DNA of 64,000 nucleotides from Candidatus Wolfebacteria bacterium (GTDB taxonomy: Bacteria; Patescibacteriota; Minisyncoccia; UBA6257; UBA9933). Made by a program: the position numbers and the translations under genes. The stretch is from contig JANLIR010000005.1 of assembly GCA_024654025.1 (NCBI GenBank), positions 1,174-65,173 on the forward strand, in the 5' to 3' direction. Positions 1-64,000 of the stretch are shown here, one piece after another; within the stretch, counting starts at the first letter, position 1, and the number at the start of each line of letters is the position of its first letter. Under the pieces are notes generated by a model. The model was not told the origin of the DNA. It did no database searches and worked only from the letters and a program-made list of their open reading frames with translations.

Positions 1-379
1 CTTAAAAATTGCTTTTGCTTTGAAATCAAGCCGCGATAAGGCAATTAGCCAAGAGGGAGGAACTCCTTGGGGGATTCATTTTGTAAATACTTCCGGCGCT
101 CAGGGATACTATATTATTTTTAGCGGACCTGCTTATGCCGGCCAGATTTTTCCTAAAACCGAGTTAAATCCCGGAGTGCAGTTTTTAATGCCGGTTGCAA
201 GCAGTACGGTAAATATTGTTTTTTTAAATCCGTTTTTTTCTGCGACGTCTACCTATGCGACTCCATTCACAATGAATGGAGTATTAGCAGCAACAACAAG
301 TATTATAATCGCGTTAACGGACGACGAAACTTCTTCGTCCACCATAATCATTAACGCCAACGGAGACGTTCAATATTAA
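1..379 (+). CDS. pilin-like protein, C-terminal part (5' end outside window)
   Basis: The reading frame is open from base 2 with no upstream stop. The product is Ser/Thr/Asn-rich and sits directly upstream of three prepilin-type genes. Confidence 0.35.
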   Translation, partial: LKIAFALKSSRDKAISQEGGTPWGIHFVNTSGAQGYYIIFSGPAYAGQIFPKTELNPGVQFLMPVASSTVNIVFLNPFFSATSTYATPFTMNGVLAATTSIIIALTDDETSSSTIIINANGDVQY

Positions 380-383
380 ATTT

Positions 384-1409
384 ATGAATTTTAATAAATA
401 CCACAATTTAAAAGGGCAAGCTTTAATAGAAATTCTTTTAGGAATGGTTATAGGGATTATAATAATCGGAGGTATTGCGGGAATTTTAACTATAACTTTA
501 AAAGGCGATTTTAATACAAAAAATACCCAGCTTGCCGCATCGTTTGCTCAAGATTTAGTTGATAAAACTAAGTCTGTTTCAGAATCAAATTGGAATTATA
601 TTTATGGTTTAAATAAAGGAGGTTCAAGTCCTTATTATATTTATTACAACACAAGTACTTTTGTGGCGGAAATAAAAAGCGGAATTGAAACGGTAACCTC
701 GATAGACGGCAAAAATTTTAACCGATATTTTTACGTGGAAAATGTGAACCGAAATTATTGCGGAACCGGCGATATTTCCACTTCTTCGGCAACTGGCGCT
801 TGTTTAATTTGGCCGCCTTTTTTAACTTACGTTTCCGAAGACCCCTCGACTCAAAAAATTACCACTTTTATAAAATGGGACAGCGATACGCGTTCAATAA
901 AAGAAGTACAATATTTGATGCGTAATCTAAATAATGTATTTTCTCAAACCGAGTGGCAGGGCGGCGCCGGGCAGGAAAATTTTCCTATTTCAGGAAGCTC
1001 CACCCTTGTTAACGATAAATTTAGCGCGTCCACAAACACAAATTTTTCTTCGGCTGGTTCAATTACCATGTCAACAACAACATCGCCGGCTAATTTAACG
1101 TCTAGCGTTTTTGATACTTTTATTGCTTCTGGGAGCGCCATCAATTCAATTGTTTGGAAAGGTTTGCAGCTCCCAAACACATCTGTAAGTTTTCAAATTG
1201 CTTCTTCAAATAATTCTGGCGGGCCTTGGAATTATTTAGGCCCTGACAACACAAGTGGAAGCTATTACGTTCCCAATCAAAATACTTCAATCTCCGTAAA
1301 TCCGATAAATCATATGAATCAAAGATATTTCAGATACGAAATTTTTTTACAAACGACCGTAAGTCAAAGCCCCAGAGTTGACGACGTAATTATTAACTGG
1401 TCATTATAA
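384..1409 (+). CDS. type IV pilin-like protein (prepilin-type N-terminal cleavage/methylation domain)
   Basis: N-terminus reads KGQALIEILLGMVIGIIIIGG, a G|xxxxE prepilin signature followed by a hydrophobic helix. The rest is Ser/Thr/Asn-rich. Confidence 0.6.
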   Translation: MNFNKYHNLKGQALIEILLGMVIGIIIIGGIAGILTITLKGDFNTKNTQLAASFAQDLVDKTKSVSESNWNYIYGLNKGGSSPYYIYYNTSTFVAEIKSGIETVTSIDGKNFNRYFYVENVNRNYCGTGDISTSSATGACLIWPPFLTYVSEDPSTQKITTFIKWDSDTRSIKEVQYLMRNLNNVFSQTEWQGGAGQENFPISGSSTLVNDKFSASTNTNFSSAGSITMSTTTSPANLTSSVFDTFIASGSAINSIVWKGLQLPNTSVSFQIASSNNSGGPWNYLGPDNTSGSYYVPNQNTSISVNPINHMNQRYFRYEIFLQTTVSQSPRVDDVIINWSL

Positions 1410-1410
1410 A

Positions 1411-1881
1411 ATGAAAACCTTTACGAAAAATAGCCAGAAAGGAATGACATTCCTGCCTATGATTATTTTAATCAGCGCGATTATTTTGGAAATCGGAGCC
1501 ACGGTTGTGTTACTTGCTAACTTTTCAACGGAAAACGGTTATGGTTTTAAGAATTCCCAAGAGGCGTTTGCATTGGGGCGTTCCGGTATTTTTGACGCGA
1601 TTCTCCAGCTTGAAAGAAATAAAAACTACACCACCAACGGCATCGTATATTCTTTAAATATCGACATCGGAAAGTCATTCGAGGTTGTAGTTTGTAATAA
1701 TTCAAAAATTAATATTGCTAGTTCAACCTGCGATTTTGCGGCGCCTGGATACCAAAATAAAGCGGATATCATTTCTACCGGAAAAGTTGTTAATAAGAAC
1801 AGGCGATTGGAGGCAATTATTAATATAAATAGCGCCACCACCGAAATAAAAATCGAATCTTTAAAAGAAATCTCGATTTAA
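1411..1881 (+). CDS. pseudopilin/minor pilin-like protein
   Basis: N-terminus reads QKGMTFLPMIILISAIILEIG, a prepilin-like hydrophobic segment that lacks the canonical E5. It lies inside the pilin cluster. Confidence 0.4.
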   Translation: MKTFTKNSQKGMTFLPMIILISAIILEIGATVVLLANFSTENGYGFKNSQEAFALGRSGIFDAILQLERNKNYTTNGIVYSLNIDIGKSFEVVVCNNSKINIASSTCDFAAPGYQNKADIISTGKVVNKNRRLEAIININSATTEIKIESLKEISI

Positions 1882-1985
1882 TAAAAATTAGAGATTTAGC
1901 TAGTCTTTGTAACTATGTCTTTCGCGGCAGTTGAAACCGGGGAAAACTGATGAATTCCTCCGCTTAATATGATAGAATTTATTTA

Positions 1986-2732
1986 ATGCATGAATTTAAA
2001 ATAAAAACAAAAGCTTTTTCAATATTGGAAGTGGTCATTTACATAACTATTTTTACGGCAGTTATCGGTTTAGTAATCGGAATATTTATAAGCACCGTCA
2101 AAATAGGAAACAGAGAAACCGCTTCGGCCGAAGTTACTAGCCAATTGAATTTTGTTTTGCAATATGTAGAGAGGTTAGCCAAGCAGTCTTCTAATTTTGA
2201 TATTGTATCTGGCACAACAACGTCGACTTTAAAACTAAGAATGCCAGCACCGTCTAGTAGTCCTACTTGTGTATTTCTTTCCGGCGGAGTTATTAAAATT
2301 GCCGGACCAGACGCATCAAATCGAAATTGTGATTTTGTGAACGCAACAAACCTAACTAACGGTAAAGTTACTGTTGATAGGTTAAATTTTACAAAAATAA
2401 CGTTTTATCCCGGCCACGACAATGTTTTAATTGACGTGCAATTAACATATAACAGCTCTGACCCTCAAAGCAGAGTAGTTAGAAGCTTGCAGTCGGCGAT
2501 TTCTCGAGTTTCAGCCGCCACTTTTGACGATAATTTACTCCCGGGAAGCGACAATACATTTGATTTTGGACTTACCGGCACGCGATGGAGAAACGGTTTA
2601 TTCTCTGGAAATTTACGGGCTGGTTCTGATTCTTCTCACGGTTTGATTTTGACTTCTCCTAACGGCACCTGTTATCGCCTTACGGTTAGCGATGCCGGGA
2701 CCTTATCTACGATTTCTATAACCTGTCCTTAA
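1986..2732 (+). CDS. type IV pilin-like protein
   Basis: N-terminus reads KAFSILEVVIYITIFTAVIGLVIG, i.e. A|FSILE with E at +5 and a hydrophobic helix. Confidence 0.6.
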   Translation: MHEFKIKTKAFSILEVVIYITIFTAVIGLVIGIFISTVKIGNRETASAEVTSQLNFVLQYVERLAKQSSNFDIVSGTTTSTLKLRMPAPSSSPTCVFLSGGVIKIAGPDASNRNCDFVNATNLTNGKVTVDRLNFTKITFYPGHDNVLIDVQLTYNSSDPQSRVVRSLQSAISRVSAATFDDNLLPGSDNTFDFGLTGTRWRNGLFSGNLRAGSDSSHGLILTSPNGTCYRLTVSDAGTLSTISITCP

Positions 2733-2845
2733 TAAAAAATAAAAACGGATATGGTTCGATCTATTTAATGTGGGGCGACGATAGTTATAATATCCACTTA
2801 TCTTTATTGACTTTTTATTCAAGATGCTTTAATTTATTACTTATT

Positions 2846-3187
2846 ATGAAATTTGCCGTAATCGAAACCGGGGGGAAACAATATAAAGTTTCTGCCGGAC
2901 AAAAAATAAAAGTTGAAAAAATAAAAACCTCCTCCAAAGGCGAGGCTCGTCAAGTACGACAAGAGGGTGAAATTTTTGTTTTTGACAAGGTTCTTTTGGT
3001 TTCAGAAGGGGATAAAACCGAGGTTGGAGCGCCTCATATTGATGGCGCTAAAGTGGAGGCAAAAATTTTAAAAAACAGCCGCGACAAAAAGAAAATTGTT
3101 TTCAAGTACCATTCCAAAACCCGTTATCGCAAGAAAAAAGGCCACCGCCAACACTTCACGGAAGTTGAGATAACCAAGATAACTTAA
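2846..3187 (+). CDS. rplU: 50S ribosomal protein L21
   Basis: Product begins MKFAVIETGGKQYKV..., a typical L21 N-terminus. I use the internal Met at 2846 rather than the upstream ORF start at 2768. Confidence 0.85.
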   Translation: MKFAVIETGGKQYKVSAGQKIKVEKIKTSSKGEARQVRQEGEIFVFDKVLLVSEGDKTEVGAPHIDGAKVEAKILKNSRDKKKIVFKYHSKTRYRKKKGHRQHFTEVEITKIT

Positions 3188-3190
3188 ATT

Positions 3191-3787
3191 CTAAATCCTT
3201 CGCTCTAGCGCTTGTCCGAGCGTGTCTTCATCGGCAAATTCGATTTCTCCGCCGGTCGGTATGCCTCTGCCGAGCCGGGTTATTTTTTTTGACAAACCTT
3301 GCAGTTCTTTGGAAATAAGCAGCGCATTCAAATCTCCATAGGTAGTCGGATTAATGCCGATAATTATTTCATCAATTTGCCCACCTCGATTTTTAATTAA
3401 ATTTTTTAAACTATTAAGCCGTAATTTCTGGGAGCTTTCCAAAACCCCGCTTTTAGTAAGCTCTCCCAAAATCAAATACTTGCCCGGATATTTTTTGGTT
3501 CGTTCAATCGAAATTAAATCCGTTTCTTTTTCGATAATCATCACAACGGTGTTTTTCCTGTTTTTATCTCGGCAAATATTACACAAATTATCGGAATTAG
3601 AGTGGATAAAAAAACACTCGGAACAAATTTTAATATTTTTCAAGTTGCCAACCGCTTTTGACGTTTCTTCAATGTTTGCTTTACCGCTATTTACCAAATG
3701 AAAAGCCAGTCTTGTGGCTTGCCGCGGACCGATTGAGGGCAACTTGGAAAACGTGTCAATAAAAAGTTTGATAGATTCGGGGTACAT
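3191..3787 (-). CDS. recR: recombination protein RecR
   Basis: Helix-hairpin-helix segment LPSIGPRQATRLAFHL, a C4 zinc finger (CSEC...CNIC) and a Toprim-type region. Confidence 0.9.
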   Translation of the reverse strand: MYPESIKLFIDTFSKLPSIGPRQATRLAFHLVNSGKANIEETSKAVGNLKNIKICSECFFIHSNSDNLCNICRDKNRKNTVVMIIEKETDLISIERTKKYPGKYLILGELTKSGVLESSQKLRLNSLKNLIKNRGGQIDEIIIGINPTTYGDLNALLISKELQGLSKKITRLGRGIPTGGEIEFADEDTLGQALERRI

Positions 3788-3790
3788 AAA

Positions 3791-5125
3791 TTAAGAATGA
3801 ATAGACGTTATTTCTTTAAAGCTGGCTTTTTCCGGATCGAATTTAAGCGGAACCGTTCCTAGAGGCCCGTTTCTGTGTTTGGATATTATGATTTCGGCGG
3901 TATTTATTTCTTCAGGCGAAGGATTTAATTTATCGCGATCTTTCCGGTAAATAAACATAACCACATCCGCATCCTGCTCCCAAGAACCCGTTTCACGAAG
4001 ATCCGATAAGCGGGGGATTTTAATTTCCCTTTGGTCCACAGCCCTGTTTAATTGCGATACCGCTAAAACCGGAACGTTTAATTCTTTGGCAAGGGCTTTT
4101 AGTCCATGGCTTATTTCGGTAAATTGTTGGACGATGTTTTCAGAATTGGAACTAGACGTTATTAATTGAACATAATCAATAACAATAAGTCCTAAGCCGT
4201 GTTCCATTTGCATTCTCCGGCCCATTGACCTTAGCTGTAAAAGCGTTGGCGATGGCGTATCGTCTATGATAATCGGCATTGTTGAAAGCCGGTCAAGCGC
4301 TTCGCGGATCATTTCGAATTCAATTTCATCGGTTAACCGCCCGGTTCTTAACCGCCATAAATCAACCTGCGCTTCTGCCGCGATAAGCCTATCAATAATT
4401 TGGTCTTTGGACATTTCTAAAGAAAAAATTGCCACAGGCACGCCGGCTTTTGAAGCGTTTCGGACAAAATCAAGAACAAGCGAGGTTTTTCCCAAGGATG
4501 GCCTTGCTCCTAAAATAATCAAATCGGATTTTTGAAATCCCGAAAGATATTTATCAAGTTCGACAAATCCGCTTGTCACTCCGCGCAACCCCCTTTCTCC
4601 CCGGTTCATTTTTTCGATTCGCTCGTACGCCTCGCTCAAATGTTCTTTGACAAGAGAATAAGTTGGTAAAAGTGATTTTTGGCTGATTGAAAATATTTTT
4701 TGCTCTATTTTGTCCAAAACATTTTCGACATCTTCCTGATTATTGAAGGCTTGTTCGGTAATTTCTCCCGAAACTTGTATTAAGTCGCGCAGTATTTTTT
4801 TCTGATGAACAATTTTTCCATAATGGAAAACATGGGCGCTTGAAGGCACCATATTTATCAAATCGGTAAGATAAGTTGATCCGCCGGCATCAGTAAGCAA
4901 GTTTTTATCTTTCAGTTTATTGGTGACTGTTAAAATATCAATCGGTTCCGATTTTTTGAAAAGCTCTATTATAGCGGCGTAAATCTTTGCGTTAGCCGGC
5001 TGATAAAAATCTTCGGCGGCGATTGAATCCGCCACTTTGATAATGGCGTTTCCGTCTATCATCAGCGCGCCTAATAATGATTTTTCTGCCTCCAAATCTT
5101 GTGGAGGAATTTTTATTATGCTCAT
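3791..5125 (-). CDS. dnaB: replicative DNA helicase DnaB
   Basis: Walker A motif GARPSLGKTSLVLDF and DnaB-like N-terminal and C-terminal domain organisation. Confidence 0.9.
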   Translation of the reverse strand: MSIIKIPPQDLEAEKSLLGALMIDGNAIIKVADSIAAEDFYQPANAKIYAAIIELFKKSEPIDILTVTNKLKDKNLLTDAGGSTYLTDLINMVPSSAHVFHYGKIVHQKKILRDLIQVSGEITEQAFNNQEDVENVLDKIEQKIFSISQKSLLPTYSLVKEHLSEAYERIEKMNRGERGLRGVTSGFVELDKYLSGFQKSDLIILGARPSLGKTSLVLDFVRNASKAGVPVAIFSLEMSKDQIIDRLIAAEAQVDLWRLRTGRLTDEIEFEMIREALDRLSTMPIIIDDTPSPTLLQLRSMGRRMQMEHGLGLIVIDYVQLITSSSNSENIVQQFTEISHGLKALAKELNVPVLAVSQLNRAVDQREIKIPRLSDLRETGSWEQDADVVMFIYRKDRDKLNPSPEEINTAEIIISKHRNGPLGTVPLKFDPEKASFKEITSIHS

Positions 5126-5141
5126 TTTGTAAATTTTAACT

Positions 5142-6518
5142 TCAACGCTTGGTTACGAACGGTCCCAGCGGCGTATCCTTTATTAAGTATCCTAAACGTT
5201 CTATTTTAATTCTCAAGCGGTCGGCGGGGACAAACTGTTTATTTTGCCTCGATAACTGCCTTTCCTGGGCTAATTTCGCTATTTTTAGGGGTATTTCTGT
5301 AGAAGCGTAGTTTATTTCAAATAGTTTTAAAAGCTTGTTTATAGACGTTTTTATCGCTATCGCTTCTTTTTTTGAAAGCTTCCATAATTTGGGGTTTATT
5401 TGGTTTATGAGATTAAAAATTTCTGATAGCGCCTTAGGAGTGTTGAAATCGTCGTCCAGCGCTTTTTTAAAATCATTTTCGAATTTTTCTAATATTTTTT
5501 TTATGTTTGTTCCGCCCTTTTTATTTACGGCGTTTAACTCCACAAATTTTAAAGTTGTTATAAAATCTTCAATATTTTTTAGAGATTTTTTTGCCGACGC
5601 TAAAACTTCATCGTTGTAATTAATAGGGGAACGGTAATGATGGGAAAGCGCAATCATTCTTAAATCGCTGCTGGAATTTTTTTTCAGGAATTCGCGGATA
5701 GTTATAAAATTATTCAAGCTTTTGGACATCTTGTCGCCGTTGATAAGCAAAAAGCCGGTATGCATCCAAATTTTCACGAACGGTTTTTTCCCTGAAGCCG
5801 ATTCTTGTTGGGCTATTTCCGATTCATGATGGGGGAATTTTAAATCGTTTGCTCCGCCATGAATATCGTATTGGGGACCGAAAAATTTTTCGGTTATTGC
5901 CGTATCTTCTATGTGCCAGCCTGGCCTGCCCCAACCCCAAGGCGAATCCCAGCCAATGTTTTCTTTGGTTTCTTTCCAAAGCGCAAAATCAAGCGGATCT
6001 TTTTTTTGCGGGTCTTGTTCAATTCTGTATCCATGCCTTAGTTCGCTTAAATTTTGTTTTGAGAGATTGCCGTAATTAGTGAATTTTTTAACCTGGAAAT
6101 AAACTCCGTTTTTTGTTTCGTAAGCGAAGTTTTTTTTCAAAAGAACGGCGATTTGTTTTTGAATTTCTTTGATATATTTGCTGGCAGGAGCGTATTTATC
6201 AACCGAATTTATATTCAGCGCTTTTATGTCTGTGTAATATTCCTTTTCAAATTGTTTCGCCAGTTTTTCGGGTCTGATATTTTTGTCTTTTGCCCTGTTT
6301 ATGATTTTATCGTCAATATCGGTTATATTTTGCAAATAAAAAACCTTATTTTTTAAAAAACGAAGGTATTTAACAAAACTATCAAATATTATGTAGGTCC
6401 GGGCGTGTCCTATGTGCGAATAATCGTAAACCGTTGGCCCGCAAACAAAAAGCTTAAGGCCGTTTTTTGGTTTTTTTACCGCTATTTTTTTGCCGCTAAG
6501 AGTGTCTAAAATGCGCAT
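5142..6518 (-). CDS. cysS: cysteine--tRNA ligase
   Basis: CGPTVYDYSHIGHAR (HIGH motif) and KMSKSLNNF (KMSKS motif), with the class I aaRS layout. Confidence 0.9.
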   Translation of the reverse strand: MRILDTLSGKKIAVKKPKNGLKLFVCGPTVYDYSHIGHARTYIIFDSFVKYLRFLKNKVFYLQNITDIDDKIINRAKDKNIRPEKLAKQFEKEYYTDIKALNINSVDKYAPASKYIKEIQKQIAVLLKKNFAYETKNGVYFQVKKFTNYGNLSKQNLSELRHGYRIEQDPQKKDPLDFALWKETKENIGWDSPWGWGRPGWHIEDTAITEKFFGPQYDIHGGANDLKFPHHESEIAQQESASGKKPFVKIWMHTGFLLINGDKMSKSLNNFITIREFLKKNSSSDLRMIALSHHYRSPINYNDEVLASAKKSLKNIEDFITTLKFVELNAVNKKGGTNIKKILEKFENDFKKALDDDFNTPKALSEIFNLINQINPKLWKLSKKEAIAIKTSINKLLKLFEINYASTEIPLKIAKLAQERQLSRQNKQFVPADRLRIKIERLGYLIKDTPLGPFVTKR

Positions 6519-6611
6519 GAATAATTATTGAAGGATTATTTAGAGTTTATTTTAAAATTAGCCCTTTCGCAAGCTGGCGCTTTCGCGATTAAATGGTAAA
6601 ATATTTATATT

Positions 6612-7736
6612 ATGGATCAAGATTTGTATCCAATTTTTGTGATTGTGATGGCTTTGCTGTTAGCCGTAGTGTTTGCCGGGCATTATCTTATTTACTATTC
6701 AACAGTTAAATTTTTTTCAGTTGCAACCGCGCAAACAAAAGCGATTTTGGGGCTAGTCCTTTTAGGACTGGCGCTTAGTTTTTTTGTAACGTCAATCCTG
6801 GCCCGTCTAAGCGAAAATTTTGTAACCAGAACGCTTTATTTTTTATCAACTTTATGGCTTGGCGTGGCAACAACACTACTCGCTGTTTTTATCGCCAGTT
6901 GGGTTGTAATTTGGATTTCCAAATACTTTAGCTGGCAGATTAATTTAATTGCTTTAGGCGTTGTGGCTTTAATATTTTCATTCGCGTATTCGGCGTATGG
7001 AATTTGGAACGCGTATAATCCGGTCATAAAAGAAATTACCGTAAACATAAAAAATCTTCCGCCCCAATGGAAAGACAAAAAAGCCGCCCAACTTTCCGAT
7101 GTTCATTTAGGCCACGTTCTAAGAGCCGGGTTTATGCAAAAAGTAGTTGACGAAACTAATGCTCAAAAACCGGACATCATTTTTATTACCGGTGATTTGT
7201 TTGACGGAATGGACGGCGATTTAGCGCAACTCGCAAAGCCTTTAAGTAATATTAAAGCGCCGCTCGGAACTTATTACGTAACCGGGAATCACGAAACTTA
7301 TTTAGGAGTTGAAAATGCTTACTCTGCTTTAAAAACTACTCCTGTCAAAACTTTAAAAGACCAGCTAGTTAATATTGACGGCATGCAAATAATCGGAATT
7401 TCTTATCCTGAACGGGGATTTTCAAAAGACATAGGCCAGGTTATTAAAAATTTAGCATATTTTAATCCGCAAAATCCGTCTATTCTTTTGTGGCACGACC
7501 CCACAAAGATTGACCAGGTAAAACAAGCCGGCGTTAGTCTGCAATTATCCGGGCATACTCATCACGGCCAAATTTTCCCAATTAATCTTGTTTCGCGTTT
7601 AGTATACGGAAAATATTATACCGGCCTTCATCAAGAAGAGAACTACTCGATTTATACTTCAAACGGCGTCGGCGTTTGGGGTCCCACTATGCGCACCGGC
7701 AGTCGTCCGGAAATTGTTATTATAAAATTTAAATAA
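6612..7736 (+). CDS. membrane-anchored calcineurin-like metallophosphoesterase
   Basis: N-terminal transmembrane helices followed by LSDVHLGH...ITGDLFDG...GNHE metallophosphatase motifs. Confidence 0.7.
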   Translation: MDQDLYPIFVIVMALLLAVVFAGHYLIYYSTVKFFSVATAQTKAILGLVLLGLALSFFVTSILARLSENFVTRTLYFLSTLWLGVATTLLAVFIASWVVIWISKYFSWQINLIALGVVALIFSFAYSAYGIWNAYNPVIKEITVNIKNLPPQWKDKKAAQLSDVHLGHVLRAGFMQKVVDETNAQKPDIIFITGDLFDGMDGDLAQLAKPLSNIKAPLGTYYVTGNHETYLGVENAYSALKTTPVKTLKDQLVNIDGMQIIGISYPERGFSKDIGQVIKNLAYFNPQNPSILLWHDPTKIDQVKQAGVSLQLSGHTHHGQIFPINLVSRLVYGKYYTGLHQEENYSIYTSNGVGVWGPTMRTGSRPEIVIIKFK

Positions 7737-7737
7737 A

Positions 7738-8160
7738 ATGTGGATTGTCTATGCGTTTTTCTCGGCAATTACCGCGGCGCTCGTGACGATATTGGCTAAA
7801 GCGGGACTAAAAAATATTGATGTTATTTTAGCGACCACAATCCGCGCGATTATTATGGTTGCGGTTTTGTTGCTTATAACCGCGACTTTGGGAAAATTTA
7901 ACGGTTTTTCCTTTAAATTTTTAGCCGGAAGAGATTGGTGGTTGATAATTGCCGCCGGAATTTTCGGCGCGCTCTCGTGGCTGTTTTATTTTATGGCGTT
8001 AAAATACGGATTGGCTTCGCATGTGGCGGCAATTGATAAATTAAGCTTGGTTTTTATAATTATTTTTAGCCTTCTATTTTTGAAAGAATCATTTCATTGG
8101 CTGGTAATTTTAGGAGGTCTTTTAATGGCTATCGGCGCGATTTTAATAAGCATAAAATAA
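7738..8160 (+). CDS. EamA/DMT-family small membrane transporter
   Basis: 140 aa with four transmembrane helices in an EamA-like repeat pattern. Confidence 0.55.
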   Translation: MWIVYAFFSAITAALVTILAKAGLKNIDVILATTIRAIIMVAVLLLITATLGKFNGFSFKFLAGRDWWLIIAAGIFGALSWLFYFMALKYGLASHVAAIDKLSLVFIIIFSLLFLKESFHWLVILGGLLMAIGAILISIK

Positions 8161-8168
8161 ATTATTTT

Positions 8169-9767
8169 TTATTTTATAATCGTTGTATAAGACCCTTCTG
8201 GTATCTGATTAATTTGAGAAGGTAATTTGTAATAAATATTTTTTTTAACTTGTTTTTCCGGAGTGAAAGTGTCGGTTATAAACATAACAGTTTGGCTGGG
8301 CATGGGAATACCTCTGACTTCAGCGCCGGATGCTTGAATTATAACGAATTTCGGCCTCTCCGGCGGTAAATTATTTAATTCCCGCCCAATCGCGACATAA
8401 TCAGCCGCGAAAGCGCCCTGAACATTGTGATTTTTGCCCCAGACAATGAAATAATCATAATAAGCGTTAAAAGGAAGAAATATTAAGAATACTACGCTGG
8501 CGGTAAATAAAAATTTTCTAAAAATTCCGTGCTCAAATTCGCCGAAATAATTTTTTAAAAATTCATAAAGCCACACCCCACCGAATCCGGCTAAAATAAA
8601 AACCGGCGGAATCATTATAATTGATCGAAGCGCGTGAGGAATGCCTTCGTTTGAAATTACTACCGGAAGAGAAACAATAGCCAGCGCTGAAAATAAAATC
8701 CAAGAAGAGAATCTGATTGTTTTATCGCGGTCATTTAGCGGCTTTTTAAAAATACCGATAAGACTGAATAAAACGCCAATTAAAAATATTGTTCCCACTG
8801 GCCAAAATAATTGGGGGCTGCCGGAAATATTATGCCGCCAGTTATAATCGCCGACAACGCCAAACATTCCTAAAGTTTTTAGCGTATTAAGCGCCAAGTT
8901 TTTTAACGGCGCTTCAGAGCTAAAAACAGAAACTTGTGAAGTTCTGCCCATAAAATCCGCCGGGTTTTTCAAAAAATGATATCCCAAAGGCGCGAAAGCC
9001 AAAAGAGAAAAAATTGCAAAAACAATAAAAATTTTTACAGTGGCCTTTCTTGATTCTTTATGGGCAAAAAACCACATTCCGAAAACAATTAGAATCAAAA
9101 GCGGCGTGGCTCGATAAGCGATATAGCTGTGCATTCCTAATCCGTAAACAAGGCCTGAAATAATTCCGTACAAAAGCCATTTTTGATTCCGCAGTCCTTT
9201 TAAAAGAAAATACAAAGCCCAGGTTAGGAAAAACGGCGCCATTATCGCTCTAAATCCGATACGCGAAAAATTTATATGCCAAAAACTCGTGGCAATCAGA
9301 AAGGCGCTGAGTAATGCGATTTTTTGGTTCAGCGGAATTATTTTATTTTCTGTTTGTCGTTCGTCGTGCGTAGTTCGTAGTTTTACAAAGAGCTCTTTTG
9401 CCAAAAAATAAACGCCCAAAACCGTAAGTATGCCGAATATAACGCTTACTATTCGAAGCGCCCAAGGTTCATTGCCAAAAGTTTCAATTGAAAGACCCTG
9501 TATGTTTATAAATAATCCCTCGCGTCCATTATTTTCCGGGTAAAAAACTTTCCAATTACCGGTTGAAATTGCTTCCAGCGCGTTGTTGCCGTTCATTGCT
9601 TCGTCCGGATAAAGTCCCGGCGGCAAACTTTTTATGTTGTAAGCCCTGAGAAAACCGGCTATAATTAGTATAACTAGCAATAAAATAAAAGAAAAAGATT
9701 TTTTTCTTCCTTTATTATCCATATAATTTTGATGTAATTTTATATTATGAACGACCAAATTAATCAT
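8169..9767 (-). CDS. PMT_2/ArnT-like (GT39/GT83) membrane glycosyltransferase
   Basis: Polytopic membrane protein with an LYPDEAMNG DE motif in the first loop, which is the family signature. Confidence 0.6.
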   Translation of the reverse strand: MINLVVHNIKLHQNYMDNKGRKKSFSFILLLVILIIAGFLRAYNIKSLPPGLYPDEAMNGNNALEAISTGNWKVFYPENNGREGLFINIQGLSIETFGNEPWALRIVSVIFGILTVLGVYFLAKELFVKLRTTHDERQTENKIIPLNQKIALLSAFLIATSFWHINFSRIGFRAIMAPFFLTWALYFLLKGLRNQKWLLYGIISGLVYGLGMHSYIAYRATPLLILIVFGMWFFAHKESRKATVKIFIVFAIFSLLAFAPLGYHFLKNPADFMGRTSQVSVFSSEAPLKNLALNTLKTLGMFGVVGDYNWRHNISGSPQLFWPVGTIFLIGVLFSLIGIFKKPLNDRDKTIRFSSWILFSALAIVSLPVVISNEGIPHALRSIIMIPPVFILAGFGGVWLYEFLKNYFGEFEHGIFRKFLFTASVVFLIFLPFNAYYDYFIVWGKNHNVQGAFAADYVAIGRELNNLPPERPKFVIIQASGAEVRGIPMPSQTVMFITDTFTPEKQVKKNIYYKLPSQINQIPEGSYTTIIK

Positions 9768-10145
9768 AACATATTAGAGCAGGACATTGAACGTTTAAGC
9801 CGGCAAATCAAAGAAAATAAAAATAACCCGGAGTTTAAAGAAATTTCAGAGAGAGAACTTATAAAACGTTCGCTCGGACCGATTGTTAGAAAACAAATTT
9901 TGGGACAACCGATAGATTTTTCTCCGGCTAAGCCGTTTCAAACGACTGTTTTGCCCAACTATCTCATAGACGCGCCAGATGAAATAAAAATCAAAGTTGA
10001 AAAACTTATTGATATGACTTTTCACCAAGGCATTGAAAAAACAGTTGATGAAGCCCAGAAATTCGGCCCGTTTGTTTTAGACGCATACCATGACGCGTTG
10101 ACCGATAAGCTTCACGCCGAATTAAAAGAACGCAATTTGATTTAA
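9747..10145 (+). CDS. hypothetical protein
   Basis: ORF only; no recognisable motif. Confidence 0.3.
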   Translation: MNDQINHNILEQDIERLSRQIKENKNNPEFKEISERELIKRSLGPIVRKQILGQPIDFSPAKPFQTTVLPNYLIDAPDEIKIKVEKLIDMTFHQGIEKTVDEAQKFGPFVLDAYHDALTDKLHAELKERNLI

Positions 10146-10157
10146 GGTTGATTTAAA

Positions 10158-12527
10158 ATGATTTTTTATATTATTTTAATAGTCCCGGTTTTAATTGCGG
10201 CTATTACCGCGCTCTTTTTAATTTACCGCTCAAGCAAAAAACGAAAGCTGGCGCAAACGATGGAAATGAAATTGCTTTCGATTAGCTTGCCCAAAAAACA
10301 AAAAAGCGATTTTTCTCAGCCGGGCCAGCCCAATGATTGGAAAGAAGAAATAAATTTATCAGCCCAGCTTTTTTCCATTCTTGCCAGTTTAAAATCTCAT
10401 TTTGTATTGGAAGCCGCGGTTCATCATGTCGGCGAAGAAATTCATTTTTATATCGGGGTTCCGACAAAATCCGTGGAAGCCGTAATCCGGCAAATCCAAG
10501 GCCTTTGGAAAGACGCGCAAGTCAGTTACGTTGACGATTACAATATTTTTAATTCAAACGGCGAAAGCGCCGGAGTTTTTGTCCAGCAAAAATTTTCTTA
10601 CGCCCTGCCGGTCAGAACCTATATTGAATCCAATACCGACACCTTTGCGCCTATTTTAAGCGGATTAAGCAAGATCAGCGAGGTGGGAGAGGGAATAGCC
10701 ATTCAAATTTTAGGAAATCCCGCGCCCGAGTCGGTAAAGAAAAATATTTTACAAATGCTCGAATCTTTGAAAAAGGGAGCTAAAATGGAGGATTTGATAA
10801 AGGGATTAAAAATCGGCTTCGGCGACATAAAAAAAATAGTGGCAGGACCGGAAGAGAAAAAAGAAAACGAACCGAAAATAATCGATGAAGACGCGATAAA
10901 AGCGTTGGAGTCAAAAATTTCCAAACCGCTTTTAGCTTTAAATATCCGCGTTGTCGCTTCGGCCTTAAATAATATTCAAGCGGATATAATTTTAGACGGC
11001 GTATTAAGCGGTTTTTCCCAATTCAGTTCGCCTCGCCGGCAAGAATTTAAAATAGTAAAACCGCGCAACGCGAAAGATTTCTTTTATAATTTTTCTTTTA
11101 GGGATTTTGATGAAAATCAAAATGTCGTGTTAAACACCGAAGAGCTAGCCAGTGTTTTTCATTTCCCAACCGCCACAACCGATATCCCTAAAATAAAATG
11201 GGCGAAAGCTAAAGAAGCGCCGCCTCCTGTTCTGCCGAGCTCCGGAACCTTAGTCGGTGAAAGCGATTTTAGAGACGAACATAAGCCCGTTTATATCGCC
11301 GAAGAAGATCGTAGGCGGCATGTTTATTTAATCGGCCAAACCGGAACCGGCAAAACTAATCTGCTGATGAATATGGCGATCGAGGACATCAAACAAGGCA
11401 AGGGAGTTTGTATTATCGATCCGCACGGCGAAGACGCGGAATCCGTTTTAAGCGTTATTCCCAAAGACCGTCTCGATGACGTTATAGTTTTTGACCCTGC
11501 CGACCTCCAAAAGCCGTTGGGCATGAACATGCTTGAATATGATTTTAATAAACCTGAAGAAAAAACATTTATTGTCAATGAATTATTTAATATTTTTGAC
11601 AAACTTTACGACATGAAAGTCGCGGGCGGTCCGATGTTTGAACAATATACTAAAAACGCGATTCTGCTTTTAATGGAGGATATGGTAAACGAACCGGCAA
11701 CTTTGATGGAAATCCAGAGAGTTTTCACCGACGACGATTATCGGGAAAGAAAATTAATGAGAATCGCTAATCCGGTAGTTATAGATTTTTGGGAAAAAGA
11801 AGCGCAAAAAGCCACAGGCGAACACTCATTGGCAAATATGTCCGCGTATATAACTTCAAAATTCAATAATTTTACGATTAACGATTATGTGCGGCCGATA
11901 ATAGGACAAGAAAAATCCGCGTTCAATTTTCGGAAAATAATGGATGAAGGTAAAATTTTAATTCTGCCTCTTTCCAAAGGAAAAATCGGCGAAGCCAACG
12001 CTAATTTATTAGGAATGATAATATTGGGGAAAATTTTGATGGCGGCGTTGTCGCGAGCTGATATGCCGCAGGAAAACCGCCGGGACTTTAATTTATTTAT
12101 CGACGAATTCCAAAACTTTACAACTGATTCAACATCGATAATTTTAGCCGAGGCGCGCAAATATCGGCTTAACCTGGTAATGGCGCATCAATTCATCGCC
12201 CAACTGCCCGACAAAATAAAAGATTCAGTTTTCGGAAACGTCGGCACCAAAATTGCTTTTAGAGTTGGTATTTCCGACGCTGAATTTCTGGTGAAAGAAT
12301 TTTCGCCGGTTTTCGACCAAACTGACTTAACAACCATTGCCACCGGCCGCGCTTATATAAAAATGTTAATTCACGGCGCTCCGGCTTCGCCTTTCAGCAT
12401 CAAAACTTTTTTAAAACCAAAAGCCGATTACAACACTATCGCTACAGTCAAAGAAATTTCTCGCTTAAAATACGGAACCAATCGCCAGGAAGTGGAACAA
12501 AAAATAATTAGTCGCCTTCGCTCCTAG
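10158..12527 (+). CDS. TraG/TraD/VirD4-like (type IV coupling protein-like) membrane ATPase
   Basis: N-terminal transmembrane helix. Walker A motif GQTGTGKTNLLMN followed by IDPHGE. Walker B motif LFIDEFQNF followed by an RKYRLNLVMAHQ-type motif. Confidence 0.5.
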   Translation: MIFYIILIVPVLIAAITALFLIYRSSKKRKLAQTMEMKLLSISLPKKQKSDFSQPGQPNDWKEEINLSAQLFSILASLKSHFVLEAAVHHVGEEIHFYIGVPTKSVEAVIRQIQGLWKDAQVSYVDDYNIFNSNGESAGVFVQQKFSYALPVRTYIESNTDTFAPILSGLSKISEVGEGIAIQILGNPAPESVKKNILQMLESLKKGAKMEDLIKGLKIGFGDIKKIVAGPEEKKENEPKIIDEDAIKALESKISKPLLALNIRVVASALNNIQADIILDGVLSGFSQFSSPRRQEFKIVKPRNAKDFFYNFSFRDFDENQNVVLNTEELASVFHFPTATTDIPKIKWAKAKEAPPPVLPSSGTLVGESDFRDEHKPVYIAEEDRRRHVYLIGQTGTGKTNLLMNMAIEDIKQGKGVCIIDPHGEDAESVLSVIPKDRLDDVIVFDPADLQKPLGMNMLEYDFNKPEEKTFIVNELFNIFDKLYDMKVAGGPMFEQYTKNAILLLMEDMVNEPATLMEIQRVFTDDDYRERKLMRIANPVVIDFWEKEAQKATGEHSLANMSAYITSKFNNFTINDYVRPIIGQEKSAFNFRKIMDEGKILILPLSKGKIGEANANLLGMIILGKILMAALSRADMPQENRRDFNLFIDEFQNFTTDSTSIILAEARKYRLNLVMAHQFIAQLPDKIKDSVFGNVGTKIAFRVGISDAEFLVKEFSPVFDQTDLTTIATGRAYIKMLIHGAPASPFSIKTFLKPKADYNTIATVKEISRLKYGTNRQEVEQKIISRLRS

Positions 12528-12601
12528 TTGTCATCCCGATCCGTCAGCTGACGGAGAGGGATCTCATGATTTTTAAAATTTGTATTTTGTAATTCTTAAT
12601 T

Positions 12602-12943
12602 ATGGTGGCCCACATCTTTAAAGACAAAAATTTGCGTTTAATATTTTCCGCAGCTATGGTTGTTCTGATAATTACGGCAGTTGTCGGTTATTTTAAATTC
12701 GGGTCAGTGACTGAAAAAATAATCGTTCATTTTGATATTTTTAAAGGAATTGATGTTTTAGGAAACAAAACGGATGTTCGCGCAATTATTATTTACGGCT
12801 TTATCGTCTCGGCCATCAATTTTTTTCTGGCCGATTTTCTTTACGAACGGGAAAGATTTTTGTCTTATATTTTTTCGTTCGCCACTCTGTTTCTATCGCT
12901 TCTAATTCTAACGGTTATTTCGGTTATAATTTCGAAAAATTAA
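12602..12943 (+). CDS. hypothetical membrane protein
   Basis: ORF with two predicted transmembrane segments. Confidence 0.3.
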   Translation: MVAHIFKDKNLRLIFSAAMVVLIITAVVGYFKFGSVTEKIIVHFDIFKGIDVLGNKTDVRAIIIYGFIVSAINFFLADFLYERERFLSYIFSFATLFLSLLILTVISVIISKN

Positions 12944-13662
12944 GCCTTAGCAATAACAAGCGCGGCGATTTTACGCGCGCCGGCACTTCTTAAAACTTTC
13001 ACAGCTTCATTTATTGTCGCTCCTGACGTAAAAACATCATCAACTAACAAAATATTTTTGCCTTTAATCTGGTTCGCGTTAATAACCTCGAAACAATCCT
13101 TTACGTTTTTTTCTCGGTCGCCCGATTTTTTTGCCTGCACTTGAGGATTTGTTTTCTTTATTCTTTTCAACCCATCAACTAAATTAATTTTTAACTTTTC
13201 GGATAAAATTTCAGCCAGTAATTTTGACTGGTTATAGCCCCTCTGGCGCTCCCGGGAAGTATGCAAAGGAATTGGAACTAAAATAAAACCAGAAGTATCA
13301 AATCCGGTTCGGCCAAGAAATTCAAGAATAAGTTCAGAAAGAAAAGGCGCCAGATTTTGAAAATTTTCGTATTTAAAATAATGAATTAAGCTGTTTATAA
13401 CAGGATTGTCGTAATTTGCCGCCGCGCCCAAAATATATCTGGGCACGCCTTCGTGACGGCAGATTACTTTATTGTCGGCTAAACGAAGACGACAAACCGG
13501 ACACGAAAAAGCCGAATTAATTACGATTAACTTTAGGCAAGCGTCGCAAAGGCATTGTTTTTCTTTGGGTTTTTCTTCAATTTTTTCTTCGAGATTTTTA
13601 AAACAACCCAAGCAAACCGGCGGAAATAGAACGTCAAGAATTATTTTTTTCGCGTTAATCAA
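12940..13662 (-). CDS. comFC: ComF family protein (competence, PRTase domain)
   Basis: Double Cys4 zinc finger at the N-terminus plus the PRTase motif LLVDDVFTSGATI. Confidence 0.75.
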   Translation of the reverse strand: MINAKKIILDVLFPPVCLGCFKNLEEKIEEKPKEKQCLCDACLKLIVINSAFSCPVCRLRLADNKVICRHEGVPRYILGAAANYDNPVINSLIHYFKYENFQNLAPFLSELILEFLGRTGFDTSGFILVPIPLHTSRERQRGYNQSKLLAEILSEKLKINLVDGLKRIKKTNPQVQAKKSGDREKNVKDCFEVINANQIKGKNILLVDDVFTSGATINEAVKVLRSAGARKIAALVIAKA

Positions 13663-13663
13663 A

Positions 13664-14443
13664 TTATTTCAGCGCAAATCGAAACCGGCGGATTATCAAG
13701 GTTATAACAAAAAATCCGGCGCTTATAAGTATGAATAATGGTCCCGGAGCTGTTTTAGAATTAAATGCGAAAATCATTCCCAGTATCGTCGTTAAAATTC
13801 CAAGCGAAACGCTGATTGTCATAAAAGATTTTAAACTTTTAGCTATATTTTTAGCGGAAGCCGCCGGTATTATCACAAGCGATCCCATCAAAAGCGCCCC
13901 GACAAATCTTATTCCTAAGGCAACTGCCAGCGCAAAAATAAGAAGATATATTAATTCCAAAATTCGATTTTTAATGCCGATTGATTGCGCCAGCTCTTGT
14001 GAAAGCATATTTAACGCTAATTTTTTATAGATTGCCAAAAGCGTAATTATAACAACAGCTGAAACAAAAATAGAAAATAACGCTTCTTGTCGGCTTAATA
14101 AACTTATGTTTCCAAAAAGAGCTTCCAGAAGTTCTTGTTGAGGAGTAATCAAAACTCCAATTGCCAAACTGACCGTAAAAAATACTCCGATTAAAGTATC
14201 AACTGAAAGCGTTGTGTAATATTCTAAAAACCATACACCGAGCGTAGCTAACAGTAAAAATCCTGCGGCGCCCCAAAACGGATTAAAGTTAAACATAAGG
14301 CCCAAGGCAAGGCCCGGCAAAGCCACATGCGAAAGCGCGTCGCCAGCCAAAGCCATTTTTCGCAAAATAACGAAAGCGCCCAGCAAACTAGTGCTGGCCC
14401 CTATAAAAATCGCCACGATTAAAGGTTGTATTAAATCCGTCAT
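13664..14443 (-). CDS. znuB: metal ABC transporter permease (ABC-3 family)
   Basis: ABC-3 family signature ALAGDALSHVALPGLALG; polytopic membrane protein. Confidence 0.8.
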   Translation of the reverse strand: MTDLIQPLIVAIFIGASTSLLGAFVILRKMALAGDALSHVALPGLALGLMFNFNPFWGAAGFLLLATLGVWFLEYYTTLSVDTLIGVFFTVSLAIGVLITPQQELLEALFGNISLLSRQEALFSIFVSAVVIITLLAIYKKLALNMLSQELAQSIGIKNRILELIYLLIFALAVALGIRFVGALLMGSLVIIPAASAKNIAKSLKSFMTISVSLGILTTILGMIFAFNSKTAPGPLFILISAGFFVITLIIRRFRFALK

Positions 14444-14476
14444 AGTAATTAGGAATTAGTAGTTAGAATTTAGTAA
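14444..14476 (-). repeat. heptad repeat (TTACTAA ATTCTAA CTACTAA TTCCTAA TTACT, in sense orientation) exactly filling the znuC-znuB spacer
   Basis: Direct reading. Confidence 0.7.
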
Positions 14477-15163
14477 TTAATGTTTATGCTCGTAAAACGC
14501 TTTTTCTCCCCCATAAAGCTCGTTTAGATTTTGCGCGGTTAAAACTTTAGCTGGCGGGCCGTAGCATAAATTCTTTTTGTTCAAACAAATAACTTTAGTG
14601 GCGTACTCTGAAACGATATTCAAATCGTGCGATATTAAAATAACCGTAAGATTCAATTTTTTGTGCATTTGGCTGATTGTTTTTAAAATTGATTCCTGAC
14701 CGTAAATATCAATATCAGCTGTCGGTTCATCAAACAACAAAACATCCGGATTATCCATCATGGCCCAGCCAACCAACAGGCGCTGTCGTTGTCCAACAGA
14801 AATTTCTCCCAGCCCTTTTTTTAAAATATTTTCTTCAAGCTGAATAAAACTAAGAGCTTCTCGTATGCGTTTTGCGTTAGCGATTTTTCCTCTTAATTTA
14901 AAAAATTCTTTGACGGTTATCGGCACATCAATGTCTATATCCAAACGTTGGGGAACATAGCCTATTTTAACATTCGGCTCCCATTTTATTTCTCCCTCAT
15001 AAGAAATCATATTGAGCAGCGCTTTAAATAAAGTTGTTTTGCCCGCTCCGTTAGGGCCAATTACGGTTAAAATTTCGCCGCGGTTAACCTCTAGAGTTAT
15101 ATTTTGCAAAATTTTTTCACCGCCCAAATTAACGCTCAAATTTTTTACTTTGAGTATTTGCAT
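14477..15163 (-). CDS. znuC: metal ABC transporter ATP-binding protein
   Basis: Walker A GPNGAGKTT, ABC signature LSVGQRQR, Walker B LLFDEPT. Confidence 0.8.
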   Translation of the reverse strand: MQILKVKNLSVNLGGEKILQNITLEVNRGEILTVIGPNGAGKTTLFKALLNMISYEGEIKWEPNVKIGYVPQRLDIDIDVPITVKEFFKLRGKIANAKRIREALSFIQLEENILKKGLGEISVGQRQRLLVGWAMMDNPDVLLFDEPTADIDIYGQESILKTISQMHKKLNLTVILISHDLNIVSEYATKVICLNKKNLCYGPPAKVLTAQNLNELYGGEKAFYEHKH

Positions 15164-15192
15164 GTTTAATTATTATATCATAAAATTTAACA

Positions 15193-15741
15193 ATGAAATA
15201 TTTAGAAGAAAATATATTGGCAGCCCTAGAGGCTGTTTTATTTGTTCACGGAGAACCTCTTGAAACAAAAAAACTTTCAAAAATTTTAGAGGTCGGCGAA
15301 GAAAAAATTGGCGAGTTGGTAGAACGATTATCAAAAATTTTAGAAGACAAAAATAGGGGATTAGTGTTGATTAGAGACGGCTCGCGTGTTGAATTGGCCA
15401 CAAAGCCCGAGCTATCTTCTTTGATAGAGGGCTTTATAAAAAGCGAATTTGACGAAAATTTGACGCCGGCAGCTCTGGAAACCCTTTCGTTAATAGCCTA
15501 TTTCGGGCCTTTATCACGCGTTCAAATTGATTACTACCGGGGAGTTAATTCGTCTTTTACCGTAAGAAATCTTTTATTAAAGGGTCTTATAGAAAGATTC
15601 AACAAGCCGGACAACCAGCACGTCTTTTTTTACAAACCCAGCATAGATTTGTTAAAATATTTAGGTATTTCTAAAATAGAAGAATTGCCTGAATACGAAA
15701 AATATAAAGAGTTGTCGGTTCAAGACAGCCAACAAACATGA
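15193..15741 (+). CDS. scpB: segregation and condensation protein B
   Basis: ScpB winged-helix N-terminus AALEAVLFVHGEPL. Confidence 0.8.
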   Translation: MKYLEENILAALEAVLFVHGEPLETKKLSKILEVGEEKIGELVERLSKILEDKNRGLVLIRDGSRVELATKPELSSLIEGFIKSEFDENLTPAALETLSLIAYFGPLSRVQIDYYRGVNSSFTVRNLLLKGLIERFNKPDNQHVFFYKPSIDLLKYLGISKIEELPEYEKYKELSVQDSQQT

Positions 15742-16709
15742 AGTCCTACAGTCGTATATTTTTTTTAACTTTAATTTTTATCGTTTCCGTTTTGACGGTT
15801 AAAATTTGGGGCGATAAAATTTCCAGCCCTAAAGTTTCAGCTCTAGCAACGGTTAAAAATGTTCTGGAGGGTGCCGGCGGAGACATAAACCAAGAAAGCC
15901 CCGTTATTGATAAAACATTCGTATCAGAAATAGCCTCAACGGGAAATTTTTCAGAAAACCCCACCTCTACCTTGAAATTCGCTTCCGAAGGAGTCTGTTC
16001 GGAAGTTGAATTTTCCAGCCGAGCGATTTTAGTTGAATATTTAAATCAAAATATTAGCGTGGCGGAAATAAATTCCACTCGGCGCTGGCCAATCGCTTCA
16101 ATAACAAAATTAATAACTGCCGTTGTCGCCGTCGAAAACATCGACCCGGAACTTTCCATCACTCTCACGGATAAAGCGTTAAAAGCCGAGGGAGATGTCG
16201 GTAATTTCAAATCAGTCCAGACATTTAAAGCAAATGATTTAATAAAAGCGATGCTTTTACTTTCCAGCAACGACGCGGCAATGGCTTTGTCGGAAACATT
16301 CGGTTCAGAAAAATTTTTGGCGTTGATGCGCGGTAAATTAAAAGAAATCGGAATGGAAGAAACGAGCCTTTATGAGTCTACCGGTCTTTCGTCAAAAAAC
16401 CAGTCCACTCCGCGTGACATCGCAAAATTGATGAGGTATCTTTACAATTATCATCCCGAAATTTTAAAATTGACTCGGTCGCCGAGAGAAATGGCTTACG
16501 AAATAAAAACTAAAACGAGGGAAGTTTTTATGAATATAAATAAATTTGCCGGCCAATCGGGCTTTATCGGCGGTAAAACCGGCTTCATAAATGATTCCGG
16601 AGGAAATTTAGTTTCACTGTTTAATGTCCGGGGCCAGCCGGTTGTTATAATAGTTTTCGGCTCAAACGACAGGTTTAAAGAAAGCGAACAAATTTTAGAA
16701 TGTATTTAA
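15738..16709 (+). CDS. D-alanyl-D-alanine carboxypeptidase (serine-type, PBP5/6-like)
   Basis: SxxK motif (ASITKLIT), SxN motif (LSSND) and KTG motif (GKTGF). Confidence 0.8.
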   Translation: MKSYSRIFFLTLIFIVSVLTVKIWGDKISSPKVSALATVKNVLEGAGGDINQESPVIDKTFVSEIASTGNFSENPTSTLKFASEGVCSEVEFSSRAILVEYLNQNISVAEINSTRRWPIASITKLITAVVAVENIDPELSITLTDKALKAEGDVGNFKSVQTFKANDLIKAMLLLSSNDAAMALSETFGSEKFLALMRGKLKEIGMEETSLYESTGLSSKNQSTPRDIAKLMRYLYNYHPEILKLTRSPREMAYEIKTKTREVFMNINKFAGQSGFIGGKTGFINDSGGNLVSLFNVRGQPVVIIVFGSNDRFKESEQILECI

Positions 16710-17779
16710 CTCACGTATTTTTAATAATTAAAATTATAAGTTTTTTAGCGGCGTCTTTTGTGGTCGCGCTCTTGATTGAACCGGCGCTAAGTTATTTTTT
16801 ATATAAATACCAAGCCTGGAAAAAGAAACCGAAAGATGTGAGCGCCGACGGACGCGACACCCCAATTTTTAAAAAATTCCACAGCGTTAAAGAAACGAGC
16901 GTTCCCAGAATGGGAGGAATATTAATTTGGGGAACGGTTTTAATAGTCACGGCGCTGAGTTTTCTGATGTCTAAATTTTTCCCTGCTCAAATAGGAGCTC
17001 GGATTAATTTTCTTAACCGTTCGCAAACTTGGCTGCCGCTTTTTTCTTTAATCGCCGCTTCTCTTTTAGGCTTAGTTGACGATATAAAAACAATCAAGGG
17101 AAACGGGAAATATATAACCGGCGGAATGCGATTTAAAACCCGTTTGGCTTTAATATCCGCTATAGCCCTTGCCGGCGCTTGGTGGTTCTATTTTAAACTC
17201 GGCTGGAGCAGTATTTATATTCCATTTTATGGAAACGTCGCGATAGACGGTTTATATATAATACTTTTTGTTTTGGCTATTTTAGCAACATTTTCAACCG
17301 GCGTAGTAGACGGCTTGGACGGGCTTTCGGCCGGGGTATTAGCTCCAATTTTTGGAGCTTACGGGGTTATAGCTTATTCAAGAGGTTTGTATGATTTAAC
17401 CACCTTTATAGTTATTATTATTGGCGCTTTAATAACATACCTATGGTTTAACGTGCCGCCGGCGAAATTCTATATGGGAGAAACCGGGATCATGGGGCTT
17501 ACGGTTGTTCTTGCTGTAATCGCGTTTTTAACGAATTCCATTTTATTTTTGCCCATAATCGGATTGGTGTTAGTAATTGAGGCTCTTTCGGTTATAATTC
17601 AGCTCACTTCTAAAAAATTTAGAAACGGGAAAAAAGTTTTTTTGGCAGCTCCGATACACCATCATTTTGAGGCTAAGGGCTGGTCTGAAGCCCAAATCAC
17701 AATGCGGTTTTGGATTATTTCAGGAGTATTTTCCAGCCTGGGGCTAGTTCTTTACTTTTTAAGCAAGTTTTTGTATTAA
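16700..17779 (+). CDS. mraY: phospho-N-acetylmuramoyl-pentapeptide-transferase
   Basis: Conserved motifs VDDIKTIKG and VDGLDGLSAG; ten-helix membrane topology. Confidence 0.9.
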   Translation: MYLTHVFLIIKIISFLAASFVVALLIEPALSYFLYKYQAWKKKPKDVSADGRDTPIFKKFHSVKETSVPRMGGILIWGTVLIVTALSFLMSKFFPAQIGARINFLNRSQTWLPLFSLIAASLLGLVDDIKTIKGNGKYITGGMRFKTRLALISAIALAGAWWFYFKLGWSSIYIPFYGNVAIDGLYIILFVLAILATFSTGVVDGLDGLSAGVLAPIFGAYGVIAYSRGLYDLTTFIVIIIGALITYLWFNVPPAKFYMGETGIMGLTVVLAVIAFLTNSILFLPIIGLVLVIEALSVIIQLTSKKFRNGKKVFLAAPIHHHFEAKGWSEAQITMRFWIISGVFSSLGLVLYFLSKFLY

Positions 17780-17787
17780 ATTTTTAA

Positions 17788-18003
17788 GCGGGTGTAGTAT
17801 AGTGGCAATATACGACCTTCCCAAGCCCCGCACCAAAGAAAGATATTGAGCATAATCTTGCGGGTATAGTATAGTGGTAGTACGCGACCTTCCCAAGGTT
17901 GAAGCGTGGGTCCGATCCCCATTACCCGCTCATAAAAAGCAAGCAATCTTTCTTTTGGTGACGGGGCAAGGTTGAGACGAGGGTTCGATTCCCTTCACCC
18001 GCT
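17788..18003 (+). tRNA. split/interrupted tRNA-Gly(CCC): 5' half 17788-17824, 3' half 17970-18003, separated by a ~145-bp insert
   Basis: The 5' half carries the acceptor strand GCGGGTG, a D-arm, the anticodon stem CGACC and the loop TTCCCAA. The 3' half carries GGTTG, a variable loop AGAC, a T-arm GAGGG-TTCGATT-CCCTT, the acceptor strand CACCCGC and a discriminator U. Joined, they give a canonical 71-nt tRNA. Confidence 0.5.
17860..17930 (+). tRNA. tRNA-Gly(CCC), intact and nested inside the split tRNA-Gly
   Basis: 71 nt with acceptor GCGGGTA/TACCCGC, loop TTCCCAA (anticodon CCC, U33 present) and discriminator U. Confidence 0.75.
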
Positions 18004-18038
18004 CATGAAGTGCCGGGAATAAACAGAAAATCACAACT

Positions 18039-18557
18039 ATGTTAACGCTGGAGCAAGAAAAGTGGATTGCCCATTTGTCTGATGAGAACAAAATAATAAT
18101 CGTTCCATTCGACCCGACTGCAGAAGAAAAGTTCCAAAAAGTTAAACAAAGAATCAACGACTCGATAGGAAGAGAAGTGCCAGTAGAACATCGAGGAGCG
18201 ACGAGTTTAGGAATATCCGGACAAGATGAAATTGACGTCTACATTCCAATTCCATCGGCGAGATTTAATTCATTAGTCGATCCATTAAAAAATATTTTTG
18301 GCGAACCAAAAAGTTTGTACCCGCTTGAAAGAGCGAGGTTCGTAACAGAAGAAAATGGAAAACATATCGATGTATTTTTAATAAACGAAGAGCATGACGG
18401 GTGGAAAAATGCAGTTAAGTTTGAAGAATATTTACGATCTCACCCAGAAGCCTTAGAAAAATATCGACAATTAAAAGAAGACGGTAATGGATTAAGTGTT
18501 CGAGAATATTATCGAAGAAAAACAGAATTTATAAATGAAATTTTATCTGAAGTCTAA
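18039..18557 (+). CDS. GrpB-family nucleotidyltransferase-fold protein
   Basis: The segment HRGATSLGISGQDEIDVYIP matches the GrpB signature. Confidence 0.55.
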   Translation: MLTLEQEKWIAHLSDENKIIIVPFDPTAEEKFQKVKQRINDSIGREVPVEHRGATSLGISGQDEIDVYIPIPSARFNSLVDPLKNIFGEPKSLYPLERARFVTEENGKHIDVFLINEEHDGWKNAVKFEEYLRSHPEALEKYRQLKEDGNGLSVREYYRRKTEFINEILSEV

Positions 18558-18628
18558 AAATAAAAATTATTAAAATAAAACTCTTAACCTCTCTCAAGTC
18601 TAAAAATCTATCAAATAAAACGTGTCTT

Positions 18629-19723
18629 TTGCGCGTTGATTTTAATATAGAAGAAGGCGAAATAATTAATAAAAACCCGCGATTTTTGAACGCCGTCAAT
18701 ACGATAAAGTTTTTAAATAATCATGGCGCAAAGGTGGTTGTTTTGAGCCACCGAGGAAGGCCGAAGATAACTACAAACTACAAACTACAAACTACAAACT
18801 ATTCATTAAAATCATTTGCAAAAGCACTTTCTAATACGTTAAAAAAACCAGTTCATTTTGCAGGGTTAAACGATAAAAATTTTAGAGAAAAAATCAGAAA
18901 TTCTAAATCAGAAAGCGTTTTTTTACTGGAAAATTTAAGATTTTTCCCGGGTGAGGATAAAAACGATAAAAACTTCGCTAAAAAAATAGCTACACTCGGC
19001 GATTTTTACGTAAACGACGCGTTCGCGTTCAGTCACAGAAAAACAGCTTCAATGGCGGCAATAACCGATTTTTTGCCGTCTTATGCCGGACCGAATCTGG
19101 AAAAAGAAATTAAAAATTTAAGTTCAGTTTTAAAAAACTACAAAAAACCATTAATTGTTATTTTAGGTGGTGTAAAAATTTCTACAAAACTCGGATTGAT
19201 AAAAAACTTTTTCAGTAAAGCGGATTATTTTTTGATTGGTAGCGCCATGGCCGACAATTTTTTGGTTGCCCAAGGGCTTCCGATAGGCGATTCTGTTTAC
19301 GAAAAAGAAATGGTTCCTTTCGCCAAAAAACTTCTAAAACAAGCAAAAATTGTTTTACCAACAGATTTAGTAATTAACAATCGTAAAATTTTGGATATTG
19401 GCAAAAAAACCGAAAAACATTTCGCGGATATTATTAAATATGCGAAAACTATTATTTGGAACGGGCCAGTAGGGCGATTTGAAATCCCTAAGTTTGCCAA
19501 AGGAACACAGACAATAATTGAAGCGATTCTAAAAAACAAAAACGCTAAGGTCGTTATTGGAGGAGGGGAGACGATAGCGGCAATTTCTAAATACCAGTCA
19601 GTGATTTCTAAAAATAAAAATATATTCGTTTCCACCGGAGGAGGGGCGATGTTGGAATATTTATCCGCTAAAAAACTTCCAGGTCTAATAGCTCTACACA
19701 ATACCAATAATACTAACCGATGA
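18629..19723 (+). CDS. pgk: phosphoglycerate kinase (TTG start)
   Basis: RVDFN at the N-terminus, VVVLSHRGRPK, and a C-terminal GGGA/GGG nucleotide-binding region. The gene contains an in-frame (CTACAAA)x4 repeat. Confidence 0.85.
   Translation: MRVDFNIEEGEIINKNPRFLNAVNTIKFLNNHGAKVVVLSHRGRPKITTNYKLQTTNYSLKSFAKALSNTLKKPVHFAGLNDKNFREKIRNSKSESVFLLENLRFFPGEDKNDKNFAKKIATLGDFYVNDAFAFSHRKTASMAAITDFLPSYAGPNLEKEIKNLSSVLKNYKKPLIVILGGVKISTKLGLIKNFFSKADYFLIGSAMADNFLVAQGLPIGDSVYEKEMVPFAKKLLKQAKIVLPTDLVINNRKILDIGKKTEKHFADIIKYAKTIIWNGPVGRFEIPKFAKGTQTIIEAILKNKNAKVVIGGGETIAAISKYQSVISKNKNIFVSTGGGAMLEYLSAKKLPGLIALHNTNNTNR
18771..18798 (+). repeat. (CTACAAA)x4 perfect heptanucleotide tandem repeat inside pgk (encodes TTNYKLQTTNY)
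   Basis: Direct reading of the sequence. Confidence 0.9.
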
Positions 19724-19815
19724 TGCTAATTGATACAAATTTTAAAAAATGAATTCCTTAGTGTTATGCTTTAGCATAACACTAAGGTTCTGCCAAACAA
19801 AAAGCCAAACTATTT

Positions 19816-20655
19816 ATGAAAAATATTGTTGTTATTTATCACAATGACGAAGACGGCTTTGCCGGCGCTTGGGTAGCGTGGAAAAAATTTAAAAATAAAG
19901 CAAAATATATAGCCGCCGGCTATTCAAATCCTCCAAAAAATAATTTCAAAAATAAAGAGATTTATTTAATAGATTTCTGTTTTAATAGCGCGGAATCGAT
20001 GAAAAAATTATTAAAAAACAATAAAAAGGTAATAGTTGTAGATCATCATATATCAGCAAAAAAACTGGTGGAAATTTCAACCGAAAATCGCTTTGATATT
20101 AATCACTCCGGCTGTGTCTTGGCTTGGAAATATTTTTTTCCTAAAAAATCCGTTCCAAAATTGCTGCAGCACATCGAAGATATGGATTTATGGAAATTTA
20201 AAAAGAAAAATACTCGAGAAATCATTGCGTCTTTGGATACATATGAATTTAAATTTTCAATATGGAATAAGGTCGTAAAGGCTTTGGAAAATCATTCCTC
20301 TACAAAGAAATATATTGATGAAGGCAGGGCGATAGTAAAATATCAAGATACTTTAATTAAGAAGCTCGCTGATGGGGGAATAGAGGTTAAACTAGATAAA
20401 AAAAGGGCTGTATCGGTTAATTCCCCAATTTTAATTTCAGAAATCGGAAATTATATATATTCAAAAAAAGGAAAAATTGGTTTGGTCTGGTCATCAGAAA
20501 ATGGCAAAGTCAGAGTATCGCTAAGGTCGCAAAAAGGAGTAGACGTGTCAAAAATCGCAAAAAATTATGGTGGGGGAGGCCATAAACAAGCAAGCGGATT
20601 TTCGTTTGATTATGAATTTAATTTTCCTTGGAAACCAGTAAAAAAATATGGATAA
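19816..20655 (+). CDS. DHH/DHHA1 phosphoesterase (NrnA-like)
   Basis: DHH motifs (HNDEDGFAG and VDHH) and the DHHA1 motif GGGHKQASGF. Confidence 0.7.
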   Translation: MKNIVVIYHNDEDGFAGAWVAWKKFKNKAKYIAAGYSNPPKNNFKNKEIYLIDFCFNSAESMKKLLKNNKKVIVVDHHISAKKLVEISTENRFDINHSGCVLAWKYFFPKKSVPKLLQHIEDMDLWKFKKKNTREIIASLDTYEFKFSIWNKVVKALENHSSTKKYIDEGRAIVKYQDTLIKKLADGGIEVKLDKKRAVSVNSPILISEIGNYIYSKKGKIGLVWSSENGKVRVSLRSQKGVDVSKIAKNYGGGGHKQASGFSFDYEFNFPWKPVKKYG

Positions 20656-21067
20656 AATTACAATTTATTGCGACGGAGGAAGCAGGGGAAACCCTGGCCC
20701 GGCGGCGCTGGGCGTATATATTCCCGATTTTAAAAAAGAATATTCCCAATATTTAGGCAAAACCACTAATAACGACGCCGAATACCAGGCGATAATCTTC
20801 GCTCTCAAAAAAATAAAACAACTCGTAGGTAAAGCAAAAACCAAAAAAACAGAGGTTGAAATAAAAGCCGATAGCGAACTTATCGTGAACCAATTAAACG
20901 GCGAATATAAAATAAAGGAAAAAAGTTTAATTCCGTTTTTTATCGAAATTTGGAATTTGAAACAAGATTTTAAAAAGATAAATTTTAAGCACATTCCTCG
21001 CGAGCAAAATACTCGCGCCGATTTTTTAGTAAACAAGGAACTCAACTCTCAAAACTCATTATTTTAA
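20648..21067 (+). CDS. rnhA: ribonuclease HI
   Basis: DGGSRGNPGPAA and TNNDAEYQA motifs. Confidence 0.85.
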   Translation: MDKITIYCDGGSRGNPGPAALGVYIPDFKKEYSQYLGKTTNNDAEYQAIIFALKKIKQLVGKAKTKKTEVEIKADSELIVNQLNGEYKIKEKSLIPFFIEIWNLKQDFKKINFKHIPREQNTRADFLVNKELNSQNSLF

Positions 21068-21082
21068 AGATTTTTAATTTAC

Positions 21083-21114
21083 TACAATAGCCAGCGATCG
21101 CTGGCTATTGTAGT
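21083..21114. terminator. perfect 16-bp palindrome downstream of rnhA
   Basis: ctacaatagccagcga / tcgctggctattgtag. Confidence 0.4.
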
Positions 21115-21118
21115 AAAA

Positions 21119-21127
21119 TGTGGATAA
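21119..21127. promoter_or_regulatory. perfect DnaA box (TGTGGATAA)
   Basis: Exact 9-mer. A second identical box lies at 49277-49285 with the same extended TGTGGATAACT context. Confidence 0.35.
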
Positions 21128-21161
21128 CTCGATAACTTATAAATGAAATGATTTAGGCGAT

Positions 21162-21197
21162 AAAAAAACACCGCTCCGACGAAAAGTCGGGGCGGTG
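21162..21197 (-). terminator. intrinsic terminator downstream of rnpB
   Basis: Hairpin CACCGCCCCGAC-UUUUC-GUCGGAGCGGUG followed by U7 on the minus strand. Confidence 0.5.
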
Positions 21198-21662
21198 TGG
21201 CTGGCAAGTGGTAAGCCGGATTCTGTTTCTAAACGATAATTTATCTGGTCCCTCGATTACTCTCAGGATCTAGCCCTTCGATAAACTTAGGGCAATAGCG
21301 GCACTCCCCGCTAAAAGCGGGACACGACCTTGCACCCAGTAAGGATTTAGCCGTTTCATTTCTGTCTTTTTATCCTTATGACAGAACTAAGCCTTCTACG
21401 TTAGGATTGGGCTTTCCTTCAGCTTTCGCATCAGGACGTTTCTGTTCGCACCTCTCGCATTTCCTTCGACGGGTCATTCGACTCTGAGAGTCTCAGACTC
21501 GATGAGCTCAGGATAACCCTGAGTAAAGCCGAAGGGTTTCTGCGGCAGGCTGTTAGCCTGTACAATTTTTGATCCGCCTTTGAGCGGAAAAGGGTGTCCG
21601 GACTTTCCTCTCCAACTCTTAAGTTAGAGTAACCGTTCCCTTACCAGCTTTGGCAATTATAC
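21190..21662 (-). ncRNA. rnpB: RNase P RNA (bacterial type)
   Basis: Read on the minus strand, the P4 halves are GGAGAGGAAAGTCCGGAC near the 5' end and ACAGAATCCGGCTTACC near the 3' end. A P1 helix AAGCTGG/CCAGCC closes the molecule. The region is GC-rich, has no ORF, and is followed by a hairpin and U-run. Confidence 0.75.
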
Positions 21663-21681
21663 CACCAAAATTTTATTCGGT

Positions 21682-21812
21682 CAACCCCGCACCTTTAATG
21701 AATGGCGAAGCTTTGAAATTCTATAGATTTAAATTTTTATTATTAAATAACTATGTTTTATGCTTAGTTCGGCGGCTTCGGAAAGAATTTAAATTCATTA
21801 AAGGTGCGGGGT
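21682..21812. repeat. 24-bp perfect inverted repeat flanking an ~85-bp AT-rich spacer
   Basis: gtcaaccccgcacctttaatgaat ... attcattaaaggtgcggggttgac. It lies between the rnpB 5' end and the stop of the 146-aa gene. Confidence 0.5.
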
Positions 21813-22238
21813 CAACTTATTTTTTTTGACCATAATACTGTGGATTTCTTGAGTCAATTCATTATTGATTTTTATTAATCTATGAATTTCGTCCTGAATC
21901 TTTAAAAGCGCTTCAGCGTCTTGATATGTTTGAAGCGCCTGCTTATCAGCGGCTTGCGCGGCTACTTTTTGGCCAACCATAATAACTGAAAGAAGAACTA
22001 GTTGTAAAAATGTTTGAGCAATCCATGATATAAGAGTTGGCGTTCCTCCTAAAATAGCAGCCGGAAGGCTTATAAGCGCTATGATAGCAAAAAGGTATGC
22101 GCACCACATTGTACCAACTGCGCCGGTTATTAACACTGCTAAACGGCCATTAAATCCAGCATGCTCATGCTTTGTCAAATGAGGACCGGATTTTGTCCGT
22201 TCTTCAATTCGAGGATTTGGAATGTGTATTATTTTCAT
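21798..22238 (-). CDS. DUF1003-like small membrane protein
   Basis: Two transmembrane helices after a TKSGPHLT...GFNGRLAV N-terminal segment. Confidence 0.4.
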   Translation of the reverse strand: MKIIHIPNPRIEERTKSGPHLTKHEHAGFNGRLAVLITGAVGTMWCAYLFAIIALISLPAAILGGTPTLISWIAQTFLQLVLLSVIMVGQKVAAQAADKQALQTYQDAEALLKIQDEIHRLIKINNELTQEIHSIMVKKNKLTPHL

Positions 22239-22263
22239 ATTACGATACCTTTATTCTTTAAAA

Positions 22264-23238
22264 TTATACCATAAATTTATTAATTTTATCCATAAGAATA
22301 AGCCACGTTTTAGCCGACATCAAATCAGATCTTATTTCTTTGGATCCTTTAAATCCGGAAATATAGCCCTTTAGGTATTTTTTTACCATATTGATACTCC
22401 GCGTCTTGCCGTAACATTTATTGAATAATTGTACGTGAAATTTTAATAATTCCAGCCTTTCCTCTAAAGAAATAGTTGCGAAATCTTTACTTTCGTTGAA
22501 AAACCACGGATTGGACAAAACCGCCCTCCCAATCATCACGCCGTCAACTCCGTAAGTTTTCGCTTTTTCATAAGCGTCTTTTGAATCGTTTATATCTCCG
22601 TTTCCCAAAATTAAAGTTTTGCTTTTATGATCATTATTATATTTCTTGGCGATTTTGACCCCTTCGCCGATCGCGTCCCAACCCGCCGGAACTTTTGACA
22701 TTTCTTTTTTTGTCCGGCCGTGGATTGTTATTGTCGCAGGTTCAGCTTTTAAAAGATAGAGTATCCATTTTTTAATAATATTTTTATCATAACCAATTCT
22801 GGTTTTAACTGATACCGGAATTTTACCGGCGCCTTTTTTCGTAGCCTCAATAATCTTTTGCGCTAAAAGGGGATTAAGAATAAGCTCTGCGCCGGCTCCG
22901 GCTTTAACTACTTTTTTATCCGGACAACCCATATTTATATCAATACCGTCAAAGCCCAGCTTAGAAATAATTTTTGCCGATTCGTAAAATTTTTCCGGAT
23001 CAGTGCCCCAGATTTGAGCCACAATCGGCCGTTCTTTTTGGGAAAATTTCAAATATCGGCGTATTAATTTTTCTCTCGATTCTTTATGGGTAAGTCCGTC
23101 AACCGAAACAAATTCCGTAAACATAACGTCAGGTTTTCCGCATTTGCAGACCACTTGCCTAAAAACGGTATCCGTTACGTCCAGCATGGGCGCCATAACT
23201 AAAATCGGCTTTCTTATTTTTTCCCAAAAATTATTCAT
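22264..23238 (-). CDS. dus: tRNA-dihydrouridine synthase
   Basis: MAPMLDVTD, IDINMGCP and VSVKTRIG motifs of the Dus TIM barrel. Confidence 0.85.
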   Translation of the reverse strand: MNNFWEKIRKPILVMAPMLDVTDTVFRQVVCKCGKPDVMFTEFVSVDGLTHKESREKLIRRYLKFSQKERPIVAQIWGTDPEKFYESAKIISKLGFDGIDINMGCPDKKVVKAGAGAELILNPLLAQKIIEATKKGAGKIPVSVKTRIGYDKNIIKKWILYLLKAEPATITIHGRTKKEMSKVPAGWDAIGEGVKIAKKYNNDHKSKTLILGNGDINDSKDAYEKAKTYGVDGVMIGRAVLSNPWFFNESKDFATISLEERLELLKFHVQLFNKCYGKTRSINMVKKYLKGYISGFKGSKEIRSDLMSAKTWLILMDKINKFMV

Positions 23239-23316
23239 ATTTAAAAAGTAAGCTAATTTTTAAAATTAGCGATTTTTTGGAGTTTTGTCCATCAAATAAA
23301 ACTAAACACGGTTTTT

Positions 23317-23712
23317 TTATATTATAATTTCCTTTATTTTCTTTCCAATTTCTTTTGGATCCGAATAAAAAATAATTGAAGCGGCAATTCCTTTAAGCGT
23401 GGTGGAAATTTCCGATCCGGATACCGCGATAACATAAATCGGCTTGTTTTTTGCGTACGCATATCCGGCCTCTATTCCTAATCCCGTTCCTTTTTCGGAA
23501 AATTCTAAAATTAAAATATCGCAATCATCTATTTGTTTGAAAGATAATCGCATAAGCTCTTTGGGAGAATATGTTTTATTACCCCAATCTTCAAAATCTC
23601 TAGCCATTATTACGGTCTCTATTCCGTTTTCTTTTAAAGACTCTGAGATATCTTCGATTAATTTTCTGTTTCTGCCGTCAGAATAAAATTTATGCGCTAA
23701 ATAAGCTTTCAT
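23317..23712 (-). CDS. nucleoside 2-deoxyribosyltransferase-like protein
   Basis: Small Rossmann-like protein with the GLGIEAGYAYAKNKPIYVI segment typical of the PF05014 family. Confidence 0.55.
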   Translation of the reverse strand: MKAYLAHKFYSDGRNRKLIEDISESLKENGIETVIMARDFEDWGNKTYSPKELMRLSFKQIDDCDILILEFSEKGTGLGIEAGYAYAKNKPIYVIAVSGSEISTTLKGIAASIIFYSDPKEIGKKIKEIII

Positions 23713-23719
23713 AAAAAAT

Positions 23720-25501
23720 TTATTTTGCTTTTGACTTGTCGGACTTCGTTAAAAACTGTTTTCTTAACCGAACGCTTTTCGGGGTGATTTCCAGATATTC
23801 GTCTTCGGCCATAACCTCAAGCCCGCGCTCAATAGTAAGCTCAAAAGGAGGCGTAAGAACTATCGCTTCATCGGAACCGGACGCCCGCATGTTAGATAAT
23901 TGTTTTCCTTTTGTCGGATTTACGTCCATATTAATTCCTTTTGATGTGTTGCCGATAACCATACCAACATAAACGTTTATCCCTGGATTAATATAAAGCA
24001 TGCCGCGTTCTTGAAGCCCCCACAGCGAATATCCTAAAACTTTTCCGTTTGCCATAGAAACCATTGATCCCAAAGTCCTTCTGCGAATTTCTCCGGCGTA
24101 TGGTTTGAATCCCAAAACGCGCGAAGACATAATTCCTTCTCCTTTTGTATCCACCACAAATTGATTTCTATATCCCAAAAGTCCGCGTGTCGGGCCTTCA
24201 AACGTTAATCTCATAATATCAGCGTGCTGAAAAATATTTTTTAGCACAAACGCGCGCGTGCCCAAACGCTCGATAATCGTGCCTTGAAATCTTTCAGGAG
24301 CGTCGATAATAACCTCTTCAAACGGCTCGAGTTTCACGCCGTTTTCTTCTTTGGTAATTACACGCGGTTGAGAGACTTGAACTTCGTATCCGGCGCGCCG
24401 CATATTTTCCAATAAGATCGCGATATGGAGTTCTCCGCGTCCGTAAACCTGAAATATATCCGCCGTGGAAAATTCCACGCGTAAACCGACATTTACTTCA
24501 AGTTCGCGCTTCAAATATTCTCTAATCTCGCGAGAGGTTATATGTTTTCCTTCCCGGCCCATAAAAGGGGAGTTGTTAACCAAAAAATTGAGCGTGATGG
24601 TCGGTTCGTCAATCGCGATAGCCGGAAGCGGCTCTGCGTTTGCGTCGTTTGTTATAGTTTCGCCGATGTCGATATCGGGAATTCCGGCAATAAGCGCGAT
24701 ATCGCCCGCCTCTGCCTCTGTTGAATCTATCCGCTCCAAACCGTCAAAAGTAAAAATCTTCGTGAGTTTTCCGGAACGAATTTCGCCATCAGGTTTTTTA
24801 ATAAATATATTTTCACCCAATTTAAGAACGCCTTCGTACACGCGTCCTACAGCCATGCGTCCTATAAAATTGTCGTAGGCGAGATTGAACGGCTGAAACC
24901 TAAGCGGTTTTTCTTTAAGCGCGCCAGACGAAGCGCAAGGAACGTGAGAAAGAATAGTTTCTAAAAGCGGCGTGAGATCTTTTGATTCATCGGTTAATTT
25001 AAGTTTCGCGATTCCTTCGCGGCCGATTGCGTATACGATTGGAAAATCTTCTTGTTCTTTATTCGCTCCAAGTTCTATAAAAAGCTCAAGGACTTGTTCT
25101 TCGGCGTGCCCGGGGTCTGCCGCTGATTTGTCTATTTTATTTATTACGACAATCGGCTTTAATCCAAGTTCCAAAGATTTTTTTAAAACGAACCGAGTTT
25201 GCGGCATCGGGCCTTCTTGAGCGTCCACAACAAGAAGCACCGAATCAATTGAACGCAAGACACGTTCGACTTCTGAACCGAAATCGGCATGGCCGGGAGT
25301 GTCAACAATATTTATTTTTGTGCCTTTATACATAATCGCCGCGTTTTTTGAATAAATAGTAATTCCGCGTTCAAGTTCAAGAACGTTCGAATCCATCGAA
25401 ACCCCTTCTTTAAAAGCGCCTGTCTGACGCAACAGGGCATCGGTCAAAGTTGTTTTGCCGTGGTCAACGTGAGCGATGATTGCAATATTTCGTATTTCCA
25501 T
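23720..25501 (-). CDS. typA: translational GTPase TypA/BipA
   Basis: AIIAHVDHGKTTL, DTPGHADF and NKIDK motifs; EF-G-like domain order. Confidence 0.9.
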   Translation of the reverse strand: MEIRNIAIIAHVDHGKTTLTDALLRQTGAFKEGVSMDSNVLELERGITIYSKNAAIMYKGTKINIVDTPGHADFGSEVERVLRSIDSVLLVVDAQEGPMPQTRFVLKKSLELGLKPIVVINKIDKSAADPGHAEEQVLELFIELGANKEQEDFPIVYAIGREGIAKLKLTDESKDLTPLLETILSHVPCASSGALKEKPLRFQPFNLAYDNFIGRMAVGRVYEGVLKLGENIFIKKPDGEIRSGKLTKIFTFDGLERIDSTEAEAGDIALIAGIPDIDIGETITNDANAEPLPAIAIDEPTITLNFLVNNSPFMGREGKHITSREIREYLKRELEVNVGLRVEFSTADIFQVYGRGELHIAILLENMRRAGYEVQVSQPRVITKEENGVKLEPFEEVIIDAPERFQGTIIERLGTRAFVLKNIFQHADIMRLTFEGPTRGLLGYRNQFVVDTKGEGIMSSRVLGFKPYAGEIRRRTLGSMVSMANGKVLGYSLWGLQERGMLYINPGINVYVGMVIGNTSKGINMDVNPTKGKQLSNMRASGSDEAIVLTPPFELTIERGLEVMAEDEYLEITPKSVRLRKQFLTKSDKSKAK

Positions 25502-25754
25502 AAAAAATAGGCCTCCAGGCCGATAAAAAATAATTATAATACAACTTCAAAATTTAATCAAGGCTTATTTCTGCCTTATTTCCTCTGCGAGAAAATAAAG
25601 TAAGAGGTAAGAAAAGAGAATGCGATTAATCTTATCCGCAGATTAGTTAAACAATATATCTAATGAAATTGGCTCTGACATATTTTATAATATTTCGCTA
25701 CCGGGCTAGGCATTCCTACATTTTTAACGCAGAACCTTACGATTCCGCCCTGAG

Positions 25755-25825
25755 CTGCGGGGCTAGGACTCGAACCTAGATGACATGATTCAGAGTCATG
25801 TATCCTACCGTTAGATGACCCCGCA
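25755..25825 (-). tRNA. tRNA-Gln(CTG)
   Basis: On the minus strand: TGCGGGG-TC-ATCT-AACGGTA-GGAT-A-CATGA-CTCTGAA-TCATG-TCAT-CTAGG-TTCGAGT-CCTAG-CCCCGCA-G. U1:A72, anticodon CUG and U33 are all present. Confidence 0.8.
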
Positions 25826-25871
25826 GCTCAGGAAAGAATTCCATCAAGCCATTTTCTGCCTTGTCCTGATT

Positions 25872-26066
25872 TTAAAAACTTTCCCGTTTTATTGCTTCAG
25901 ATCGCGTAGCGTATTGTTCTTTATAAATAAGCATCCAAGGCTTTCTTCCGCTAGTATACCTGCATTTGCCTTTATTATGTTCGTCTACTCTTTTTACCAC
26001 ATTATCTGTTGAGCCAATATATCTATTATTATGACTTGAGCTTAAAATAACATAAACATAAAACAT
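25872..26066 (-). CDS. GIY-YIG nuclease-domain protein (YhbQ/UPF0213-like), possibly C-terminally short
   Basis: YVYVILSS..RYIGSTDNVVKRVDEHNKGK...SGRKPWMLIYKEQYATRSEAIKRE aligns across the GIY-YIG core. Confidence 0.6.
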   Translation of the reverse strand: MFYVYVILSSSHNNRYIGSTDNVVKRVDEHNKGKCRYTSGRKPWMLIYKEQYATRSEAIKRESF

Positions 26067-26084
26067 ATTAGAGCAGGGATTCTC

Positions 26085-26175
26085 CGCCGGAGGCCTCGCC
26101 TGAGGCGAGTGCGCCTTTGGCGCAGAACCTAGATGACATGATTCTTAGCCGGAGGCTAATGCGCCTTTGGCGCAA
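26085..26175. repeat. run of five GC-rich tri-loop hairpins (6-bp stems) including two copies of GCGCCTTTGGCGCA
   Basis: On the + strand: CTCCG-c-CGGAG, CTCGCC-tga-GGCGAG, TGCGCC-ttt-GGCGCA, TTAGCC-gga-GGCTAA and GCGCC-ttt-GGCGC. A 21-bp copy of the internal segment of tRNA-Gln sits among them. Confidence 0.5.
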
Positions 26176-26208
26176 GAGTCCATAGTGCTACCATTACACT
26201 ACCCGGCA
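26173..26208 (-). pseudogene. tRNA-like 5' half (acceptor, D-arm and anticodon region, homologous to the tRNA-Gln 5' half) with no adjacent 3' half
   Basis: Minus-strand TGCCGGGTAGTGTAATGGTAGCACTATGGACTCTTG aligns with the intact tRNA-Gln 5' half TGCGGGGTCATCTAACGGTAGGATACATGACTCTGAA. A plausible acceptor 3' strand CCCGGTA lies about 480 bp away at 25699-25705. Confidence 0.4.
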
Positions 26209-26265
26209 ATACGAATATTCTACTGAAAATTCAATTATTTTCAACCCTGCTTAGTACAATTGGAG

Positions 26266-26295
26266 TTATCCACAAAATTTTGGGTTTTATCCACA
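26266..26295. promoter_or_regulatory. two perfect DnaA boxes (TTATCCACA) 21 bp apart, followed by an AT-rich tract
   Basis: TTATCCACA at 26266-26274 and at 26287-26295. Confidence 0.45.
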
Positions 26296-26598
26296 AGTTG
26301 CCCACTTTTTTTATTGAAACAGCAACTAATAGCCATATAATAAAAAGGTAATATAAAACATTATATGCCACCAAATAAAACGAAGGCGCTAACGTCGAAA
26401 TTGAGTAGAGGTTCTGTTTTTTTTCTGGCAATAATAAAATCGGTATTTTTTTACGGGAGCCCATTTTGCGGGCTTTTTTGTTTCTCTAAAAATAAAATAG
26501 CGAAAAGATTTTTTAATTAAAGGTCGGGAAAAATCAATAAAATTAAAAAGGTCGAAAGATACAAAATAAAAGGTTGAAATAAATTAAACAATAAAACA

Positions 26599-27627
26599 AT
26601 GAATAAAAAAATTTTACTAAGCGTTAGCGCGATTGTTGCGATTGTGGCGGTTGCCGCCGTGGCAACAACAGCATACTTTTCCGATACGCAAACAGCGACC
26701 GGAAATACTTTTTCGGCTGGAACAATTGAAATGCAGGTTAATTGGGACAAAACAATTCCAATCCAACTGGCGGACATGAAGCCGAGCCAGGTTGGATATA
26801 CCAATTTTACGGTACTAAATGTTGGCAGCGATCCGATTAACGTAACCAAGGAAATAAACGTTACTAATCGGGAAACAGTTGACGTTAATCGGCCAGAATG
26901 TATTGCCGAAGGAGGACAATGGACTAATGGCGAATGTTCAAATAATACTTCGAAAAACGACATTGATTCTGTGCTCCAATACGATTTATCGGTAAAAGTT
27001 TACAACACAAGCAGTGTATTAGCATGGAATCAAACATTGCGCGACATGGACAAAACAGTGGCAGAGCTCCAAGGACAAAAAATGTTTCTTGGTATGATTC
27101 CATCTGGCTGGCATATGGATGTGGTTGAGAGCTATCACATGAAAAGCGAGGCCGGCAACGAATATCAAAGCGATAAAATAACTTTTAATATCGTTTTAAC
27201 GGGAGAACAACTAAAGGGTACGCTGGTTATGTCCAATAAAGACCCGAATCGTCCGGTTACAGACGGCTGGTTTGTTTTGGGAACCAAAACCGGAACATTA
27301 ACATACGGCGTAAAGGACTCAACATTTAATTATAGCTTTACAGGAACTGCTCCGTTGGCGAGTACAGGCTATTCCTTGGTTATGTATGAAGAGCCGTTTT
27401 CCACTCCCTCTGCTTCAGGTTGGCCGAGAACTGTTAAAATTCTTGGCGCGGGCACAACAGACGGAAGCGGAGACTTAACTCTTAACGGTAATCCTGATAC
27501 CGGCGATATGCTTAATGCCAAAATTTGGCTTGTAAAAACCTCTGACTTGGTTGGCAGCACATTGAGCGGTTGGACTCCGGCTGACTATCTGTTTGAGACA
27601 GGAATGATTGATTACTACAAGTCATAA
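26599..27627 (+). CDS. TasA/camelysin-like secreted protein with a SipW-cognate signal peptide
   Basis: N-terminus reads MNKKILLSVSAIVAIVAVAAVATTAYFSDTQTATGNTFSAGTIEM, matching the YFSDTE..GNTF.AG signature. Confidence 0.65.
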   Translation: MNKKILLSVSAIVAIVAVAAVATTAYFSDTQTATGNTFSAGTIEMQVNWDKTIPIQLADMKPSQVGYTNFTVLNVGSDPINVTKEINVTNRETVDVNRPECIAEGGQWTNGECSNNTSKNDIDSVLQYDLSVKVYNTSSVLAWNQTLRDMDKTVAELQGQKMFLGMIPSGWHMDVVESYHMKSEAGNEYQSDKITFNIVLTGEQLKGTLVMSNKDPNRPVTDGWFVLGTKTGTLTYGVKDSTFNYSFTGTAPLASTGYSLVMYEEPFSTPSASGWPRTVKILGAGTTDGSGDLTLNGNPDTGDMLNAKIWLVKTSDLVGSTLSGWTPADYLFETGMIDYYKS

Positions 27628-27785
27628 TGATGTTTGAAATCAAAGTTAGAATTTGATTTCTTTTTGGTTGCTTCATAGATCGCCAAGAAAATAAAAGGAA
27701 ATGAAGCAACCGATAAAAAAATCAAAACAAAGAAAAACTAAAGAAAAATAAAGGTCGGTGTAATAAATATAATTTCAATAACTCA

Positions 27786-28442
27786 ATGAAAAAATATATC
27801 GTTTTGGGAATAGTCTCTACTGTCGGGCTGGCGATTGCGACAATAGTTTTTGCCGGAAGTTTACAGCGTATTGATTTTGTAAATATCGGCAGTCCTTCGT
27901 CTGAAGCAAGCCATAATTTACAGGGCTGGGGAACCATTGAGCCGTTAACGAGCGGGGGAAATTGGGGACAAATTGGTTCGTCAGTAACCTGCGATTTGCC
28001 GGTTGGCGAAACATGCGACAAGGCGTTAAGAGTGACGTACGCGAAAGACGAACCCGACCATCCGCAAATAAACGGCAGAATGGCAAACGTTACGTTAAAT
28101 TCGCAAAACCGCTGGGGGCTTATAAAAGAATTGAAAATAAGAGCGCTGGACGGAATAGCCAATGACGATTTTATGGTCTTTATTAAAAACAAAAAAGGCC
28201 GTTTGGAATTGGTTTACACATATATTTCCGATCCCAGCACAGCTGAAATTTGGAAAGTCCACACAATCGCGCTTGACCATAAATATTGGTTCAATAAGGG
28301 GCCAATAGAAATAACTATTATGGCGACCGGCGACACATGGAACCAGCACAGCGCATACGGCCAGCTAGGAATCGATTGGATTGAATTGGCGGGGACAAAA
28401 GCTCCGTTTTCGCGCGACAAAAACAATAAGGACGCGGATTAA
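27786..28442 (+). CDS. hypothetical secreted protein (possible fibre accessory protein)
   Basis: Signal peptide with transmembrane anchor; lies between the tasA-like gene and sipW. Confidence 0.4.
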   Translation: MKKYIVLGIVSTVGLAIATIVFAGSLQRIDFVNIGSPSSEASHNLQGWGTIEPLTSGGNWGQIGSSVTCDLPVGETCDKALRVTYAKDEPDHPQINGRMANVTLNSQNRWGLIKELKIRALDGIANDDFMVFIKNKKGRLELVYTYISDPSTAEIWKVHTIALDHKYWFNKGPIEITIMATGDTWNQHSAYGQLGIDWIELAGTKAPFSRDKNNKDAD

Positions 28443-28451
28443 AAGCTGAAT

Positions 28452-28988
28452 ATGCGGTATATGAAAATTTTAAATATAATCTACTACGTTTTTTTAGTTT
28501 GCGCGGTCACGCTCATATTATTGCTTTTATTTTTTGTCCTTTCCGCAAACAGTAAAACGAAAATTTTAATTGTGCAGTCAGGCTCAATGGAACCGGCCAT
28601 AAAAACCGGAGGCATTGTTGTAATAAACCCGAATGACAATTATAAAGCAGGGGATATTATAACTTTCGGGAAAATCAGTAAAGTTGAAACTCCGACTACG
28701 CACCGCATCGTAAAAACAGAAATCAAAGATAATCAAATAATTTACATAACCAAAGGCGATGCCAATAACGGCACCGATTTAAGAGAAGTTAAAAAAAGCG
28801 ACATTGTGGGCAAAGTTATTTTCAGTTTGCCATACGCAGGATACGTAATTAATTTTTCTAAAAAACCGATTGTTTTCGTATTGTTATTATTAATACCAAC
28901 AGCGACAATTATTTACGAAGAAATTAAAAAAATAAGAAATGAAGTCGCCAAAAACAAAACAAAAACCAGCGAGGCAAAAGCGAATTAA
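28452..28988 (+). CDS. sipW: signal peptidase I, SipW type
   Basis: N-terminal transmembrane helix, catalytic SGSMEP motif, then a second conserved box around H in TTHRIV. Confidence 0.75.
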   Translation: MRYMKILNIIYYVFLVCAVTLILLLLFFVLSANSKTKILIVQSGSMEPAIKTGGIVVINPNDNYKAGDIITFGKISKVETPTTHRIVKTEIKDNQIIYITKGDANNGTDLREVKKSDIVGKVIFSLPYAGYVINFSKKPIVFVLLLLIPTATIIYEEIKKIRNEVAKNKTKTSEAKAN

Positions 28989-30174
28989 ATCAATTAAACC
29001 AGGTAAATCTAGATTATCGCCTCGCAAAAAGAAAGCGGAAAGCCCTGTTAAAATTCGGCAATTTTTAGTTAGCAGGAATAATTCAAAAGTTTTAGTTTTG
29101 GATATTTTAAAATCAAAGCCCGTGGCGCTGGTATTGCCGAAAGAAGAGAAAAGCCAATACATCGTACCAAATTATTCTCACGGACTTAGAAACTTTTTCT
29201 TTAAAACAACGCCGGCTGTTTTAATGGTTTTTTTACTTTCTATAAACTTTGCCGGGGCCAAAAGAACCTTCGCGGTCTTTAATGATTCCGACAGTTTATT
29301 GGCAAATAGCCTTGCAGCGGGGACATTGGAGTTTTCAGTGAATTCAGGCGGAGAACTTTTATTCGATTTAAAACCCGGAGAATCGCAAAAAAAAGATATT
29401 ATAATTACCAACAACGGGACTTTAAATTTTCAATATAATGTTGTCGTGGAAAATGTTTCCGACAACGGCAATTTGTGCGACAAGATTCAATCCTCGGTTG
29501 ATTTAAACGGTTCGCCGGTTTATTCGGGAAGTTTGATGAATTTTACGTCGGGCGATATTGTTTTTACCCCAAACGAACAGCGATGGACATTTAATGTTTC
29601 TTTGCCTTCGGAATCGGATAATTTGGAAAATAAAACTTGCCAATTCAAATTCGTATTTAACGGCCGGCAGGATAATTTACCGTCCGGTTTTGGCTTCAGC
29701 GATACTCAAAACATCCAAAGCAATTTTCAGGCGAATTATTGCGACCATTCGAACGGCAACGATCACAATCCTCATTATAAACATAAGGGCGACGAAGATG
29801 ATAACGATGAAAAAAATGAAGGGGATTGCGAACACCACAACAACCATAATGGAGGGGGAGGACATAAAGAAGATGGAGATGAAAACGAAGAAAATAATAA
29901 ACATGATTCGGAAAACACCGGAGAAAATTTAATATTAAGTTCTACTATTACACAACAAGAAGAGGCGTCCAGCACGACAGAAAAACAGGCTGAACCAGAA
30001 CAATCATCCATACCTAACGAGCCCACTTCTTCAACCGAAGAAACTAAAACTCCGCCAACAGATAATCAACCGCCAACAGAAACCGCAGAACAACCGCCGC
30101 AACCGCCCTTAGAAACTTTTGGGACTTCGGAAACGCCAACAGACACCCCGGTTGATAACACTGCGGGCGTATAA
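28939..30174 (+). CDS. TasA-like secreted protein with a His/Asp/Gly-rich region and a Pro/Thr-rich tail (start uncertain)
   Basis: Signal-anchor followed by AVFNDSDSLLANSLAAGTLEF, which is a SipW-cognate-like segment. C-terminal HNNHNGGGGHKEDGDENEENNKH and PTETAEQPPQPP low-complexity stretches. The annotated 5' end overlaps sipW. Confidence 0.5.
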   Translation: MKSPKTKQKPARQKRIKSIKPGKSRLSPRKKKAESPVKIRQFLVSRNNSKVLVLDILKSKPVALVLPKEEKSQYIVPNYSHGLRNFFFKTTPAVLMVFLLSINFAGAKRTFAVFNDSDSLLANSLAAGTLEFSVNSGGELLFDLKPGESQKKDIIITNNGTLNFQYNVVVENVSDNGNLCDKIQSSVDLNGSPVYSGSLMNFTSGDIVFTPNEQRWTFNVSLPSESDNLENKTCQFKFVFNGRQDNLPSGFGFSDTQNIQSNFQANYCDHSNGNDHNPHYKHKGDEDDNDEKNEGDCEHHNNHNGGGGHKEDGDENEENNKHDSENTGENLILSSTITQQEEASSTTEKQAEPEQSSIPNEPTSSTEETKTPPTDNQPPTETAEQPPQPPLETFGTSETPTDTPVDNTAGV

Positions 30175-30190
30175 TTTATTTTGTACAAAA

Positions 30191-30215
30191 AAAGGGCGTT
30201 TAGCGCCCCGTCTCT
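30191..30215. terminator. bidirectional intrinsic terminator (fmt on minus, tasA-like on plus)
   Basis: An A7 run, the hairpin GGGCG-TTTA-GCGCCC, and U-runs on the minus strand. Confidence 0.5.
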
Positions 30216-30229
30216 TCCGTGGCGATTTG

Positions 30230-31114
30230 TCAAGCTTTTATCACAAATGGCGTTTTTCCTTCCACCTGAACCTTAGTGAGTATCAATAACCCAGTAGGGG
30301 ACAAACGCCCCTCCAAGAGCTTTATACGCTTATTATCGGGTATTCTAAGGGGTGCTTTAAGGCCCAATGTCCAAACCCCGGGATCAGGGTTTAAAGCTCT
30401 AATTTTACGCTCTATTTCAACGGCATTAGACCCTCCTTTTGCCTGCGCTTCCTCCAAATCCTCAGGCTTTACAAAACCGTCTTCCGTAGTAAATTTTTTA
30501 GTAAAAGTCGCTTCATCGTGATTTTGCTCTTGAGGCTTTATTTCGCCATTTATAAATTTTGGCAAAACTTCAACCAATAAATCTCCGCTCATTTCCGCTA
30601 ATTTTTTTGACAAAGTTTCGTAATTATCACTACTGACTATTGGCAAATCTCTAGCGGCTAATATTGGCCCATGATCCACCTTTTCATCTATTAAAAATAA
30701 AGTCGTGCCGGTTTCTTTTTCTCCATTTAAAATAACGCTTTGAATAGGCGTTGCGCCGCGGTATTTGGGGAGAAGCGACGGATGAACTCCAATAACTCCA
30801 AGTTTTGGAATGTCTATGATTTCCTTGGGAATTATTTTTGAATAAGCGGCAACAACGAAAAAATCGTATTTAGTATTAAGTAGTAAGTATTTAGCCTCTG
30901 ATAAATTTTCCGGTTGAAAAATCCCTATCTTACCCTTAATACTTTCTACTTGTTGCATAATACTCGCCTTTACCGGAGGAGAAGTTAGAACCTTTTTCCT
31001 GCCAACAGGCTTGTCTGGATTGCAAACAACCGCAGCCGGAATAAATCCGGAAATTATCAGCTTATTTAAAATTATCTCAGCAAACTTAGGCGAACCGAAA
31101 AATATGTATTTCAT
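30230..31114 (-). CDS. fmt: methionyl-tRNA formyltransferase
   Basis: IIFFGSP at the N-terminus; the HPSLLPKYRGATPIQ formyltransferase motif. Confidence 0.9.
   Translation of the reverse strand: MKYIFFGSPKFAEIILNKLIISGFIPAAVVCNPDKPVGRKKVLTSPPVKASIMQQVESIKGKIGIFQPENLSEAKYLLLNTKYDFFVVAAYSKIIPKEIIDIPKLGVIGVHPSLLPKYRGATPIQSVILNGEKETGTTLFLIDEKVDHGPILAARDLPIVSSDNYETLSKKLAEMSGDLLVEVLPKFINGEIKPQEQNHDEATFTKKFTTEDGFVKPEDLEEAQAKGGSNAVEIERKIRALNPDPGVWTLGLKAPLRIPDNKRIKLLEGRLSPTGLLILTKVQVEGKTPFVIKA
30868..30895 (-). repeat. degenerate heptad repeat (AATACTT ACTACTT AATACTA, in sense orientation) inside fmt
   Basis: Direct reading; encodes KYLLLNTKY. Confidence 0.6.
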
Positions 31115-31310
31115 GTTGATAACTAAAAGTTGACCTTAAGCTTAATATGTTTATAATTATACTATATGCCCAGTATTACAACTTCGACAAATTCTCTATA
31201 AAAATTTTTGAGGATTTTAGAAGAAACAATACTGCGCAAAAAGTAAAAAACATTAATTAATTGTCAACTTCGAGAATTAACACAAAAATAATCGAAGTTG
31301 TAATACTGGG

Positions 31311-31736
31311 ATGAAATTTTTTATCGCATCGCCTTGGAAAAATAAAGAGCAAGTAGAAAAATTGACGGAAGAATTAAAAACCAAAGGGCATGACGTCTAC
31401 TCTTTTTTGGAAAGCGGAGAAAATCTTTTAACCGGCCACCCAATAGAAGAAGAAATGAAAGTCTATTGGGAAGCGCTTTCCAACTGGCAGAACGACAAAC
31501 GGATTTCCCAAATTTTTGAATCTGAAATAAACGGCCTAAAAGCCTGCGACGCTTTAATACTGCTCTTACCGGCAGGGGACTCGTCTCACGTTGAAGCCGG
31601 CATAGCGTATGGGCTCGGTAAAAAATTGTTTTTAATAGGAGCGATAAACAAGCCCGAAGTTGTGTATTTGATGTTTAATAAAATCTATATGGACATCACT
31701 TCTTTTCTCTCGGATCTGCCTAATATTTTCTCTTAA
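31311..31736 (+). CDS. nucleoside 2-deoxyribosyltransferase-like protein (paralogue of 23317..23712)
   Basis: FIASPW...ACDALILLLPAGDSSHVEAGIAYGLGKKLFLI. Confidence 0.5.
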   Translation: MKFFIASPWKNKEQVEKLTEELKTKGHDVYSFLESGENLLTGHPIEEEMKVYWEALSNWQNDKRISQIFESEINGLKACDALILLLPAGDSSHVEAGIAYGLGKKLFLIGAINKPEVVYLMFNKIYMDITSFLSDLPNIFS

Positions 31737-32242
31737 ATTCTAGCCTTTTCGTTGTCTCTAAATTTACGCAAATTTTTTGCTTTATCGATAAATAAAATTC
31801 CGTTTAAATGGTCTGCTTCGTGCTGAAAAACGCGGGCCAAAAGCCCCCTAGCTTCGATTTTTATATGTTTGCCGTTTTTATCCTGGCCAGACATAACAAC
31901 CTTTTCAAAACGTTCAACTTCGCCGAATATTTCCGGCACGCTTAAACATCCTTCTTCTAAAATTTCTTTTTCCTTCAAAGCCTTTTCAATTTTTGGATTA
32001 AAAACGTAAAAAAATTTCGTTATCCCGTTTTTATCGGAAAACCCTGCCACAAACATTTTAAAATCATAACCAATTTGATTAGCGCTAAGGCCAATGCCTT
32101 TGGCCTTTAACATTTCACTTCTCATCTCTTGGCATAAATCCCGAATTTCTTTTTTGGAAAATTTTTCAAAATCAAAATCACGCGTTTTCTTGCGTAAAAA
32201 CTTTTCTTCATTCTTATCCGCGATTGTAAAAATTTTTCTCAT
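31733..32242 (-). CDS. def: peptide deformylase
   Basis: GIGLSANQIG, EGCLSVP and HEADHLNG motifs. Confidence 0.9.
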   Translation of the reverse strand: MRKIFTIADKNEEKFLRKKTRDFDFEKFSKKEIRDLCQEMRSEMLKAKGIGLSANQIGYDFKMFVAGFSDKNGITKFFYVFNPKIEKALKEKEILEEGCLSVPEIFGEVERFEKVVMSGQDKNGKHIKIEARGLLARVFQHEADHLNGILFIDKAKNLRKFRDNEKARI

Positions 32243-32268
32243 AAAAGTCGGGGCCTAATGGCTAGTGG

Positions 32269-32520
32269 CTATTTTTTTAATGTTTTCAACATACTCATAA
32301 AATACGCTCCTTTTTTTGCGATTTTTTTATTCTGCGAAATAGTTTTTGCCAGAGCCCTTAACTGCTGTTCATTGTTCTCTTTGGCAAGTTTTATATAAAG
32401 CGATTTGTGGGGCAAGTCGCCTAAAATTTCGGCGATTTCCAAGCCCGTTGCCTGAAATTTCTTATAAACCCGCGCTTTTTGCGTCCTTTCTTTTATTTTA
32501 CTTAAATAATCCTTATCCAT
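32269..32520 (-). CDS. hypothetical protein
   Basis: ORF only. Confidence 0.3.
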   Translation of the reverse strand: MDKDYLSKIKERTQKARVYKKFQATGLEIAEILGDLPHKSLYIKLAKENNEQQLRALAKTISQNKKIAKKGAYFMSMLKTLKK

Positions 32521-32586
32521 TTCTTTTTCAAGATTATAGCATGAAAATTGCTTAAAAATCTCATAAATATGCTATAATATCTTCAC

Positions 32587-33153
32587 ATGATATACGAAAC
32601 AAAAAATTACGAAAATTTAATAGGGTTGCCTGGCTTTAGCGAGCCTCTTTTAAAAAACCACTTTGCTCTTTATCAGGGCTATGTTAACAACACAAATAAA
32701 TTAATAGACATGTTAACCGAATTCGCGAAAGACGGCGTTGGCCATTCAGAACTAAAACGACGATTCGGCTGGGAATGGAATGGTATGAAACTTCACGAAT
32801 ATTATTTTGAGAATCTTTCGAAAGAAAAAATCCAGTTAGACACCAACTCTGATTTATATAAAAAAATAGTTGAGAGCTTCGGTTCATACGAAAATTGGGA
32901 AAAAGATTTCAAAGCGGTCGGCGCTTTACGGGGAATTGGCTGGGTAATTTTGTATTACGATCCAATCGGCAAAAAACTTTTCAATACTTGGATCAACGAA
33001 CATGACGGAGGACATTTATCAGGCGCCAAACCGATTTTAGTGATGGACGTTTTTGAACACGCGTTTATGATTGACTACGGCATAAAAAAAACGGATTATA
33101 TCGAAGCCTTCTTTAAAGTTATAAACTGGAATATCGTAAACGGCAGATTTTAA
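32587..33153 (+). CDS. Fe/Mn superoxide dismutase-family protein (divergent N-terminal His box)
   Basis: QGYVNNTNKL aligns with the SOD N-domain segment QTYVNNLN. GWVILYYDP and DVFEHAFMIDYG align with the C-domain D-x-W-E-H-A-Y-Y box. Confidence 0.55.
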   Translation: MIYETKNYENLIGLPGFSEPLLKNHFALYQGYVNNTNKLIDMLTEFAKDGVGHSELKRRFGWEWNGMKLHEYYFENLSKEKIQLDTNSDLYKKIVESFGSYENWEKDFKAVGALRGIGWVILYYDPIGKKLFNTWINEHDGGHLSGAKPILVMDVFEHAFMIDYGIKKTDYIEAFFKVINWNIVNGRF

Positions 33154-33169
33154 CAAAACGCGCACTAAG

Positions 33170-33634
33170 ATGATAATAACGCCCCATCTTTTAGTCGGAG
33201 CGGCGATTGGCTCAAGAATTCATAATTGGTGGGCTGTGGCAATATTGTCTTTCGCCAGCCACTATTTGCTCGATGCCATTCCTCATCCGGCATACCAGCT
33301 AAATTTTTTAAAAACCAAAACTTTTGGGAAAAAAACTGTCGCCGACATATTAAAATTAGGCGCGGATTTTTGTTTGGGGTTTTTATTTGTTTTCCTGGTT
33401 GCCGAAAAAACCGCCAGCTTTCCTTATGTGGCATTTGGAATGTTTATGGCGATTCTTCCGGATTTTCTGCAAGTACTCTATCGATTTTACAAGAATCGCT
33501 TTTTAGAACCTTTTCAAATTATCCATGATTATTTTCATTTCGATAAGACCAAAAAATTCGCCTGGCAAAGCGCGGTTACGATATTTACCATATTTGTCGC
33601 AATCACTTCAATTATTAGCATTTTAATAAAATAA
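33170..33634 (+). CDS. hypothetical membrane protein
   Basis: ORF with four predicted transmembrane segments. Confidence 0.35.
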   Translation: MIITPHLLVGAAIGSRIHNWWAVAILSFASHYLLDAIPHPAYQLNFLKTKTFGKKTVADILKLGADFCLGFLFVFLVAEKTASFPYVAFGMFMAILPDFLQVLYRFYKNRFLEPFQIIHDYFHFDKTKKFAWQSAVTIFTIFVAITSIISILIK

Positions 33635-33639
33635 ACATC

Positions 33640-34896
33640 ATGATAAAAAAAATACAAAAAATATTTAAAAGTAAAACTTTTCTATCAGCCGTCTCGATAT
33701 TAATAGTCTTTATTTTAATCGGCGGAGCTTTTTATCTCGGTTATTACGAAGGCGTTAAAAATCCGAAAGAAACAATAATAAGAGGCGTCGAAAATCCGCA
33801 AAGTAACGAAAAAAATATCGACTTTAATTTATTTTGGGACGCTTGGCAAATCGTAAAAAATAAATATATAGAAGGAGATAAAATAACAAATCAGCAACTG
33901 CTTTACGGCGCTATTTCCGGACTTTTAAACGCGACCGACGATCCTTATAGTAATTTCTTTTCACCAGCGGATGCCAAAAAATTCTCGCAGGAAATAAGCG
34001 GCCAATTCGGAGGCATTGGCGCGGAATTGGGCATAAAAAACGAGCAGTTGATAATAGTGTCTCCACTCAAAGACACTCCAGCCGACAAAGCGGGAATTCG
34101 AGCCGGAGATGAAATATTAAAAATCAACGACACCATAACCGTTGGATTTACAACCGAAGACGCCGTGAAATTAATAAGAGGGGAGCCCAAAACAAAGGTT
34201 ACTTTGACGATTTTTAGAAACGGCTGGGAGCAACCTAAGGATTTTGTGATAACCCGCGATATTATTCAAATACCTACTTTGGAGTCAAAAGAAATTGAAT
34301 TAAAGCCCGGCTCTCGAGAAAAAATACTCTATTTGCGCTTATACAATTTTAACGAAAACGCGCCGTATCTTTTTTACCAAGAAGCCGTCAAGGCGATGTT
34401 TTATGACAACAAAGGCATTGTATTTGATTTAAGAAATAACCCCGGCGGCTATTTGGAAGTCGCGAACGCGCTGGCCGGATGGTTTTTGGATAAAAACGCG
34501 GTGGTTGTTAAAGAAAAATTCAGAAGCGGCGAAATTCAGGAAACTAAAGCCAACGGCTCTGAACTTTTCAAAAACATTCCGATTGTTGTTTTAATAAACC
34601 AGGGGTCCGCTTCCGCCGCGGAAATTTTAGCAGGAGCGCTAAGAGACAACCGAGCAGTAAAGCTAGTCGGAAAGAAAAGCTTCGGAAAAGGAAGCGTACA
34701 AGAGATAGAAACTTTAAAAGACGGTTCAATGATAAAAATAACTTTCGCGCACTGGCTGACGCCCAACGGGACAGTTATCGAGAAAAATGGCCTTAAGCCG
34801 GATTACGAAGTTGATTTAACCGATGACGATATTAAAGCCGGACGCGACCCTCAGCTTGATAAAGCAATGGAGGCACTAAAGTCGGAAATAAAATAA
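33640..34896 (+). CDS. ctpA: carboxyl-terminal processing protease (S41)
   Basis: PDZ domain (GIRAGDEILKIND) and S41 motifs NPGGYLE and LINQGSASAAEI. Confidence 0.85.
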   Translation: MIKKIQKIFKSKTFLSAVSILIVFILIGGAFYLGYYEGVKNPKETIIRGVENPQSNEKNIDFNLFWDAWQIVKNKYIEGDKITNQQLLYGAISGLLNATDDPYSNFFSPADAKKFSQEISGQFGGIGAELGIKNEQLIIVSPLKDTPADKAGIRAGDEILKINDTITVGFTTEDAVKLIRGEPKTKVTLTIFRNGWEQPKDFVITRDIIQIPTLESKEIELKPGSREKILYLRLYNFNENAPYLFYQEAVKAMFYDNKGIVFDLRNNPGGYLEVANALAGWFLDKNAVVVKEKFRSGEIQETKANGSELFKNIPIVVLINQGSASAAEILAGALRDNRAVKLVGKKSFGKGSVQEIETLKDGSMIKITFAHWLTPNGTVIEKNGLKPDYEVDLTDDDIKAGRDPQLDKAMEALKSEIK

Positions 34897-34922
34897 CCAA
34901 TCAAAGCCACAACTAAAGCCTC

Positions 34923-35387
34923 ATGAAAGTCATACTTTTGCAGAACATAAAAGGGCTTGGGGAAAAATACGACATAAAAGATGTTTCAGACGGCTACGGA
35001 AGAAATTTTTTGATTCCGAAAAATCTAGCCAAGTTCGCCGGCCCGCGCGATATTGAAGAAATAAAAAAATTAAAAGCCGGTCAAGAGTTAGAAAAGGAAA
35101 AAACAATAAGCGAGTTAAAAAACCTTGCTACAAAATTAAACGGCGCCGAGATCGAATTCTATCCCAAACTCGGAAAAAACCATGAAGTTTACGGTTCAAT
35201 TACAAAAGAAAACATTAAAACCTCCATTTTTGAAAAATTTATTTCTGATAAAAACGAAAAAATCCTCAACGATATTGAAATAGAATTAAAAAAACCGATA
35301 AGAGTTATCGGTTCTCACCAGATTGAAATCAATTTAGGATTCGGGATAAAAACGAAAATCAGCGTGCGCGTTTCTGAAAATCATTAA
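34923..35387 (+). CDS. rplI: 50S ribosomal protein L9
   Basis: [32 protein letters not shown]. Confidence 0.85.
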
Positions 35388-35665
35388 AGGCTGGACAAAA
35401 CCGAAACCTCCTTGGCAAATCGGAGGCTGCCGTCGAAATTAGTTTTCTTTTTGGTTTTAAAATTGACAACGCCGGCTTTCATCGCGTAAAGAGAGTCGTC
35501 GCCGGCCCGGACAACATTTGTGCCGGCCGAGTACTTTGTTCCTCTTTGGCGGATTAAAATTTCGCCGACTTTAACTTTTTCGCCGTGCTGCCGTTTAACG
35601 CCCAGTCGCTGTGATCGGGAATCTCTGCCTAATTTTGTAGAACCACCTGATTTAGTATGTGCCAT
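35384..35665 (-). CDS. rpmA: 50S ribosomal protein L27
   Basis: [24 protein letters not shown]. Confidence 0.9.
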
Positions 35666-35798
35666 ATTTGTCTAAATTTTACTTAAAAATTTAGCCACAA
35701 ATTATGAGCAATCCGCCGAAGCCGTGGCGAAGGCGGACACCATAATAAATGGCTAGTTTATTTTGAATACGATAAAGTATATATTATAATTCATTAAT

Positions 35799-36518
35799 AT
35801 GTCAACATCTCATTTAACTGATTTTAGCCAGAAAAAGAAACTGGTTTTCGATATCGAAACAATTGGTGTTGATTTTGCCAGTCTTGATAAAATCTCCCAG
35901 GAGTATCTTTTGAAATTCGCCGAGGATGAAGAAGAAAAAGCGCAAGCTAAAGACCAATTAAGTTTCTCTCCGCTAACCGGAGAAATCGTCGCTATCGGCA
36001 TGCTAAACCCCGACACCGATAACGGAAAAATTTATTTGAAATCAGAAAAAAATATCGGCGCGGACAAATTGGAGGAGGGGATAGACATAGAAATCGGAAC
36101 CGAAAAACAAATATTAGAAAAATTCTGGGAAGACGCGAAACACTATAATTATTTTATTTCTTTTAACGGAAGAGGGTTCGATGTTCCGTTTTTGCTTATC
36201 CGTTCCGCTATTTTAGAAATTGATCCCACTAAAGACCTAATGAGCAATAGGTATTTGAGTTCCCAAAAATTCGGCGCCCATCACATTGATTTATTCGACC
36301 AGCTTAATTTTTACGGCGCGGTCAGGCGTAAATTTAATCTTCACTTTTGGACAAAAGCCTTTGGCATCAAAAGCCCTAAAGAAGAGGGGATTACCGGCGA
36401 TGATGTCGGCCGTTTATATAAAGAAGGAAAAATTTTGGATATCGCCAAATATAATTTAGGCGACTTGCGCGCCACAAAACAACTGTACGAAAAATGGGAA
36501 AAATATCTTAATTTCTGA
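35799..36518 (+). CDS. predicted 3'-5' exonuclease (RNase H-like, PolB-exonuclease-related)
   Basis: DEDD-type Exo I motif LVFDIETIG, then the segment YFISFNGRGFDVPFL. Confidence 0.55.
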   Translation: MSTSHLTDFSQKKKLVFDIETIGVDFASLDKISQEYLLKFAEDEEEKAQAKDQLSFSPLTGEIVAIGMLNPDTDNGKIYLKSEKNIGADKLEEGIDIEIGTEKQILEKFWEDAKHYNYFISFNGRGFDVPFLLIRSAILEIDPTKDLMSNRYLSSQKFGAHHIDLFDQLNFYGAVRRKFNLHFWTKAFGIKSPKEEGITGDDVGRLYKEGKILDIAKYNLGDLRATKQLYEKWEKYLNF

Positions 36519-36522
36519 TTTA

Positions 36523-36678
36523 TGGATAAAATTAAATATTTTTATCAGGAAAGAAAAAAGGTTATTGATCTATTTTTTATTATTTTTATAGTTGGCACAT
36601 TAAGTTTTGGCTTGGGATACCTGACAAACAGAGAATTTTCTCATGCCCCGATTATCATTGAACGTTGCTCTAATTAAC
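36523..36678 (+). CDS. small hypothetical membrane protein (51 aa)
   Basis: The ATG overlaps the upstream stop codon and the product has one transmembrane helix. It falls below the cutoff of the ORF track. Confidence 0.2.
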
Positions 36679-36782
36679 ACGGTGTCTAACGGCCTTTTTT
36701 TGTTTGTTGTCAAATAATTTACAAATAATTTATTTGGGGTAATATAAGAGATAGATTGTATTAAAATATAAAGAAGGAGGCC

Positions 36783-37004
36783 GTGATGGAAAACGAAGTC
36801 AAACGATACATATTCTGTGTGCATTGCACGCGAACAGTCGGTTGTTGTCAAAACGGAACTCGTACAGAGTGCGATCAGTGCCCGGAAGAACGCGAATGCC
36901 CAAAACCAGAAGAGGTTGGAAAACCAAGCCACGGACATTGCAAAACATGCGCTACCAATGATTGGTGCGCGCAACCAATAACGCAACAAGGGGCGCCTAG
37001 ATAA
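36783..37004 (+). CDS. small cysteine-rich protein (12 Cys in 73 aa)
   Basis: A strong Shine-Dalgarno AAGGAGG lies 6 nt upstream. The Cys pattern runs C-x2-C, CC, C-x2-C, C-x2-C. A hairpin and U-run follow. The region is GC-rich relative to its surroundings. Confidence 0.5.
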   Translation: MMENEVKRYIFCVHCTRTVGCCQNGTRTECDQCPEERECPKPEEVGKPSHGHCKTCATNDWCAQPITQQGAPR

Positions 37005-37035
37005 AAACTAGAGCCCCTTTTGTTTTGTAGTTGTT

Positions 37036-37812
37036 TTATAGATATCCTGCCTGTTTAAGCCAATAATCATTTTCCCACTCCCAAAGCTTTTTTGCTCCCA
37101 AAAACGCTTTAAAATCCTCCTGCCAATAGGGGAATTCTTTTAATTCTATTTCACCGGTTAACTCCGACCACTCATGAGTTTCGTCCGGGCACATAGGCAA
37201 AGCTTTGTTGTTTTCGTTTCTAGCCGGCCGTATTTTGTCTCGTCCACCTTTAGTCCTTAGGCTCGCCCTGCATTTAACGCATTTTTTTATTTGATCGATT
37301 CTTAATATCCAGCGTGATTGCAAATTATTAAATTCTTTTTCAAGCGCTCCCATATATGCCGAAGTTTGAAGATTATAGTCGCGGTAAATCGCTTGCGACG
37401 TTTTAATGTCCAACACGCCGAATTTGCCGTCTATTAAAGCCAAGGCGTCTAAAGTGCCGGCATACCTTTGCTCGTGATTAACAACTTGTTTTTCAACAAA
37501 ATCTTTATCAACTTGAATATTATTTTTTTCTATAAATTCCGTGAATGCCTTTATCGACGGCGCGATTGAAGGATCGATAACAGGGGACTGACCGATTAAA
37601 ATCTTTTCCACCGCCTCATGGATAAGAGTTCCCTCTCCAGCGGAAATTTTTTTAACCGCTTCGCCTTCGGCAAAACTATTAAGTTCGCCATAAAAATGAT
37701 ACAGCGCCGGCTTGGCCTTTATTTCTATTATCTTTGTCACGCGGGGATACCAAACGTCACCGATTTCATAACCGGCAAGAGATTTGAAATGTTTTAAATC
37801 AAAATAGTACAT
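37036..37812 (-). CDS. PD-(D/E)XK nuclease, RecB/Cas4-like fold, with a C-terminal Cys cluster
   Basis: GTLDALALIDGKFGVLDIKTS gives D...D-I-K; the QTSAY box (QxxxY) follows; then CVKC...CPDETH. Confidence 0.55.
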   Translation of the reverse strand: MYYFDLKHFKSLAGYEIGDVWYPRVTKIIEIKAKPALYHFYGELNSFAEGEAVKKISAGEGTLIHEAVEKILIGQSPVIDPSIAPSIKAFTEFIEKNNIQVDKDFVEKQVVNHEQRYAGTLDALALIDGKFGVLDIKTSQAIYRDYNLQTSAYMGALEKEFNNLQSRWILRIDQIKKCVKCRASLRTKGGRDKIRPARNENNKALPMCPDETHEWSELTGEIELKEFPYWQEDFKAFLGAKKLWEWENDYWLKQAGYL

Positions 37813-38112
37813 AAGGGGAGTGGTGGTTTAAAGTTTTTATACCTGTCGCAAAATGATTCTTTTACGACATATATTAAAGTAATACCTCATAAATGGCCCA
37901 AATTTCATATTAAGCGGCTAAAACAGATGCATCACCCATTTTACCAGATCAATCGCTAAAAGCAGAAGTTTAATTATTAAATTACCTATAAATTTTATTG
38001 TTGCGCCAATATTATGGATTACATTCAAATTGATCCAGCTAACGGATTTGCCTACGAATAATGTAGTGGCTTTAATTAATTCTGAAAAATTTATTTTGGC
38101 TATCATAAATAA

Positions 38113-39378
38113 TTACAAATAATTAGTCGGATTAATGTCTCCGCCAAATGGCATCGGTCCGCACATTAGGCTGGGACCCATTCGGAACGTCTGGCTGGCA
38201 AAAACCGTAAAATGAAGGTGAGGGCCAGTAGCATAACCGGTCCTACCAACATAACCTATCAAATCGCCCCGCCTAACTTCTTTTCCTTGAGTAGCGGTAA
38301 TTAGGGAAAAATGCGCGTAAAGCGTTGTTAAATTATTTTCATGTTCTACAACGACGAATTTTCCGTAAGCTCCGCGGTAGCAATATTTATCCTGATTGCC
38401 GGTTGCCACAATTTTTCCTTTTTCAGCCGCAAAAACCGGGGTTCCAATAGGCGCGGCTATATCAATGCCGTTATGCCATTTACCGCGATAACCGCCTTTT
38501 GTGGCAAACGGCGTGGCTCCATAGTCCTGCGAAATCAATCCCGTAGTCGGCATTGCTAATATTCCCGGGGCCCGCGTTGGAAGCAATCCTGGATTTATTT
38601 TTAATCTTAATTCTTCATCTATTTTTTCAATCTCAGAAGCGATGGCTGTTTGTTTCTTTTGCAAATCCGTTAAATATATTTGATAATTTTTTTCCTTATT
38701 TTTTGTTTGCGCCAAAAAATCTTGTTTGGATTTTTTTGTTTCTTCCACAATTATTTTCTTGTTTTTTAAATTATCACTTTCGATTTCCTTGGAGGCTTTC
38801 TTATTAGTAAGGGCTTCCAAATCATTCGATAATTCCCCTCTTAATACATTTAAATCCGCCACATCATTATATAGCCCCTGCTGCAAATCAACCAATCCCT
38901 GCATTTGAAAAACGCTCTCGCTTAAATCTTTATTTCTTAAAAATATCTCTAGCGGACTATTAATGCCGGGTTCTTGCTGTAATTTTCTTAAAGCCGCGGC
39001 TATAATTTGTTTTTTATCTTCTATTTTTACTTCCGCTTCAGAAATATTGTTTTGAATCTGCTCTGACTCAAGGCTGTATTTATTAATCAAAATTTCGCTT
39101 GATTTTATGCCCAAATCCATCTGTTTTACGCTATAATTTATCTGGCTTAATTCATTTTGAAGAGAACTTTTTGCGTTTTGAGTAGCTTCCAGCTGTTTTT
39201 GAACAACCTTAATTTGACTATTTACGTTGTCCAATTCCTGAGTTTTTTGTGAAAGCGAATCCTTTAATTCTTGCGCTTCTTTCGCGTCAACTTTTATTTT
39301 TTGAAAAAGCGCAAAAAAAATCGCCACAACCAAAAAAATCGCGAAATATTTTCTAAAATTTCCGGAGTTCTTATGCAT
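38113..39378 (-). CDS. M23 peptidase with N-terminal coiled coil (EnvC-like)
   Basis: Long coiled coil followed by HNGIDIAAP...GPHLHF, the M23 zinc site. Confidence 0.8.
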   Translation of the reverse strand: MHKNSGNFRKYFAIFLVVAIFFALFQKIKVDAKEAQELKDSLSQKTQELDNVNSQIKVVQKQLEATQNAKSSLQNELSQINYSVKQMDLGIKSSEILINKYSLESEQIQNNISEAEVKIEDKKQIIAAALRKLQQEPGINSPLEIFLRNKDLSESVFQMQGLVDLQQGLYNDVADLNVLRGELSNDLEALTNKKASKEIESDNLKNKKIIVEETKKSKQDFLAQTKNKEKNYQIYLTDLQKKQTAIASEIEKIDEELRLKINPGLLPTRAPGILAMPTTGLISQDYGATPFATKGGYRGKWHNGIDIAAPIGTPVFAAEKGKIVATGNQDKYCYRGAYGKFVVVEHENNLTTLYAHFSLITATQGKEVRRGDLIGYVGRTGYATGPHLHFTVFASQTFRMGPSLMCGPMPFGGDINPTNYL

Positions 39379-40825
39379 TAAATTTATCCGCTGCTGATTT
39401 AATTCGTTTTAAGCTTTCGTCTTTCCCTAAAACATCCATCAATTCAAATGGTCCAGCGGAAGCTTCCCGTCCCGACAATCCCGCCCGTAGCGGCCACAGA
39501 AGCTCTCCCCTGCCCCAAACCTCGGTAAGAGGCATAATTATTTGTTCCAAACGTTTTTTTCCAAAATCGCTTTCAGGAATTTTTAAAATTTCTTCAGAAA
39601 GCATTTTTAAATTTCTAAGCGTGTCTTTTTCGGAAATATCTTTCCACAACAAAAGTTTTTTGTCGTAAAAAGGTAGCTCAAAAAACGGTTCTGCTAAATT
39701 TTTAAAACCCGCCAAGCTGTTCATTCGCGATTTTTCCACATCAATTATTTTTATAAGCAAATCCGGATTTTCAAGCCATGTTTTGGGAATAAAACTTTCC
39801 AGCCGGCTTAACAATTCCTTACTATCCATTTTTTGTATATATTGGCTGTTAAACCATTCTAATTTAACGATATTAAAAGCTGCTCCTCCTTTTTGCACTC
39901 GCCTTAAATCAAATTCTTTTATTAATTCTTCAACCGGCATAATTTCTTTATCTTCCGTTGGATGCCAGCCCAAAAATGCCAAAAAATTAACGAGTGCTTC
40001 CGGCAAAAATCCTTCGTTGCGGTAATCATTTAAAGACGTTTCCAAATGCCGTTTTGACAACTTACTTCTGTCCGGCGCGAGTATCAAAGGTAAATGCGCG
40101 TATTTAACTTCGTCAAATTCTAAAGCTCGTTGGAGTAAAATTTGTTTTGGCGTATTAGTTATATGATCTTCGCCCCTTATCACATGGCTGATTTTCATCT
40201 CAAAATCATCAACTACGCCCGCAAACATAAACAGCGGGGATCTTAAATTTCGAGCGATTACGATATCTCCGATTAATTCCGCATTAACCGATACCTTGCC
40301 TCGAATAATATCCGTAAACTCAACTTCTATTGGTGGAACTTTAAATCTTATTGCCGCGTGCTCTCCGTTTTCAACGCGTTTTTTAGCTTCTTTTGGATCT
40401 AAATTACGGCACCGTCCGCCGTATTTCGGAGCCATTCCTTGGCTTAACATCGCTTGCCTGTCTTCTTCAAGTTGTTCCTTGGAACAAAAACAATAATAAA
40501 CTTTTTCTTCATCAAAAAACTTGTTTAAATATTTTTCATATATATCCAGCCTCTCGTTTTGCCGGTATGGCCCGTATTGGCCTCCCACATCCGGCCCTTC
40601 ATCCCAATCAAAACCAAGCCATTTAAGGCCGTTTATTATGTCTTCCTCGTATTCTTTCTTTGACCTCTCAAAATCGGTATCCTCAATCCTTAAGATTATC
40701 TTTCCATTATGGCTCTTAGCAAAAAGCCAGTTAAAAAGCGTTGTTCTGGCTGTTCCTAAATGAAGCGGCCCTGTCGGAGATGGCGCCATCCTTACCCTTA
40801 CGGGCTTTTTTACGCTATCAGTCAT
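39371..40825 (-). CDS. gltX: glutamate--tRNA ligase
   Basis: PSPTGPLHLGTART (HIGH motif) and KLSKRH (KMSKS motif). Confidence 0.9.
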   Translation of the reverse strand: MTDSVKKPVRVRMAPSPTGPLHLGTARTTLFNWLFAKSHNGKIILRIEDTDFERSKKEYEEDIINGLKWLGFDWDEGPDVGGQYGPYRQNERLDIYEKYLNKFFDEEKVYYCFCSKEQLEEDRQAMLSQGMAPKYGGRCRNLDPKEAKKRVENGEHAAIRFKVPPIEVEFTDIIRGKVSVNAELIGDIVIARNLRSPLFMFAGVVDDFEMKISHVIRGEDHITNTPKQILLQRALEFDEVKYAHLPLILAPDRSKLSKRHLETSLNDYRNEGFLPEALVNFLAFLGWHPTEDKEIMPVEELIKEFDLRRVQKGGAAFNIVKLEWFNSQYIQKMDSKELLSRLESFIPKTWLENPDLLIKIIDVEKSRMNSLAGFKNLAEPFFELPFYDKKLLLWKDISEKDTLRNLKMLSEEILKIPESDFGKKRLEQIIMPLTEVWGRGELLWPLRAGLSGREASAGPFELMDVLGKDESLKRIKSAADKFNA

Positions 40826-40889
40826 TTGATTATTCTACCAAAAAAAACCACGCTTTGCTATTGACAAAAAATACAATAAATTGCCTTAC

Positions 40890-42050
40890 CTAGCCTTTGT
40901 TGCCTAACTTAATTATTTCTTCCGCCAATAATTTTGTCGCGTTTGGTTTAGCGAATTTTTTAGCCGCCAAAGACATCGCATTATAATTTTCCTGATTACC
41001 AAAAATTTTATTCACTTGAGCTAAAAACAAATGCGGAGTCAAATTTTCCTCTTCTATTACGATTGCGGCTCCGGTTTTTGCATACTCATACGCGTTTTTT
41101 TTCTGATGATCCGCCGCTGACTCCGGAAGCGGTATTAACACGGACGGTTTTCCTATCGCCGCTATTTCAAAAATAAAACTTCCGGATCGCGACACGATTA
41201 AGTCCGCCGCGGCCACCGCATCCTTCAATAATTTACCATCTAAAAACGGCATTGTTTTATAAGCAACTTGATACTCTTTGGGCAATTTTTCCAAAACTAA
41301 TTTTAATTCATTATTAAAACCATGAAGATTATTCACTCCTGTCTGATGATAAATTTGAAAACCCTCTTTTAATAAATCAGGCGCGGTATCAAGAAAAAAA
41401 TCGTTTATTCGTATTGAGCCCCGCGACCCGCTTATTACCAAAAGAAGCTTTCTATTCGGGTCAAGTTCCAAAACTTTTTTAGCGGTTTCCTGATTTAAAT
41501 CAAAATCGGTTAAAAACATATTTCTTACCGGATTGCCCGTTAAAGCAATTTTTTCCGACATTAATTGACGCTTGATTTCTTTTTTATATAAATTTACAAA
41601 AGAATCGGCGGCAACGTCATATGAAATCGCAATCCTGTCGCTGAATCTTGCGGACAACAAATTTTGCGCGCCCGGAATCGAATCGCTGTCTTGGATGATT
41701 ATCGGCACTCGGTAAAACCAGCACGCCAAAACAACCGCGAAAGATCCGGTTCCTCCTTTTGAAAATAAAACATCGGGCATTATCCAAAAAACTTTCCAAA
41801 AAGCCTGGAAAATGCTAAATAAAAATTTCGGAATGTCTATAAAATTCCTAAAATCGAAATATCTTCGTAATTTTGCCGATACGATACTCTTAATTTTAAT
41901 ACCGGCTTTAATAAGTTCGGCTTCGTAAATATCCGGAGTTCCAACATAAAAAAAATCGCTGCCAGGTATTGTTTCTTTTAATTTGTCGCAAACAGCGATT
42001 ATCGGAAAAATATGTCCGCCCGATCCCCCGCCGGTAAATAAAATTCTCAT
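40890..42050 (-). CDS. murG: undecaprenyldiphospho-muramoylpentapeptide beta-N-acetylglucosaminyltransferase
   Basis: MRILFTGGGSGGHIFP and GT28 architecture. Confidence 0.9.
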   Translation of the reverse strand: MRILFTGGGSGGHIFPIIAVCDKLKETIPGSDFFYVGTPDIYEAELIKAGIKIKSIVSAKLRRYFDFRNFIDIPKFLFSIFQAFWKVFWIMPDVLFSKGGTGSFAVVLACWFYRVPIIIQDSDSIPGAQNLLSARFSDRIAISYDVAADSFVNLYKKEIKRQLMSEKIALTGNPVRNMFLTDFDLNQETAKKVLELDPNRKLLLVISGSRGSIRINDFFLDTAPDLLKEGFQIYHQTGVNNLHGFNNELKLVLEKLPKEYQVAYKTMPFLDGKLLKDAVAAADLIVSRSGSFIFEIAAIGKPSVLIPLPESAADHQKKNAYEYAKTGAAIVIEEENLTPHLFLAQVNKIFGNQENYNAMSLAAKKFAKPNATKLLAEEIIKLGNKG

Positions 42051-42062
42051 AGTCGTTAGTAG

Positions 42063-43148
42063 TTATGTGTTCTTCGATATATTACCAATTATGCCGGCCA
42101 TGGTCAAAAAAATTGCCAGCGAACTGCTTCCGTAGCTTACAAAAGGCAGGGGCATTCCGGTCAAAGGCAATAATCCCGAAATCGAGCCGATATTAATTAT
42201 CGCCTGTATGGTAATTATAGAAACAAAACCAATTACAACCAGTCGGCTAAATTGATCCCGGCAATTTGCTGCGATTTGAACGCCCCTTATAAGTATTATT
42301 ACAAAAAGCACTATCAAAAAAATCGCTCCGGCAAAACCGAGCTCCTCGGCGATTACGGCAAAAATTGAATCTCCTATGGGCTCTGGCAAAAAATTATACT
42401 TATTAGTCGAATTGCCATAACCAACTCCCAGTCCCCCGCCCGAACCTATCGCCATAAGAGCCTGTTCTCGATGAAAACCGCTTGCAAAATTTTTCACCCT
42501 CTCCAATCTATAAGGACTCGCCACAACAAGAAACGCGATTACTAAAACCGTAACAGAAGAAAAACCGACAACATAACGCATTTTCAAACCGCTAACAAAA
42601 TAAACTATCAAACTAGCGGCAACTATAACAACGGCGATTGTTGTTGCGGGCTGCATAAAAATCAATCCTGTTATAAGGGCCACTACTGCCAAAAAAGGCA
42701 AAAAACCTTCCCAAAAACTTGATTGCCTCTCTTTTCGTTTAGAAAGCCACGCAGCTAAATAAATTATAAAAGTTATTTTTAAAAGTTCCGCCGGCTGAAA
42801 CAAAACCGGTCCAAAATTAAGCCACCTATTCGCGCCTCCCGCCTTAAAACCAAAAGGCGAAAAAACTAACACAAGCAATAATATGCTTATTCCTAAAAGC
42901 GGCACTGCTAATTTCTGCCATTTTTTGTAGTGGATAAAAAGCCCGATTAAAAATCCTAAAATCCCCAAACCCAAACCATACATCAACTGTCTTTTTAAAT
43001 AATAGTTCGAGTCGTTGAATTTTATTTTTCCTAAATCCGAAGAAGCGCTTGCCAGCATTATTAAACCAAAAACAACCAGTATTACTACTGCCGCCAAAAA
43101 CACGAAATCCGGCCCTTTCCCAACTCTTGTTAACGCTCTTTTCGCCAT
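42063..43148 (-). CDS. ftsW: SEDS-family peptidoglycan glycosyltransferase FtsW/RodA
   Basis: Ten-transmembrane SEDS protein with conserved C-terminal motifs, located next to murG. Confidence 0.8.
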   Translation of the reverse strand: MAKRALTRVGKGPDFVFLAAVVILVVFGLIMLASASSDLGKIKFNDSNYYLKRQLMYGLGLGILGFLIGLFIHYKKWQKLAVPLLGISILLLVLVFSPFGFKAGGANRWLNFGPVLFQPAELLKITFIIYLAAWLSKRKERQSSFWEGFLPFLAVVALITGLIFMQPATTIAVVIVAASLIVYFVSGLKMRYVVGFSSVTVLVIAFLVVASPYRLERVKNFASGFHREQALMAIGSGGGLGVGYGNSTNKYNFLPEPIGDSIFAVIAEELGFAGAIFLIVLFVIILIRGVQIAANCRDQFSRLVVIGFVSIITIQAIINIGSISGLLPLTGMPLPFVSYGSSSLAIFLTMAGIIGNISKNT

Positions 43149-43153
43149 TTTAT

Positions 43154-44659
43154 TTATCGCCTTAAAACTCGGCCTGACATTATATTCAAATACTGGCCGT
43201 TTTTAACGGTAATTTTCCCGTTAACAAACACATGCTCGATATGCGAATCACGAAAAATTACCAGATCGGCAAAATATTTTTCTTTGATAAGCCCCCGGTT
43301 TTTCAAGCCCAAAATTTTAGCCGGCAACCCCGTTATTTTTCTAACCGCAATTTCAATTGGCAAAACGGATTTTTTTAGCGAAGAATCCAAGAATTTTGGG
43401 AATGCGGAATAAAATTTAGCGGCTACTAAATTTTCCGGATTTTTATTAAAACTTACCCCGCCCGAAGAAACAACGGCTCGGCTGTAACTGATCAAATTCA
43501 ACAAGTTTTTTTGGTTATAACCTTTATAAACAACCGCTCCCCGCAAATTCAAAAAATCAACCAGGTGTAAAAACGCGTTTTTTGCCGTCATGTCCTTTGC
43601 CTCGGCAAAATCTTTTAAAGACCTGCCAACAAGATAATCGTGGCGAGGCGCGGAAATAATTTTGAATTCCTCGCTTTTAAATTTTACCGGCAGTTCTTTT
43701 TTAATCTTATTTATAAAAACCGCGTCGTTTAAATTATTATGGATTTCCTTTAAACTGCCTCTGGTCGCGAAACACGGCAAAAAAGAAAAAATCGGAGCGA
43801 TAAAACGGGAAAGCAGGCTCAGACTGAAATAAATATTTGCCTTGGCGGAACTTTCATCGATTAACTCCGCAATTTTTTTCAAATCCATTTCTGTTCCGGA
43901 AAGCGCCGAAAAATTTCCTATGCTGATTCTGGCTTCGGTTTCTTTCGCTAAATTTATAATTTCTTCGGCCATTGAAACGCTGTCATTTTTACAATCATTA
44001 CAACTTTTTAAATTAATACTCGCAATCCCCTTTTGAGCGGCGACTTCTTCGACTAAAAATTTGATTTCTTTATGCGGCGTTAAAGAAGTAAGCGGAAAAT
44101 TCAAATTGACCGATAATCCAAACGCGCCCTCTTCCAAAGATTTTTTTAAAACCATTCTGGCGACATTAAGTTCATTTTGGGTTAAATCGCGAAAATTATC
44201 GCCGATAATAGATTCCCTGAGCGTCGCGTGGCCCACAAGAGTGCCGAAATTCACGCCGAACTTTTTTTTGTCTAACGTATCAAGCAACTCACCGATCGTA
44301 TGCCAGTTGATGTTTATTTTATAAACATCGGTAAAAAGCTTGTTTAATTCCAAAGACCCGTAAAAAATAGGCGCCAAAGAAATCCCGTTTTGACCGCCAA
44401 TGATGGTTGTTACTCCTTGCAAAAGAAAATCTTTTTGGGAAGGATTTGAAAAAAGGGTCAAAAATAAATCCGATGAAGTGTTTATATCAATAAACCCCGG
44501 CGCCAGATACGCTCCCACGCCGTCTATTATTTCGGCGTTCTGATACCGATGGAAATGGCCAATGGCCGCAATTTTGTTGCGTTTTATGATAACGTCCGCT
44601 TTCCTGGGTGTCTGGCCGGTTCCATCTAAAATAACAACGTTTTTAATAAGTGTAGTCAT
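43154..44659 (-). CDS. amidohydrolase-superfamily protein (D-aminoacylase-like) with the HxH metal motif replaced
   Basis: LAPGFIDINTSSD sits where this family has PGFID-H-x-H. The overall length and layout match N-acyl-D-amino-acid deacylase-type amidohydrolases. Confidence 0.55.
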   Translation of the reverse strand: MTTLIKNVVILDGTGQTPRKADVIIKRNKIAAIGHFHRYQNAEIIDGVGAYLAPGFIDINTSSDLFLTLFSNPSQKDFLLQGVTTIIGGQNGISLAPIFYGSLELNKLFTDVYKININWHTIGELLDTLDKKKFGVNFGTLVGHATLRESIIGDNFRDLTQNELNVARMVLKKSLEEGAFGLSVNLNFPLTSLTPHKEIKFLVEEVAAQKGIASINLKSCNDCKNDSVSMAEEIINLAKETEARISIGNFSALSGTEMDLKKIAELIDESSAKANIYFSLSLLSRFIAPIFSFLPCFATRGSLKEIHNNLNDAVFINKIKKELPVKFKSEEFKIISAPRHDYLVGRSLKDFAEAKDMTAKNAFLHLVDFLNLRGAVVYKGYNQKNLLNLISYSRAVVSSGGVSFNKNPENLVAAKFYSAFPKFLDSSLKKSVLPIEIAVRKITGLPAKILGLKNRGLIKEKYFADLVIFRDSHIEHVFVNGKITVKNGQYLNIMSGRVLRR

Positions 44660-44794
44660 AAAACAAGCGACTTTTCATCGCTTTAATTATTTTACGATAT
44701 TTTTGGGCTAAAAGAAATTGTTGTTATTCACAACTTTCCAAAACATTGATACATTCAGTATGATTCAGTATCAACACTGAGCCTGTCGAACGTG

Positions 44795-44823
44795 TTGACT
44801 TTTACAACAAATGGGTATATATT
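44795..44823 (+). promoter_or_regulatory. sigma70-like promoter (TTGACT, 17-nt spacer, TATATA) with no downstream ORF
   Basis: TTGACT at 44795-44800 and TATATA at 44818-44823. Confidence 0.4.
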
Positions 44824-44829
44824 TATATT

Positions 44830-44920
44830 CATAGTGAGTGTGTTTTTCTTATCCTTGTTCGAAAGAATCAGGACATTTAAGGAAAACTCCCGTTTCCTCC
44901 CCCGCAAGGGGGAGGTTTTG
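44830..44920 (+). ncRNA. candidate ~90-nt small RNA (orphan promoter to terminator)
   Basis: The promoter above plus the intrinsic terminator CCTCCCCC-GCAA-GGGGGAGG-UUUUGUUU at 44896-44922. No ORF lies between them, and both flanking genes are on the opposite strand. Confidence 0.35.
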
Positions 44921-44944
44921 TTTATAGAAAAATAATCAATTTTT

Positions 44945-45397
44945 CTATCTATGGCTTTTATATAATTCTAAAACTCTATTTGCATTCGGTTTTAGCTGAG
45001 ACAACTCGGAGACAACAAACCAACGCGCTTCTGAAATTTCAATCGGGTCGATCTTAAAATGTTTATTAGGAACAGAGGCGGTAAAACAATAAACCGTATC
45101 GCGTTTAAATTGGCTATTAGCCATAAACGACCCTATAAAATCAATATTATTTAATTTAATTCCGACCTCTTCTTTTGTTTCCCGTTTCAACGCCTCCTCA
45201 GGTGTCTCGTTTTTCTTTACTCCTCCTCCCGGAAAAGTCCAAGATTTATGTCCGTATGTATTTTTAATTAATAGGATTTCACCATTGCATTCAATAACAC
45301 ACTTTACGCCTTTGGTTTTTGGCCGAAAAATAAACCGATATAACTTCTTTACTGGTTTTAAAACCTTGTAATAAATTTTAATAGTGCTATCTTCCAT
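44945..45397 (-). CDS. NUDIX hydrolase
   Basis: NUDIX box GGGVKKNETPEEALKRETKEEVGI. Confidence 0.8.
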   Translation of the reverse strand: MEDSTIKIYYKVLKPVKKLYRFIFRPKTKGVKCVIECNGEILLIKNTYGHKSWTFPGGGVKKNETPEEALKRETKEEVGIKLNNIDFIGSFMANSQFKRDTVYCFTASVPNKHFKIDPIEISEARWFVVSELSQLKPNANRVLELYKSHR

Positions 45398-45477
45398 GAC
45401 ACTTTTTATACTTCTTACAACCTACAAAAAAATATAACATGGTTATTTATACCATTTTAAGCCATTTTTATTACATT

Positions 45478-45506
45478 GACAAATATATTTTTACATGCTA
45501 CTATCT
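45478..45506 (+). promoter_or_regulatory. promoter (TTGACA, 17-nt spacer, TACTAT) with an operator-like inverted repeat AATTGGCAATA/TATTACCAATT at 45518-45541
   Basis: The -35 and -10 elements have ideal spacing. An 11-bp inverted repeat with one mismatch lies between the promoter and the ribosome-binding site of the 71-aa gene. Confidence 0.4.
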
Positions 45507-45573
45507 TAATTGGCAATATTATTACCAATTGAATATTTAGGTATTCATATTCCTCAATGGAAAGGAGAACCTC

Positions 45574-45789
45574 ATGTTTCTCGTTCTAAGTATCATTTGG
45601 ATTTTTGGTAAATTTTCAACCGGAATTGCATGGATTTTAAATATCACTCTGGTTCTTTCAGTGGTGATAGCCGCTATTCAAGCGTTCAAAACCGGCGACA
45701 GCGATAACATGTGGAAAAATTCTTCCTGGCTCAATCGTCTTGCCTGGTTATATCTATTAGTTATGCTTATTTGTCCAGGTCCAGGTTAA
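45574..45789 (+). CDS. small membrane protein (71 aa)
   Basis: Shine-Dalgarno AAAGGAG 8 nt upstream, two transmembrane helices, and a terminator hairpin plus U-run downstream at 45850-45885. Confidence 0.45.
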   Translation: MFLVLSIIWIFGKFSTGIAWILNITLVLSVVIAAIQAFKTGDSDNMWKNSSWLNRLAWLYLLVMLICPGPG

Positions 45790-45955
45790 ATTCCTTTTTT
45801 CCGGCCACCATACTATTTGGATTTTCGTTTTGGACTCCTCGCAATCAATGGTCCTGCTTTATATAGAGTAGGACCATTTTATTTTCCATGACATTTCTTA
45901 TACTTTTTCCCGCTTCCGTCCGCCTTCGCCGAAGCTTCGGCAGGACTTCGCTTTA

Positions 45956-48502
45956 TTACTTATGATGTGACGCGTTAATTAAACCGCATTGTTTCCATTT
46001 ATAAACTTTGCCAGTCTCCGAATTAATCGCTCCGCACGGGCAGGGATCATTTCTGCCCACTTTTTTATCAGTCGCAGAAATATTTTTAACCGGCACGTTT
46101 TGCCTAGGAATATTTCCAGTCGGCGATTTCAAAATCCGCCAGATATTTTGAAATACTGTATCTTCAAAATTAGCAAAAAGGTTTTTAAAATGCTGATGCG
46201 CCTCTCGCCGATATTCCACTAAAGGATCGTGCTGGCCGTACGCTCGTATTCCAACCGACTCCAAAAGCGCTTCCAGATTTTCTAAATGCGTCATCCAAAA
46301 CATATCCAAAGTTCCCAGAAGCCGGAACTTTATTTCTTGCTGGTTTTCTTCGGTGATTAAGCCGTTTATTTTATTTTCAACCAGCGCCTCAATATCGCCT
46401 TTTTCTAATTCTTCTTTTTCAAGAATGCCTGTTTCGGTTAAAATTTTCTCCAATTGATCGCGCTCGGAAACATTATTTTTTATCCGCTCCCAACTGTTAA
46501 AAGCTATTTCTTTAAAAATTTCTTTGGCATTCGATTCTATTATTTCCTGCCTTTTTTTATAAACCGCGTCTCTTTGCTTATTTAAAACATTGTCGTAATC
46601 AAGCAAATGCTTTCTGGAATCGAAATTCATTCCTTCAATTTTCTTCTGCGCTTCGTTAACGACTTTTGAAATCATTGACGATTCAATCGGCTCGTCTTCG
46701 GGCAAATTAAAAGTTTCCATTAATTTTCTCACCCTTTCGCCTCCGAAAATTCTAAGCAAATCATCTTCAAGCGAAAGAAAAAATTGCGATGAACCATGAT
46801 CGCCCTGCCGACCGCTTCTGCCCCTAAGCTGATTGTCAATTCTTCGCGCTTCGTGGCGTTCAGTGCCGATAACATGAAGTCCGCCCGCCTCTTTAACTAT
46901 TCGAGCTGTTTCGGGACTTGGCGGATTGCCTCCTAAAATTATATCCACTCCCCTTCCCGCCATGTTAGTCGCCACTGTCACGGCTTTTAATTTTCCGGCT
47001 TGCGCGATTATTTCTCCTTCACGTTCGTGGTTTTTTGCGTTCAAAACCTCATGCGGAATATTCGCTTGACTCAAAAACGCCGAAACAATTTCGTTGTTTT
47101 GTATAGAACCCGTTCCGATTAAAACCGGCTGTCCCGCTTCATACCTCTTCTTTATATCGCTAATAATAGCTTTGTATTTCACTTCCAAATTTTTATATAT
47201 CAAATCTTCCTTATCTTTTCTTATTGTCGGCTTATTTGTGGGAATAGAAACAACTTCTAAACCGTAAACTTTGTCAAACTCTTCGGCAGACGTCTGCGCA
47301 GTACCGGTCATGCCTGAGATTTTCTCGTATAATTTAAAATAATTTTGAATAGTAATCTGCGCGTAAGTACGCGATTCTTCTTTTACCTCCACGCCTTCCT
47401 TTGCCTCAATTGCTTGGTGAAGACCGGCGCTGTAGCGTCTGCCGGGCATTAAACGGCCGGTAAATTCGTCAACGATTATAACCTCGCCATTTTTAACAAC
47501 ATACTTTTTATCTTTATGAAACAACGCCTTTGCTTTAAGGGATTCTTCCAAATAATGGATTAACCGGGCGTTTTCCGGTCCGTACAAATCTTTAATATTC
47601 AACATCCGCTCCACTTTATTTATTCCATTTTCAGTTATTAATACTGATTTTAATTTCTCGTCAACGCTATAATCCTCTTCTTTTAAAAGATTAGCCGCTA
47701 CTTTTGCGAAAACTTTATAAAAATTACTGGACTCGACATCTGGCGCGGAAATTATAAGCGGGGTTCGTGCTTCGTCTATTAAAATGCTGTCCACTTCGTC
47801 GATAATGGCAAAATAATGTTCCCGCTGAACCTGATCTTCCTTGCTATGCGCTAAATTATCGCGTAAATAATCAAACCCGAATTCATTAATGGTGCCGTAA
47901 GTTATATCCGCCAAATAAGCTTCTTTGCGAGATGCCGGCCTTAGAAAATCAGACACAACTTTAAAACTGCCTAAGGCATCGCGTTCTTTGTCTTTTTCGC
48001 CTTCATTGTTTGGCTTATACAAAGGGTCGTACAAAAAAGCTTGATCATGAGTTAAGCAGCCCACAGTCATTCCCAGTAACCAATAAATTTGCCCCATCCA
48101 CACCGCGTCTCTTCTAGCTAAATAGTCATTAACGGTTATAGCGTGCGCTCCTTTTCCCAAAAGAGAGTTTAGATAAATCGGAGAAGTTGCCGCTAAAGTT
48201 TTTCCTTCGCCGGTCGCCATCTCGGCAATTTTACTTTGATGCAAAACCAACCCGCCGATTAATTGGACATCAAAATGCCTTTGACGTAAATTTCTTTTCG
48301 CTGATTCTCTGACTAAAGCGAATGCTTCTTCGATAATTTTATCGAGATCGTTTTTTTCTTTTATTTGATTCTTCAGCTCGATGCTTTTTTCTTTTAATTC
48401 ATCGTCTGATAAATTTTTAAATTTATCTTCCAATAAATTTATTTTTTTAACTTGGGCAGAAAAATCCTGCTTTCCAAGAAAGCTTTTTAAAAAATTCTTC
48501 AT
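45956..48502 (-). CDS. secA: preprotein translocase subunit SecA
   Basis: DEAD-like motor motifs and the C-terminal zinc finger CPCG...CG. Confidence 0.95.
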   Translation of the reverse strand: MKNFLKSFLGKQDFSAQVKKINLLEDKFKNLSDDELKEKSIELKNQIKEKNDLDKIIEEAFALVRESAKRNLRQRHFDVQLIGGLVLHQSKIAEMATGEGKTLAATSPIYLNSLLGKGAHAITVNDYLARRDAVWMGQIYWLLGMTVGCLTHDQAFLYDPLYKPNNEGEKDKERDALGSFKVVSDFLRPASRKEAYLADITYGTINEFGFDYLRDNLAHSKEDQVQREHYFAIIDEVDSILIDEARTPLIISAPDVESSNFYKVFAKVAANLLKEEDYSVDEKLKSVLITENGINKVERMLNIKDLYGPENARLIHYLEESLKAKALFHKDKKYVVKNGEVIIVDEFTGRLMPGRRYSAGLHQAIEAKEGVEVKEESRTYAQITIQNYFKLYEKISGMTGTAQTSAEEFDKVYGLEVVSIPTNKPTIRKDKEDLIYKNLEVKYKAIISDIKKRYEAGQPVLIGTGSIQNNEIVSAFLSQANIPHEVLNAKNHEREGEIIAQAGKLKAVTVATNMAGRGVDIILGGNPPSPETARIVKEAGGLHVIGTERHEARRIDNQLRGRSGRQGDHGSSQFFLSLEDDLLRIFGGERVRKLMETFNLPEDEPIESSMISKVVNEAQKKIEGMNFDSRKHLLDYDNVLNKQRDAVYKKRQEIIESNAKEIFKEIAFNSWERIKNNVSERDQLEKILTETGILEKEELEKGDIEALVENKINGLITEENQQEIKFRLLGTLDMFWMTHLENLEALLESVGIRAYGQHDPLVEYRREAHQHFKNLFANFEDTVFQNIWRILKSPTGNIPRQNVPVKNISATDKKVGRNDPCPCGAINSETGKVYKWKQCGLINASHHK

Positions 48503-48594
48503 ATCTTATTGCAAAATTTTCGTTTTTCTCCGACTGAACGCCGGAGAATTAAATATGCTATCGAGAATTTATTTTTTTTCTAAAACTCCAAATT

Positions 48595-48930
48595 CTATTT
48601 GACCATTCTGGCTTTTTCAATAAACGTTTCTTTATATTTTTGGATGCTTTGTTTTAAAACATCTTTAATCGTATCAATTGCAGCCCGCAAATCAACGCTA
48701 CTATTTTCAACTCTTAAAACTTTTTTTGGCAATTCCATTGTAGCTTCCGCATAAAAAATTTCTCCGCTTTTATGATGTTTTGTGGTTTTTCCAATTTCCA
48801 CAAAAATTTCAACCCCTTCTTTTGCGTCAATTTTTTTAATAAATTTACCAAGAGAACCTATTTTTTTCTCTGTGTATTCTTTCAAAGCGGGGGTTAATTC
48901 AATTTGGGTGGTTTTTATTATAATTTTCAT
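48595..48930 (-). CDS. hpf: ribosome hibernation promoting factor (HPF/RaiA)
   Basis: MKIIIKTTQIELTPALKEYTEKKIGSLGKF, a YfiA-family beta-alpha-beta fold. Confidence 0.85.
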   Translation of the reverse strand: MKIIIKTTQIELTPALKEYTEKKIGSLGKFIKKIDAKEGVEIFVEIGKTTKHHKSGEIFYAEATMELPKKVLRVENSSVDLRAAIDTIKDVLKQSIQKYKETFIEKARMVK

Positions 48931-49009
48931 ATCATTAATATATTTCCTTTATTGTTACTTAAAAATAACAATAAATTCACGCATTGGCATAGTATATAAC
49001 ATTTTTCCA

Positions 49010-49046
49010 ATAATAAAAGACCCGCCCCGATTTGATTCGGGGCGGG
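49010..49046 (-). terminator. intrinsic terminator (GC-rich 10-bp stem plus U-run on the minus strand) following an 18-codon Lys-rich ORF
   Basis: CCCGCCCCGA-uuuga-UCGGGGCGGG followed by UCUUUUAUUA. Confidence 0.5.
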
Positions 49047-49667
49047 ATAGAAATTTACCTTCTCTTTCTCTTTTTAGCAGTTTTTTTCGCTGCTTTCTTT
49101 TTTGCTGCCATTTTACTTATCCGCTTGCGTTTAAAAATTGCGCAAACAGAAAATTATTTTAATCTAGAAATAAATGTCGACCACGCAAATTATTTCTAAA
49201 TTTTAGCGCACGTAAAATAATAATTCCTACTACGTGCTTCTATATATATTTTAGAACAAATATTTCGAAATGCAATTGTGGATAACTTGGTTGGCGAGAA
49301 ATTCGTCTTATTATTTTTCGGAAACAGAATATTTTTGCTCCAGCGGCAAAAATTTCTTCGCCCTCGACGCAAAAACTCTTACGAGACCGAGCTTTTTACG
49401 CCTACGGGACGTTCCTTAAATTAATAAGACGAACTGTGTAGATTAAGTGTGGCTGTATTGTAAGCGGGTGCCCAGAAATTTGTCTATTCACTCAAAAACC
49501 TCATTTTTTTAAAGGAGGTGGGATTGGCATACATAAATCCCTCGCTTATAAACGAAGGATTTATACTGCGGGACAGCGGTGGTGACCTCCGTTTTTACTA
49601 GTGAGTGCGCAGCACGCTGTCCCAAAACATTATAACAAATCGGACGTCGAAAGAGAACGAACAAACC

Positions 49668-50327
49668 CTAAGCAGCTATCGGTTGCAGTTTTTTGAAAAC
49701 AATAAATTTATAGCCCAAAAAGTTCCAAACAAGCGAAGCCAGCGTTGCCACTATCGCGCCAACGTTCGCCCATAAAGTCACGGAAATTCCGCCTACCGGA
49801 CTTATAAAATTCACAACCAGAGACGCGATTCCTATGTTAATGAGAAAACCCACAAAACTAACTGCAAAAAATTGTCCAAATTCTTTAGTAGTCGCCGATT
49901 TACCAGATCCAAAAGTCCCAAAAGTCCAATGTTTATTCCAAAAATAACTATTTATATTAGCGACAATAAAAGAAGCTCCTTTAAAAATCGAATAGGAAGA
50001 TCCGGAAGTTGCCACGAACACAAACATGAGTAGATTCAAAACGCCAATATCAAGTAAAGTATTTAAAACTCCCGTGGCGACAAATTTAGCAATCTGCAAA
50101 ATCATTGGAATTTTTCCGCTGATTATTTTCGCAACCCACAAAGCAATAACCGCCAAAACAGTCAGCGCAATCACCATCACCACGCCACGGATTGTCGTTA
50201 AATTAAAATTAATATTTTTAACAATCGGCAAAATCAATAGTCCTGAAACGAATCCAATTATCGCGACCAAAAAATAATCTTTTTTTGAAACAAACGAGCT
50301 TGAAGAATTATTATATTGAATATCCAT
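49668..50327 (-). CDS. GtrA-family membrane protein with an N-terminal extension
   Basis: The C-terminal ~120 aa have the four-helix GtrA pattern (…LASLVWNFLGYKFIVFKK). Confidence 0.55.
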   Translation of the reverse strand: MDIQYNNSSSSFVSKKDYFLVAIIGFVSGLLILPIVKNINFNLTTIRGVVMVIALTVLAVIALWVAKIISGKIPMILQIAKFVATGVLNTLLDIGVLNLLMFVFVATSGSSYSIFKGASFIVANINSYFWNKHWTFGTFGSGKSATTKEFGQFFAVSFVGFLINIGIASLVVNFISPVGGISVTLWANVGAIVATLASLVWNFLGYKFIVFKKLQPIAA

Positions 50328-50440
50328 GTTTTTTATTTTATGAAATCGACATTTAATTTTATCAAAAAAGAGTCATCGCCAAAATAGTAATTAAGGCGAT
50401 TAGAATTATGAGAATTTTCGTAGCGATTTTTTTCATCCCG

Positions 50441-50992
50441 TTAGAATTTTACTTTCACCGGTTCTTTTTCCGACGCGTTTTCCAAACCAAAAAACTCTTC
50501 TTTGCCAAAGCCAAAAGCTCCGGCCATTAAATTAGTGGGAAAAACGGCTGTTTTAGTATTATAATCCATCACGTTGCCGTTATAGAATCTTCTGGCTGCC
50601 TGTATTTTATTTTCCGTATCAGCCAATTCTCTTTGTAAATCCAAAAAATTTGCATTGGCTTTTAATTCCGGATAATTTTCCGAAACCGCGAATAAAGTTT
50701 TCAAAGTGTTTGAAAGCGCGTTTTCCGCTCCCGATTTTTCATCTTTAGATGCCGCGCCCATAGCTCTTGTTCTTGCTTCGGTAACCTTTTCAAAAACCCC
50801 TCTTTCGTGCGACATATAACCCTTGACGGCTTCCACCAAATTTGGAATCAAATCATACCTTCGCTTAAGCTGAACATCTATATCCGACCACGCTTCCCTG
50901 ACTCTGTATCGTGAGCGAATCAAACCATTAAAAACTACGACCAACCAAAAAACTATTGCCGCCACAATTGCCAAAACTATATATAATGCCAT
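50441..50992 (-). CDS. LemA-family protein
   Basis: N-terminal transmembrane helix then RYRVREAWSDIDVQLKRRYDLIPNLVE, the LemA signature. Confidence 0.8.
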   Translation of the reverse strand: MALYIVLAIVAAIVFWLVVVFNGLIRSRYRVREAWSDIDVQLKRRYDLIPNLVEAVKGYMSHERGVFEKVTEARTRAMGAASKDEKSGAENALSNTLKTLFAVSENYPELKANANFLDLQRELADTENKIQAARRFYNGNVMDYNTKTAVFPTNLMAGAFGFGKEEFFGLENASEKEPVKVKF

Positions 50993-51144
50993 AAATAATA
51001 TAAATTATTGCGACTTTGATAATTATAGCACAAATTCATATTTTATTTGACAATGCCAATCAAAAACATTAATTTAAGGACACATTACAGCAAATTCCCA
51101 ATTTAATATACCTAAAAGACAAGAGAAATAAAGGGAGGATTATC

Positions 51145-51969
51145 ATGAATCAATACCTGGATATTGCGCGAGAAATTTTGGAAAACGGCCACCGAAAAAG
51201 CGATCCGCAAGGAGTTGGTAATCGGGCCTTGTGCTCGCCCGGTCCGATACGAATTGATTTAGAAAAGGATGGATTTCCCCTGCTCACAACCAAAGACATG
51301 TCAAAACAGTGGAAACCGCTTATCTGCGAACTGCTATGGTTTCTTTCAGGAAGCACAAACGTTGCCGATTTGCACAAGTACAATATCCATATCTGGGATA
51401 TGTGGGCAACCCCGGAAATCTGTTCTTCTCTCGGCCTTCCAGCTGGAGAGCTTGGACCGATTTACGGCAAACAATGGAGATTTTTTGGTCGAAACGGAAT
51501 TGATCAAATATCCCGGCTCATCAATAACCTTAAGAAAAACCCCGACACCCGGCGAAATGAAATAACCAGTTGGAACCCCGAAGATATTGATAAAGTTTTC
51601 GTAGCCCCGTGCCACGATAATTTCAAGGTTTTTCACGCCGAGGGAATGCTGTGGCTCCGGCAGGACCAAAGAAGTTGCGATTTACCGATAGGCGCGCCTT
51701 TCAATATTGCGCAGTATGCCTTACTACTGATGATGCTTGCGCAAGTAACCGGTCTCAAAGCAAAAGGGCTTATCTATGCCCCGTTTGACTGCCACATCTA
51801 CGAAAACCAAATCAACGCGATGAAACTGCAGATTTCCCGCGAACCTAAAGCTCTCCCTCGTGTAAAGCTGAATCCGGATGTAAAAGACATTTTCAATTTC
51901 CGACCGGATGATTTTATCCTGGAGAATTACGACCCACACCCCGGCATAAAATTCCCAGTGGCGCTGTGA
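51145..51969 (+). CDS. thyA: thymidylate synthase
   Basis: MNQYLDIAREILENG; catalytic APCHDNFKVF; Shine-Dalgarno GGGAGG; GC-rich. Confidence 0.9.
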   Translation: MNQYLDIAREILENGHRKSDPQGVGNRALCSPGPIRIDLEKDGFPLLTTKDMSKQWKPLICELLWFLSGSTNVADLHKYNIHIWDMWATPEICSSLGLPAGELGPIYGKQWRFFGRNGIDQISRLINNLKKNPDTRRNEITSWNPEDIDKVFVAPCHDNFKVFHAEGMLWLRQDQRSCDLPIGAPFNIAQYALLLMMLAQVTGLKAKGLIYAPFDCHIYENQINAMKLQISREPKALPRVKLNPDVKDIFNFRPDDFILENYDPHPGIKFPVAL

Positions 51970-51978
51970 GGTAATGAG

Positions 51979-52515
51979 ATGGCTAAAATTTCGATTGTGG
52001 TCGCAATGGCCTTGAATCGGGTCATCGGCAATAAAGGAGAACTGCCTTGGCATCTGCCAGCGGACCTCAAACACTTTAAGGAACTAACTACTGGCCACTT
52101 CGTTATCATGGGAAGAAAAACATTTGAATCAATTCTCAGACGTCTCGGAAATCCGCTTCCCGACCGCCGAAATGTCGTGATAACCGAAAACCGCGGCTAT
52201 ATAGCTTCTGGTTGTACCGTAGTTCACTCATTTAGAGAAGCATATTGTCTTACCACCAATCTAACAGACCGCAAAGAAGAAGTTTTTGTTATTGGGGGCG
52301 AAAAGATCTACCGACTGACGTTTCCACAAGCCGAGAGAATTTATTTAACACTGGTGGAAGCACATCCTGAAGGCGACGCCTTCTTTCCCGAAATCGACCT
52401 CCAGAAATGGCCAATGATAAGCGCCCAACACCACGAACCGGACGAGAAAAATAAATATCCTTTCACGTTCATGACTCTGGAACGGCTGCGCTGTTGTCCG
52501 CGCGCACTTATCTGA
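51979..52515 (+). CDS. folA: dihydrofolate reductase
   Basis: ISIVVAMALNRVIGNKGELPW; an intrinsic terminator follows at 52548-52585. Confidence 0.9.
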   Translation: MAKISIVVAMALNRVIGNKGELPWHLPADLKHFKELTTGHFVIMGRKTFESILRRLGNPLPDRRNVVITENRGYIASGCTVVHSFREAYCLTTNLTDRKEEVFVIGGEKIYRLTFPQAERIYLTLVEAHPEGDAFFPEIDLQKWPMISAQHHEPDEKNKYPFTFMTLERLRCCPRALI

Positions 52516-52610
52516 CCGGCAATCGCTGGTCGAAATCATACAAACACGGGGATTTCGCGTTTCAAGCGGAATCCCCTTTTTTATTTTTAAATAAGTTTTA
52601 TAATAAATTA

Positions 52611-53042
52611 ATGGAATATGTAAATCCTCGGTTTGCAAAAGGAAACGAATACAAAAAAGTTATTTCTGATATTGTTAGCGAAGGAAAATGTCCGTTTTGC
52701 TCGAAAAATTTTAAATATCATAAAAACCCCGTCCTTAAAAAAGGACCTAGCTGGTTTATAACAAAATCAAGTTGGCCATACAAAAACAGCGAATATCATT
52801 TTCTTATCATCAGCAAAAAACACAAAGATACTTTTAACCAGCTTTCAATAAACGATTTTAAAACCGTTAAAGCTTTGGCTACTTGGGCGATTAAAAAATT
52901 TGATCTTAAGGGTGGCGGATTAATGCTTCGGTTTGGAGATACGAATTATACAGGAGCAACCGTGACTCATTTGCACTTCCATTTAATAACTCCTACGCTA
53001 AAAAACGGCAAATCCGTTCCGGTGAATTTCCCAATCGGATAA
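52611..53042 (+). CDS. HIT-like (histidine triad) family protein (internal start chosen)
   Basis: C-terminal HLHFHLI histidine triad. I start at the ATG at 52611, where composition switches to AT-rich, rather than the ORF start at 52494 inside the folA terminator. Confidence 0.45.
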   Translation: MEYVNPRFAKGNEYKKVISDIVSEGKCPFCSKNFKYHKNPVLKKGPSWFITKSSWPYKNSEYHFLIISKKHKDTFNQLSINDFKTVKALATWAIKKFDLKGGGLMLRFGDTNYTGATVTHLHFHLITPTLKNGKSVPVNFPIG

Positions 53043-53056
53043 TTTTTATAAAAAGT

Positions 53057-53087
53057 CCCCATCGCGCGTGTTGCATGCGCGATGGGG
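53057..53087. terminator. bidirectional terminator hairpin (11-bp stem)
   Basis: CCCCATCGCGC-gtgttgcat-GCGCGATGGGG between convergent genes. Confidence 0.5.
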
Positions 53088-53107
53088 TATCCAAAATTAA
53101 TTTTTGC

Positions 53108-53965
53108 TTACTTCACAAGAACAATCTCCACGCCCGCCTCTTTAAGGACGGCCTCGCCGTCAAGGCTGGCATGTCCTTCAGCAAAATAAAGCTTCCCGAT
53201 TCCGGATGCCATAATCAACTTAGCGCAAACCGGACACGGAAAAACATTCACATAGAGAGACGCGCCTTTAAGTGAAATGCCTTCCCGAGCCGACCAGGCG
53301 ATAACGTCCTGTTCCGAATGAATCGCGGAACAAAGTTCGCTGCGCTCCCCTGCCTTCACGAAATCACGAGGATCGCCAACCATATAGGGCTGATATTCTG
53401 TCGGCACGTGACGGTTATGAGCGCTATAAACAACTTGCCCATTTTTTACCACGACTGATCCGACCTGCCTCCACCAATCAGACGTTTTCTCGGCCTCTCC
53501 TTTTGCCAAAGCCATTATTTTTCGATCAAACTCTCCCGTCGTTACCCGGTCATAATTAACCGGGGTTTGCGAAAAAATCGAAGCTCGGTCCCAGCGAAGA
53601 AACGCGGTATCATACTCGACCGGTTGACCAGGAAAATATTTATTGACGACGGCTCGACATAATTCGTCACGAGTAGTTATAATTCCACAACCTTTTAGTA
53701 AGCTAAGAATCTTTAAGTTAGCCCGACTCAAAGTAAATACCTCAACCTGCAATCTGCTCCCAAAATCCAACATTTCCTCGACAGTTTTTGGATCAAGAGC
53801 TCGAATTTCTTTTCTATCGCAAAATTCATTTATAAAATCTTCGCCTACGATACAGAGCGCTTCAATTTCTTTCTGATATTTTTCGATAAGTCGCAAATAT
53901 CCAGCGTGGATAACCGGAATATAAAGAAGAAGTATTTTCTCCATTATGCTTCTCCCTTCACACAA
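53108..53965 (-). CDS. dCMP/cytidine deaminase domain fused to an N-terminal degenerate HxGH nucleotidyltransferase-like domain
   Basis: C-terminal HSEQDVI...PCPVCAKLI is the CDA zinc site. N-terminal YIPVIHAGYLRLI resembles the HxGH box of the adjacent gene. Confidence 0.65.
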   Translation of the reverse strand: MCEGRSIMEKILLLYIPVIHAGYLRLIEKYQKEIEALCIVGEDFINEFCDRKEIRALDPKTVEEMLDFGSRLQVEVFTLSRANLKILSLLKGCGIITTRDELCRAVVNKYFPGQPVEYDTAFLRWDRASIFSQTPVNYDRVTTGEFDRKIMALAKGEAEKTSDWWRQVGSVVVKNGQVVYSAHNRHVPTEYQPYMVGDPRDFVKAGERSELCSAIHSEQDVIAWSAREGISLKGASLYVNVFPCPVCAKLIMASGIGKLYFAEGHASLDGEAVLKEAGVEIVLVK

Positions 53966-54509
53966 GTCCGCTTTTTTTCATAAACTCGGCCATCGGGGCC
54001 AAAAAATCTTTCATGGCCTTATGAAACAGGCTGGAACTGCTGGTTTCAGCTTGACGAGACAATACAACCACTTCTCCGCATCGCTCGCGAATTTGGTTGA
54101 GTTGATCTTCCGGATAAGAATCGGTCACGGCAATAAAAACGTTCGGCCGAATACAATCCAAAAGGCCGTATTGCCATTTACCGTCATCCGTCACATCATC
54201 CACCACTGTGGCAAAGTTGACGCACTCCTGATAACTCAACATTTCAAGACGCTCGATTTGGGGATTTAATGGCCGGTACGGACCTTTGTAAAGTTTAATG
54301 GCCCGGTCAGAATCCGCTCCGACAACAAGGATATCGCCGTGTTCTCTCGCCTTTAGCAAGTAACGAACGTGCCCGACATGCAGTTGATCCCAACTCCCGA
54401 TTGTGCAGATGATCTTGTGCTCAAGCTCCTGATACGCCTTGCAAAGCTTCGCGAGCTTGTCATAATCCAGCACGATTTTCTTGGCATAATCAATAGTATT
54501 CGTAGACAT
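53958..54509 (-). CDS. cytidylyltransferase-like (HxGH) nucleotidyltransferase
   Basis: GSWDQLHVGHVRYL HxGH motif; Shine-Dalgarno AGGAGG; GC-rich. Confidence 0.6.
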   Translation of the reverse strand: MSTNTIDYAKKIVLDYDKLAKLCKAYQELEHKIICTIGSWDQLHVGHVRYLLKAREHGDILVVGADSDRAIKLYKGPYRPLNPQIERLEMLSYQECVNFATVVDDVTDDGKWQYGLLDCIRPNVFIAVTDSYPEDQLNQIRERCGEVVVLSRQAETSSSSLFHKAMKDFLAPMAEFMKKSGLV

Positions 54510-54672
54510 TGGACAATCCTCCTGTGGAATATGAGATTAAATTCTTTATTCACTTCTTAAAAATCTGACCAATTCTAATCACGAATAGACCCCAAAGTCA
54601 AAAATTTTTCTGGCAAAAGAAAAAGGGGCTTTGCGAGCCCCTTGTGATTCCGCGGCCTATGGCCGAAAAATT

Positions 54673-55206
54673 TCAGTCCGTATCTTCTTTCATTCGTTCC
54701 GCGTTGACCCGGCTTTGGCCTTCATTCCAAAACCGTTCCTTGAGATATCGGAAAAACTCGATTCCTTGTCTAATGCTGTCTTTCTCTACTCTTTCAAAAT
54801 TCCCTTTTCTTGTCATCTCGACAGTGTCAAATATCGGTTTGAAATGCATCCAGCATGCGGGGTTTATTATAATTCCTTTCGGCCTCAACTCATTTGCAAG
54901 ATAGTGATACGCGCAATGCACCAAGTAACACATTAATGAATATTCTTGACCGAGTGTGAATTTAACCGGAGGAAAATCCGGATCCAGTTCGCGCCCCTTG
55001 GAGGTTACGAACTTCATATCGCCAATGATCTTTTTCATATCCTCTGCCGCAATTCCCAAAATGCGATTATCCTCATCGGACAACCTATTTTTAGGGTTTG
55101 AAGCCACTGAGAGAATGCCGGCGGCCCGACCAAAAATAATCGCCCTGTCCATCAAAATAATGCCTTTCACCGGAATATAATTTTGGCATGTCCTCATGTC
55201 AGGCAT
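54673..55206 (-). CDS. hypothetical protein (GC-rich island)
   Basis: ORF followed by the terminator GGGGCT-ttgcg-AGCCCC plus U-run at 54613-54643. Confidence 0.35.
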   Translation of the reverse strand: MPDMRTCQNYIPVKGIILMDRAIIFGRAAGILSVASNPKNRLSDEDNRILGIAAEDMKKIIGDMKFVTSKGRELDPDFPPVKFTLGQEYSLMCYLVHCAYHYLANELRPKGIIINPACWMHFKPIFDTVEMTRKGNFERVEKDSIRQGIEFFRYLKERFWNEGQSRVNAERMKEDTD

Positions 55207-55265
55207 TCCTCCATGTTCTTTTTTTATTTGCTGATTTCAAGATAAATAAACACTTGACCAAAGTC

Positions 55266-55302
55266 AACCAAAAACCGCTCCGATCTAAATCGGAGCGGTT
55301 TT
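55266..55302 (-). terminator. groEL intrinsic terminator
   Basis: AAACCGCUCCGAU-cuaa-AUCGGAGCGGUUU followed by UUUUUGG on the minus strand. Confidence 0.6.
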
Positions 55303-55350
55303 GATATTGCGTAATAATAACTTTTTAATTCGTGTGAGTGCGTTCGTATG

Positions 55351-57003
55351 CTAGTACTCCTCCCCCATCATCGGATTATGGCCATGAGATTCTTTTTCTT
55401 TTTCAGGAAGTTTGGCAATTGCCGCGCCGATTGTAAGATAAGTGCTCGCAACCGAAACTGCGTTTATAAACGCGGTTTTGGTAACCTTAAGCGGATCAAT
55501 CACTCCGGCGTCTTTCAAATTTTCTATCTTATTGTTAAAAGAATTAAAACCCACCCAATCGCTTTTTTCCTGTTTCTTATGAATCATCAATTCCCTCACA
55601 ATAACCGGCGTAAGCTCTCCGCTATTGTCTATAATTGCCTTTAAAGGCGCACGGACAGCCTTTAAAATAATTTCCATTACGGCTTTGTCAACTTCCTTTT
55701 CGTGTTCCAAAACCGATCCAACGTTTTCCAGGTTAGCAACATTAAACAACGCTATTCCGCCTCCGGGAACAATTCCCTCTTCCATTGCGGCTTTAGTCGA
55801 GTTAACCGCGTCTTCCACTCTTTGTTTTAATTCTTTTTGCGCGGATTCGGTCGGCGCTCCAACTTTCATCACCGCCACGCCTCCGGAAAGTTTTCCCAGC
55901 CGTTCTTGTAATTTTTCCCTATCGAATTCCGAATCGGTTTTTTCCAATTGATTTTTTATCTGTAAAATCCGTTTATCAATAGTTTCTTTATTGCCTTTTC
56001 CTCCGACAATCGTTGTGTTGTCTTTATTGGCGATTACCCGATGCGCCTGACCCAGAGAACTCACATCAACACTGTCCAGTTTTTTTCCGATATCTTCAGA
56101 GATAAATTCCGCTCCGGTAACCGTGGCAATATCTTCCAACATCTCTTTTTTTCTGTCTCCAAATCCCGGAGCTTTAACAGCCAAAACATTTAAAATTCCG
56201 CGAAGTTTGTTAACCACAAGCGTTGCTAGCGCCTCGCCTTCAACATCATCAGCAATAATAACCAATTCTTTTTTGCCGTTTTTGATTATTTTTTCCAAAA
56301 GCGGTAAAAGCTCGCTAATTGAAGAAATCTTTTTATCGGCAACCAAAATATACGGGTCTTCCAAAACCGCTTCCATCCGTTCAGGATTAGTCATCATATA
56401 AGCGGAAACATAACCGCGATCAAAACGAAGTCCTTCGACAACTTCATAAGAAAGCCCCACAGCGTTGGAATCTTCTACCGTAATTACGCCTTCTTTTTTA
56501 ACTTTGTCCATCACTTCGGCAATAAGTTTTCCCACTTCTTTGTCTTTTGCCGAAAGAGTGGCAACCTCTTCAATGTCTTTATTGCTCTCAACGGGAATTT
56601 TTTGAGCTTCAAGGGCTTTTACAACCGCTTCGCTTCTTGTTTTAAGGCGTTCCGCTAATCTGATTACGTTAAACCCCTTTTCACGAATTGCTTTTTCTCC
56701 CTCGTCAATCATCGCGTGCGCCAAAACAACGGCGGTCGTGGTACCGTCTCCAACATCATCATTAGTTTTAGAAGCCGCTTGTTTTATAAGTTCGGCTCCT
56801 AAATTCTCATATTTATCTTCAAGCTCGATCTCTTTAGCAACGGTTACTCCGTCAAAAGTTACTTGCGGCGCGCCGTACGCTTTTTCAATAACAACTGCCC
56901 GGCCGCGCGGACCCAAAGTCATTCGTACCGCTTCAGCTAATTTATCAATGCCTTTTTTTATTGCCGCCCTGGCTTTTTCATCAAATAAAATTTGTTTTGC
57001 CAT
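55351..57003 (-). CDS. groL: chaperonin GroEL
   Basis: Full-length Cpn60 with a Met/Gly-rich C-terminus. Confidence 0.95.
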   Translation of the reverse strand: MAKQILFDEKARAAIKKGIDKLAEAVRMTLGPRGRAVVIEKAYGAPQVTFDGVTVAKEIELEDKYENLGAELIKQAASKTNDDVGDGTTTAVVLAHAMIDEGEKAIREKGFNVIRLAERLKTRSEAVVKALEAQKIPVESNKDIEEVATLSAKDKEVGKLIAEVMDKVKKEGVITVEDSNAVGLSYEVVEGLRFDRGYVSAYMMTNPERMEAVLEDPYILVADKKISSISELLPLLEKIIKNGKKELVIIADDVEGEALATLVVNKLRGILNVLAVKAPGFGDRKKEMLEDIATVTGAEFISEDIGKKLDSVDVSSLGQAHRVIANKDNTTIVGGKGNKETIDKRILQIKNQLEKTDSEFDREKLQERLGKLSGGVAVMKVGAPTESAQKELKQRVEDAVNSTKAAMEEGIVPGGGIALFNVANLENVGSVLEHEKEVDKAVMEIILKAVRAPLKAIIDNSGELTPVIVRELMIHKKQEKSDWVGFNSFNNKIENLKDAGVIDPLKVTKTAFINAVSVASTYLTIGAAIAKLPEKEKESHGHNPMMGEEY

Positions 57004-57040
57004 ATTTTTTTTAGAAATTAGTTATTAGAAATTAGAGTTT
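57004..57040 (-). repeat. heptad repeat (ACTCTAA TTTCTAA TAACTAA TTTCTAA, in sense orientation) filling the groES-groEL spacer
   Basis: Direct reading. Confidence 0.65.
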
Positions 57041-57048
57041 TCGCTATT

Positions 57049-57336
57049 TTATTCCAAAATAGCGAGTATGTCTTCTTCATCCCCGACCAAATATTTTTTC
57101 CCTTCAATTTCAATTTCATCGGGTCCGTATTTTTTAAATAAAACAATGTCCCCGACCTTCACGGACATTGGAATTTTTTCTCCTTTTTCATTTACTTTTC
57201 CTGAACCAACTGCGACAACTTTGCCTTTAATCGGTTTATTTTCGGCTGTTTCAGGAAGAACAATGCCTGATTGAGTAATTTTTTCCGCCTCCAAAGGTTC
57301 GATAAAAACGTGATTTGATAATGGTTTTATATTCAT
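57049..57336 (-). CDS. groS: co-chaperonin GroES
   Basis: MNIKPLSNHVFIEPLEAEKIT... Confidence 0.95.
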   Translation of the reverse strand: MNIKPLSNHVFIEPLEAEKITQSGIVLPETAENKPIKGKVVAVGSGKVNEKGEKIPMSVKVGDIVLFKKYGPDEIEIEGKKYLVGDEEDILAILE

Positions 57337-57485
57337 AAAATTTATTATATTTTGCGACCTTACAGCGTTTACATTCTATATAAAAAAATAGGTAAGTCAA
57401 CCCCGTAATAATCCGCCTTGGACGAGCTACTGCCGAAAACAAAAAAAGGGCTGGTCAGGCCCTGAATTTAACGACCGATAAAACA

Positions 57486-57905
57486 TTAGCCAACAGCTGT
57501 CAATTCAGGAAAGATTTCCTGGATGGCTTTCTCAATATCCCCCAAAGAAAATGGCTTTGACAAAAACGCGTCGGCGTTGGACCTTGTAAACGCCGCCCCA
57601 TCATGCGTGTATGTAGGAGGATAAAGTCCGCTCATCAGTATTGTTGCTACATTTCCATTGCTGAATTCCTTCACGCCCCAGACCAATACGTCTCCGGTAA
57701 TTCCAGGCATTTCGTAATCCGAAATGACCAGGTCCGGGTAAGAATTAAACTGAGCTTGCTTTAGAAAATCCGCCAAAGCTTTAAGCGGGTCTGAAAATGC
57801 AATGGGCCGATGACCGAGTTCCCTTAGTAAGGCCTTCACCATCATCAAAACCTCTTCCTTGTCATCAACAACATACACCAAAAGACTTTTTTTCATCTCT
57901 CTCAC
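57486..57905 (-). CDS. response regulator, receiver domain only
   Basis: Segments VVDD, ISDYEMPG and the lysine in LSKP match CheY-like receivers. A terminator follows at 57441-57464. Confidence 0.75.
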   Translation of the reverse strand: MREMKKSLLVYVVDDKEEVLMMVKALLRELGHRPIAFSDPLKALADFLKQAQFNSYPDLVISDYEMPGITGDVLVWGVKEFSNGNVATILMSGLYPPTYTHDGAAFTRSNADAFLSKPFSLGDIEKAIQEIFPELTAVG

Positions 57906-57959
57906 CTCATTCTTTCAGTATTTTGAACTAAAGCTGAAGATAGTTTACGAATAAAAATG

Positions 57960-59021
57960 CTAAATGTCAAGTGTTTCTTGCTCCTCTTCCTTCGGCCTGT
58001 CTATTATCATCGGCTCTATTTCCGCGGCTTTACCGCTTATTCTTAAAACGTCTTTGTCGATTTTCCCAAGCTCTTTATAAGCGCTATTATACATATTTAC
58101 CGTTGTGCCCAAGTGAACTCCTATTTTTTTCATATAGGTTTCATAACTCGATAAATGCCTTCCTAGCTCCTCTACTCTTTTTCTTATTTCTTTTGCCGAT
58201 TCCTCAATCTGAAGCGCTTTTAATCCCTGAAGAACGGTTTGTAAATACGCCAAAAAAGTTGTGGGCGAAACAATCATTACTTTTTTATCGCCGGCCGCGT
58301 ATTGAATCAAATCGCGAGTATTGGACTTAACGGCGCCGATTTTATTAATAAGCAAATCATAGTAAACCGCCTCGGAAGGAATAAACATAAAAGAGAATTC
58401 CATCGTGCCTTCATTCGGTTTTATATATTTCGAGGTCTCGTCAATGCGATTTTTTAAATCGTCTTTAAAAGCCGCCTCGTAACGCGCCTTTTCGCTTTCG
58501 TCTTTTGTTCCTAAAATTCGATTATAATTTTCCAAACTAAATTTCGAATCAATAGGAATTATCTTATCTCTTACAAAAATCACCGCATCCACGATTGTCC
58601 CGTCTTTAAACGGGTATTGCATTTGAAAACTGCCGGGAGGCAAAACATTTTTTAAAACCGTTTCCAAATAATACTCTCCCAGCACTCCCCTTTGTTTCGG
58701 ATTGGTCAAAACATCTTGAAGATCTCTGAGCTGATCGGCAAAATCTATAACCTGCTTGTTTGTTTCGTCTAATTTAACTAAACGCTCCGTCACGTCTCTA
58801 ATAATTTTTGCGCTTTCGCCAAATTGGCTTTGCAAAATTCTGGTTGATTCGCCAAGTTTAACGTCTAAAGTGCGGGTTATTTCATTTATCTGGCCTTGAA
58901 TCATCAGCAGCGCTTGATTATCGTCTTTCGGTTGTAAAAATTTCTTGAATAAAAAATATACAGCTCCGACTATAGCTCCTAAAAATATTATTAATAATAT
59001 TAAAAGACTTCCTAAATCCAT
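57960..59021 (-). CDS. rmuC: DNA recombination protein RmuC
   Basis: N-terminal transmembrane helix, coiled coil, and an RmuC nuclease-like C-domain. Confidence 0.75.
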   Translation of the reverse strand: MDLGSLLILLIIFLGAIVGAVYFLFKKFLQPKDDNQALLMIQGQINEITRTLDVKLGESTRILQSQFGESAKIIRDVTERLVKLDETNKQVIDFADQLRDLQDVLTNPKQRGVLGEYYLETVLKNVLPPGSFQMQYPFKDGTIVDAVIFVRDKIIPIDSKFSLENYNRILGTKDESEKARYEAAFKDDLKNRIDETSKYIKPNEGTMEFSFMFIPSEAVYYDLLINKIGAVKSNTRDLIQYAAGDKKVMIVSPTTFLAYLQTVLQGLKALQIEESAKEIRKRVEELGRHLSSYETYMKKIGVHLGTTVNMYNSAYKELGKIDKDVLRISGKAAEIEPMIIDRPKEEEQETLDI

Positions 59022-59025
59022 ATAT

Positions 59026-59667
59026 TTATCTAAATATCACAATCGCTCCCTTGCCTTCTTTCTTTTTTGCCAGATACATTGCTTTGTCCGATTTTTCCAA
59101 AAGTTTAATCATATCGGCGATGATTTTACCCTCTTGATTTTTTGCCGCAATTACCCCGAAGCTGGCGCTCGGTTTTATTCCCGGCATTCCTTTTAATTTT
59201 GCGCGCGATAAGGCAGTTTTAATTTTTTTCGCCACCGCTTCAGCTTCATTGATGTCAGTATCTATCAGCCCCACAACAAACTCGTCGCCTCCCCATCTGC
59301 CAACTATATCTATATCGCGCAAAGTTTTTTTAAAAATATCGGCGGAAATTTTTATATACTTATCGCCGGCTTTATGACCATACCTATCGTTTAGTTTCTT
59401 TAAATTATCGAGGTCAATAAAAATAATTGAAAAATTTCTAATGGCGAATTTTCTCCTTTCTCTGCCTCCTTTAAAAAATTTTTCGCTGTCTTTCAATAAA
59501 TCCACAAACCTTTCCGCTTCCCGTAAAAACCCTTGTCTATTATAAAGACCGGTTAAAAAATCATAGTCCGCCAAAGATTTTAATTTTTCTATCTCTTTTT
59601 CCTGATTCTCGGACATTTTTTTCAATCGCAGTATTTCGCTCTTTAATTCAAATATTTTTTTATCCAT
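59026..59667 (-). CDS. GGDEF-domain diguanylate cyclase with N-terminal coiled coil
   Basis: DFLTGLYNR, FIDLDNLKKLND and RWGGDEFVV, the active GGDEF motif. Confidence 0.85.
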   Translation of the reverse strand: MDKKIFELKSEILRLKKMSENQEKEIEKLKSLADYDFLTGLYNRQGFLREAERFVDLLKDSEKFFKGGRERRKFAIRNFSIIFIDLDNLKKLNDRYGHKAGDKYIKISADIFKKTLRDIDIVGRWGGDEFVVGLIDTDINEAEAVAKKIKTALSRAKLKGMPGIKPSASFGVIAAKNQEGKIIADMIKLLEKSDKAMYLAKKKEGKGAIVIFR

Positions 59668-60563
59668 TACTTTATTTCCATTCCCTTTAACGCCGCAATT
59701 CGTTCTTCAATAGGAGGATGTGTCATAAAAAGCTTAGCAAATCCACCTATTTTTTTGCCTTTGAACGGATTATCCAGCCACAAATGAGCCGTGGTGTTGT
59801 TGGCAACCGCCATTGGGATATTAGCTCCTGAAATTTTTTCAAGCGCGTTTGCCAATCCTTCCGGATAACGGGTCAAAAGCGCGCCATCGGTGTCAGCCAA
59901 AAATTCCCGCTTTCTGGAAATCGCCATCTGTATCAAAATCGCGGCAATAGGCGCCAGTATCGCCAAAGCGATTCCGATTATAAAAAACAATCCACCCCCT
60001 TCCCTGTCATCGTTCCTCCTAAAACCGCCGAAAAGCGACGATCTCATAAAAATATCCGAGGCGATAGAAATAAATCCCACCAAAACCACGACAGCGGTTG
60101 ATAAAAGCATATCTCGATTTCCAACGTGTGAAAGTTCGTGAGCTAACACTCCTTCAAGCTCTGACCTGTCCATAATTTCTAAAAGTCCTTCAGTTACTGC
60201 CACAACGGCGTGTTTAGGATCTCTGCCGGTAGCAAAAGCATTTGGTTGTTTTTCCTTAACCAAATAGATTCTGGGCATCGGCAGTCCCGCGGTAATCGCC
60301 AAATTTTCTATAATATTATAAAGTTCAGGCGCGTCTTTTTTTTCTATCAATTGAGCTCTTGCCATCGAAAGCACAATTTTATCCGAATACCAATATGCCA
60401 AAATATTCATAAAAACGCTGAAAATCACCGCGAAATATAAAATTCCCGGGCTTCTATAAGCTTGCGCGAAAACCCAGCCAAAGCCGATAACGACAATCAA
60501 AAATAAAGTGAATAACAGCCAAGTTTTTCGGATATTCGAATCTTTTTGAGTATAAAGAGTCAT
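59667..60563 (-). CDS. htpX: zinc metalloprotease HtpX (M48)
   Basis: HELSHVGNRD HExxH motif and four transmembrane helices. Confidence 0.85.
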   Translation of the reverse strand: MTLYTQKDSNIRKTWLLFTLFLIVVIGFGWVFAQAYRSPGILYFAVIFSVFMNILAYWYSDKIVLSMARAQLIEKKDAPELYNIIENLAITAGLPMPRIYLVKEKQPNAFATGRDPKHAVVAVTEGLLEIMDRSELEGVLAHELSHVGNRDMLLSTAVVVLVGFISIASDIFMRSSLFGGFRRNDDREGGGLFFIIGIALAILAPIAAILIQMAISRKREFLADTDGALLTRYPEGLANALEKISGANIPMAVANNTTAHLWLDNPFKGKKIGGFAKLFMTHPPIEERIAALKGMEIK

Positions 60564-60578
60564 ACAATATTTACTTTA

Positions 60579-60620
60579 CACAAAAAACAAAAACTAAACA
60601 ACGTGTTATTATTGTTTAGT
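60579..60620 (-). terminator. long AT-rich hairpin terminator
   Basis: Minus strand AAAAACUAAACAA-uaauaacacg-UUGUUUAGUUUUU followed by a U-run. Confidence 0.45.
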
Positions 60621-60653
60621 TTTTATTAATTCAAGGCTAGTGGTTTACGGCCG

Positions 60654-61409
60654 TTATTTAATCTCGTAAGTAATATTGACGTTTACGGTTATCTCTTGAG
60701 TTCCCGGCTGAATTGACGGCGCAACCGAAGCAACTCCCCCACCCATACCTATTGATTTTTCAGCTCCATAATAAGGAATTGGCCCGTTTTGATATTCGCT
60801 AAGGTTTATAATCCTGCCCAAAGAAACCCCATTTTTACCAGTCATTTCTTGAGCTTTTGTTTTTACTTTATCAAACGCCTTATCTCTTGCTTCTTTTAAG
60901 AATTTTTCTTGATCATCGACTTCAAAAGAAATACTTCCGATTTGATTAATGCCTAATTCAGGAAGTCCGGCCAAAACAACAGCGACTTTATTTAAATCCC
61001 TAACTTTCACTTGAACAGATTGAGTCAATTTGTATCCGGAAAGATATTGCTTCCTTGTTTTTTCATCATAAACATAGTTCGGCTCAAGACTATAAGAAGT
61101 GGTTTTAATGTCTTTAGCGTCAACGCCCTGTGATTTGATAAAATCAATCGCTTTATTAATTTTTGCGTTATTGTCATTGGCAATTTTTGCCGGATCAGAG
61201 CCTTCGTTTACAACCGAAAAAGAAAATTTGGCGACATCCGGAGAAACCGTCACTTTACCTTCTGCCGAAACATTTATAGTCCGAGAAGGATACAACGAAT
61301 CCATATATTTTCTCGCTGGCCCCCAAACAACCGAGTAAATAACGATCAAAGTCAGCACTCCTAAAAATCCTGCTATCGCGCTATTTTTTACTTGTGAATT
61401 GTCATTCAT
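60654..61409 (-). CDS. SIMPL-domain (DUF541/BP26-like) protein
   Basis: N-terminal transmembrane anchor then an INVSAEGKVTVSPD...-type SIMPL fold. Confidence 0.7.
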   Translation of the reverse strand: MNDNSQVKNSAIAGFLGVLTLIVIYSVVWGPARKYMDSLYPSRTINVSAEGKVTVSPDVAKFSFSVVNEGSDPAKIANDNNAKINKAIDFIKSQGVDAKDIKTTSYSLEPNYVYDEKTRKQYLSGYKLTQSVQVKVRDLNKVAVVLAGLPELGINQIGSISFEVDDQEKFLKEARDKAFDKVKTKAQEMTGKNGVSLGRIINLSEYQNGPIPYYGAEKSIGMGGGVASVAPSIQPGTQEITVNVNITYEIK

Positions 61410-61416
61410 AATACAA

Positions 61417-62211
61417 TTAATTTATTTTATTAGTTAATTCGACTATTTTTTTAAATTCTTTTGCATTTAGACTCGCGCCACCGACCAAAGCGCCGTCAAT
61501 CTCGTTATGCTGTAAAAACCCTTTAATATTTTTGCTATCCACCGAGCCGCCATATAATACTCTAGGAGTTAGTAGTTGGTAATTAGTAATTAGTAGTTTT
61601 TTAATATATTTAATTGTTTCCAGGGCGGTTTCAGGGGTTGCCGAAATGCCGGTGCCTATCGCCCAAATCGGTTCGTAAGCAATAATCAATTTATTGCTCA
61701 ATAATTTTCCTTTTAAACCCTTTAAATCTTTCTGTAATTGATTTTTAACAAAATCCATTGCGGCTTTTTTGCCTTTTTTTCTAATTTCTAACGGCTCCCC
61801 CACGCAAAGAATCACTTTTAAACTCTCTTTTAACGCGGCTATAACTTTTTTGTTTATCATCTCGTCGGTTTCAGCCGCATATTTACGACGTTCAGAATGG
61901 CCGATTATGGCGTAATCCACGTACAAATCTTTAAGCATCTTCGGCGAAATCTCACCGGTGTAAGCCCCTTCAGTCGCCCAAAAAATATTTTGGGCTCCAA
62001 TTTTCAATTTTATCTGCCCCGTAGCAAGCGTGCTTTGCTTCGGGGAATTTTTAATTTTTAATAATTCGGATAAATAAATAAACGGAGGAACGATTACAAT
62101 TTCCGCATTTTTTGCTTGTAGTCTGTAGTTTGTAGTAGCTGAAAAAAGCTCTTTGGCTTTTTTCAGCGTCGGCGGGTTCATCTTCCAGTTGGCAATAATA
62201 AGTTTTTTCAT
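61417..62211 (-). CDS. tpiA: triosephosphate isomerase
   Basis: IIANWKMN, IGHSERR and GGASL motifs. The gene contains two in-frame heptad-repeat insertions. Confidence 0.9.
   Translation of the reverse strand: MKKLIIANWKMNPPTLKKAKELFSATTNYRLQAKNAEIVIVPPFIYLSELLKIKNSPKQSTLATGQIKLKIGAQNIFWATEGAYTGEISPKMLKDLYVDYAIIGHSERRKYAAETDEMINKKVIAALKESLKVILCVGEPLEIRKKGKKAAMDFVKNQLQKDLKGLKGKLLSNKLIIAYEPIWAIGTGISATPETALETIKYIKKLLITNYQLLTPRVLYGGSVDSKNIKGFLQHNEIDGALVGGASLNAKEFKKIVELTNKIN
61567..61597 (-). repeat. degenerate heptad repeat (ACTACTA ATTACTA ATTACCA ACTACTA, in sense orientation) inside tpiA
   Basis: Direct reading; encodes LLITNYQLLT. Confidence 0.7.
62113..62135 (-). repeat. heptad repeat (CTACAAA CTACAGA CTACAAG, in sense orientation) inside tpiA
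   Basis: Direct reading; encodes ATTNYRLQA. Confidence 0.8.
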
Positions 62212-62225
62212 ATTCCTCGTTTAAT

Positions 62226-62606
62226 TTAACCAGAATTTGCCGATTTTTTCCAGTTATAGTAAGCGCGTTCAATATCTGCCATATGGACTTCATCGATATG
62301 ACCAAGTTCGGAAAACACTTTTGACGCTTTCTCTTCCGCCATTAAAACTATATTTATTCTTATCTCGTCGCTCGGATACTCAATTGCATTGGTAATCAGA
62401 TAAATACATTCCTTGGCTAAATCGGGCGGAATTTGGCTAGGCTCGTCCAAAACTTCCACGATTCGGCGGGCTATCTGCCAATTTTCCGTTTCTTGGGGTT
62501 TTGCGCCGTGAATTAATTCAAACGCCTTTACTAAACTTTCATTGACTATTTTTTTCTGTTCCGGCTTTTTATTTTCTTTTTTGTTGCCGAAGAAATTTTT
62601 TTCCAT
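62226..62606 (-). CDS. hypothetical protein
   Basis: ORF only. Confidence 0.3.
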   Translation of the reverse strand: MEKNFFGNKKENKKPEQKKIVNESLVKAFELIHGAKPQETENWQIARRIVEVLDEPSQIPPDLAKECIYLITNAIEYPSDEIRINIVLMAEEKASKVFSELGHIDEVHMADIERAYYNWKKSANSG

Positions 62607-62607
62607 A

Positions 62608-64000
62608 TTAATTAAAATATTTTTTTACCAATTTGTTAAATTTATTTCCCCGGTCAAATTCGTTTTTAAATTTTTCAAAACTTGCCGCCGCGGGCGAAAA
62701 AACAATTACTCCTTTTTTAACTTTAGAAAGTTTCCGAATGATTTCTTCAAGTGTGTCGTGTAGATGCTTTTCACCGGATTTTTTAAAATAACCAATCTTA
62801 TTGAGGCATGAGATTAATTCCAATGTGGCGCTGCCTTTAAGCAAAAATAGATTCCGGGGCAGGATATTTTTTTTAATATATCCGGCTAAACCAGAAAAAT
62901 CCAAATCCTTGTCAGTGCCTCCGCAAATCAAAAAAAATCTATTTTTAAATCTTTTAAATCTTTCAATCGCGGCAATTGTGCCATCAGGACTGGTAGCGGC
63001 GGAGTCATTGACAATCAAAAAGGATTTATTTTTCAAAACAATTTCCTCCCGAAAAGCAATGACTGGCAAATTGTTGATTTTGGTCGTTAAAGTTTCCCAT
63101 GATTCCCCGCTTAAATAGGCTACCAGAATGGATGCCAATAGATTATGTTTTTGATGGGGGCTTAAATTTTTAACTGCGACAATATTTTTTTTGTCGCCGT
63201 TTTCTTGAAAAAATATCTTTTCTCCCCTGAAAAAAACTCCGTTTTTCTCTGGCGGCAACGATTTTAACGAAAAAAAGTACAAGCGGCTTTTAGGTTTTTC
63301 CTTCAGAAAAAAGTTTAAATTTTTATCGTCATTGTTAAGTATAAGGAAATCGCCTCTGGTCTGGCCGGAAAAAATCAGGGACTTAATTCGGCCGTATTTC
63401 ACCATAGTTTTGTAGCGGTTTAGATGATCTTGAAAAAGATTTGTAATAACAGCAATGTGCGGAGCTATTGTGGGGGTCTTTTTATCCAGATATTCAAGCT
63501 GATAAGAAGAAAGTTCAAGCACCGCCGGCTTATCGTTTTTTATCTCATCAATAATATTCAAAAGGCCCTTGCCGGGAATATTGCCCCCAAGAACGGCGGG
63601 GGAAAGAAAGTGAGCCGTCCAATTGGCAACTGTAGTTTTACCCCTTGTTCCCGTGATACCGATAAATTTTCCTGGCCGGTTACGAAAAGATAATAATTTC
63701 AAAAAAAGGGTGTAGTCGTTGTATATTTCCTTGCCAAATTTTTTGGCTTTTTTTACCCAGACGCTGAAAGCGCTGACCGCCGGATTAAAAACGATTATAT
63801 CGCTATTTTTGAAATCCCGATCGTCATGCCCACCCAAGCGAAATCTCATCTTGAATTTTTTAAGCTTGTTCAGCGATTTTCTCAACTCCTTATTTGTCCG
63901 CAGATCGGTAATGGCGAGATTGACGTTGTTTTTTAATAAAAATTTAGCAGTGCCGACACCGCCGCCTAATTGTCCCAAACCGACCAAAAGAACTTTTTTA
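62608..64000 (-). CDS. murD: UDP-N-acetylmuramoylalanine--D-glutamate ligase (5' end beyond window)
   Basis: The open frame reads ...KKVLLVGLGQLGGGVGTAKFLL into the window edge. GITGTRGKTTV is a Mur ligase P-loop. Confidence 0.85.
   Translation of the reverse strand, partial: KKVLLVGLGQLGGGVGTAKFLLKNNVNLAITDLRTNKELRKSLNKLKKFKMRFRLGGHDDRDFKNSDIIVFNPAVSAFSVWVKKAKKFGKEIYNDYTLFLKLLSFRNRPGKFIGITGTRGKTTVANWTAHFLSPAVLGGNIPGKGLLNIIDEIKNDKPAVLELSSYQLEYLDKKTPTIAPHIAVITNLFQDHLNRYKTMVKYGRIKSLIFSGQTRGDFLILNNDDKNLNFFLKEKPKSRLYFFSLKSLPPEKNGVFFRGEKIFFQENGDKKNIVAVKNLSPHQKHNLLASILVAYLSGESWETLTTKINNLPVIAFREEIVLKNKSFLIVNDSAATSPDGTIAAIERFKRFKNRFFLICGGTDKDLDFSGLAGYIKKNILPRNLFLLKGSATLELISCLNKIGYFKKSGEKHLHDTLEEIIRKLSKVKKGVIVFSPAAASFEKFKNEFDRGNKFNKLVKKYFN

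Follow-up and report, generated by a model that had tools for sequence, protein, structure and literature searches.

Within the window, that is, the whole stretch of 64,000 nucleotides analysed here from a Candidatus Wolfebacteria bacterium (contig JANLIR010000005.1), a tRNA-Gly(CCC) gene on the forward strand is interrupted in its anticodon loop by a 145-bp insert that holds a second, intact tRNA-Gly(CCC) gene. This arrangement had been described in a first-pass annotation, and all its statements on the sequence proved correct. The 5′ part of the outer gene (17788–17825) matches, without a difference, the opening 38 nt of a gene that is uninterrupted in a related contig, L081; its first 34 nt (17788–17821) are followed by the left copy of a CAAG repeat (17822–17825). 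The 3′ part (17967–18003), also identical to that of L081, begins with the right CAAG (17967–17970) and continues with the remainder of the gene (17971–18003), whose discriminator base is T. When the halves 17788–17824 and 17970–18003 are joined, they give a canonical 71-nt tRNA-Gly(CCC), GCGGGTG...CCTTCCCAAGGTTG...CACCCGC, and this joined form is called by ARAGORN.

The 141 bp between the two CAAG copies (17826–17966), referred to below as the cassette, contain no ORF, and only 4 bp are repeated at their flanks. The cassette starts with a left inverted-repeat arm, CCCCGCACCAAAGAAAGAT (17826–17844), and ends with a right arm, ATCTTTCTTTTGGTGACGGGG (17946–17966), which carries an extra base about 6 bp from its terminus. 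A local alignment of the two arms, each of about 20 nt, shows 20 paired positions and a gap of 2 nt, which bears out the complementary GC-rich ends noticed earlier; just outside them, G17825 pairs with C17967. Between the arms lie, all on the forward strand, a leader, ATTGAGCATAATCTT (17845–17859), partly conserved in an alignment of related cassettes, the cargo tRNA-Gly(CCC) gene (17860–17930), and a trailer, CATAAAAAGCAAGCA (17931–17945), in which the motif GCAAG[CA]A recurs among related cassettes.

The cargo tRNA is called by ARAGORN, scores 60.7 bits against the Rfam tRNA model and is presumed to be the functional gene of the two. Its T-loop, TCCGATC, is non-canonical with a C at position 55, whereas the outer tRNA has the canonical TTCGATT. 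A promoter search in the leader gave a sole sigma-70-like match, which puts the −10 box inside the nested tRNA and is not credible. When ARAGORN was run in intron mode (introns of up to 400 nt, lowered thresholds), it reported the nested tRNA only and not the outer gene, besides producing one spurious tRNA-Ile.

Comparison with related genomes for presence or absence of the insert revealed an empty site. In L081, whose MraY is 97% identical to that of the window, the tRNA gene is uninterrupted (L081:5326–5396; Rfam, 64.2 bits) and base-for-base equal to the joined window halves, so that chance is excluded. CAAG occurs once at the L081 site, whereas a copy stands on either side of the cassette at 17826–17966. 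In L082–L085 (MraY identity 78%), the same outer gene is split by a different cassette with another cargo tRNA and other arms, which speaks for independent insertions at one position. An exact look-up of the MraY of the window found no record. Furthermore, an independent metagenome contig from Hainich groundwater, L130, shows 100% identity over both outer halves and the cassette; hence misassembly does not account for the arrangement. Recombination is frequent at tRNA genes, and relatives vary in the region downstream of MraY, so one might suppose that a tandem tRNA-Gly duplication was scrambled by recombination, or that the assembly is chimeric, with no mobility involved. However, the empty site is exact, L130 is identical in an independent assembly, and the same precise architecture of inverted-repeat arms and CAAG duplication is repeated in more than ten contexts. 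On these sequence comparisons, local rearrangement or artefact appears effectively refuted, with next to no probability left to it.

The first-pass annotation had offered two explanations, one of them a mobile insertion that destroys a tRNA gene and supplies its own replacement. This explanation is supported by the empty site, the differing cassettes found in the same architecture, the 4-bp duplication, the inverted-repeat ends that other mobile mini-elements have in common with it, and the decay of the outer genes. We consider it probable that 17826–17966 is a non-autonomous, MITE-like cassette that replaced the resident tRNA gene. The cassette has terminal inverted repeats, and its cargo is a tRNA-Gly(CCC) of the same anticodon as the outer gene that is split in its anticodon loop; related copies are found at different loci and show presence/absence polymorphism. 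Neither an integrase nor an att duplication of tens of base pairs is present in the 141 bp, in which no ORF was found and around which just 4 bp are repeated. Interpretation of the arms as integron attC-like sequences or integrase att-site arms was rejected, given that there is no recombinase, that they show no attB similarity, and that they vary between cassettes.

Homologous cassettes, with differing arms and cargo tRNAs, occupy this position in at least ten further contigs of Patescibacteria. A scan of metagenomes for the 3′ junction yielded the nested loci L093, L096, L100, L104, L106, L109, L110, L129, L132 and L139, none of which adjoins MraY, and which thus lie in different genomic contexts. 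The scan pattern demanded a CAAG junction beside a tRNA-Gly 3′ half, so the apparent site specificity is partly an ascertainment effect, and the unbiased loci are the four MraY-linked ones (the window, L082, L086 and L087). Surviving two-sided junctions nearly all read CCCAAG/CCCC[GC]...[GC]GGGG/CAAG, the exceptions being CCCAAA in L093 and CCCAAAAG...CAGGG in L082. Arm length ranges from 14 to 22 nt in the 11 loci with two-sided arms, and arms homologous to the left arm of the window are present in L129, L096, L110, L139 and L087. The cassettes of the window and L129 are 90.8% identical, whereas their outer halves are only 74% and 87% identical, with the anticodon stems paired differently (CGACC/GGTTG vs GTAGC/GCTAC). 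As far as the sequences can tell, such a similar cassette within dissimilar outer halves is the mark of horizontal movement. Scans of viral contigs gave about 90 matches to the 5′-junction pattern and one to the GIY-YIG arm pattern (the arms flanking the nuclease ORFs described below), all by chance and with no tRNA nearby, and therefore gave no sign that phages carry the cassette. Among the loci examined, complementary arms surround nested tRNA-Gly genes only, while stand-alone tRNA-Gly, Lys, Glu, Thr and Asp genes are without them; one further arm score above threshold, beside a tRNA-Ala in L156, is borderline.

The outer genes are preserved to different extents. L086 retains only the right arm and the 3′ half, and L087 only a mutated 5′ half and the left arm. 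After in-silico excision at ten two-sided loci, six outer genes still form a perfect or near-perfect tRNA and four form none, owing to further insertions; some other outer genes carry stem mismatches. Mismatched or further-interrupted outer genes are those of L082, L093, L096, L100, L104 and L139. Nesting two or three levels deep is seen in L110, L109 and L104, and in one of them, L104, the orientation is inverted, the inner levels lying on the strand opposite to the outermost gene. The outer 5′ half of L110 looks chimeric. The innermost tRNA, by contrast, is always intact, and it alone is reported by ARAGORN in each of the 14 related loci examined. We infer from these sequences that the outer gene is non-functional. 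The six outer genes that are intact after excision are expected of recent insertions, although they would equally be expected of an intron.

The other explanation offered at first was a tRNA intron or a split tRNA of the archaeal type, the halves of which are zipped together by the GC-rich ends. The unit would be transcribed as a whole, the arms would bring the outer halves together, RNase P and RNase Z would free the nested tRNA, and the outer halves would be cleaved where the helix begins and then ligated, so that both tRNAs are made. The minimum-free-energy fold of the 216 nt (−84.4 kcal/mol) is in keeping with such a scheme, as the acceptor, D and T arms of the outer tRNA are kept and a long helix of 20 bp stacks on the anticodon stem and extends it. 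The arms also covary, 10 of 17 pairs having changed on both sides with pairing retained, a pattern equally compatible with a hairpin in RNA or DNA and with terminal repeats that co-evolve. Together with the six outer genes intact after excision, one may add that group I introns are known to be tolerated by Patescibacteria within the anticodon loops of their tRNAs, also at the unusual 35/36 position (Nakagawa et al. 2026, PMC13011429). However, at the junction the fold shows only one bulge, of 5 nt in the 5′ strand, while the 3′ strand stacks without a break; a bulge-helix-bulge would have two 3-nt bulges 4 bp apart. By inspection, TTCC/GGGG is another possible pairing, in competition with the arm helix. 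An Rfam scan of the window at gathering thresholds returned two tRNAs only and no group I core; no group II intron match was obtained either, and the non-tRNA part of the insert, about 70 nt, is far too small for a ribozyme core. An interrupted gene that is still spliced should be under purifying selection, whereas the outer genes are one-sided relics in L086 and L087 and are mismatched or further interrupted in the six loci named above; in L104 the cargo lies on the opposite strand. Moreover, splicing would make a cargo tRNA of the same isotype unnecessary. An RNA-level origin of this kind is hence unsupported, and we regard it as very unlikely.

Relatives of the cassette are also located outside tRNA genes. 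A second family member in the window (21685–21811, forward strand) is 127 bp long, has perfect 19-nt arms, CCCCGCACCTTTAATGAAT and ATTCATTAAAGGTGCGGGG, contains no tRNA and is flanked on both sides by TCAA. Its arms begin with CCCCGCACC, which occurs three times in the window against 0.16 expected. Cargo-less hairpins of 59–64 bp with CCCCGTTAGAG arms and 4-bp repeats are found in L036 and L037, and at mRNA start codons a protein gene is enclosed by arms of this family. The flanking duplications of these relatives are TCAA, TATG, TGAG, TTTA and TAAA. Similar arms around a protein gene and cargo-less hairpins, accompanied by 4-bp duplications, argue further against processing at the RNA level.

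In elements of about 320 bp with homologous arms and a 4-bp flanking repeat, the sole gene encodes a small GIY-YIG nuclease. On each side, a run of 16 nt in the arms of the L082 cassette recurs unchanged in the arms that flank GIY-YIG ORFs in L140, L141 and L151, and with one or two changes in those of L163 and L172; TATG flanks four of these five GIY-YIG elements on both sides. The link between cassettes and GIY-YIG elements consists of this arm identity with the L082 subfamily only, plus shared termini. The encoded proteins are of the UPF0213 type, comprise the domain alone (79–101 aa) without the DNA-binding domains of known homing enzymes, and show a weak match to TIGR01453, a group I intron endonuclease family. 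The possibility that they represent multi-copy elements within one genome was examined and rejected, as many of the contigs sample the same locus repeatedly.

The sole GIY-YIG gene of the window is located in a tRNA-Gln locus on the reverse strand (25690–26208). A sequence resembling an outer 5′ half (about 26208–26173) precedes the GIY-YIG ORF (26066–25872), which is frameshifted and truncated by a 1-nt deletion, and an intact tRNA-Gln(CTG) (25825–25755) bracketed by a complementary leader and trailer. The first-pass annotation had seen in this region (25680–26215) the same logic as in the tRNA-Gly locus. The likeness holds broadly, but the locus is messier, with several partial 3′ tRNA fragments, GC-rich hairpins and the GIY-YIG gene, and does not parse fully into clean layers. 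Permissive Rfam matches in this region, such as microRNA precursors, reflect the GC-rich hairpins only. Relatives of the window likewise have a GIY-YIG gene within the corresponding tRNA-Gln locus.

GIY-YIG is a classic homing-endonuclease fold, and homing is a rival to transposition. A site-specific endonuclease, for instance of this type, encoded elsewhere or formerly inside the element, would cut the DNA of the tRNA-Gly anticodon loop, and repair would copy the filled allele with the conserved tRNA halves serving as homology arms, the CAAG repeat stemming from the founding event and not from each insertion anew. The insertion position shared by most loci, the nuclease gene inside the tRNA-Gln loci, the TIGR01453 match and the chimeric look of L110 are in line with such a process, and a cleavage site retained in the cargo tRNA would lead one to expect repeated nesting. 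On the other hand, the outer genes of the window and L129 differ right up to an 8-nt TTCCCAAG junction, which leaves almost no homology for recombinational copying, and the filled allele keeps the target site, so that there would be no immunity, unlike in classical homing. The relatives at non-tRNA sites, with 4-bp repeats of their own (TCAA, TATG, TGAG and TAAA), look transposon-like, the cassette of L104 is inverted relative to its target, and the GIY-YIG proteins lack the known homing DNA-binding domains. Nor does the cassette of the window enclose an endonuclease gene, the only GIY-YIG ORF being the frameshifted one of the tRNA-Gln locus. Taken together, homing seems a rather unlikely origin.

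Returning to the cassette as a mobile element that carries a tRNA gene, we propose the following course of events. A 141-bp element with terminal inverted repeats of about 20 bp would have entered the resident tRNA-Gly(CCC) gene at its anticodon loop, with duplication of CAAG, which corresponds to anticodon base C36 together with A37, A38 and G39. The resident gene, once split, would presumably be inactivated; the cargo tRNA-Gly(CCC) would take over decoding, so that the insertion would be tolerated and could thereafter not be lost. RNase P and RNase Z would presumably trim the nested tRNA from a longer transcript, as they do other tRNAs, and the outer halves would be relics that decay with time. 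As the cargo tRNA keeps the target site, it could be invaded again, which would give rise to Russian-doll nests. Mobilisation would probably take place in trans, with a small UPF0213-type GIY-YIG nuclease as the candidate enzyme. Judged by their arms, the elements with a GIY-YIG gene possibly provide the mobilising enzyme for the cassettes, although no GIY-YIG domain of about 80–100 aa is known to mobilise DNA with inverted-repeat ends; alternatively, the mobiliser may be a conventional transposase whose gene lies at another place in the genome. Enzymology of the IS200/IS605 type may also be envisaged, since the constant CAAG fits insertion 3′ of a fixed tetranucleotide. Single-strand transposition of this type was nevertheless set aside as a candidate, because IS200/IS605 elements have separate subterminal hairpins and ends that do not pair with each other, and the paired ends of the cassette do not fit this.

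Bacterial MITEs and similar elements, such as Correia elements and Rickettsia palindromic elements, are comparable in many respects. The elements described here are likewise short (59–320 bp), with inverted repeats of about 14–22 bp, a 4-bp direct repeat and no internal transposase; in both, the many copies have diverged, show presence/absence polymorphism and occasionally interrupt RNA genes. Different from MITEs, the cassette carries a tRNA as cargo, sits in the cognate anticodon loop and nests repeatedly, and the sole ORF found between homologous arms encodes a small GIY-YIG nuclease rather than a DDE transposase. Dada DNA transposons of animals target specific sequences within the genes of tRNAs and other small RNAs, with insertion hot spots near the anticodon (Kojima 2022, PMC8869645). 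They are eukaryotic, however, have their own transposase, rely on a multicopy target and bring no replacement gene. In the tRNA-dependent lysogeny of actinobacteriophages, the tRNA gene of the host into which the phage integrates is not rebuilt (Guerrero-Bustamante and Hatfull 2024, PMC10865867). These are whole temperate phages that integrate by means of a tyrosine integrase at an attP/attB core of about 10 bp, in contrast to a 141-bp cassette with inverted-repeat ends, no integrase and a 4-bp duplication.

For the intron-containing and split tRNA genes of archaea, a mobile-element origin has been modelled (Sugahara et al. 2012, PMC3293823). They resemble the cassette locus in being interrupted in or near the anticodon loop, in their GC-rich complementary flanks and in a heterogeneity within populations that is tied to a mobile element. 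They differ in relying on a bulge-helix-bulge and a splicing endonuclease and in that the interrupted gene is functional; the cassette locus lacks this motif, encloses a complete replacement tRNA and has outer halves that decay. The group I introns of Patescibacteria (PMC13011429) share the phylum and the kind of target, but are self-splicing ribozymes, while the cassette has neither a group I match nor the room for a core. In the main text of that study (Nakagawa et al. 2026) the terms Gly, Gln, nested and GIY-YIG do not occur. Literature searches on nested tRNAs, on GIY-YIG elements with inverted repeats and on tRNA insertions in CPR gave no prior description, and the tRNA-replacing cassette seems to be undescribed so far.

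More tentatively, and with less than even confidence, we suggest that Patescibacteria host an unrecognised class of transposable elements, characterised by inverted repeats of about 20 bp, a 4-bp duplication and, as the sole gene, a domain-only UPF0213-type GIY-YIG nuclease of 80–100 aa. Non-autonomous derivatives of these elements would have captured tRNA genes and would insert specifically in the cognate anticodon loop, killing the resident gene and putting their own in its place. If true, this would amount to a self-perpetuating drive of tRNA gene replacement that leaves Russian-doll fossils behind, the layers of each nest being a readable record of successive invasions. If UPF0213-type GIY-YIG proteins do mobilise these elements, a widespread family of unknown function would gain a role, and prokaryotic transposition a new enzymology. 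Standard tools report the innermost gene only, so annotation pipelines overlook such nests, and the cassette would explain why tRNA genes of CPR are often missed or oddly flanked. It would also be a bacterial counterpart to the models in which mobile elements create the disrupted tRNA genes of archaea, and it would exemplify a minimal selfish strategy, in which an element of about 140 bp puts its own copy in the place of an essential single-copy gene and so becomes indispensable.

The disrupted tRNA-Gly(CCC) gene lies on the plus strand at 17788-18003, downstream of mraY (16700-17779), whose homologues assign the organism to Patescibacteria, near Wolfebacteria. The first 38 nt of the tRNA gene, which run through the anticodon loop (TTCCCAA) to the G after it, are followed by an inserted segment of 141 bp (17826-17966) and then by the right copy of CAAG (17967-17970), after which the outer tRNA resumes and runs to its discriminator at 18003. 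This cassette is composed of a left arm (17826-17844, CCCCGCACCAAAGAAAGAT), a 15-nt leader (17845-17859), an intact nested tRNA-Gly(CCC) (17860-17930; called by ARAGORN, 60.7 bits with Rfam), a 15-nt trailer (17931-17945) and a right arm (17946-17966, ATCTTTCTTTTGGTGACGGGG). The arms pair across 20 positions in the arm alignment, with a 2-nt gap. When the halves 17788-17824 and 17970-18003 are fused, ARAGORN calls the resulting 71 nt as tRNA-Gly(CCC). On re-reading of the window, the sequence description of this locus in the first-pass annotation proved exact. The T-loop of the nested tRNA (17911-17917) is TCCGATC, with C at position 55 instead of the near-universal U; this may be the norm of the clade, since a stand-alone tRNA-Gly(CCC) of a related genome (L088:4131-4204) has TCCGATT.

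In a related contig with a 97% identical MraY (L081), the tRNA-Gly(CCC) downstream of mraY is uninterrupted, contains a single CAAG and equals the joined halves of the window base for base (64.2 bits). Over the insert and both outer halves, the window is matched at 100% identity by an independent Hainich groundwater contig (L130), and an assembly artefact is therefore ruled out. In contigs L082-L085, whose MraY is 78% identical, the same outer gene is split at the same position by another insert, which carries its own distinct tRNA-Gly(CCC) between arms that are distinct yet again complementary (GCCCCGTAGTGAAAATTCGAC and GTCGAATTTCTACTACAGGGC). The 141-bp segment is thus a DNA insertion into a tRNA-Gly(CCC) gene, bounded by inverted repeats and accompanied by a 4-bp duplication. 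A mobile insertion bringing a replacement tRNA was one of the two readings proposed in the first-pass annotation, and the empty site, the recurrence and the decay of the outer gene all back it. An ORF of 172 aa (18039-18557) between the tRNA locus and pgk is missing in L081, where pgk directly follows the tRNA; the mraY-tRNA spacer also differs between the two, and variability extends over the entire interval.

A metagenome scan with the 3′-junction pattern (a CAAG junction beside a tRNA-Gly 3′ half) returned 50 loci, 14 of which are genuine nested tRNA-Gly loci, the rest being chance matches in GC-rich genes; as the pattern presupposed both CAAG and the 3′ half, the unbiased sample is the four mraY-linked loci. 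Besides L082 and the window, the 14 loci collapse to ten distinct arrangements (L093, L096, L100, L104, L106, L109, L110, L129, L132 and L139). Apart from L128, which belongs to the L082 lineage, none of the scan-found nested loci has mraY as a neighbour, and their genomic contexts are therefore different. With few exceptions (CCCAAA in L093; CCCAAAAG...CAGGG in L082), the junctions of two-sided loci read CCCAAG/CCCC[GC]...[GC]GGGG/CAAG, slashes marking the borders. The arms span 14-22 nt and the leaders 0-15 nt; the inserts measure 106-152 bp, except in L104 with 245 bp. The UCC isoacceptor, which has the same CAAG at 36-39, has apparently been invaded likewise: L104:296-430 holds a tRNA-Gly(TCC), a trailer, an arm remnant ...TATAGGGC, AAG and then a tRNA 3′ half.

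Seven cassettes, that of the window among them, can be aligned over their full length. Those of the window and L129 are 90.8% identical, whereas the surrounding outer halves are just 74% and 87% identical, with anticodon stems that differ and are each internally consistent; the lineage of this cassette must therefore have invaded more than one tRNA-Gly allele. Insertion at C36-G39 of tRNA-Gly genes is both recurrent and horizontally mobile. The main mechanistic rival to transposition is homing, in which an endonuclease cut is repaired by copying from a filled allele. This model is weakened because the outer genes of the window and L129 share almost no homology past 8 nt at the junction, and because the target site persists in the filled allele.

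The other reading in the first-pass annotation, an intron or split tRNA, is not supported. In the fold of the 216-nt locus, the arm helix is stacked on the anticodon stem with one 5-nt bulge, on the 5′ strand only, and a bulge-helix-bulge is absent. Group I and group II models do not match the insert, of which merely ~70 nt are non-tRNA. ARAGORN, intron mode included, calls the nested gene alone at this locus. Group I introns in the tRNAs of Patescibacteria have been surveyed, with ribozymes described at 35/36; the words Gly, Gln, nested and GIY-YIG do not occur in the main text of that survey (PMC13011429).

The fate of the outer halves also argues against splicing. In each of the 14 loci examined, ARAGORN finds the innermost tRNA alone. 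All that remains of the outer side is the right arm with the 3′ half in L086 and, in L087, the left arm with a 5′ half that is mutated (its anticodon loop reads TTCCTAA); the anticodon stem of the outer gene in L082 contains a C-A mismatch. In-silico excision restores the outer tRNA in six of ten two-sided loci; the other four fail because of further insertions, namely a GC-rich palindrome at position 31/32 (three) or an insertion in the T-loop (one). The palindrome CCTGCCTGCCGGCAGGCAGG (L096 ~5858-5877; L139, minus strand; longer in L093 ~2630-2668), at the anticodon stem/loop boundary, resembles another site-specific mini-insertion. GC-rich T-loop insertions directly after GGTTC/GTTCGAC occur in outer 3′ halves of L132 (minus strand, after GAGGGTTC) and L104 (840-880), and L003 (~4856-4880) holds an isolated tRNA-Gly piece, from T-loop to 3′ end, ~100 nt downstream of an intact tRNA-Gly; insertions may have a second hot spot in the T-loop. 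Nesting is multiple in L110, L109 and L104; in L104, both inner levels lie on the strand opposite the outermost gene. This pattern fits serial DNA insertions into the currently functional copy, not a spliced intron. In addition, gyrB downstream of the tRNA-Gly locus in L086 (4507-7080) has an HNH-domain intein according to precomputed Pfam labels.

The arms themselves place the cassettes in a family of mobile mini-elements. A second member in the window (21685-21811, 127 bp) has perfect 19-nt arms (CCCCGCACCTTTAATGAAT / ATTCATTAAAGGTGCGGGG) with TCAA on either side and holds neither a tRNA nor an ORF; the 3′ end of a minus-strand ORF (21798-22238) extends into its right arm. The arms of this element begin with the CCCCGCACC of the tRNA-Gly cassette, whose termini match its own; this 9-mer occurs three times in the 64 kb against 0.16 expected. 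Cargo-less hairpins of 59-68 bp with arms CCCCGTTAGAG... are found at L036:1476-1539, 7104-7162 and 8331-8389 and L037:2407-2465 (59-64 bp in these two contigs), and at L014:1621-1688, most of them beside 4-bp direct repeats (TGAG, TTTA, TAAA). Across 12 elements, arm pairing is kept by double changes in 10 of 17 pairs, which is compatible with either co-evolving terminal repeats or hairpin selection and does not discriminate between them. Among the loci compared, complementary arms surround nested tRNA-Gly genes only; stand-alone tRNA-Gly and the Lys, Glu, Thr and Asp tRNAs have none, and the sole other above-threshold score is a borderline one beside tRNA-Ala in L156.

The arms of the L082 cassette recur, over 16 consecutive nt per side, around a 96-aa GIY-YIG ORF in L140. 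The same arms enclose close homologues in L141 and L151, and slightly diverged arms are present in L163 and L172, making five independent sites. The ~320-bp elements (L141:1504-1819; L151:1504-1825; L163 ~671-1005; L172 ~677-990) have arms CCAGG[TA]AGTGAAAATTCGA. /.TCGAATTT..ACT[TA]CCTGG, and at four of the five sites TATG borders the element on both sides, the insertion falling precisely on the start codon of the gene that follows (secA in L141; in L163 an epimerase gene). The enclosed ORFs encode UPF0213-type GIY-YIG nucleases that consist of this domain alone (Pfam PF01541; closest solved structure 1ZG2) and are 70-84% identical across many Patescibacteria. The constancy of the tetranucleotide within each subfamily, CAAG in tRNA cassettes and TATG in most GIY-YIG elements, speaks for genuine target specificity, the scan pattern itself having required the CAAG junction. 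No other gene was encountered between homologous arms, which makes the GIY-YIG nuclease the most parsimonious candidate for the mobilising enzyme and a possible transposase; a DDE or HUH transposase encoded elsewhere may act instead.

The first-pass annotation had seen the same logic in the tRNA-Gln locus (26208-25690, minus strand). This holds in so far as the inner tRNA is intact, the outer one is broken and mobile-element debris is present, but the locus did not separate into clean layers. A tRNA-Gln 5′ half-like sequence (partial Rfam match, 22.7 bits) is followed by one of two copies of a GC-rich hairpin, GCGCCAAAGGCGC (26173-26098); the other follows AGGTTC, as though inserted in a T-loop. 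A 20-nt tRNA-Gln fragment is duplicated (26144-26125 and 25791-25772). Directly upstream of the intact nested tRNA-Gln(CTG), whose leader and trailer lengthen the acceptor stem to form an inverted repeat of 21 nt, lies a GIY-YIG ORF (26066-25872), shortened by a 1-nt deletion (GGGAAAG versus GGGAAAAG). Its final codons overlap the complementary leader of the tRNA. Intact 79-aa versions exist at L161:120-359 and L162:561-800; L162 shares its sample of origin with L081, the contig with the empty site.

Our literature search found no account of a bacterial tRNA gene nested within its own kind, in line with the first-pass annotation, nor of GIY-YIG elements with inverted-repeat borders; scans of viral contigs gave chance matches only. 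By structure, the window element is MITE-like. The closest described case by function is tRNA-dependent lysogeny, in which a host tRNA gene is broken by a phage integrase and its loss is made good by a phage tRNA of matching isotype (PMC10865867). Dada transposons of fish likewise target tRNA genes near the anticodon, but depend on target multiplicity (PMC8869645). Archaeal disrupted tRNAs are also tied to mobile elements, but stay spliceable (PMC3293823). We propose that the cassette would be mobilised in trans and that the outer gene, dead upon insertion, would then decay, as is seen in the loci compared, while decoding would pass to the cargo tRNA, which RNase P and RNase Z would presumably release from read-through transcripts.

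Follow-up and report, generated by a model that had tools for sequence, protein, structure and literature searches.

A tRNA-Gln gene in the 64,000-nt stretch of DNA analysed here (the window) is interrupted by an insert that carries a nuclease gene and a second, intact tRNA-Gln gene. We consider it probable that the insert is a selfish element of the homing type, which disrupts a tRNA gene and brings a substitute for it, and that it is one member of a widespread family. Judging from the sequences, a full element of the T-loop type appears to consist of a double hairpin (DH) of ~30 nt at each junction, a gene for a 79-aa GIY-YIG nuclease and an intact tRNA that matches the target in isoacceptor. 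A nuclease-encoding insert with a replacement tRNA was also what the sequence-only reading of this DNA had proposed, and the halves do flank the insert, with an inner tRNA of different sequence.

Architecture of the interrupted tRNA-Gln locus

The window derives from Candidatus Wolfebacteria, a tiny groundwater bacterium. The features of the locus are listed in the order in which they are read along the minus strand (Table 1).

Table 1. Features of the tRNA-Gln locus, with coordinates in the 64,000-nt window
Feature	Position	Strand	Remarks
Promoter-like site TTGAAA-16-TAGAAT	26217..26244	minus	10/12 matches; ends 8 nt before the outer tRNA piece
Outer 5′ piece A′, resident tRNA-Gln(CUG) positions 1-34	26175..26208	minus	34 nt; identity to L124, L126
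Solo double hairpin DH1 (tgcgccaaaggcgca + ttagcctccggctaa)	26145..26174	minus	30 nt, anticodon loop
Middle piece, tRNA positions 35-54 (gaatcatgtcatctaggttc)	26125..26144	minus	stops at the T-loop break GGTTC
Left junction module DH2, T-loop (tgcgccaaaggcgca + ctcgcctcaggcgag + partial gcctccggcgga)	26083..26124	minus	42 nt
T-loop/T-stem remnant b′ (GAATCC) and 10-nt leader ahead of ATG	26067..26082	minus	
GIY-YIG nuclease gene, 79-aa family	25828..26066	minus	64-codon ORF 26066-25872, frameshifted
Intact inner tRNA-Gln(CUG), replacement copy	25754..25825	minus	ARAGORN; Rfam 58.8 bits
Trailer closing with internal T-loop remnant a′ (..aaggttc)	25732..25753	minus	
Decayed right-junction hairpin module (tgcgttaaaaatgtagg)	25715..25731	minus	close relative L001 retains tgcgccaaaggcgcg
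Outer 3′ piece B′ (aatgcctagcccggtagc), last 18 nt of the broken tRNA	25697..25714	minus	aligns to L124 3′ end

The outer 5′ piece, already recognised as a tRNA-like 5′ half from the letters alone, contains the acceptor 5′ strand TGCCGGG, the D arm, the 5′ strand of the anticodon stem and 'ctCT'. Against the Rfam tRNA model it gives a partial, sub-threshold match (22.7 bits, E=0.065). DH1 splits sequence positions 34/35 (Sprinzl 35/36), directly 5′ of GAATC. The middle piece is identical to the inner tRNA in 20 of 20 positions (26125-26144 and 25772-25791; blastn-short E 3e-7), so the internal copy that had been pointed out is real, with these limits in place of the 21 bp of 26126-26146 and 25778-25798. 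In the T-loop, DH2 has the context GGTTC-DH-GAATCC. It is here, between C56 and G57, that the nuclease and tRNA cargo is placed, and the anticodon loop holds only the 30-nt double hairpin; the insertion site proposed earlier, in the anticodon region, is therefore not that of the main cargo.

The inner tRNA-Gln(CTG) was found intact by two methods, as had been claimed for it. Pairing of its leader with its trailer lengthens the acceptor stem by 7 bp (cctgagc/gctcagg), within an inverted repeat (25742-25762 / 25819-25839). The outer 3′ piece holds the end of the T-loop, the 3′ strand of the T stem, the acceptor 3′ strand and the discriminator of the resident tRNA-Gln. Compared with the L124 tRNA at its 3′ end, the piece contains an additional g and reads T in place of one C. 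It is complementary to the outer acceptor strand TGCCGGG and is thus the 3′ remnant, able to pair with the distant 5′ half, that the sequence-only reading had described. The direct 10-mer repeat is also present, as aggttctgcg, and corresponds to the junction GGTTC/tgcg, where half of the T-loop meets the start of a hairpin module. The full insert holds the 64/79-aa ORF and the tRNA and no other gene. Between the promoter-like site and the inner tRNA no further promoter-like site was found on the minus strand; the site is probably the promoter of the resident tRNA-Gln and, from its position, would now drive the entire composite.

The inner tRNA is foreign and an empty site exists

Over positions 1-34 the outer copy is 100% identical (34 nt) to the intact tRNA-Gln(CTG) of two independent metagenome contigs, L124 and L126, and 11 of these 34 positions differ between the inner tRNA and the outer piece. 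The outer pieces are the resident tRNA-Gln and the inner tRNA is a different, foreign sequence. In the alignment the resident sequence reads CCATCGAT in L124 and L126 and CATGTCAT in the middle piece of the window. Since the middle piece matches the inner tRNA and not the resident type, the outer copy is a mosaic, of the resident type at positions 1-34 and at the 3′ end and of the inner type at positions 35-54. The suggestion that 26121-26146 is a chimera is borne out, this segment being mosaic. In L002 the T stem of the middle piece is of the resident type again; such a mosaic is compatible with conversion tracts, which it does not prove. The two outer strands of the anticodon stem of the window, atgga and tcatg, are unpaired.

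A search for empty sites in relatives had been proposed, and L126 provides one. This contig matches the window flanks at 89% over 3 kb on the TypA side and at 81% over 370 nt upstream, and its tRNA-Gln is uninterrupted; as it has both flanks and the intact gene, it represents the empty site. There is therefore a presence/absence polymorphism at one site with common flanks, L126 being empty and the window, L001 and L002 filled, and the empty L126 and the filled L002 come from the same metagenome. Downstream of the tRNA, L126 and the window differ by 4.4 kb of other genes, so that the pair does not give a clean one-event comparison. The syntenic contigs were obtained by a DNA pattern scan of metagenomes; the TypA protein of the window itself is not on record.

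The nuclease belongs to the UPF0213/Slx1 branch

The assignment of the ORF to the GIY-YIG family is borne out by a match to PF01541 of 55.3 bits, or 58.3 bits for the frameshift-corrected protein of 79 aa (cut-off 22.6). The window ORF stops after 64 codons (TAA, 25874-25872) because one A has been lost from an A-run (gaaaag to gaaag). In the -1 frame the gene runs on (...FLKSGQGRKWLDGILS) to TGA at 25830-25828, and L001, whose DNA is 98.5% identical to the window over 459 nt, has an intact 79-aa ORF. This 1-nt frameshift may have inactivated the window copy, unless it is a sequencing error in the homopolymer. All of the invariant residues of the catalytic motif precede it.

The window protein has 131 close relatives, nearly all of about 79 aa; the intact family member P0001 is 96% identical to it. 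In 32 relatives Y5, Y16, G18, R26, E29, H30, N31 and R61 are invariant, with E62 at least 90% conserved, and a KSGxGR motif is also kept across the 79-aa family, which at large comprises 5,667 cluster representatives at E<=1e-10. By sequence the nearest solved structures are those of UPF0213 proteins (1zg2, E 1.7e-11; 1ywl, 2.2e-11), followed by Slx1 chains (1.6e-5 to 1.4e-4). An AF2 model of the 79-aa protein (pLDDT 94.6; strands E2-9, E15-20 and E44-52, helices H23-31, H55-66 and H68-78) has a predicted fold that corresponds to the beta-beta-alpha-beta-alpha core of GIY-YIG enzymes, and a Foldseek search with the model returned 1zg2, Slx1 and, more weakly, the catalytic domain of I-TevI. Profile, alignment and model all show a single domain, and a separate DNA-binding domain is absent. 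While the GIY-YIG family was correctly named in the sequence-only reading, its description of the protein as a classic homing endonuclease is thus an analogy, UPF0213 and Slx1 being nearer than I-TevI. The protein is a 79-aa GIY-YIG nuclease of the UPF0213/Slx1 branch, with its activity predicted from sequence.

Double hairpins mark the junctions

The GC-rich hairpins noted at the locus include four perfect 15-nt GC-cored palindromes, compared with three in the other 63 kb and 0.28 expected per shuffle. Neither a pattern search nor a palindrome scan found DH modules elsewhere in the 64-kb window. This confinement to the locus, together with the lack of a flanking target duplication, led us to reject the DH as a dispersed repeat of the MITE or REP kind. 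At least two GC-rich hairpins lie within 90 nt upstream of 53 of 88 ORFs, as against 4 of 342 control windows. Because the DH marks junctions in dozens of unrelated genomes, the hairpins are not incidental.

In the DH stems 7 of 12 pairs have undergone compensatory changes, and G-U pairs and mismatches are equally rare. The modules have dyad symmetry, loop 1 being NNA in 60/61 and loop 2 TNN in 57/61. The most frequent context in the DH catalogue is GGTTC-DH-GAATCC, with 'gaatcc' directly after the DH in most T-loop-type loci. The arrangement at the right junction, ..ggttc followed by a DH, is also seen in L016, L036, L041 and L081, and in the first three of these the left and right DHs of a locus are identical; the right junction of L002 has no DH. 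An anticodon-loop DH like that of the window occurs in L018, L066, L072, L073 and L076. Insertions are found in D, anticodon and T loops and also inside the loops of other hairpins (L006, L019, L070), and L026 and L058 contain solo A-DH-B units. The internal remnants in L016 come from a tRNA whose T stem is different and must therefore have travelled with the element.

The Gly locus of the same window had been regarded as a nuclease-less relative of the Gln element. It is a true insertion with a replacement tRNA, for which L139 provides the empty site. The Gly locus has long inverted repeats, an anticodon-loop position and no double hairpins, and its common descent with the Gln element is conjectural. 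The two have a break-and-replace logic in common, which suggests that elements of more than one kind follow it.

The design recurs at several tRNA species

For comparison across genomes we took the best 80 of 380 genome matches by score, rather than a random sample. In 64 of these 80 loci the nuclease gene lies at most 60 nt from a same-strand tRNA, the partners being tRNAs for Gln, Tyr, Asn, Ser, Lys and Val. Partial copies of the adjoining tRNA occur within 600 nt in 58 of the 64: its 5′ part is copied upstream in 50, with every piece 100% identical in 38, and its 3′ part downstream in 26. In 33 of 52 the copy stops 18 or 20 nt short of the tRNA 3′ end, which places its end in the T-loop. 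Most ORFs are preceded by a DH in a tRNA loop, usually at T-loop 56/57, and most loci have an inner tRNA identical to the outer pieces. Protein clades follow the insertion loop and the tRNA type, and tandem [tRNA 5′ part-DH-nuclease] arrays are present in L008, L027, L060 and L079. The element design therefore recurs at several tRNA species and in several phyla, Patescibacteria included. A phage origin was considered and rejected, since the viral contigs of IMG/VR gave three weak matches, compared with the 380 in genomes, and those to PHROGs and PADLOC were weak and at the level of motifs only.

Mechanism and alternative explanations

If the element moves by homing, the predicted nuclease would cut uninterrupted tRNA-gene DNA in the loop-coding region, recognising either the tip of an extruded hairpin or cruciform or a short sequence, for example Y/GAATCC; recognition of structure would be expected of an Slx1-like enzyme without a DNA-binding domain. 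The break would be repaired by copying the element-bearing copy, and co-conversion of neighbouring target sequence would account for the middle piece being mosaic. The tandem arrays would arise if the intact inner tRNA were cut again and again. The composite is probably transcribed from the resident promoter. The insertion would be tolerated because the element supplies a working tRNA-Gln, in a genome that is probably poor in spare tRNA genes.

Several observations sit less comfortably with homing. The missing DNA-binding domain is unusual for a site-specific homing enzyme and counts against it, and the intact inner tRNA keeps the presumed target GGTTCGAGTCC, so that the self-immunity of classical homing elements is not evident from the sequence. 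Homing alone leaves unexplained the DH at both ends, the conservation of the internal GGTTC and GAATCC and the solo DHs in D and anticodon loops. The identity of the inner tRNA and outer pieces in most loci would also fit a mechanism that duplicates the target and imports no foreign tRNA.

It is therefore worth asking whether the element is mobile by a non-classical route acting on GGTTC-DH-GAATCC, which we think rather unlikely. In one version a dimeric nuclease would stagger its cuts at the DH borders, and integration and fill-in would duplicate the DH; in the other, recombination between DHs would integrate or excise a circle carrying the nuclease and the tRNA. Either would amount to a novel chemistry of transposition or integration that targets hairpin tips. 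Such a route would account for left and right DHs that are identical within a locus, for their dyad symmetry, for internal junctions in which GGTTC and GAATCC are conserved and the rest of the remnants is not, and for the L016 remnants of a tRNA with another T stem. The solo A-DH-B units resemble an excision footprint, and the variety of loops entered, as well as Slx1, a structure-specific nuclease, being the closest solved relative of characterised activity, points the same way. GIY-YIG enzymes, however, are not known to serve as stand-alone transposases, the right junction of L002 lacks a DH, and the mosaic middle pieces of the window and L002 resemble gene conversion.

A non-mobile origin is very improbable. 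Under it, tRNA genes would have undergone local tandem duplication and decay beside a co-transcribed housekeeping gene of the YhbQ/UPF0213 type; small UPF0213 proteins are indeed widespread, and an inner tRNA equal to the outer pieces, as in 38 loci, is what duplication gives. It is already contradicted by the change of partner between six tRNA species, by the same loop break point across phyla, by the remnants of a different tRNA in L016, by window outer pieces that equal the intact tRNA of relatives where the inner tRNA differs, and by the syntenic empty site in the metagenome that also yielded the filled L002.

An explanation at the RNA level, with the DHs as introns or processing signals in functional split tRNAs and a GIY-YIG protein that acts on RNA, is extremely improbable. 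In its favour, prokaryotic Slx1-like GIY-YIG domains occur fused to TrmH-type tRNA methyltransferases, for which a role in RNA metabolism has been suggested (PMC1564403), and real tRNA introns are present at 35/36 in Patescibacteria (PMC13011429). However, the outer anticodon-stem strands of the window do not pair, most interrupted copies have no 3′ or 5′ partner, an intact tRNA of the same anticodon adjoins the nuclease gene in the 64 of the best 80 of 380 loci, and G-U pairs are as rare as mismatches in the DH stems. A search of 25300-26600 against Rfam at E<=10 gave only tRNA and chance miRNA matches, and no group I intron or ribozyme. In-silico removal of the DH led ARAGORN to a detectable tRNA in only three cases among 65 DH-bearing loci, two in L043 and one in L059, and interrupted copies were rejected as complete genes. 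L043 was likewise rejected as a locus of solely interrupted tRNA-Tyr: it has an intact tRNA-Tyr split by an N gap, and the gains rest on diverged remnants. That the locus is an assembly artefact, a chimeric contig joining repeats, is a negligible prospect, for although such repeats break assemblies and many related loci reach contig ends or hold N gaps, the parts come in the same order in assemblies made independently, from different samples and by different pipelines (L001 from ENA, L002 from JGI, the NCBI record with P0003 and dozens of MAGs).

Implications

Should the homing-type reading be true, it would give a role to thousands of small genes annotated as 'GIY-YIG nuclease family protein' (the 5,667 cluster representatives at E<=1e-10), and tRNA genes of genome-reduced bacteria would be hot spots for selfish break-and-replace. 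The annotation of tRNAs would be affected through fragments, pseudo-tRNAs and contig breaks, and foreign tRNA genes could be installed in this way. The protein would also be a candidate very small nuclease with a 30-nt hairpin partner and, as its target, the universal T-loop sequence. A bolder proposal, which we make tentatively and which is more doubtful, is that these are a new class of mobile element, in which a minimal Slx1-like structure-specific nuclease cuts the tips of hairpins or cruciforms that tRNA genes (D, anticodon and T loops) and the hairpins of the element itself extrude, the element moves by a mechanism unlike classical homing or known transposases, and the obligate rescue tRNA drives the replacement of tRNA genes by horizontal transfer in Patescibacteria and further phyla. 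Part of the large UPF0213-like family would thereby gain a first biological role. The literature searched, from which many subscription journals are missing, did not yield any account of a GIY-YIG/double-hairpin element in tRNA genes.

Comparison with known systems

The element resembles SegB in having a GIY-YIG nuclease gene among tRNA genes; SegB is a longer protein with a DNA-binding part. A free-standing GIY-YIG homing endonuclease in the tRNA gene cluster of T4-like phages, SegB cuts the tRNA-gene DNA of a competitor, so that inheritance of its own tRNA region is favoured, and is behind the tandem segmental amplification of a tRNA gene, the association with tRNA being statistically strong (PMC2330249; PMC13096335). 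SegB is phage-borne, however, and lies between tRNA genes without displaced halves or double hairpins, whereas the 79-aa family is inside the tRNA gene and is almost absent from viral contigs (3 matches in IMG/VR, 380 in genomes).

In work by Paquin, Laforest and Lang from 1994 and 2000, the latter cited in PMC3787672, mobile endonuclease ORFs of fungal mitochondria are said to carry a replacement gene end, as in the atp6 insert of Allomyces, and short mobile GC-rich double-hairpin elements reportedly occur in the same mitochondrial genomes. As in the Allomyces insert, an endonuclease insert breaks an essential gene and brings the displaced part with it, the old part being left as a remnant. 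The Allomyces target, on the other hand, is an organelle protein gene, the endonuclease is larger and double hairpins are not established as a constant feature of the element junctions.

The UPF0213/YhbQ and Slx1 proteins (PMC1564403; PDB 1zg2, 1ywl, 4xm5, 6sei) are the best matches in sequence and fold and likewise have one small GIY-YIG domain; cutting directed at loops or hairpins would be in keeping with Slx1, whose structure-specific nuclease activity is on branched DNA. The 79-aa family differs in having its own C-terminal FLKSGQGRKWLD helix and a GKCRYTSGRKPW motif. For bacterial UPF0213 proteins neither a tRNA-gene context nor a biochemical function was found described in the literature searched.

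Integrase-type islands and prophages insert themselves into tRNA genes and bring with them a copy of the 3′ end of the tRNA. Here too an interrupted tRNA gene is restored and a displaced tRNA fragment is left at the far junction. Unlike these islands, the element is ~0.4-0.5 kb long, breaks the gene in a loop (T, D or anticodon) and duplicates the 5′ part or the whole tRNA, and there is no tyrosine or serine recombinase gene in the insert.

In archaea (Thermoproteales) short non-canonical tRNA introns occur at the D-, anticodon- and T-loop and are proposed to have spread between tRNA genes; they fold into bulge-helix-bulge motifs, and the splicing endonuclease excises these introns. In both cases short inserts of 20-40 nt lie at several tRNA-loop positions, but the two borders of a DH are not paired together, and the copies that it interrupts are incomplete genes. 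A bulge-helix-bulge reading of the DH borders was ruled out, as each hairpin pairs within itself.

Lastly, the tRNA-gene introns of Patescibacteria, at site 35/36, are self-splicing ribozymes, most of them without endonuclease genes (PMC13011429). They share with the element the phylum and the insertion into a tRNA loop, and 35/36 is the site of the solo DH in the window. Whereas these introns restore the tRNA at the RNA level, the element has no ribozyme and a second gene copy restores the tRNA at the DNA level.

Organisation of the tRNA-Gln locus

The tRNA-Gln locus of the window, an AT-rich sequence (37-43% GC), contains an insertion in a resident tRNA gene. With it come a replacement tRNA, a minimal nuclease and junction hairpins, the last two conserved. 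The parts described in the sequence-only reading are all present, and in that order on the minus strand, though the 20-nt internal repeat had been placed slightly off its true position. The open reading frame (ORF) does match the Pfam GIY-YIG family.

Features of the tRNA-Gln and tRNA-Gly loci in the window
Feature	Position	Strand	Remarks
Promoter-like site TTGAAA-16-TAGAAT	26244-26217	minus	
Outer tRNA-Gln start, 34 nt	26208-26175	minus	
GC-rich hairpin pair, 30 nt	26174-26145	minus	
20-nt stretch	26144-26125	minus	same sequence as downstream tRNA positions 35-54
Hairpin block, 42 nt	26124-26083	minus	
GAATCC and 10-nt leader	directly after the 42-nt hairpin block, before the ORF	minus	
GIY-YIG ORF	26066-25872	minus	PF01541, 55 bits
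Intact inner tRNA-Gln(CUG)	25825-25754	minus	ARAGORN; Rfam 58.8 bits
Trailer ending ..aaggttc, then decayed hairpin	3′ of inner tRNA-Gln	minus	
Outer 3′ piece aatgcctagcccggtagc	25714-25697	minus	
Acceptor-extending inverted repeats	25742-25762 / 25819-25839		also in L003, L004, L011, L017, L036, L063 and others
Broken tRNA-Gly(CCC)	17788-18004	plus	split in the anticodon loop by a 145-nt insert
Intact inner tRNA-Gly(CCC)	17860-17931	plus	inside the 145-nt insert

Metagenome contigs were scanned for an exact 22-nt pattern from the outer 5′ piece, giving 53 loci. Two of these (L124 and L126; L numbers denote compared loci) have a tRNA-Gln(CUG) without interruption, its first 34 nt being those of the outer piece in the window, and the 18-nt 3′ remnant of the window aligns with their 3′ ends apart from one added base and one substitution. 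Judged by sequence, the outer pieces are a genuine resident tRNA-Gln gene. L126 shares synteny with the window on either flank, L126 1-2952 matching window 22596-25566 at 89% on the TypA side and L126 7390-7751 matching window 26175-26547 at 81% on the other, and its metagenome of origin is also that of L002, where the element is present. The empty site looked for on the strength of the sequence-only reading therefore exists, and the insertion is polymorphic.

As had been claimed, the insert carries an intact tRNA-Gln, and this is distinct from the broken copy, with acceptor TGCGGGG as against TGCCGGG and 11 differences over the first 34 nt. The middle piece (tRNA positions 35-54) is of the inner-tRNA sequence while the other outer pieces are resident, which makes a mosaic of the outer copy. 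The L002 middle piece has a T-stem that is back to the resident (L126) type. With atgga opposite tcatg the outer anticodon stem cannot form, and the outer copy would therefore be nonfunctional even with the inserts deleted.

At 25609-25652 (minus strand), 44 nt (LTNLRIRLIAFSFL) are left of a gene for a DedA-like membrane protein; the gene is complete in L126 (3069-3674) and L001 (654-1049) and mostly gone beside the element in the window. The sequence past the right junction varies among the close relatives L001, L002 and the window. About 110 nt downstream of its intact tRNA-Gln, L126 has a different, 101-aa YhbQ-type GIY-YIG gene (6933-7238, minus strand) with GC-rich flanks and a C-terminal tail (..PVLSEVEGSKV..) that looks repeat-encoded, which suggests that GIY-YIG genes of more than one lineage are drawn to tRNA-Gln.

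The nuclease family

On the NCBI record the window ORF is a 64-aa protein of a Candidatus Wolfebacteria MAG (P0003). Its relatives are nearly all of about 79 aa and strongly conserved, with Y5, Y16, G18, R26, E29, H30, N31, T38, P43, R61 and K66-S67-G68-x-G70-R71 invariant. The window copy is one A short in an A-run and so ends at residue 64; its -1 frame encodes the family C-terminus, with a stop 2 nt before the tRNA. In L001, 98.5% identical to the window in DNA over 459 nt, the ORF is intact, and the frameshift may be either a real mutation or a homopolymer error. Of 1.84 billion cluster representatives searched with a profile, 5,667 match at E<=1e-10. Among solved structures, the UPF0213 proteins 1zg2 and 1ywl are nearest (E ~1e-11) and the Slx1 nuclease domain comes next; the AF2 model (pLDDT 94.6) fits the UPF0213/Slx1 structures better than the catalytic domain of I-TevI. 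No second domain was found in the 79-aa protein. GIY-YIG genes are among those that have apparently moved from Patescibacteria into other bacteria (PMC12455944).

Recurrence at tRNA genes

The Gln-type design recurs across tRNA species and phyla. Scanning one genome per species gave 380 relatives, of which the best 80 loci were analysed. Going by record titles, where some third-party MAG labels look unreliable, these 80 are mostly from Patescibacteria, with others from Omnitrophota, Margulisiibacteriota, Ignavibacteria, Chlorobiaceae and Bacteroidetes. A same-strand tRNA lies at most 60 nt from the nuclease gene in 64 of the 80 (Gln-CUG 27, Gln-UUG 9, Asn 10, Tyr 7, Ser 8, Lys 2, Val 1), and in 6 further loci the ORF is <120 nt from the contig end. 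When every tRNA was compared against its own locus for partial copies, 50/64 had an upstream copy of the tRNA 5′ part (all pieces 100% identical in 38), 26/64 a downstream copy of the 3′ end and 58/64 one or the other. The 5′ copy stops 18 or 20 nt short of the tRNA 3′ end in 33/52, a break point in the T-loop after GGTTC, between C56 and G57.

Upstream of tRNA-Trp there is a distant second GIY-YIG family (36-38% identity), seen in L006 (3995-4198), where a 33-nt copy of the tRNA 5′ part precedes the ORF, and in L024 (2427-2624), where an 18-nt 3′ copy follows the tRNA. Solo hairpins with 3′-copy remnants are also seen after tRNA-Thr, tRNA-Arg and others at several loci. A relative at 46% identity on an IMG/VR contig classed as viral (L136, 2001-2234) has a tRNA 3′ half in front of it. 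The tRNA-like sequence that comes after it contains a single hairpin (tccgcctcaggcgga), with the D-arm region on one side and, on the other, a second copy of that 3′ half. Inverted repeats lengthening the acceptor stem by 7-16 bp often flank nuclease-adjacent tRNAs (19/69, against 4/44 other tRNAs, some of which adjoin other elements); their complementarity alone is conserved, the sequence being variable.

The double-hairpin module

Two 15-nt hairpins, for example tgcgccaRaggcgca and ctcgcctccggcgag, lie upstream of most ORFs at these loci. This double hairpin (DH) is placed exactly at the tRNA break, after which tRNA sequence continues for about 6 nt (GAATCC) up to the ORF. Under a strict criterion, at least two GC-rich perfect hairpins occur within 90 nt upstream of 53/88 ORFs as against 4/342 control windows from the same loci. 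In a catalogue of 88 distinct regex candidates, which a pairing filter reduced to about 60 true double hairpins, the dominant context is GGTTC-DH-GAATCC. Across 49 distinct modules the inner GCC/GGC never varies, and covariation is seen in the three outer pairs (7/12 pairs, 90 cells changed on both sides). As the modules were picked by a pattern requiring pairing, the percentage paired is a circular measure; the range of compensatory pairs is not. The last base of loop 1 is A in 60/61 and the first of loop 2 is T in 57/61, giving the DH a dyad symmetry by which both strands read alike. G-U pairs in the stems are no commoner than mismatches, both being rare, and together with the symmetry this hints that the DH may be recognised as DNA rather than RNA.

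Variants of the architecture

The full form has a DH at both junctions, left and right being identical within a locus. L036, L041 and, in decayed form, the window read tRNA(1-54)-DH-gaatcc..-nuclease-tRNA-..ggttc-DH-tRNA(55-end), and in the full forms of L016 and L012 the tRNA precedes the nuclease. The internal remnants of L016 (gaatccta and gtaggttc) derive from a tRNA whose T stem differs from that of the host gene, and so were brought in from a previous host. One-sided forms lack the 3′ copy (L029, L037 and others) or the 5′ copy (L081); recombination of the duplicated tRNA segments in the full form could have produced them. The unit [tRNA 5′ part-DH-nuclease] is tandemly repeated in L008, L027, L060 (four copies) and L079, and in L026 a DH-interrupted tRNA remnant forms three tandem units.

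Some protein subfamilies use other loops: in tRNA-Ser(GGA), tRNA-Asn and tRNA-Val it is the D-loop, in tRNA-Gln(UUG) the anticodon loop. Groups in a neighbour-joining protein tree follow insertion site and tRNA type. Additional solo modules, among them the one at the anticodon loop of the window, sit in D or anticodon loops of upstream copies, and L006, L019 and L070 have further hairpins nested in hairpin loops. Removing the DH in silico gave an ARAGORN-detectable tRNA in just 3 instances across 65 DH-bearing loci. Those in L043 were rejected as tRNA genes, since on reading the sequence they are not real ones.

The tRNA-Gly locus

The inner tRNA-Gly is flanked by 19-21-nt inverted repeats (ccccgcaccaaagaaagat / atctttcttttggtgacgggg), CAAG is present at both junctions, and deleting 17826-17970 in silico leaves a canonical tRNA-Gly(CCC). 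In L139 the outer tRNA-Gly is uninterrupted beside a 97%-identical MraY, an empty site; L140-L142 have the same outer tRNA-Gly and split point with a different inner tRNA-Gly and different 21-nt inverted repeats, and L143 and L144 retain one outer half. This empty site and the variant inserts mark the Gly insert as another mobile 'break and replace' element. As in the proposal of a nuclease-less relative of the Gln element, it has no gene, but it has long inverted repeats, lacks DHs and lies in the anticodon loop; any kinship between the two is putative.

The T-loop of the inner tRNA-Gly (17908-17914, plus strand) is TCCGATC, with C replacing the near-universal U55, and TTCGATC in its closest counterpart (L144); the inner tRNA-Gly may be slightly defective, or this may be a sequence error. 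A called gyrB product in L143 (4507-7080), a relative of the Gly neighbourhood, has a Pfam hit to an intein splicing domain and a weak one to an HNH endonuclease domain, a further selfish insertion in these genomes.

Proposed mechanism

We rate the Gln element as a selfish element of the homing type. The predicted nuclease would break an uninterrupted tRNA gene, into which the element would then be copied. Conversion of the flanks could give the mosaic outer copy, and repeated cutting of an intact copy might give the tandem arrays, by analogy with phage SegB, which has been shown experimentally to amplify a tRNA segment (PMC13096335). The main rival mechanism replaces simple homing with a structure-directed cut or a DH-based integration step. 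It is suggested by features that simple homing leaves unexplained: the duplication of the DH and its dyad symmetry, the conservation of GGTTC and GAATCC on the internal side, and a preference for loops, those of other hairpins among them. An RNA-splicing role, a non-mobile housekeeping gene and an assembly artefact were rejected as readings of the Gln locus.

Relation to known systems

In the full-text literature searched, whose coverage leaves many subscription journals outside, there was no description of a GIY-YIG/double-hairpin element in tRNA genes. Among the nearest systems to the Gln element are SegB, a free-standing GIY-YIG homing endonuclease of phage tRNA clusters, integrative islands targeting tRNA genes, and the endonuclease inserts of Allomyces mitochondria, which reportedly carry a replacement gene end and occur together with double-hairpin elements (cited in PMC3787672). 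The group I introns present in Patescibacteria tRNAs (PMC13011429) are likewise among the nearest. The mechanism itself has a substantial chance of being new. The union of a one-domain nuclease, junction DHs, tRNA-loop targets and a whole rescue tRNA sets the Gln element apart from all four.

What the first reader, a model, noticed from the sequence alone, without database searches (positions are those of the whole stretch)
26599..30174. TasA/camelysin-like, accessory protein, SipW, His-rich TasA-like fibre locus
Two proteins carry the SipW-cognate signal-peptide signature: AYFSDTQTATGNTFSAGTIEM and AVFNDSDSLLANSLAAGTLEF. They flank a SipW-type signal peptidase (catalytic SGSMEP) and a secreted 218-aa protein sitting where TapA would be. 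This mirrors the Bacillus tapA-sipW-tasA biofilm-fibre operon, but here it is in what looks like a reduced-genome, possibly episymbiotic bacterium. The second substrate ends in a His/Asp/Gly-rich block (HNNHNGGGGHKEDGDENEEN, possibly metal-binding) and a Pro/Thr-rich stalk. This could be an uncharacterised extracellular fibre or attachment system.
Basis: partly seen in the sequence, partly recalled or inferred. Interest (0 to 1): 0.6.

Follow-up and report, generated by a model that had tools for sequence, protein, structure and literature searches.

The report
TasA-type fibre operon in a Wolfebacteria genome
This is a genuine four-gene operon for a TasA/CalY-type secreted fibre with its own SipW-type signal peptidase in a tiny candidate-phyla-radiation bacterium; it is a correctly spotted but fairly ordinary member of a known system, and public annotation already recognises part of it.

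Summary
Window 26599-30174 (+) carries four co-directional genes, here called A to D.

- **A (342 aa):** a TasA/CalY-family protein. It scores 39.8 bits on PF12389 and 29 bits on TIGR04088, and its model matches TasA 5OF2. It also has an extra C-terminal beta-sandwich of an undescribed domain family.
- **B (218 aa):** a secreted protein with a carbohydrate-binding-module-like jelly-roll fold and an ordinary signal peptide. It is neither TapA nor CapP.
- **C (178 aa):** an ER/archaeal (SipW-type) signal peptidase I with Ser45, His84 and Asp103/109 intact.
- **D (411 aa):** a second TasA-like protein. It has a long basic N-region, then a His/acidic block and a Pro/Thr-rich tail.

The window matches a Candidatus Wolfebacteria genome assembled from a metagenome, where GenBank already calls A a 'CalY family protein'.

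The A, peptidase, D order is conserved. Of 44 related loci that could be evaluated, 43 have the peptidase downstream and 32-34 have a D-like gene after it. B is optional (3 of 44), but when present it always sits between A and the peptidase.

Most likely mechanism, inferred and not shown: C cleaves A and D, exposing a conserved N-terminal strand that polymerises by donor-strand complementation. D would act as a minor subunit carrying a variable tail.

A 2022 survey already noted TasA homologues in Patescibacteria. This is a new member of a known kind, of modest interest.

The parts
26314..26341 (+). sigma-70-like promoter candidate upstream of A (TTGAAA-16-TATAAT)
   Evidence: 11 of 12 consensus matches. 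This is a consensus match only; such sites are not enriched in the region (6 found, 11.2 expected).
26599..27627 (+). Gene A: presumed major subunit, a TasA/CalY-family protein of 342 aa (GenBank MCR4275550.1, 'CalY family protein')
   Evidence: PF12389 39.8 bits; TIGR04088 29 bits. More than 280 mostly full-length homologues. AF2 model pLDDT 87.7. Foldseek match to TasA 5OF2: probability 1.00, TM-score 0.57 normalised to TasA.
26599..26673 (+). A residues 1-25: SipW-type signal peptide, with predicted cleavage after T-T-A25
   Evidence: Hydrophobic segment 1-30. T23 and A25 are invariant in 50 homologues. The cleavage site is placed by alignment to the TasA site A27|A28 (mature TasA = residues 28-261, PMC10151520). 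Inferred, not shown.
26674..26733 (+). A residues 26-45 (YFSDTQTATGNTFSAGTIEM): candidate donor strand
   Evidence: This is the most conserved 20-residue stretch of the family (entropy 0.73 against a mean of 1.52 bits). It aligns to TasA residues 28-47, which include F29 and F39 (PMC9674648). Residues 26-35 are disordered in the monomer model (residues 1-35 pLDDT <50); residues 37-45 are modelled as the first strand of the domain.
26704..27219 (+). A residues 36-207: TasA-like jelly-roll domain
27220..27624 (+). A residues 208-342: extra C-terminal beta-sandwich ('Ac' domain), an undescribed mobile extracellular domain
   Evidence: pLDDT is above 90. 373 representative proteins match at E<=1e-3, in stand-alone, tandem and T9SS-tailed architectures. 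No Pfam family and no PDB sequence relative.
27635..27712 (+). Two hairpins just after the stop codon of A; the first is followed by a U-run. Possibly a partial terminator or a stabiliser
   Evidence: MFE -27.1 kcal/mol, z = -2.58. The function is inferred.
27786..28442 (+). Gene B: secreted accessory protein of 218 aa with a CBM-like (galactose-binding-domain-like) jelly-roll fold and an ordinary Sec signal peptide
   Evidence: No curated family hit. Model pLDDT 85.9. Best folds are CBM6/35/4/29/32, the gingipain K2 adhesin and MAM domains. 11 of 44 homologues end in PEP-CTERM. Orthologues sit between A and the peptidase in 7 of 7 loci that have one.
28452..28988 (+). Gene C: ER/archaeal-type (SipW-type) signal peptidase I, 178 aa; catalytic Ser45, His84, Asp103/Asp109; N- and C-terminal membrane anchors
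   Evidence: TIGR02228 119.2 bits. Best solved relatives are SEC11C and SEC11A (E 2.9e-14), with SGSMEP, HR(I/V) and TKGD aligned.
28939..30174 (+). Gene D: second TasA-like protein, 411 aa (GenBank MCR4275553.1, 'hypothetical'); presumed minor subunit with a variable tail. Its start overlaps the 3' end of C by 50 nt
   Evidence: PF12389 28.6-31.1 bits. hhalign of the D family against the A family: probability 98%, E 1.6e-13. Best PDB match is the TasA fibre 8AUR.
28939..29202 (+). D residues 1-88: Lys/Arg-rich N-region (24 K+R, pI 11.2), predicted cytoplasmic
   Evidence: Basic N-regions of 7-95 aa are found in most of the 40 D-family ORFs examined. The true start codon has not been verified.
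29203..29274 (+). D residues 89-112: hydrophobic segment plus predicted cleavage site (…AKRTFA112|V113FNDSDS)
   Evidence: 17 of 30 D-family members hit TIGR04088; the window's own D does not at E<=0.01.
29275..29724 (+). D residues 113-262: TasA-like domain
29725..29913 (+). D residues 263-325: His/Asp/Glu/Asn/Gly-rich block. A conserved pair of Cys residues (268, 297) brackets its first half, and the HNNHNGGGGH run follows the second Cys
   Evidence: for composition. Composition and the Cys pair are conserved in the close homologues P0167 and P0168. More distant homologues carry LTD, LamG or fn3 tails instead.
29914..30171 (+). D residues 326-411: Pro/Thr/Glu-rich low-complexity tail
30193..30209 (.). 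GC-rich hairpin between the convergent genes D and fmt; a likely bidirectional terminator that ends the operon
   Evidence: called on the - strand, with a T-run.

Best explanation
This is a four-gene operon of a Candidatus Wolfebacteria (Patescibacteria) genome that builds a TasA/CalY-type extracellular fibre.

A and D are exported through Sec. The co-encoded SipW-type signal peptidase C then cleaves them, with predicted sites TTA25|Y26 in A and TFA112|V113 in D.

Cleavage frees a highly conserved N-terminal strand. Following the B. subtilis TasA mechanism, that strand would insert into the jelly-roll of the next subunit (donor-strand complementation), so that A polymerises into a filament. 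The extra C-terminal beta-sandwich of A would decorate the filament surface.

D is a low-copy TasA-like subunit that would start, end or co-assemble with the filament. It presents a lineage-variable tail, which here is a His/acidic block plus a Pro/Thr stalk. This resembles the roles proposed for TapA, AbpB or CalY.

B is an optional secreted lectin-like (CBM-fold) accessory specific to this cassette. It probably binds a glycan or the fibre itself.

What is shown: family membership of A, C and D; the fold of A and B; intact catalytic residues in C; conserved gene order. What is inferred: the cleavage sites, polymerisation, and the roles of D and B.
For: - **Family hits above curated cut-offs** for A, C and D.
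- **Fold of A:** the model matches TasA 5OF2/5OF1 (probability 1.00, TM-score 0.57/0.54 normalised to TasA). TasA is also the best PDB sequence match for both the A and D family profiles.
- **A and D are paralogues:** hhalign gives 98% probability, E 1.6e-13.
- **Peptidase C:** Ser, His and Asp align to SEC11A/C.
- **Candidate donor strand:** the mature N-terminus of A (residues 26-45) is the most conserved stretch of the family. Its first ten residues are disordered in the monomer model (residues 1-35 pLDDT <50). It aligns to the TasA donor strand, including the positions of F29 and F39 (PMC9674648).
- **Synteny:** 43 of 44 evaluable loci have the peptidase downstream of an A-like gene, and 32-34 have a D-like gene straight after it.
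- **B's position:** B orthologues sit between A and the peptidase in 7 of 7 loci that have one.
- **Link between B and A:** in P0146 a B-like domain is fused to the C-terminal domain type found in A.
- **Specificity:** only A and D in the 64-kb window carry the motif.
Against:
- Similarity to Bacillus TasA is remote: about 14% identity in the structural alignment, and 18.7 bits on the TasA equivalog model against a cut-off of 450.
- The window's own D does not reach TIGR04088 at E<=0.01.
- The start codon of D, and therefore its long basic N-region, is unverified.
- Whether C is a dedicated second peptidase or the cell's only signal peptidase I is unknown. No LepB-type motif occurs in these 64 kb, but that says nothing about the rest of the genome.
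- B has a different signal-peptide type and is dispensable in most cassettes.
Confidence: 0.65

Rival explanations
1. A and D are SipW-processed surface or secreted proteins that do not polymerise. They would act as monomeric or lattice-forming envelope proteins or adhesins that merely reuse the TasA jelly-roll. Their extra domains (the C-terminal domain of A, the tail of D) and protein B would do the actual binding.
For: - B. cereus CalY also acts as a cell-surface adhesin before it assembles into fibres (PMC13082335).
- A carries an additional domain that also occurs in many non-TasA surface proteins, including ones with T9SS sorting tails and Ig-like or fn3 repeats.
- Full-length A homologues occur in Dehalococcoidia and in archaea, which, from my own knowledge, have proteinaceous envelopes.
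- No polymerisation evidence exists for this lineage.
Against: - The strongest conservation in the A family lies in the mature N-terminal strand, not in the added domain. That is what a donor-strand mechanism predicts.
- The same strand motif is kept in the otherwise divergent paralogue D.
- Every structurally characterised member of the family (TasA, AbpA) forms donor-strand filaments (PMC9674648, PMC9245690).
Confidence: 0.22
2. A and D are camelysin-type (MEROPS M73) cell-envelope metalloproteases rather than structural proteins.
For: The Pfam family name (Peptidase_M73, 'Camelysin metallo-endopeptidase') and the 'CalY family' label. D has a His-rich block that could bind metal.
Against: - Neither A nor D contains an HExxH or comparable zinc motif within the TasA-like domain (read directly from the sequences).
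- The His-rich block lies outside the conserved domain and is replaced by unrelated domains in homologues.
- The fold is a jelly-roll like the structural protein TasA.
Confidence: 0.03
3. B is the functional TapA or CapP equivalent: a chaperone or nucleator required for polymerisation of A. This is the reading implied by the first reader.
For: B sits between A and the peptidase in 7 of 7 loci that have it. A B-like domain is fused to the C-terminal domain type of A in P0146. Non-homologous locus-encoded helpers exist in both Bacillus systems (PMC10151520, PMC13082335).
Against: - B has no hit to TapA (TIGR04087) or to CapP's DUF4047.
- It has an ordinary signal peptide and no TasA-like N-terminal strand.
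- Its fold is CBM-like, and TapA is absent from the top 50 structural matches.
- It is absent from 41 of 44 cassettes, including the closest relative L010, so it cannot be generally required.
Confidence: 0.1

Closest known systems
Bacillus cereus sipW-tasA-capP-calY biofilm filament locus (PMC4292775; PMC13082335)
   Same: Both have one SipW-type peptidase, two TasA-family paralogues (a major fibre former and a second subunit that co-assembles or acts as an adhesin), no TapA, and one small secreted locus-specific accessory between the paralogues.
   Different: - Gene order differs: here A-B-peptidase-D in a single co-directional block.
- The accessory is not homologous. B has a CBM-like fold, whereas CapP has DUF4047 plus repeats.
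- A has an extra C-terminal domain.
- D has a long basic N-region and a low-complexity tail.
- Sequence identity to the Bacillus proteins is very low, and the host is a Patescibacteria cell with a reduced genome.
Bacillus subtilis tapA-sipW-tasA operon; TasA fibre 8AUR, TasA monomer 5OF1/5OF2 (PMC9674648; PMC10151520)
   Same: Both have a SipW-type peptidase gene embedded in the operon. The substrates share the (T/G)xA|(A/Y/V)F(N/S)D…N/T-F-x-(A/S)-G-T motif. The major subunit has a jelly-roll fold. The candidate donor strand aligns to TasA residues 28-47.
   Different: There is no TapA homologue. The second substrate here is itself TasA-like. The TasA equivalog model is far from met (18.7 bits against 450), and the Bacillus SipW equivalog model is below its cut-off (101.5 against 190).
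Archaeal bundling pili AbpA/AbpB of Pyrobaculum calidifontis (PMC9245690)
   Same: Both have a TasA-like major subunit that polymerises by a donor strand. Both also have a larger adjacent protein with extra distal domains, which the AbpA/AbpB authors describe as the archaeal counterpart of TapA and propose as initiator and adhesin. That is the role suggested here for D.
   Different: The ABP operon has no dedicated peptidase. AbpA is recognisable only by profile or structure comparison, whereas A and D hit PF12389 directly.
Clostridium perfringens SipW-dependent matrix protein BsaA (NCBIfam TIGR04090; own knowledge plus the title of PMC11580942)
   Same: It is another SipW-dependent polymerising matrix protein family. 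4 of 30 D-family members give weak hits to TIGR04090.
   Different: The window's own proteins do not hit TIGR04090. BsaA polymers are reported to involve intermolecular isopeptide bonds, for which there is no evidence here.

Membership tests
TasA/CalY family (Pfam PF12389 Peptidase_M73) | Match to the family HMM above the curated gathering score | tested here: met
   A scores 39.8 bits and D 28.6 bits (31.1 for the isolated domain) against a cut-off of 22.5. 21 of 30 D-family members also match.
TasA/CalY family | SipW-dependent-type signal peptide (NCBIfam TIGR04088) - protein A | tested here: met
   29 bits against a cut-off of 19, residues 10-43.
TasA/CalY family | SipW-dependent-type signal peptide (TIGR04088) - protein D | tested here: inconclusive
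   The window's D gives no TIGR04088 hit at E<=0.01, but 17 of 30 D-family members do. The motif TFA|VFNDSDSLLANSLAAGTLEF is visible and was picked up by the regex scan.
TasA/CalY family | Jelly-roll fold superposable on solved TasA | tested here: met
   For A: Foldseek against 5OF2 gives probability 1.00, TM-score 0.57 (normalised to TasA) and rmsd 4.5 Å over 213 columns. D was not modelled; its homology to A is supported by hhalign at 98% probability.
TasA/CalY family | Encoded next to a SipW-type signal peptidase gene | tested here: met
   C lies between B and D. 43 of 44 related loci keep the peptidase downstream of the A-like gene.
TasA/CalY family | [quoted passage not shown] | not testable with these tools
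   There is indirect support only. Residues 26-45 are the most conserved stretch. The first ten of them are disordered in the monomer model (residues 1-35 pLDDT <50). The stretch aligns to the TasA donor strand.
B. subtilis TasA orthologue (NCBIfam NF046066, equivalog) | Score above the equivalog cut-off (450 bits) | tested here: not met
   D scores 18.7-20.4 bits and A is not listed. These are distant family members, not TasA orthologues.
ER/archaeal-type signal peptidase I (NCBIfam TIGR02228; SipW/SEC11 type) | HMM score above the cut-off | tested here: met
   119.2 bits against 51.85, covering positions 3-157 of the 158-position model.
ER/archaeal-type signal peptidase I | Catalytic Ser and His (plus Asp) conserved | tested here: met
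   SGS45MEP, H84R and TKGD103…D109 align with the SGSMEP, HR and TKGDNN..DD segments of SEC11C/SEC11A. The assignment of catalytic roles in SEC11A comes from my own knowledge.
Bacillus SipW orthologue (NCBIfam NF046067, equivalog) | Score above the equivalog cut-off (190 bits) | tested here: not met
   101.5 bits. C is of SipW type but is not a Bacillus SipW orthologue.
TapA (NCBIfam TIGR04087 YqxM_for_SipW) - protein B | HMM match; SipW-type signal peptide with a TasA-like N-terminal strand; Ig-like fold | tested here: not met
   B has no NCBIfam hit at E<=1. Its signal peptide is ordinary and lacks the motif. The fold search returns CBM, adhesin and MAM jelly-rolls, not TapA.
CapP (B. cereus BC1280; Pfam DUF4047) - protein B | DUF4047 domain | tested here: not met
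   No DUF4047 hit at E<=1. The CapP architecture is taken from PMC13082335.
MEROPS M73 metalloprotease activity ('camelysin') | A zinc-binding catalytic motif | tested here: not met
   No HExxH motif in A or in the TasA-like domain of D (sequences). Enzymatic activity itself cannot be tested here.

The most novel reading that the evidence does not exclude
The A, SipW-type peptidase, D cassette, which is conserved across many Patescibacteria lineages, may encode a second surface filament alongside type IV pili. This donor-strand TasA-type fibre would have a decorated shaft (the undescribed C-terminal domain of A). Its minor subunit would carry swappable tails: LTD, LamG, fn3, or here a His/acidic plus Pro/Thr module. 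Together with the optional CBM-like lectin B, it would mediate attachment of these episymbionts to host cells or to a matrix.
Probability: 0.25. Interest if true: 0.6.

Novelty: new member of a known kind. Interest (0 to 1): 0.33.

Why it matters
Candidate-phyla-radiation bacteria are thought to depend on physical attachment to other cells, yet their surface structures are barely characterised. A conserved, compact TasA-type fibre cassette with a self-contained processing peptidase is therefore a tractable target for heterologous expression and cryo-EM.

The cassette would also extend donor-strand TasA fibres from Firmicutes and archaea to Patescibacteria. The analysis additionally flags two uncharacterised extracellular modules: the C-terminal domain of A and the B family.

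As a discovery, however, it is incremental. The family assignment is already made by standard annotation, and the phylum-level presence is published.

Tried and rejected
**Analyses that could not be run**
- No multimer prediction was possible, because both structure-prediction jobs went on the A and B monomers.

**Searches that gave too little**
- The word-index homology search for D found only 3 proteins. The D family was instead assembled by tblastn from the fetched loci.

**Checks that found nothing relevant**
- An Rfam E-value scan of the long region upstream of A found no riboswitch or leader, only a sub-threshold tRNA hit.
- ARAGORN with intron search did not call the tRNA-like remnant at 26067-26210.
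- A diversity-generating retroelement lies 3 kb upstream of the A homologue in L007. Its variable and template repeats map to an unrelated gene, not to the TasA cassette.
- A motif search for a LepB-type peptidase in the window found none. This says nothing about the rest of the genome.
- The flanking genes are housekeeping: TypA/BipA, Dus, fmt, def, SOD and an S41 protease. No functional link to the operon was found.

**Readings considered and rejected**
- The metalloprotease reading.
- The JGI label 'ribosomally synthesized peptide with SipW-like signal peptide', which is a naming artefact of TIGR04088.

Full report
**1. Observation**

The region 26599-30174 holds four co-directional + strand ORFs exactly as described. 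I call them A to D.
- A: 26599-27627, 342 aa.
- B: 27786-28442, 218 aa.
- C: 28452-28988, 178 aa.
- D: 28939-30174, 411 aa. Its start overlaps the 3' end of C by 50 nt.

Three proteins of the locus are identical to GenBank entries from one 70.8-kb contig of a Candidatus Wolfebacteria genome assembled from a metagenome. A is MCR4275550.1, 'CalY family protein'. B is NUV83_02250 and D is MCR4275553.1, both 'hypothetical'. The 'reduced-genome, possibly episymbiotic' guess is therefore right at phylum level (Patescibacteria, also called the candidate phyla radiation or CPR).

The flanking genes are housekeeping: TypA/BipA, tRNA-Gln and a GIY-YIG ORF on one side; fmt, def and SOD on the other.

**2.

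- A hits PF12389 (Peptidase_M73/camelysin) at 39.8 bits against a cut-off of 22.5. It hits the SipW-cognate signal model TIGR04088 at 29 bits against 19.
- D hits PF12389 at 28.6 bits, or 31.1 bits for the isolated domain.
- C hits the ER/archaeal-type signal peptidase I model TIGR02228 at 119.2 bits against 51.85. It hits the Bacillus SipW equivalog model at 101.5 bits, which is below that model's cut-off of 190.
- B hits nothing.

C's best solved relatives are the human SEC11C and SEC11A subunits (E 2.9e-14). SGS45MEP, H84R and TKGD103...D109 align to the corresponding SEC11 segments. C also has hydrophobic anchors at both ends. None of the stated refutation criteria is met.

The pattern is not chance. 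Among the ORFs of at least 80 aa (from 2312 mechanical ORFs in the window), only A and D carry the F-(S/N)-D...N-x-(F/L)-x-A-G-T motif.

**3. Protein A**

More than 280 mostly full-length homologues (~340-360 aa) exist. Some are labelled 'TasA family protein [Candidatus Pacebacteria]'.

An AlphaFold2 model built from a 50-sequence alignment is confident (pLDDT 87.7, pTM 0.82) except for residues 1-35. It has two beta-rich domains.
- **Residues ~36-207** match the TasA monomer 5OF2/5OF1: Foldseek probability 1.00, TM-score 0.57/0.54 normalised to TasA, rmsd 4.5 Å over 213 columns. The family profile's best PDB sequence hits are the TasA fibre 8AUR and the monomer 5OF1. They align both the N-terminal strand region and the last strand, N-x-x-Q-G...F...Q.
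- **Residues 208-342** form an extra beta-sandwich with no Pfam family and no PDB sequence relative.

A full-library HMMER search shows that this C-terminal domain is a mobile extracellular module. 373 representative proteins match at E<=1e-3. They include stand-alone proteins, tandem copies in secreted proteins (P0178, P0205), and combinations with T9SS sorting tails, HYR, Ig-like or fn3 domains.

**4. The N-terminal strand**

In the A family, T23 and A25 (positions -3 and -1 of the predicted cleavage site) are invariant. The following residues 26-45 (consensus YFSDTETSTGNTFTAGTIDI) form the single most conserved 20-residue window. Their entropy is 0.73 bits, against a family mean of 1.52.

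In B. subtilis, TasA residues 28-38 form the donor strand that inserts into the next subunit, with F29, I32 and F39 making the hydrophobic contacts (PMC9674648). In the profile alignment the A segment lines up with TasA residues 28-47, and F27 and F38 fall at the F29 and F39 positions.

The first ten residues of this segment (26-35) fall in the part of the monomer model with pLDDT below 50 (residues 1-35). That fits a strand needing a partner, but it is not proof.

**5. Protein D**

D has five parts.
- Residues 1-88: a Lys/Arg-rich N-region with 24 K+R and pI 11.2.
- Residues 86-104: one hydrophobic segment.
- The motif ...AKRTFA|VFNDSDSLLANSLAAGTLEF.
- Residues ~113-262: a TasA-like domain.
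- The tail: a His/Asp/Glu/Asn/Gly block (263-325; 9 His, 19 Asp+Glu), whose first half is bracketed by two Cys residues (268, 297), then a Thr/Pro/Glu-rich stretch (326-411).

I assembled 40 D-like ORFs from related loci and aligned 30 of them.
- The family profile aligns to the A family from the signal peptide through to the last strand: hhalign probability 98%, E 1.6e-13.
- Its best PDB hit is again TasA 8AUR.
- 21 of 30 members hit PF12389 and 17 of 30 hit TIGR04088. The window's own D does not reach TIGR04088.

Across the family the N-terminal domain is constant and the tail varies between 70 and 700 residues. The tails include lamin-tail (LTD), laminin-G and fn3 domains. The close relatives P0167 and P0168 keep the His/acidic composition, the Cys pair and the Pro/Thr stretch.

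Most family members also have basic N-regions of 7-95 residues before the hydrophobic segment. This is unusual for a signal peptide and remains unexplained.

**6. Protein B**

B has an ordinary Sec-type signal peptide and no SipW-type motif. It has no hit to TapA (TIGR04087) or to DUF4047, the domain found in B. cereus CapP.

Its model (pLDDT 85.9) matches galactose-binding-domain-like jelly-rolls. The best matches are the gingipain K2 adhesin domain, CBM6/35/4/29/32 carbohydrate-binding modules and MAM domains, all at probability 1.00 and with TM-scores up to 0.58 normalised to the target. TapA is not among the top 50.

Eleven of 44 homologues end in a PEP-CTERM sorting signal. One homologue, P0146, fuses a B-like domain to the same C-terminal domain type found in A.

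**7. Synteny**

A scan of GTDB species representatives returned 80 loci. Most are from Patescibacteria lineages: Paceibacterota, Parcubacteria, and Nealson-, Moran-, Jackson-, Shapiro-, Gribaldo- and Portnoybacteria. A few are from Dehalococcoidia and archaea.

Across these and the earlier loci, 52 carry a two-domain A-like gene, and 44 of those have at least 1.5 kb of downstream sequence. Among these 44:
- 43 have a C-like peptidase downstream on the same strand. In the one exception, the peptidase is upstream.
- 32 have a D-like domain straight after the peptidase by BLAST, rising to 34 when the motif is also counted.
- Only 3 have B between A and the peptidase.

The closest relative, L010 (A 78%, C 86%, D 88% identity), lacks B. 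Yet every B orthologue whose context I could read sits in that same slot: the window, L009, L016, L021, L090, L091 and L092.

The core cassette is therefore A, peptidase, D, with B as an optional cassette-specific accessory. Many relatives add one or two further secreted proteins (Pur_ac_phosph_N/fn3-like, CAP) after D. In the window the operon ends at D, against the convergent fmt gene and a shared hairpin.

Two hairpins follow the stop codon of A, the first with a U-run (z = -2.6). They might attenuate read-through so that A is made in excess. This is speculation.

**8. Mechanism: what is shown and what is inferred**

Shown:
- A and D are TasA-family paralogues.
- C is an intact SipW-type peptidase.
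- A has the TasA fold.
- The three genes are inherited together.

Inferred from the Bacillus and archaeal precedents (PMC9674648, PMC10151520, PMC9245690):
- C cleaves A and D at the conserved site.
- The freed N-terminal strand of A polymerises by donor-strand complementation.
- D is a low-copy initiator, terminal or co-assembling subunit that displays a variable tail.
- B is a lectin-like accessory.

The metal-binding idea for the His/acidic block is plausible from its composition, but it is untested.

**9. Comparison with known systems**

The best described parallel is B. cereus sipW-tasA-capP-calY. It has two TasA paralogues that co-assemble, no TapA, and a non-homologous locus-encoded helper (PMC4292775, PMC13082335).

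The B. subtilis tapA-sipW-tasA operon shares the peptidase, the signal motif and the fold, but its second substrate, TapA, is not TasA-like.

The archaeal AbpA/AbpB pair shares the logic of a major subunit plus a larger TapA-counterpart protein with extra distal domains, but it has no dedicated peptidase.

A and D fail the Bacillus equivalog models, so they are distant family members and not orthologues.

**10. Novelty and score**

PF12389 homologues in Patescibacteria were already noted in a 2022 survey (PMC9245690), and NCBI's pipeline already names A. Four literature searches found no paper that characterises such a locus in CPR bacteria.

The CPR-specific features are, as far as I can tell, undescribed. 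These are the extra domain on the major subunit, the modular tails and basic N-region on D, and the CBM-like accessory. They are variations on a known theme.

I rate this as a new member of a known kind, with interest about 0.33. There is a 0.25 chance that it is a CPR-wide attachment fibre, which would be worth roughly 0.6.

Noticed in passing
window 26067-26210 (- strand): A tRNA-like remnant that ARAGORN does not call; Rfam gives a sub-threshold tRNA hit of 22.7 bits against a cut-off of 29. It shares 'aacctagatgacatgattc' with the neighbouring tRNA-Gln(CTG) at 25754-25825. It contains a ~50-62-nt two-copy direct repeat built of GC hairpins (tgcgcctttggcgca at 26110-26124 and 26160-26174). 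It looks like a duplicated tRNA gene that has decayed or been interrupted by small palindromic insertions.
   Followed up: partly
window 28939-29202 (D residues 1-88); also the D-like ORFs in L001, L007, L008, L017, L038, L055, L078: D-family proteins carry Lys/Arg-rich, predicted cytoplasmic N-regions of 7-95 aa ahead of the signal-anchor segment. The gene often overlaps the 3' end of the peptidase gene. This is unusual for a cleaved signal peptide, and its purpose is unknown.
   Followed up: partly
window 27220-27624 (A residues 208-342): An undescribed ~130-aa extracellular beta-sandwich domain with the motif ...YSLIYY.DPWPG...AKIWLV.S.D...GW.P..YLFE. 373 representative proteins match at E<=1e-3, including tandem-repeat proteins and proteins with T9SS tails. 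It has no Pfam family and no solved relative.
   Followed up: partly
B-family homologues P0156, P0157, P0161, P0163, P0146, P0148-P0155: Distant B homologues end in PEP-CTERM sorting signals. Others of ~300 aa seem to carry two B-like modules. P0146 fuses a B-like module to the C-terminal domain type found in A.
   Followed up: partly
window 26455-26477 (+): A terminator-like hairpin (GGGAGCCC...GGGCTTTT plus a T-run) lies ~120 nt upstream of the A start codon and downstream of the best promoter-like site (26314-26341). It could be a leader or attenuator, or the terminator of an unannotated transcript. No Rfam family matches.
   Followed up: partly
L007 1656-1787 and 2157-2288, with bAvd at 2335-2682 and RT ORFs at 2687-3774: A diversity-generating retroelement lies 3 kb upstream of the A homologue in this relative. 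Its 132-nt variable/template repeat pair (92% identity) targets the 3' end of an unrelated 304-aa gene, not the TasA cassette.
   Followed up: yes
L001 2656-4254; L091 1-1412: Secretin-domain (PF00263) genes lie just upstream of the TasA-type cassette in two relatives; in L001 an 820-aa protein with a weak LysM hit also precedes the secretin gene. No such gene is found near the cassette in the window.
   Followed up: no
window 23317-23712 (-) and 31311-31736 (+): Two small nucleoside 2-deoxyribosyltransferase-family paralogues (131 and 141 aa) lie on either side of the locus, a few kb away.
   Followed up: no
window 25872-26066 (-); L009 4656-4919: A 64-aa GIY-YIG-domain ORF sits beside the tRNA genes upstream of A. 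A GIY-YIG ORF also lies upstream of the A homologue in L009.
   Followed up: no
window ~38000-64000: GC skew turns steadily negative from about 38 kb to the end of the window (cumulative skew falls from -0.08 to -2.10). Nearly all long ORFs there are on the - strand.
   Followed up: no
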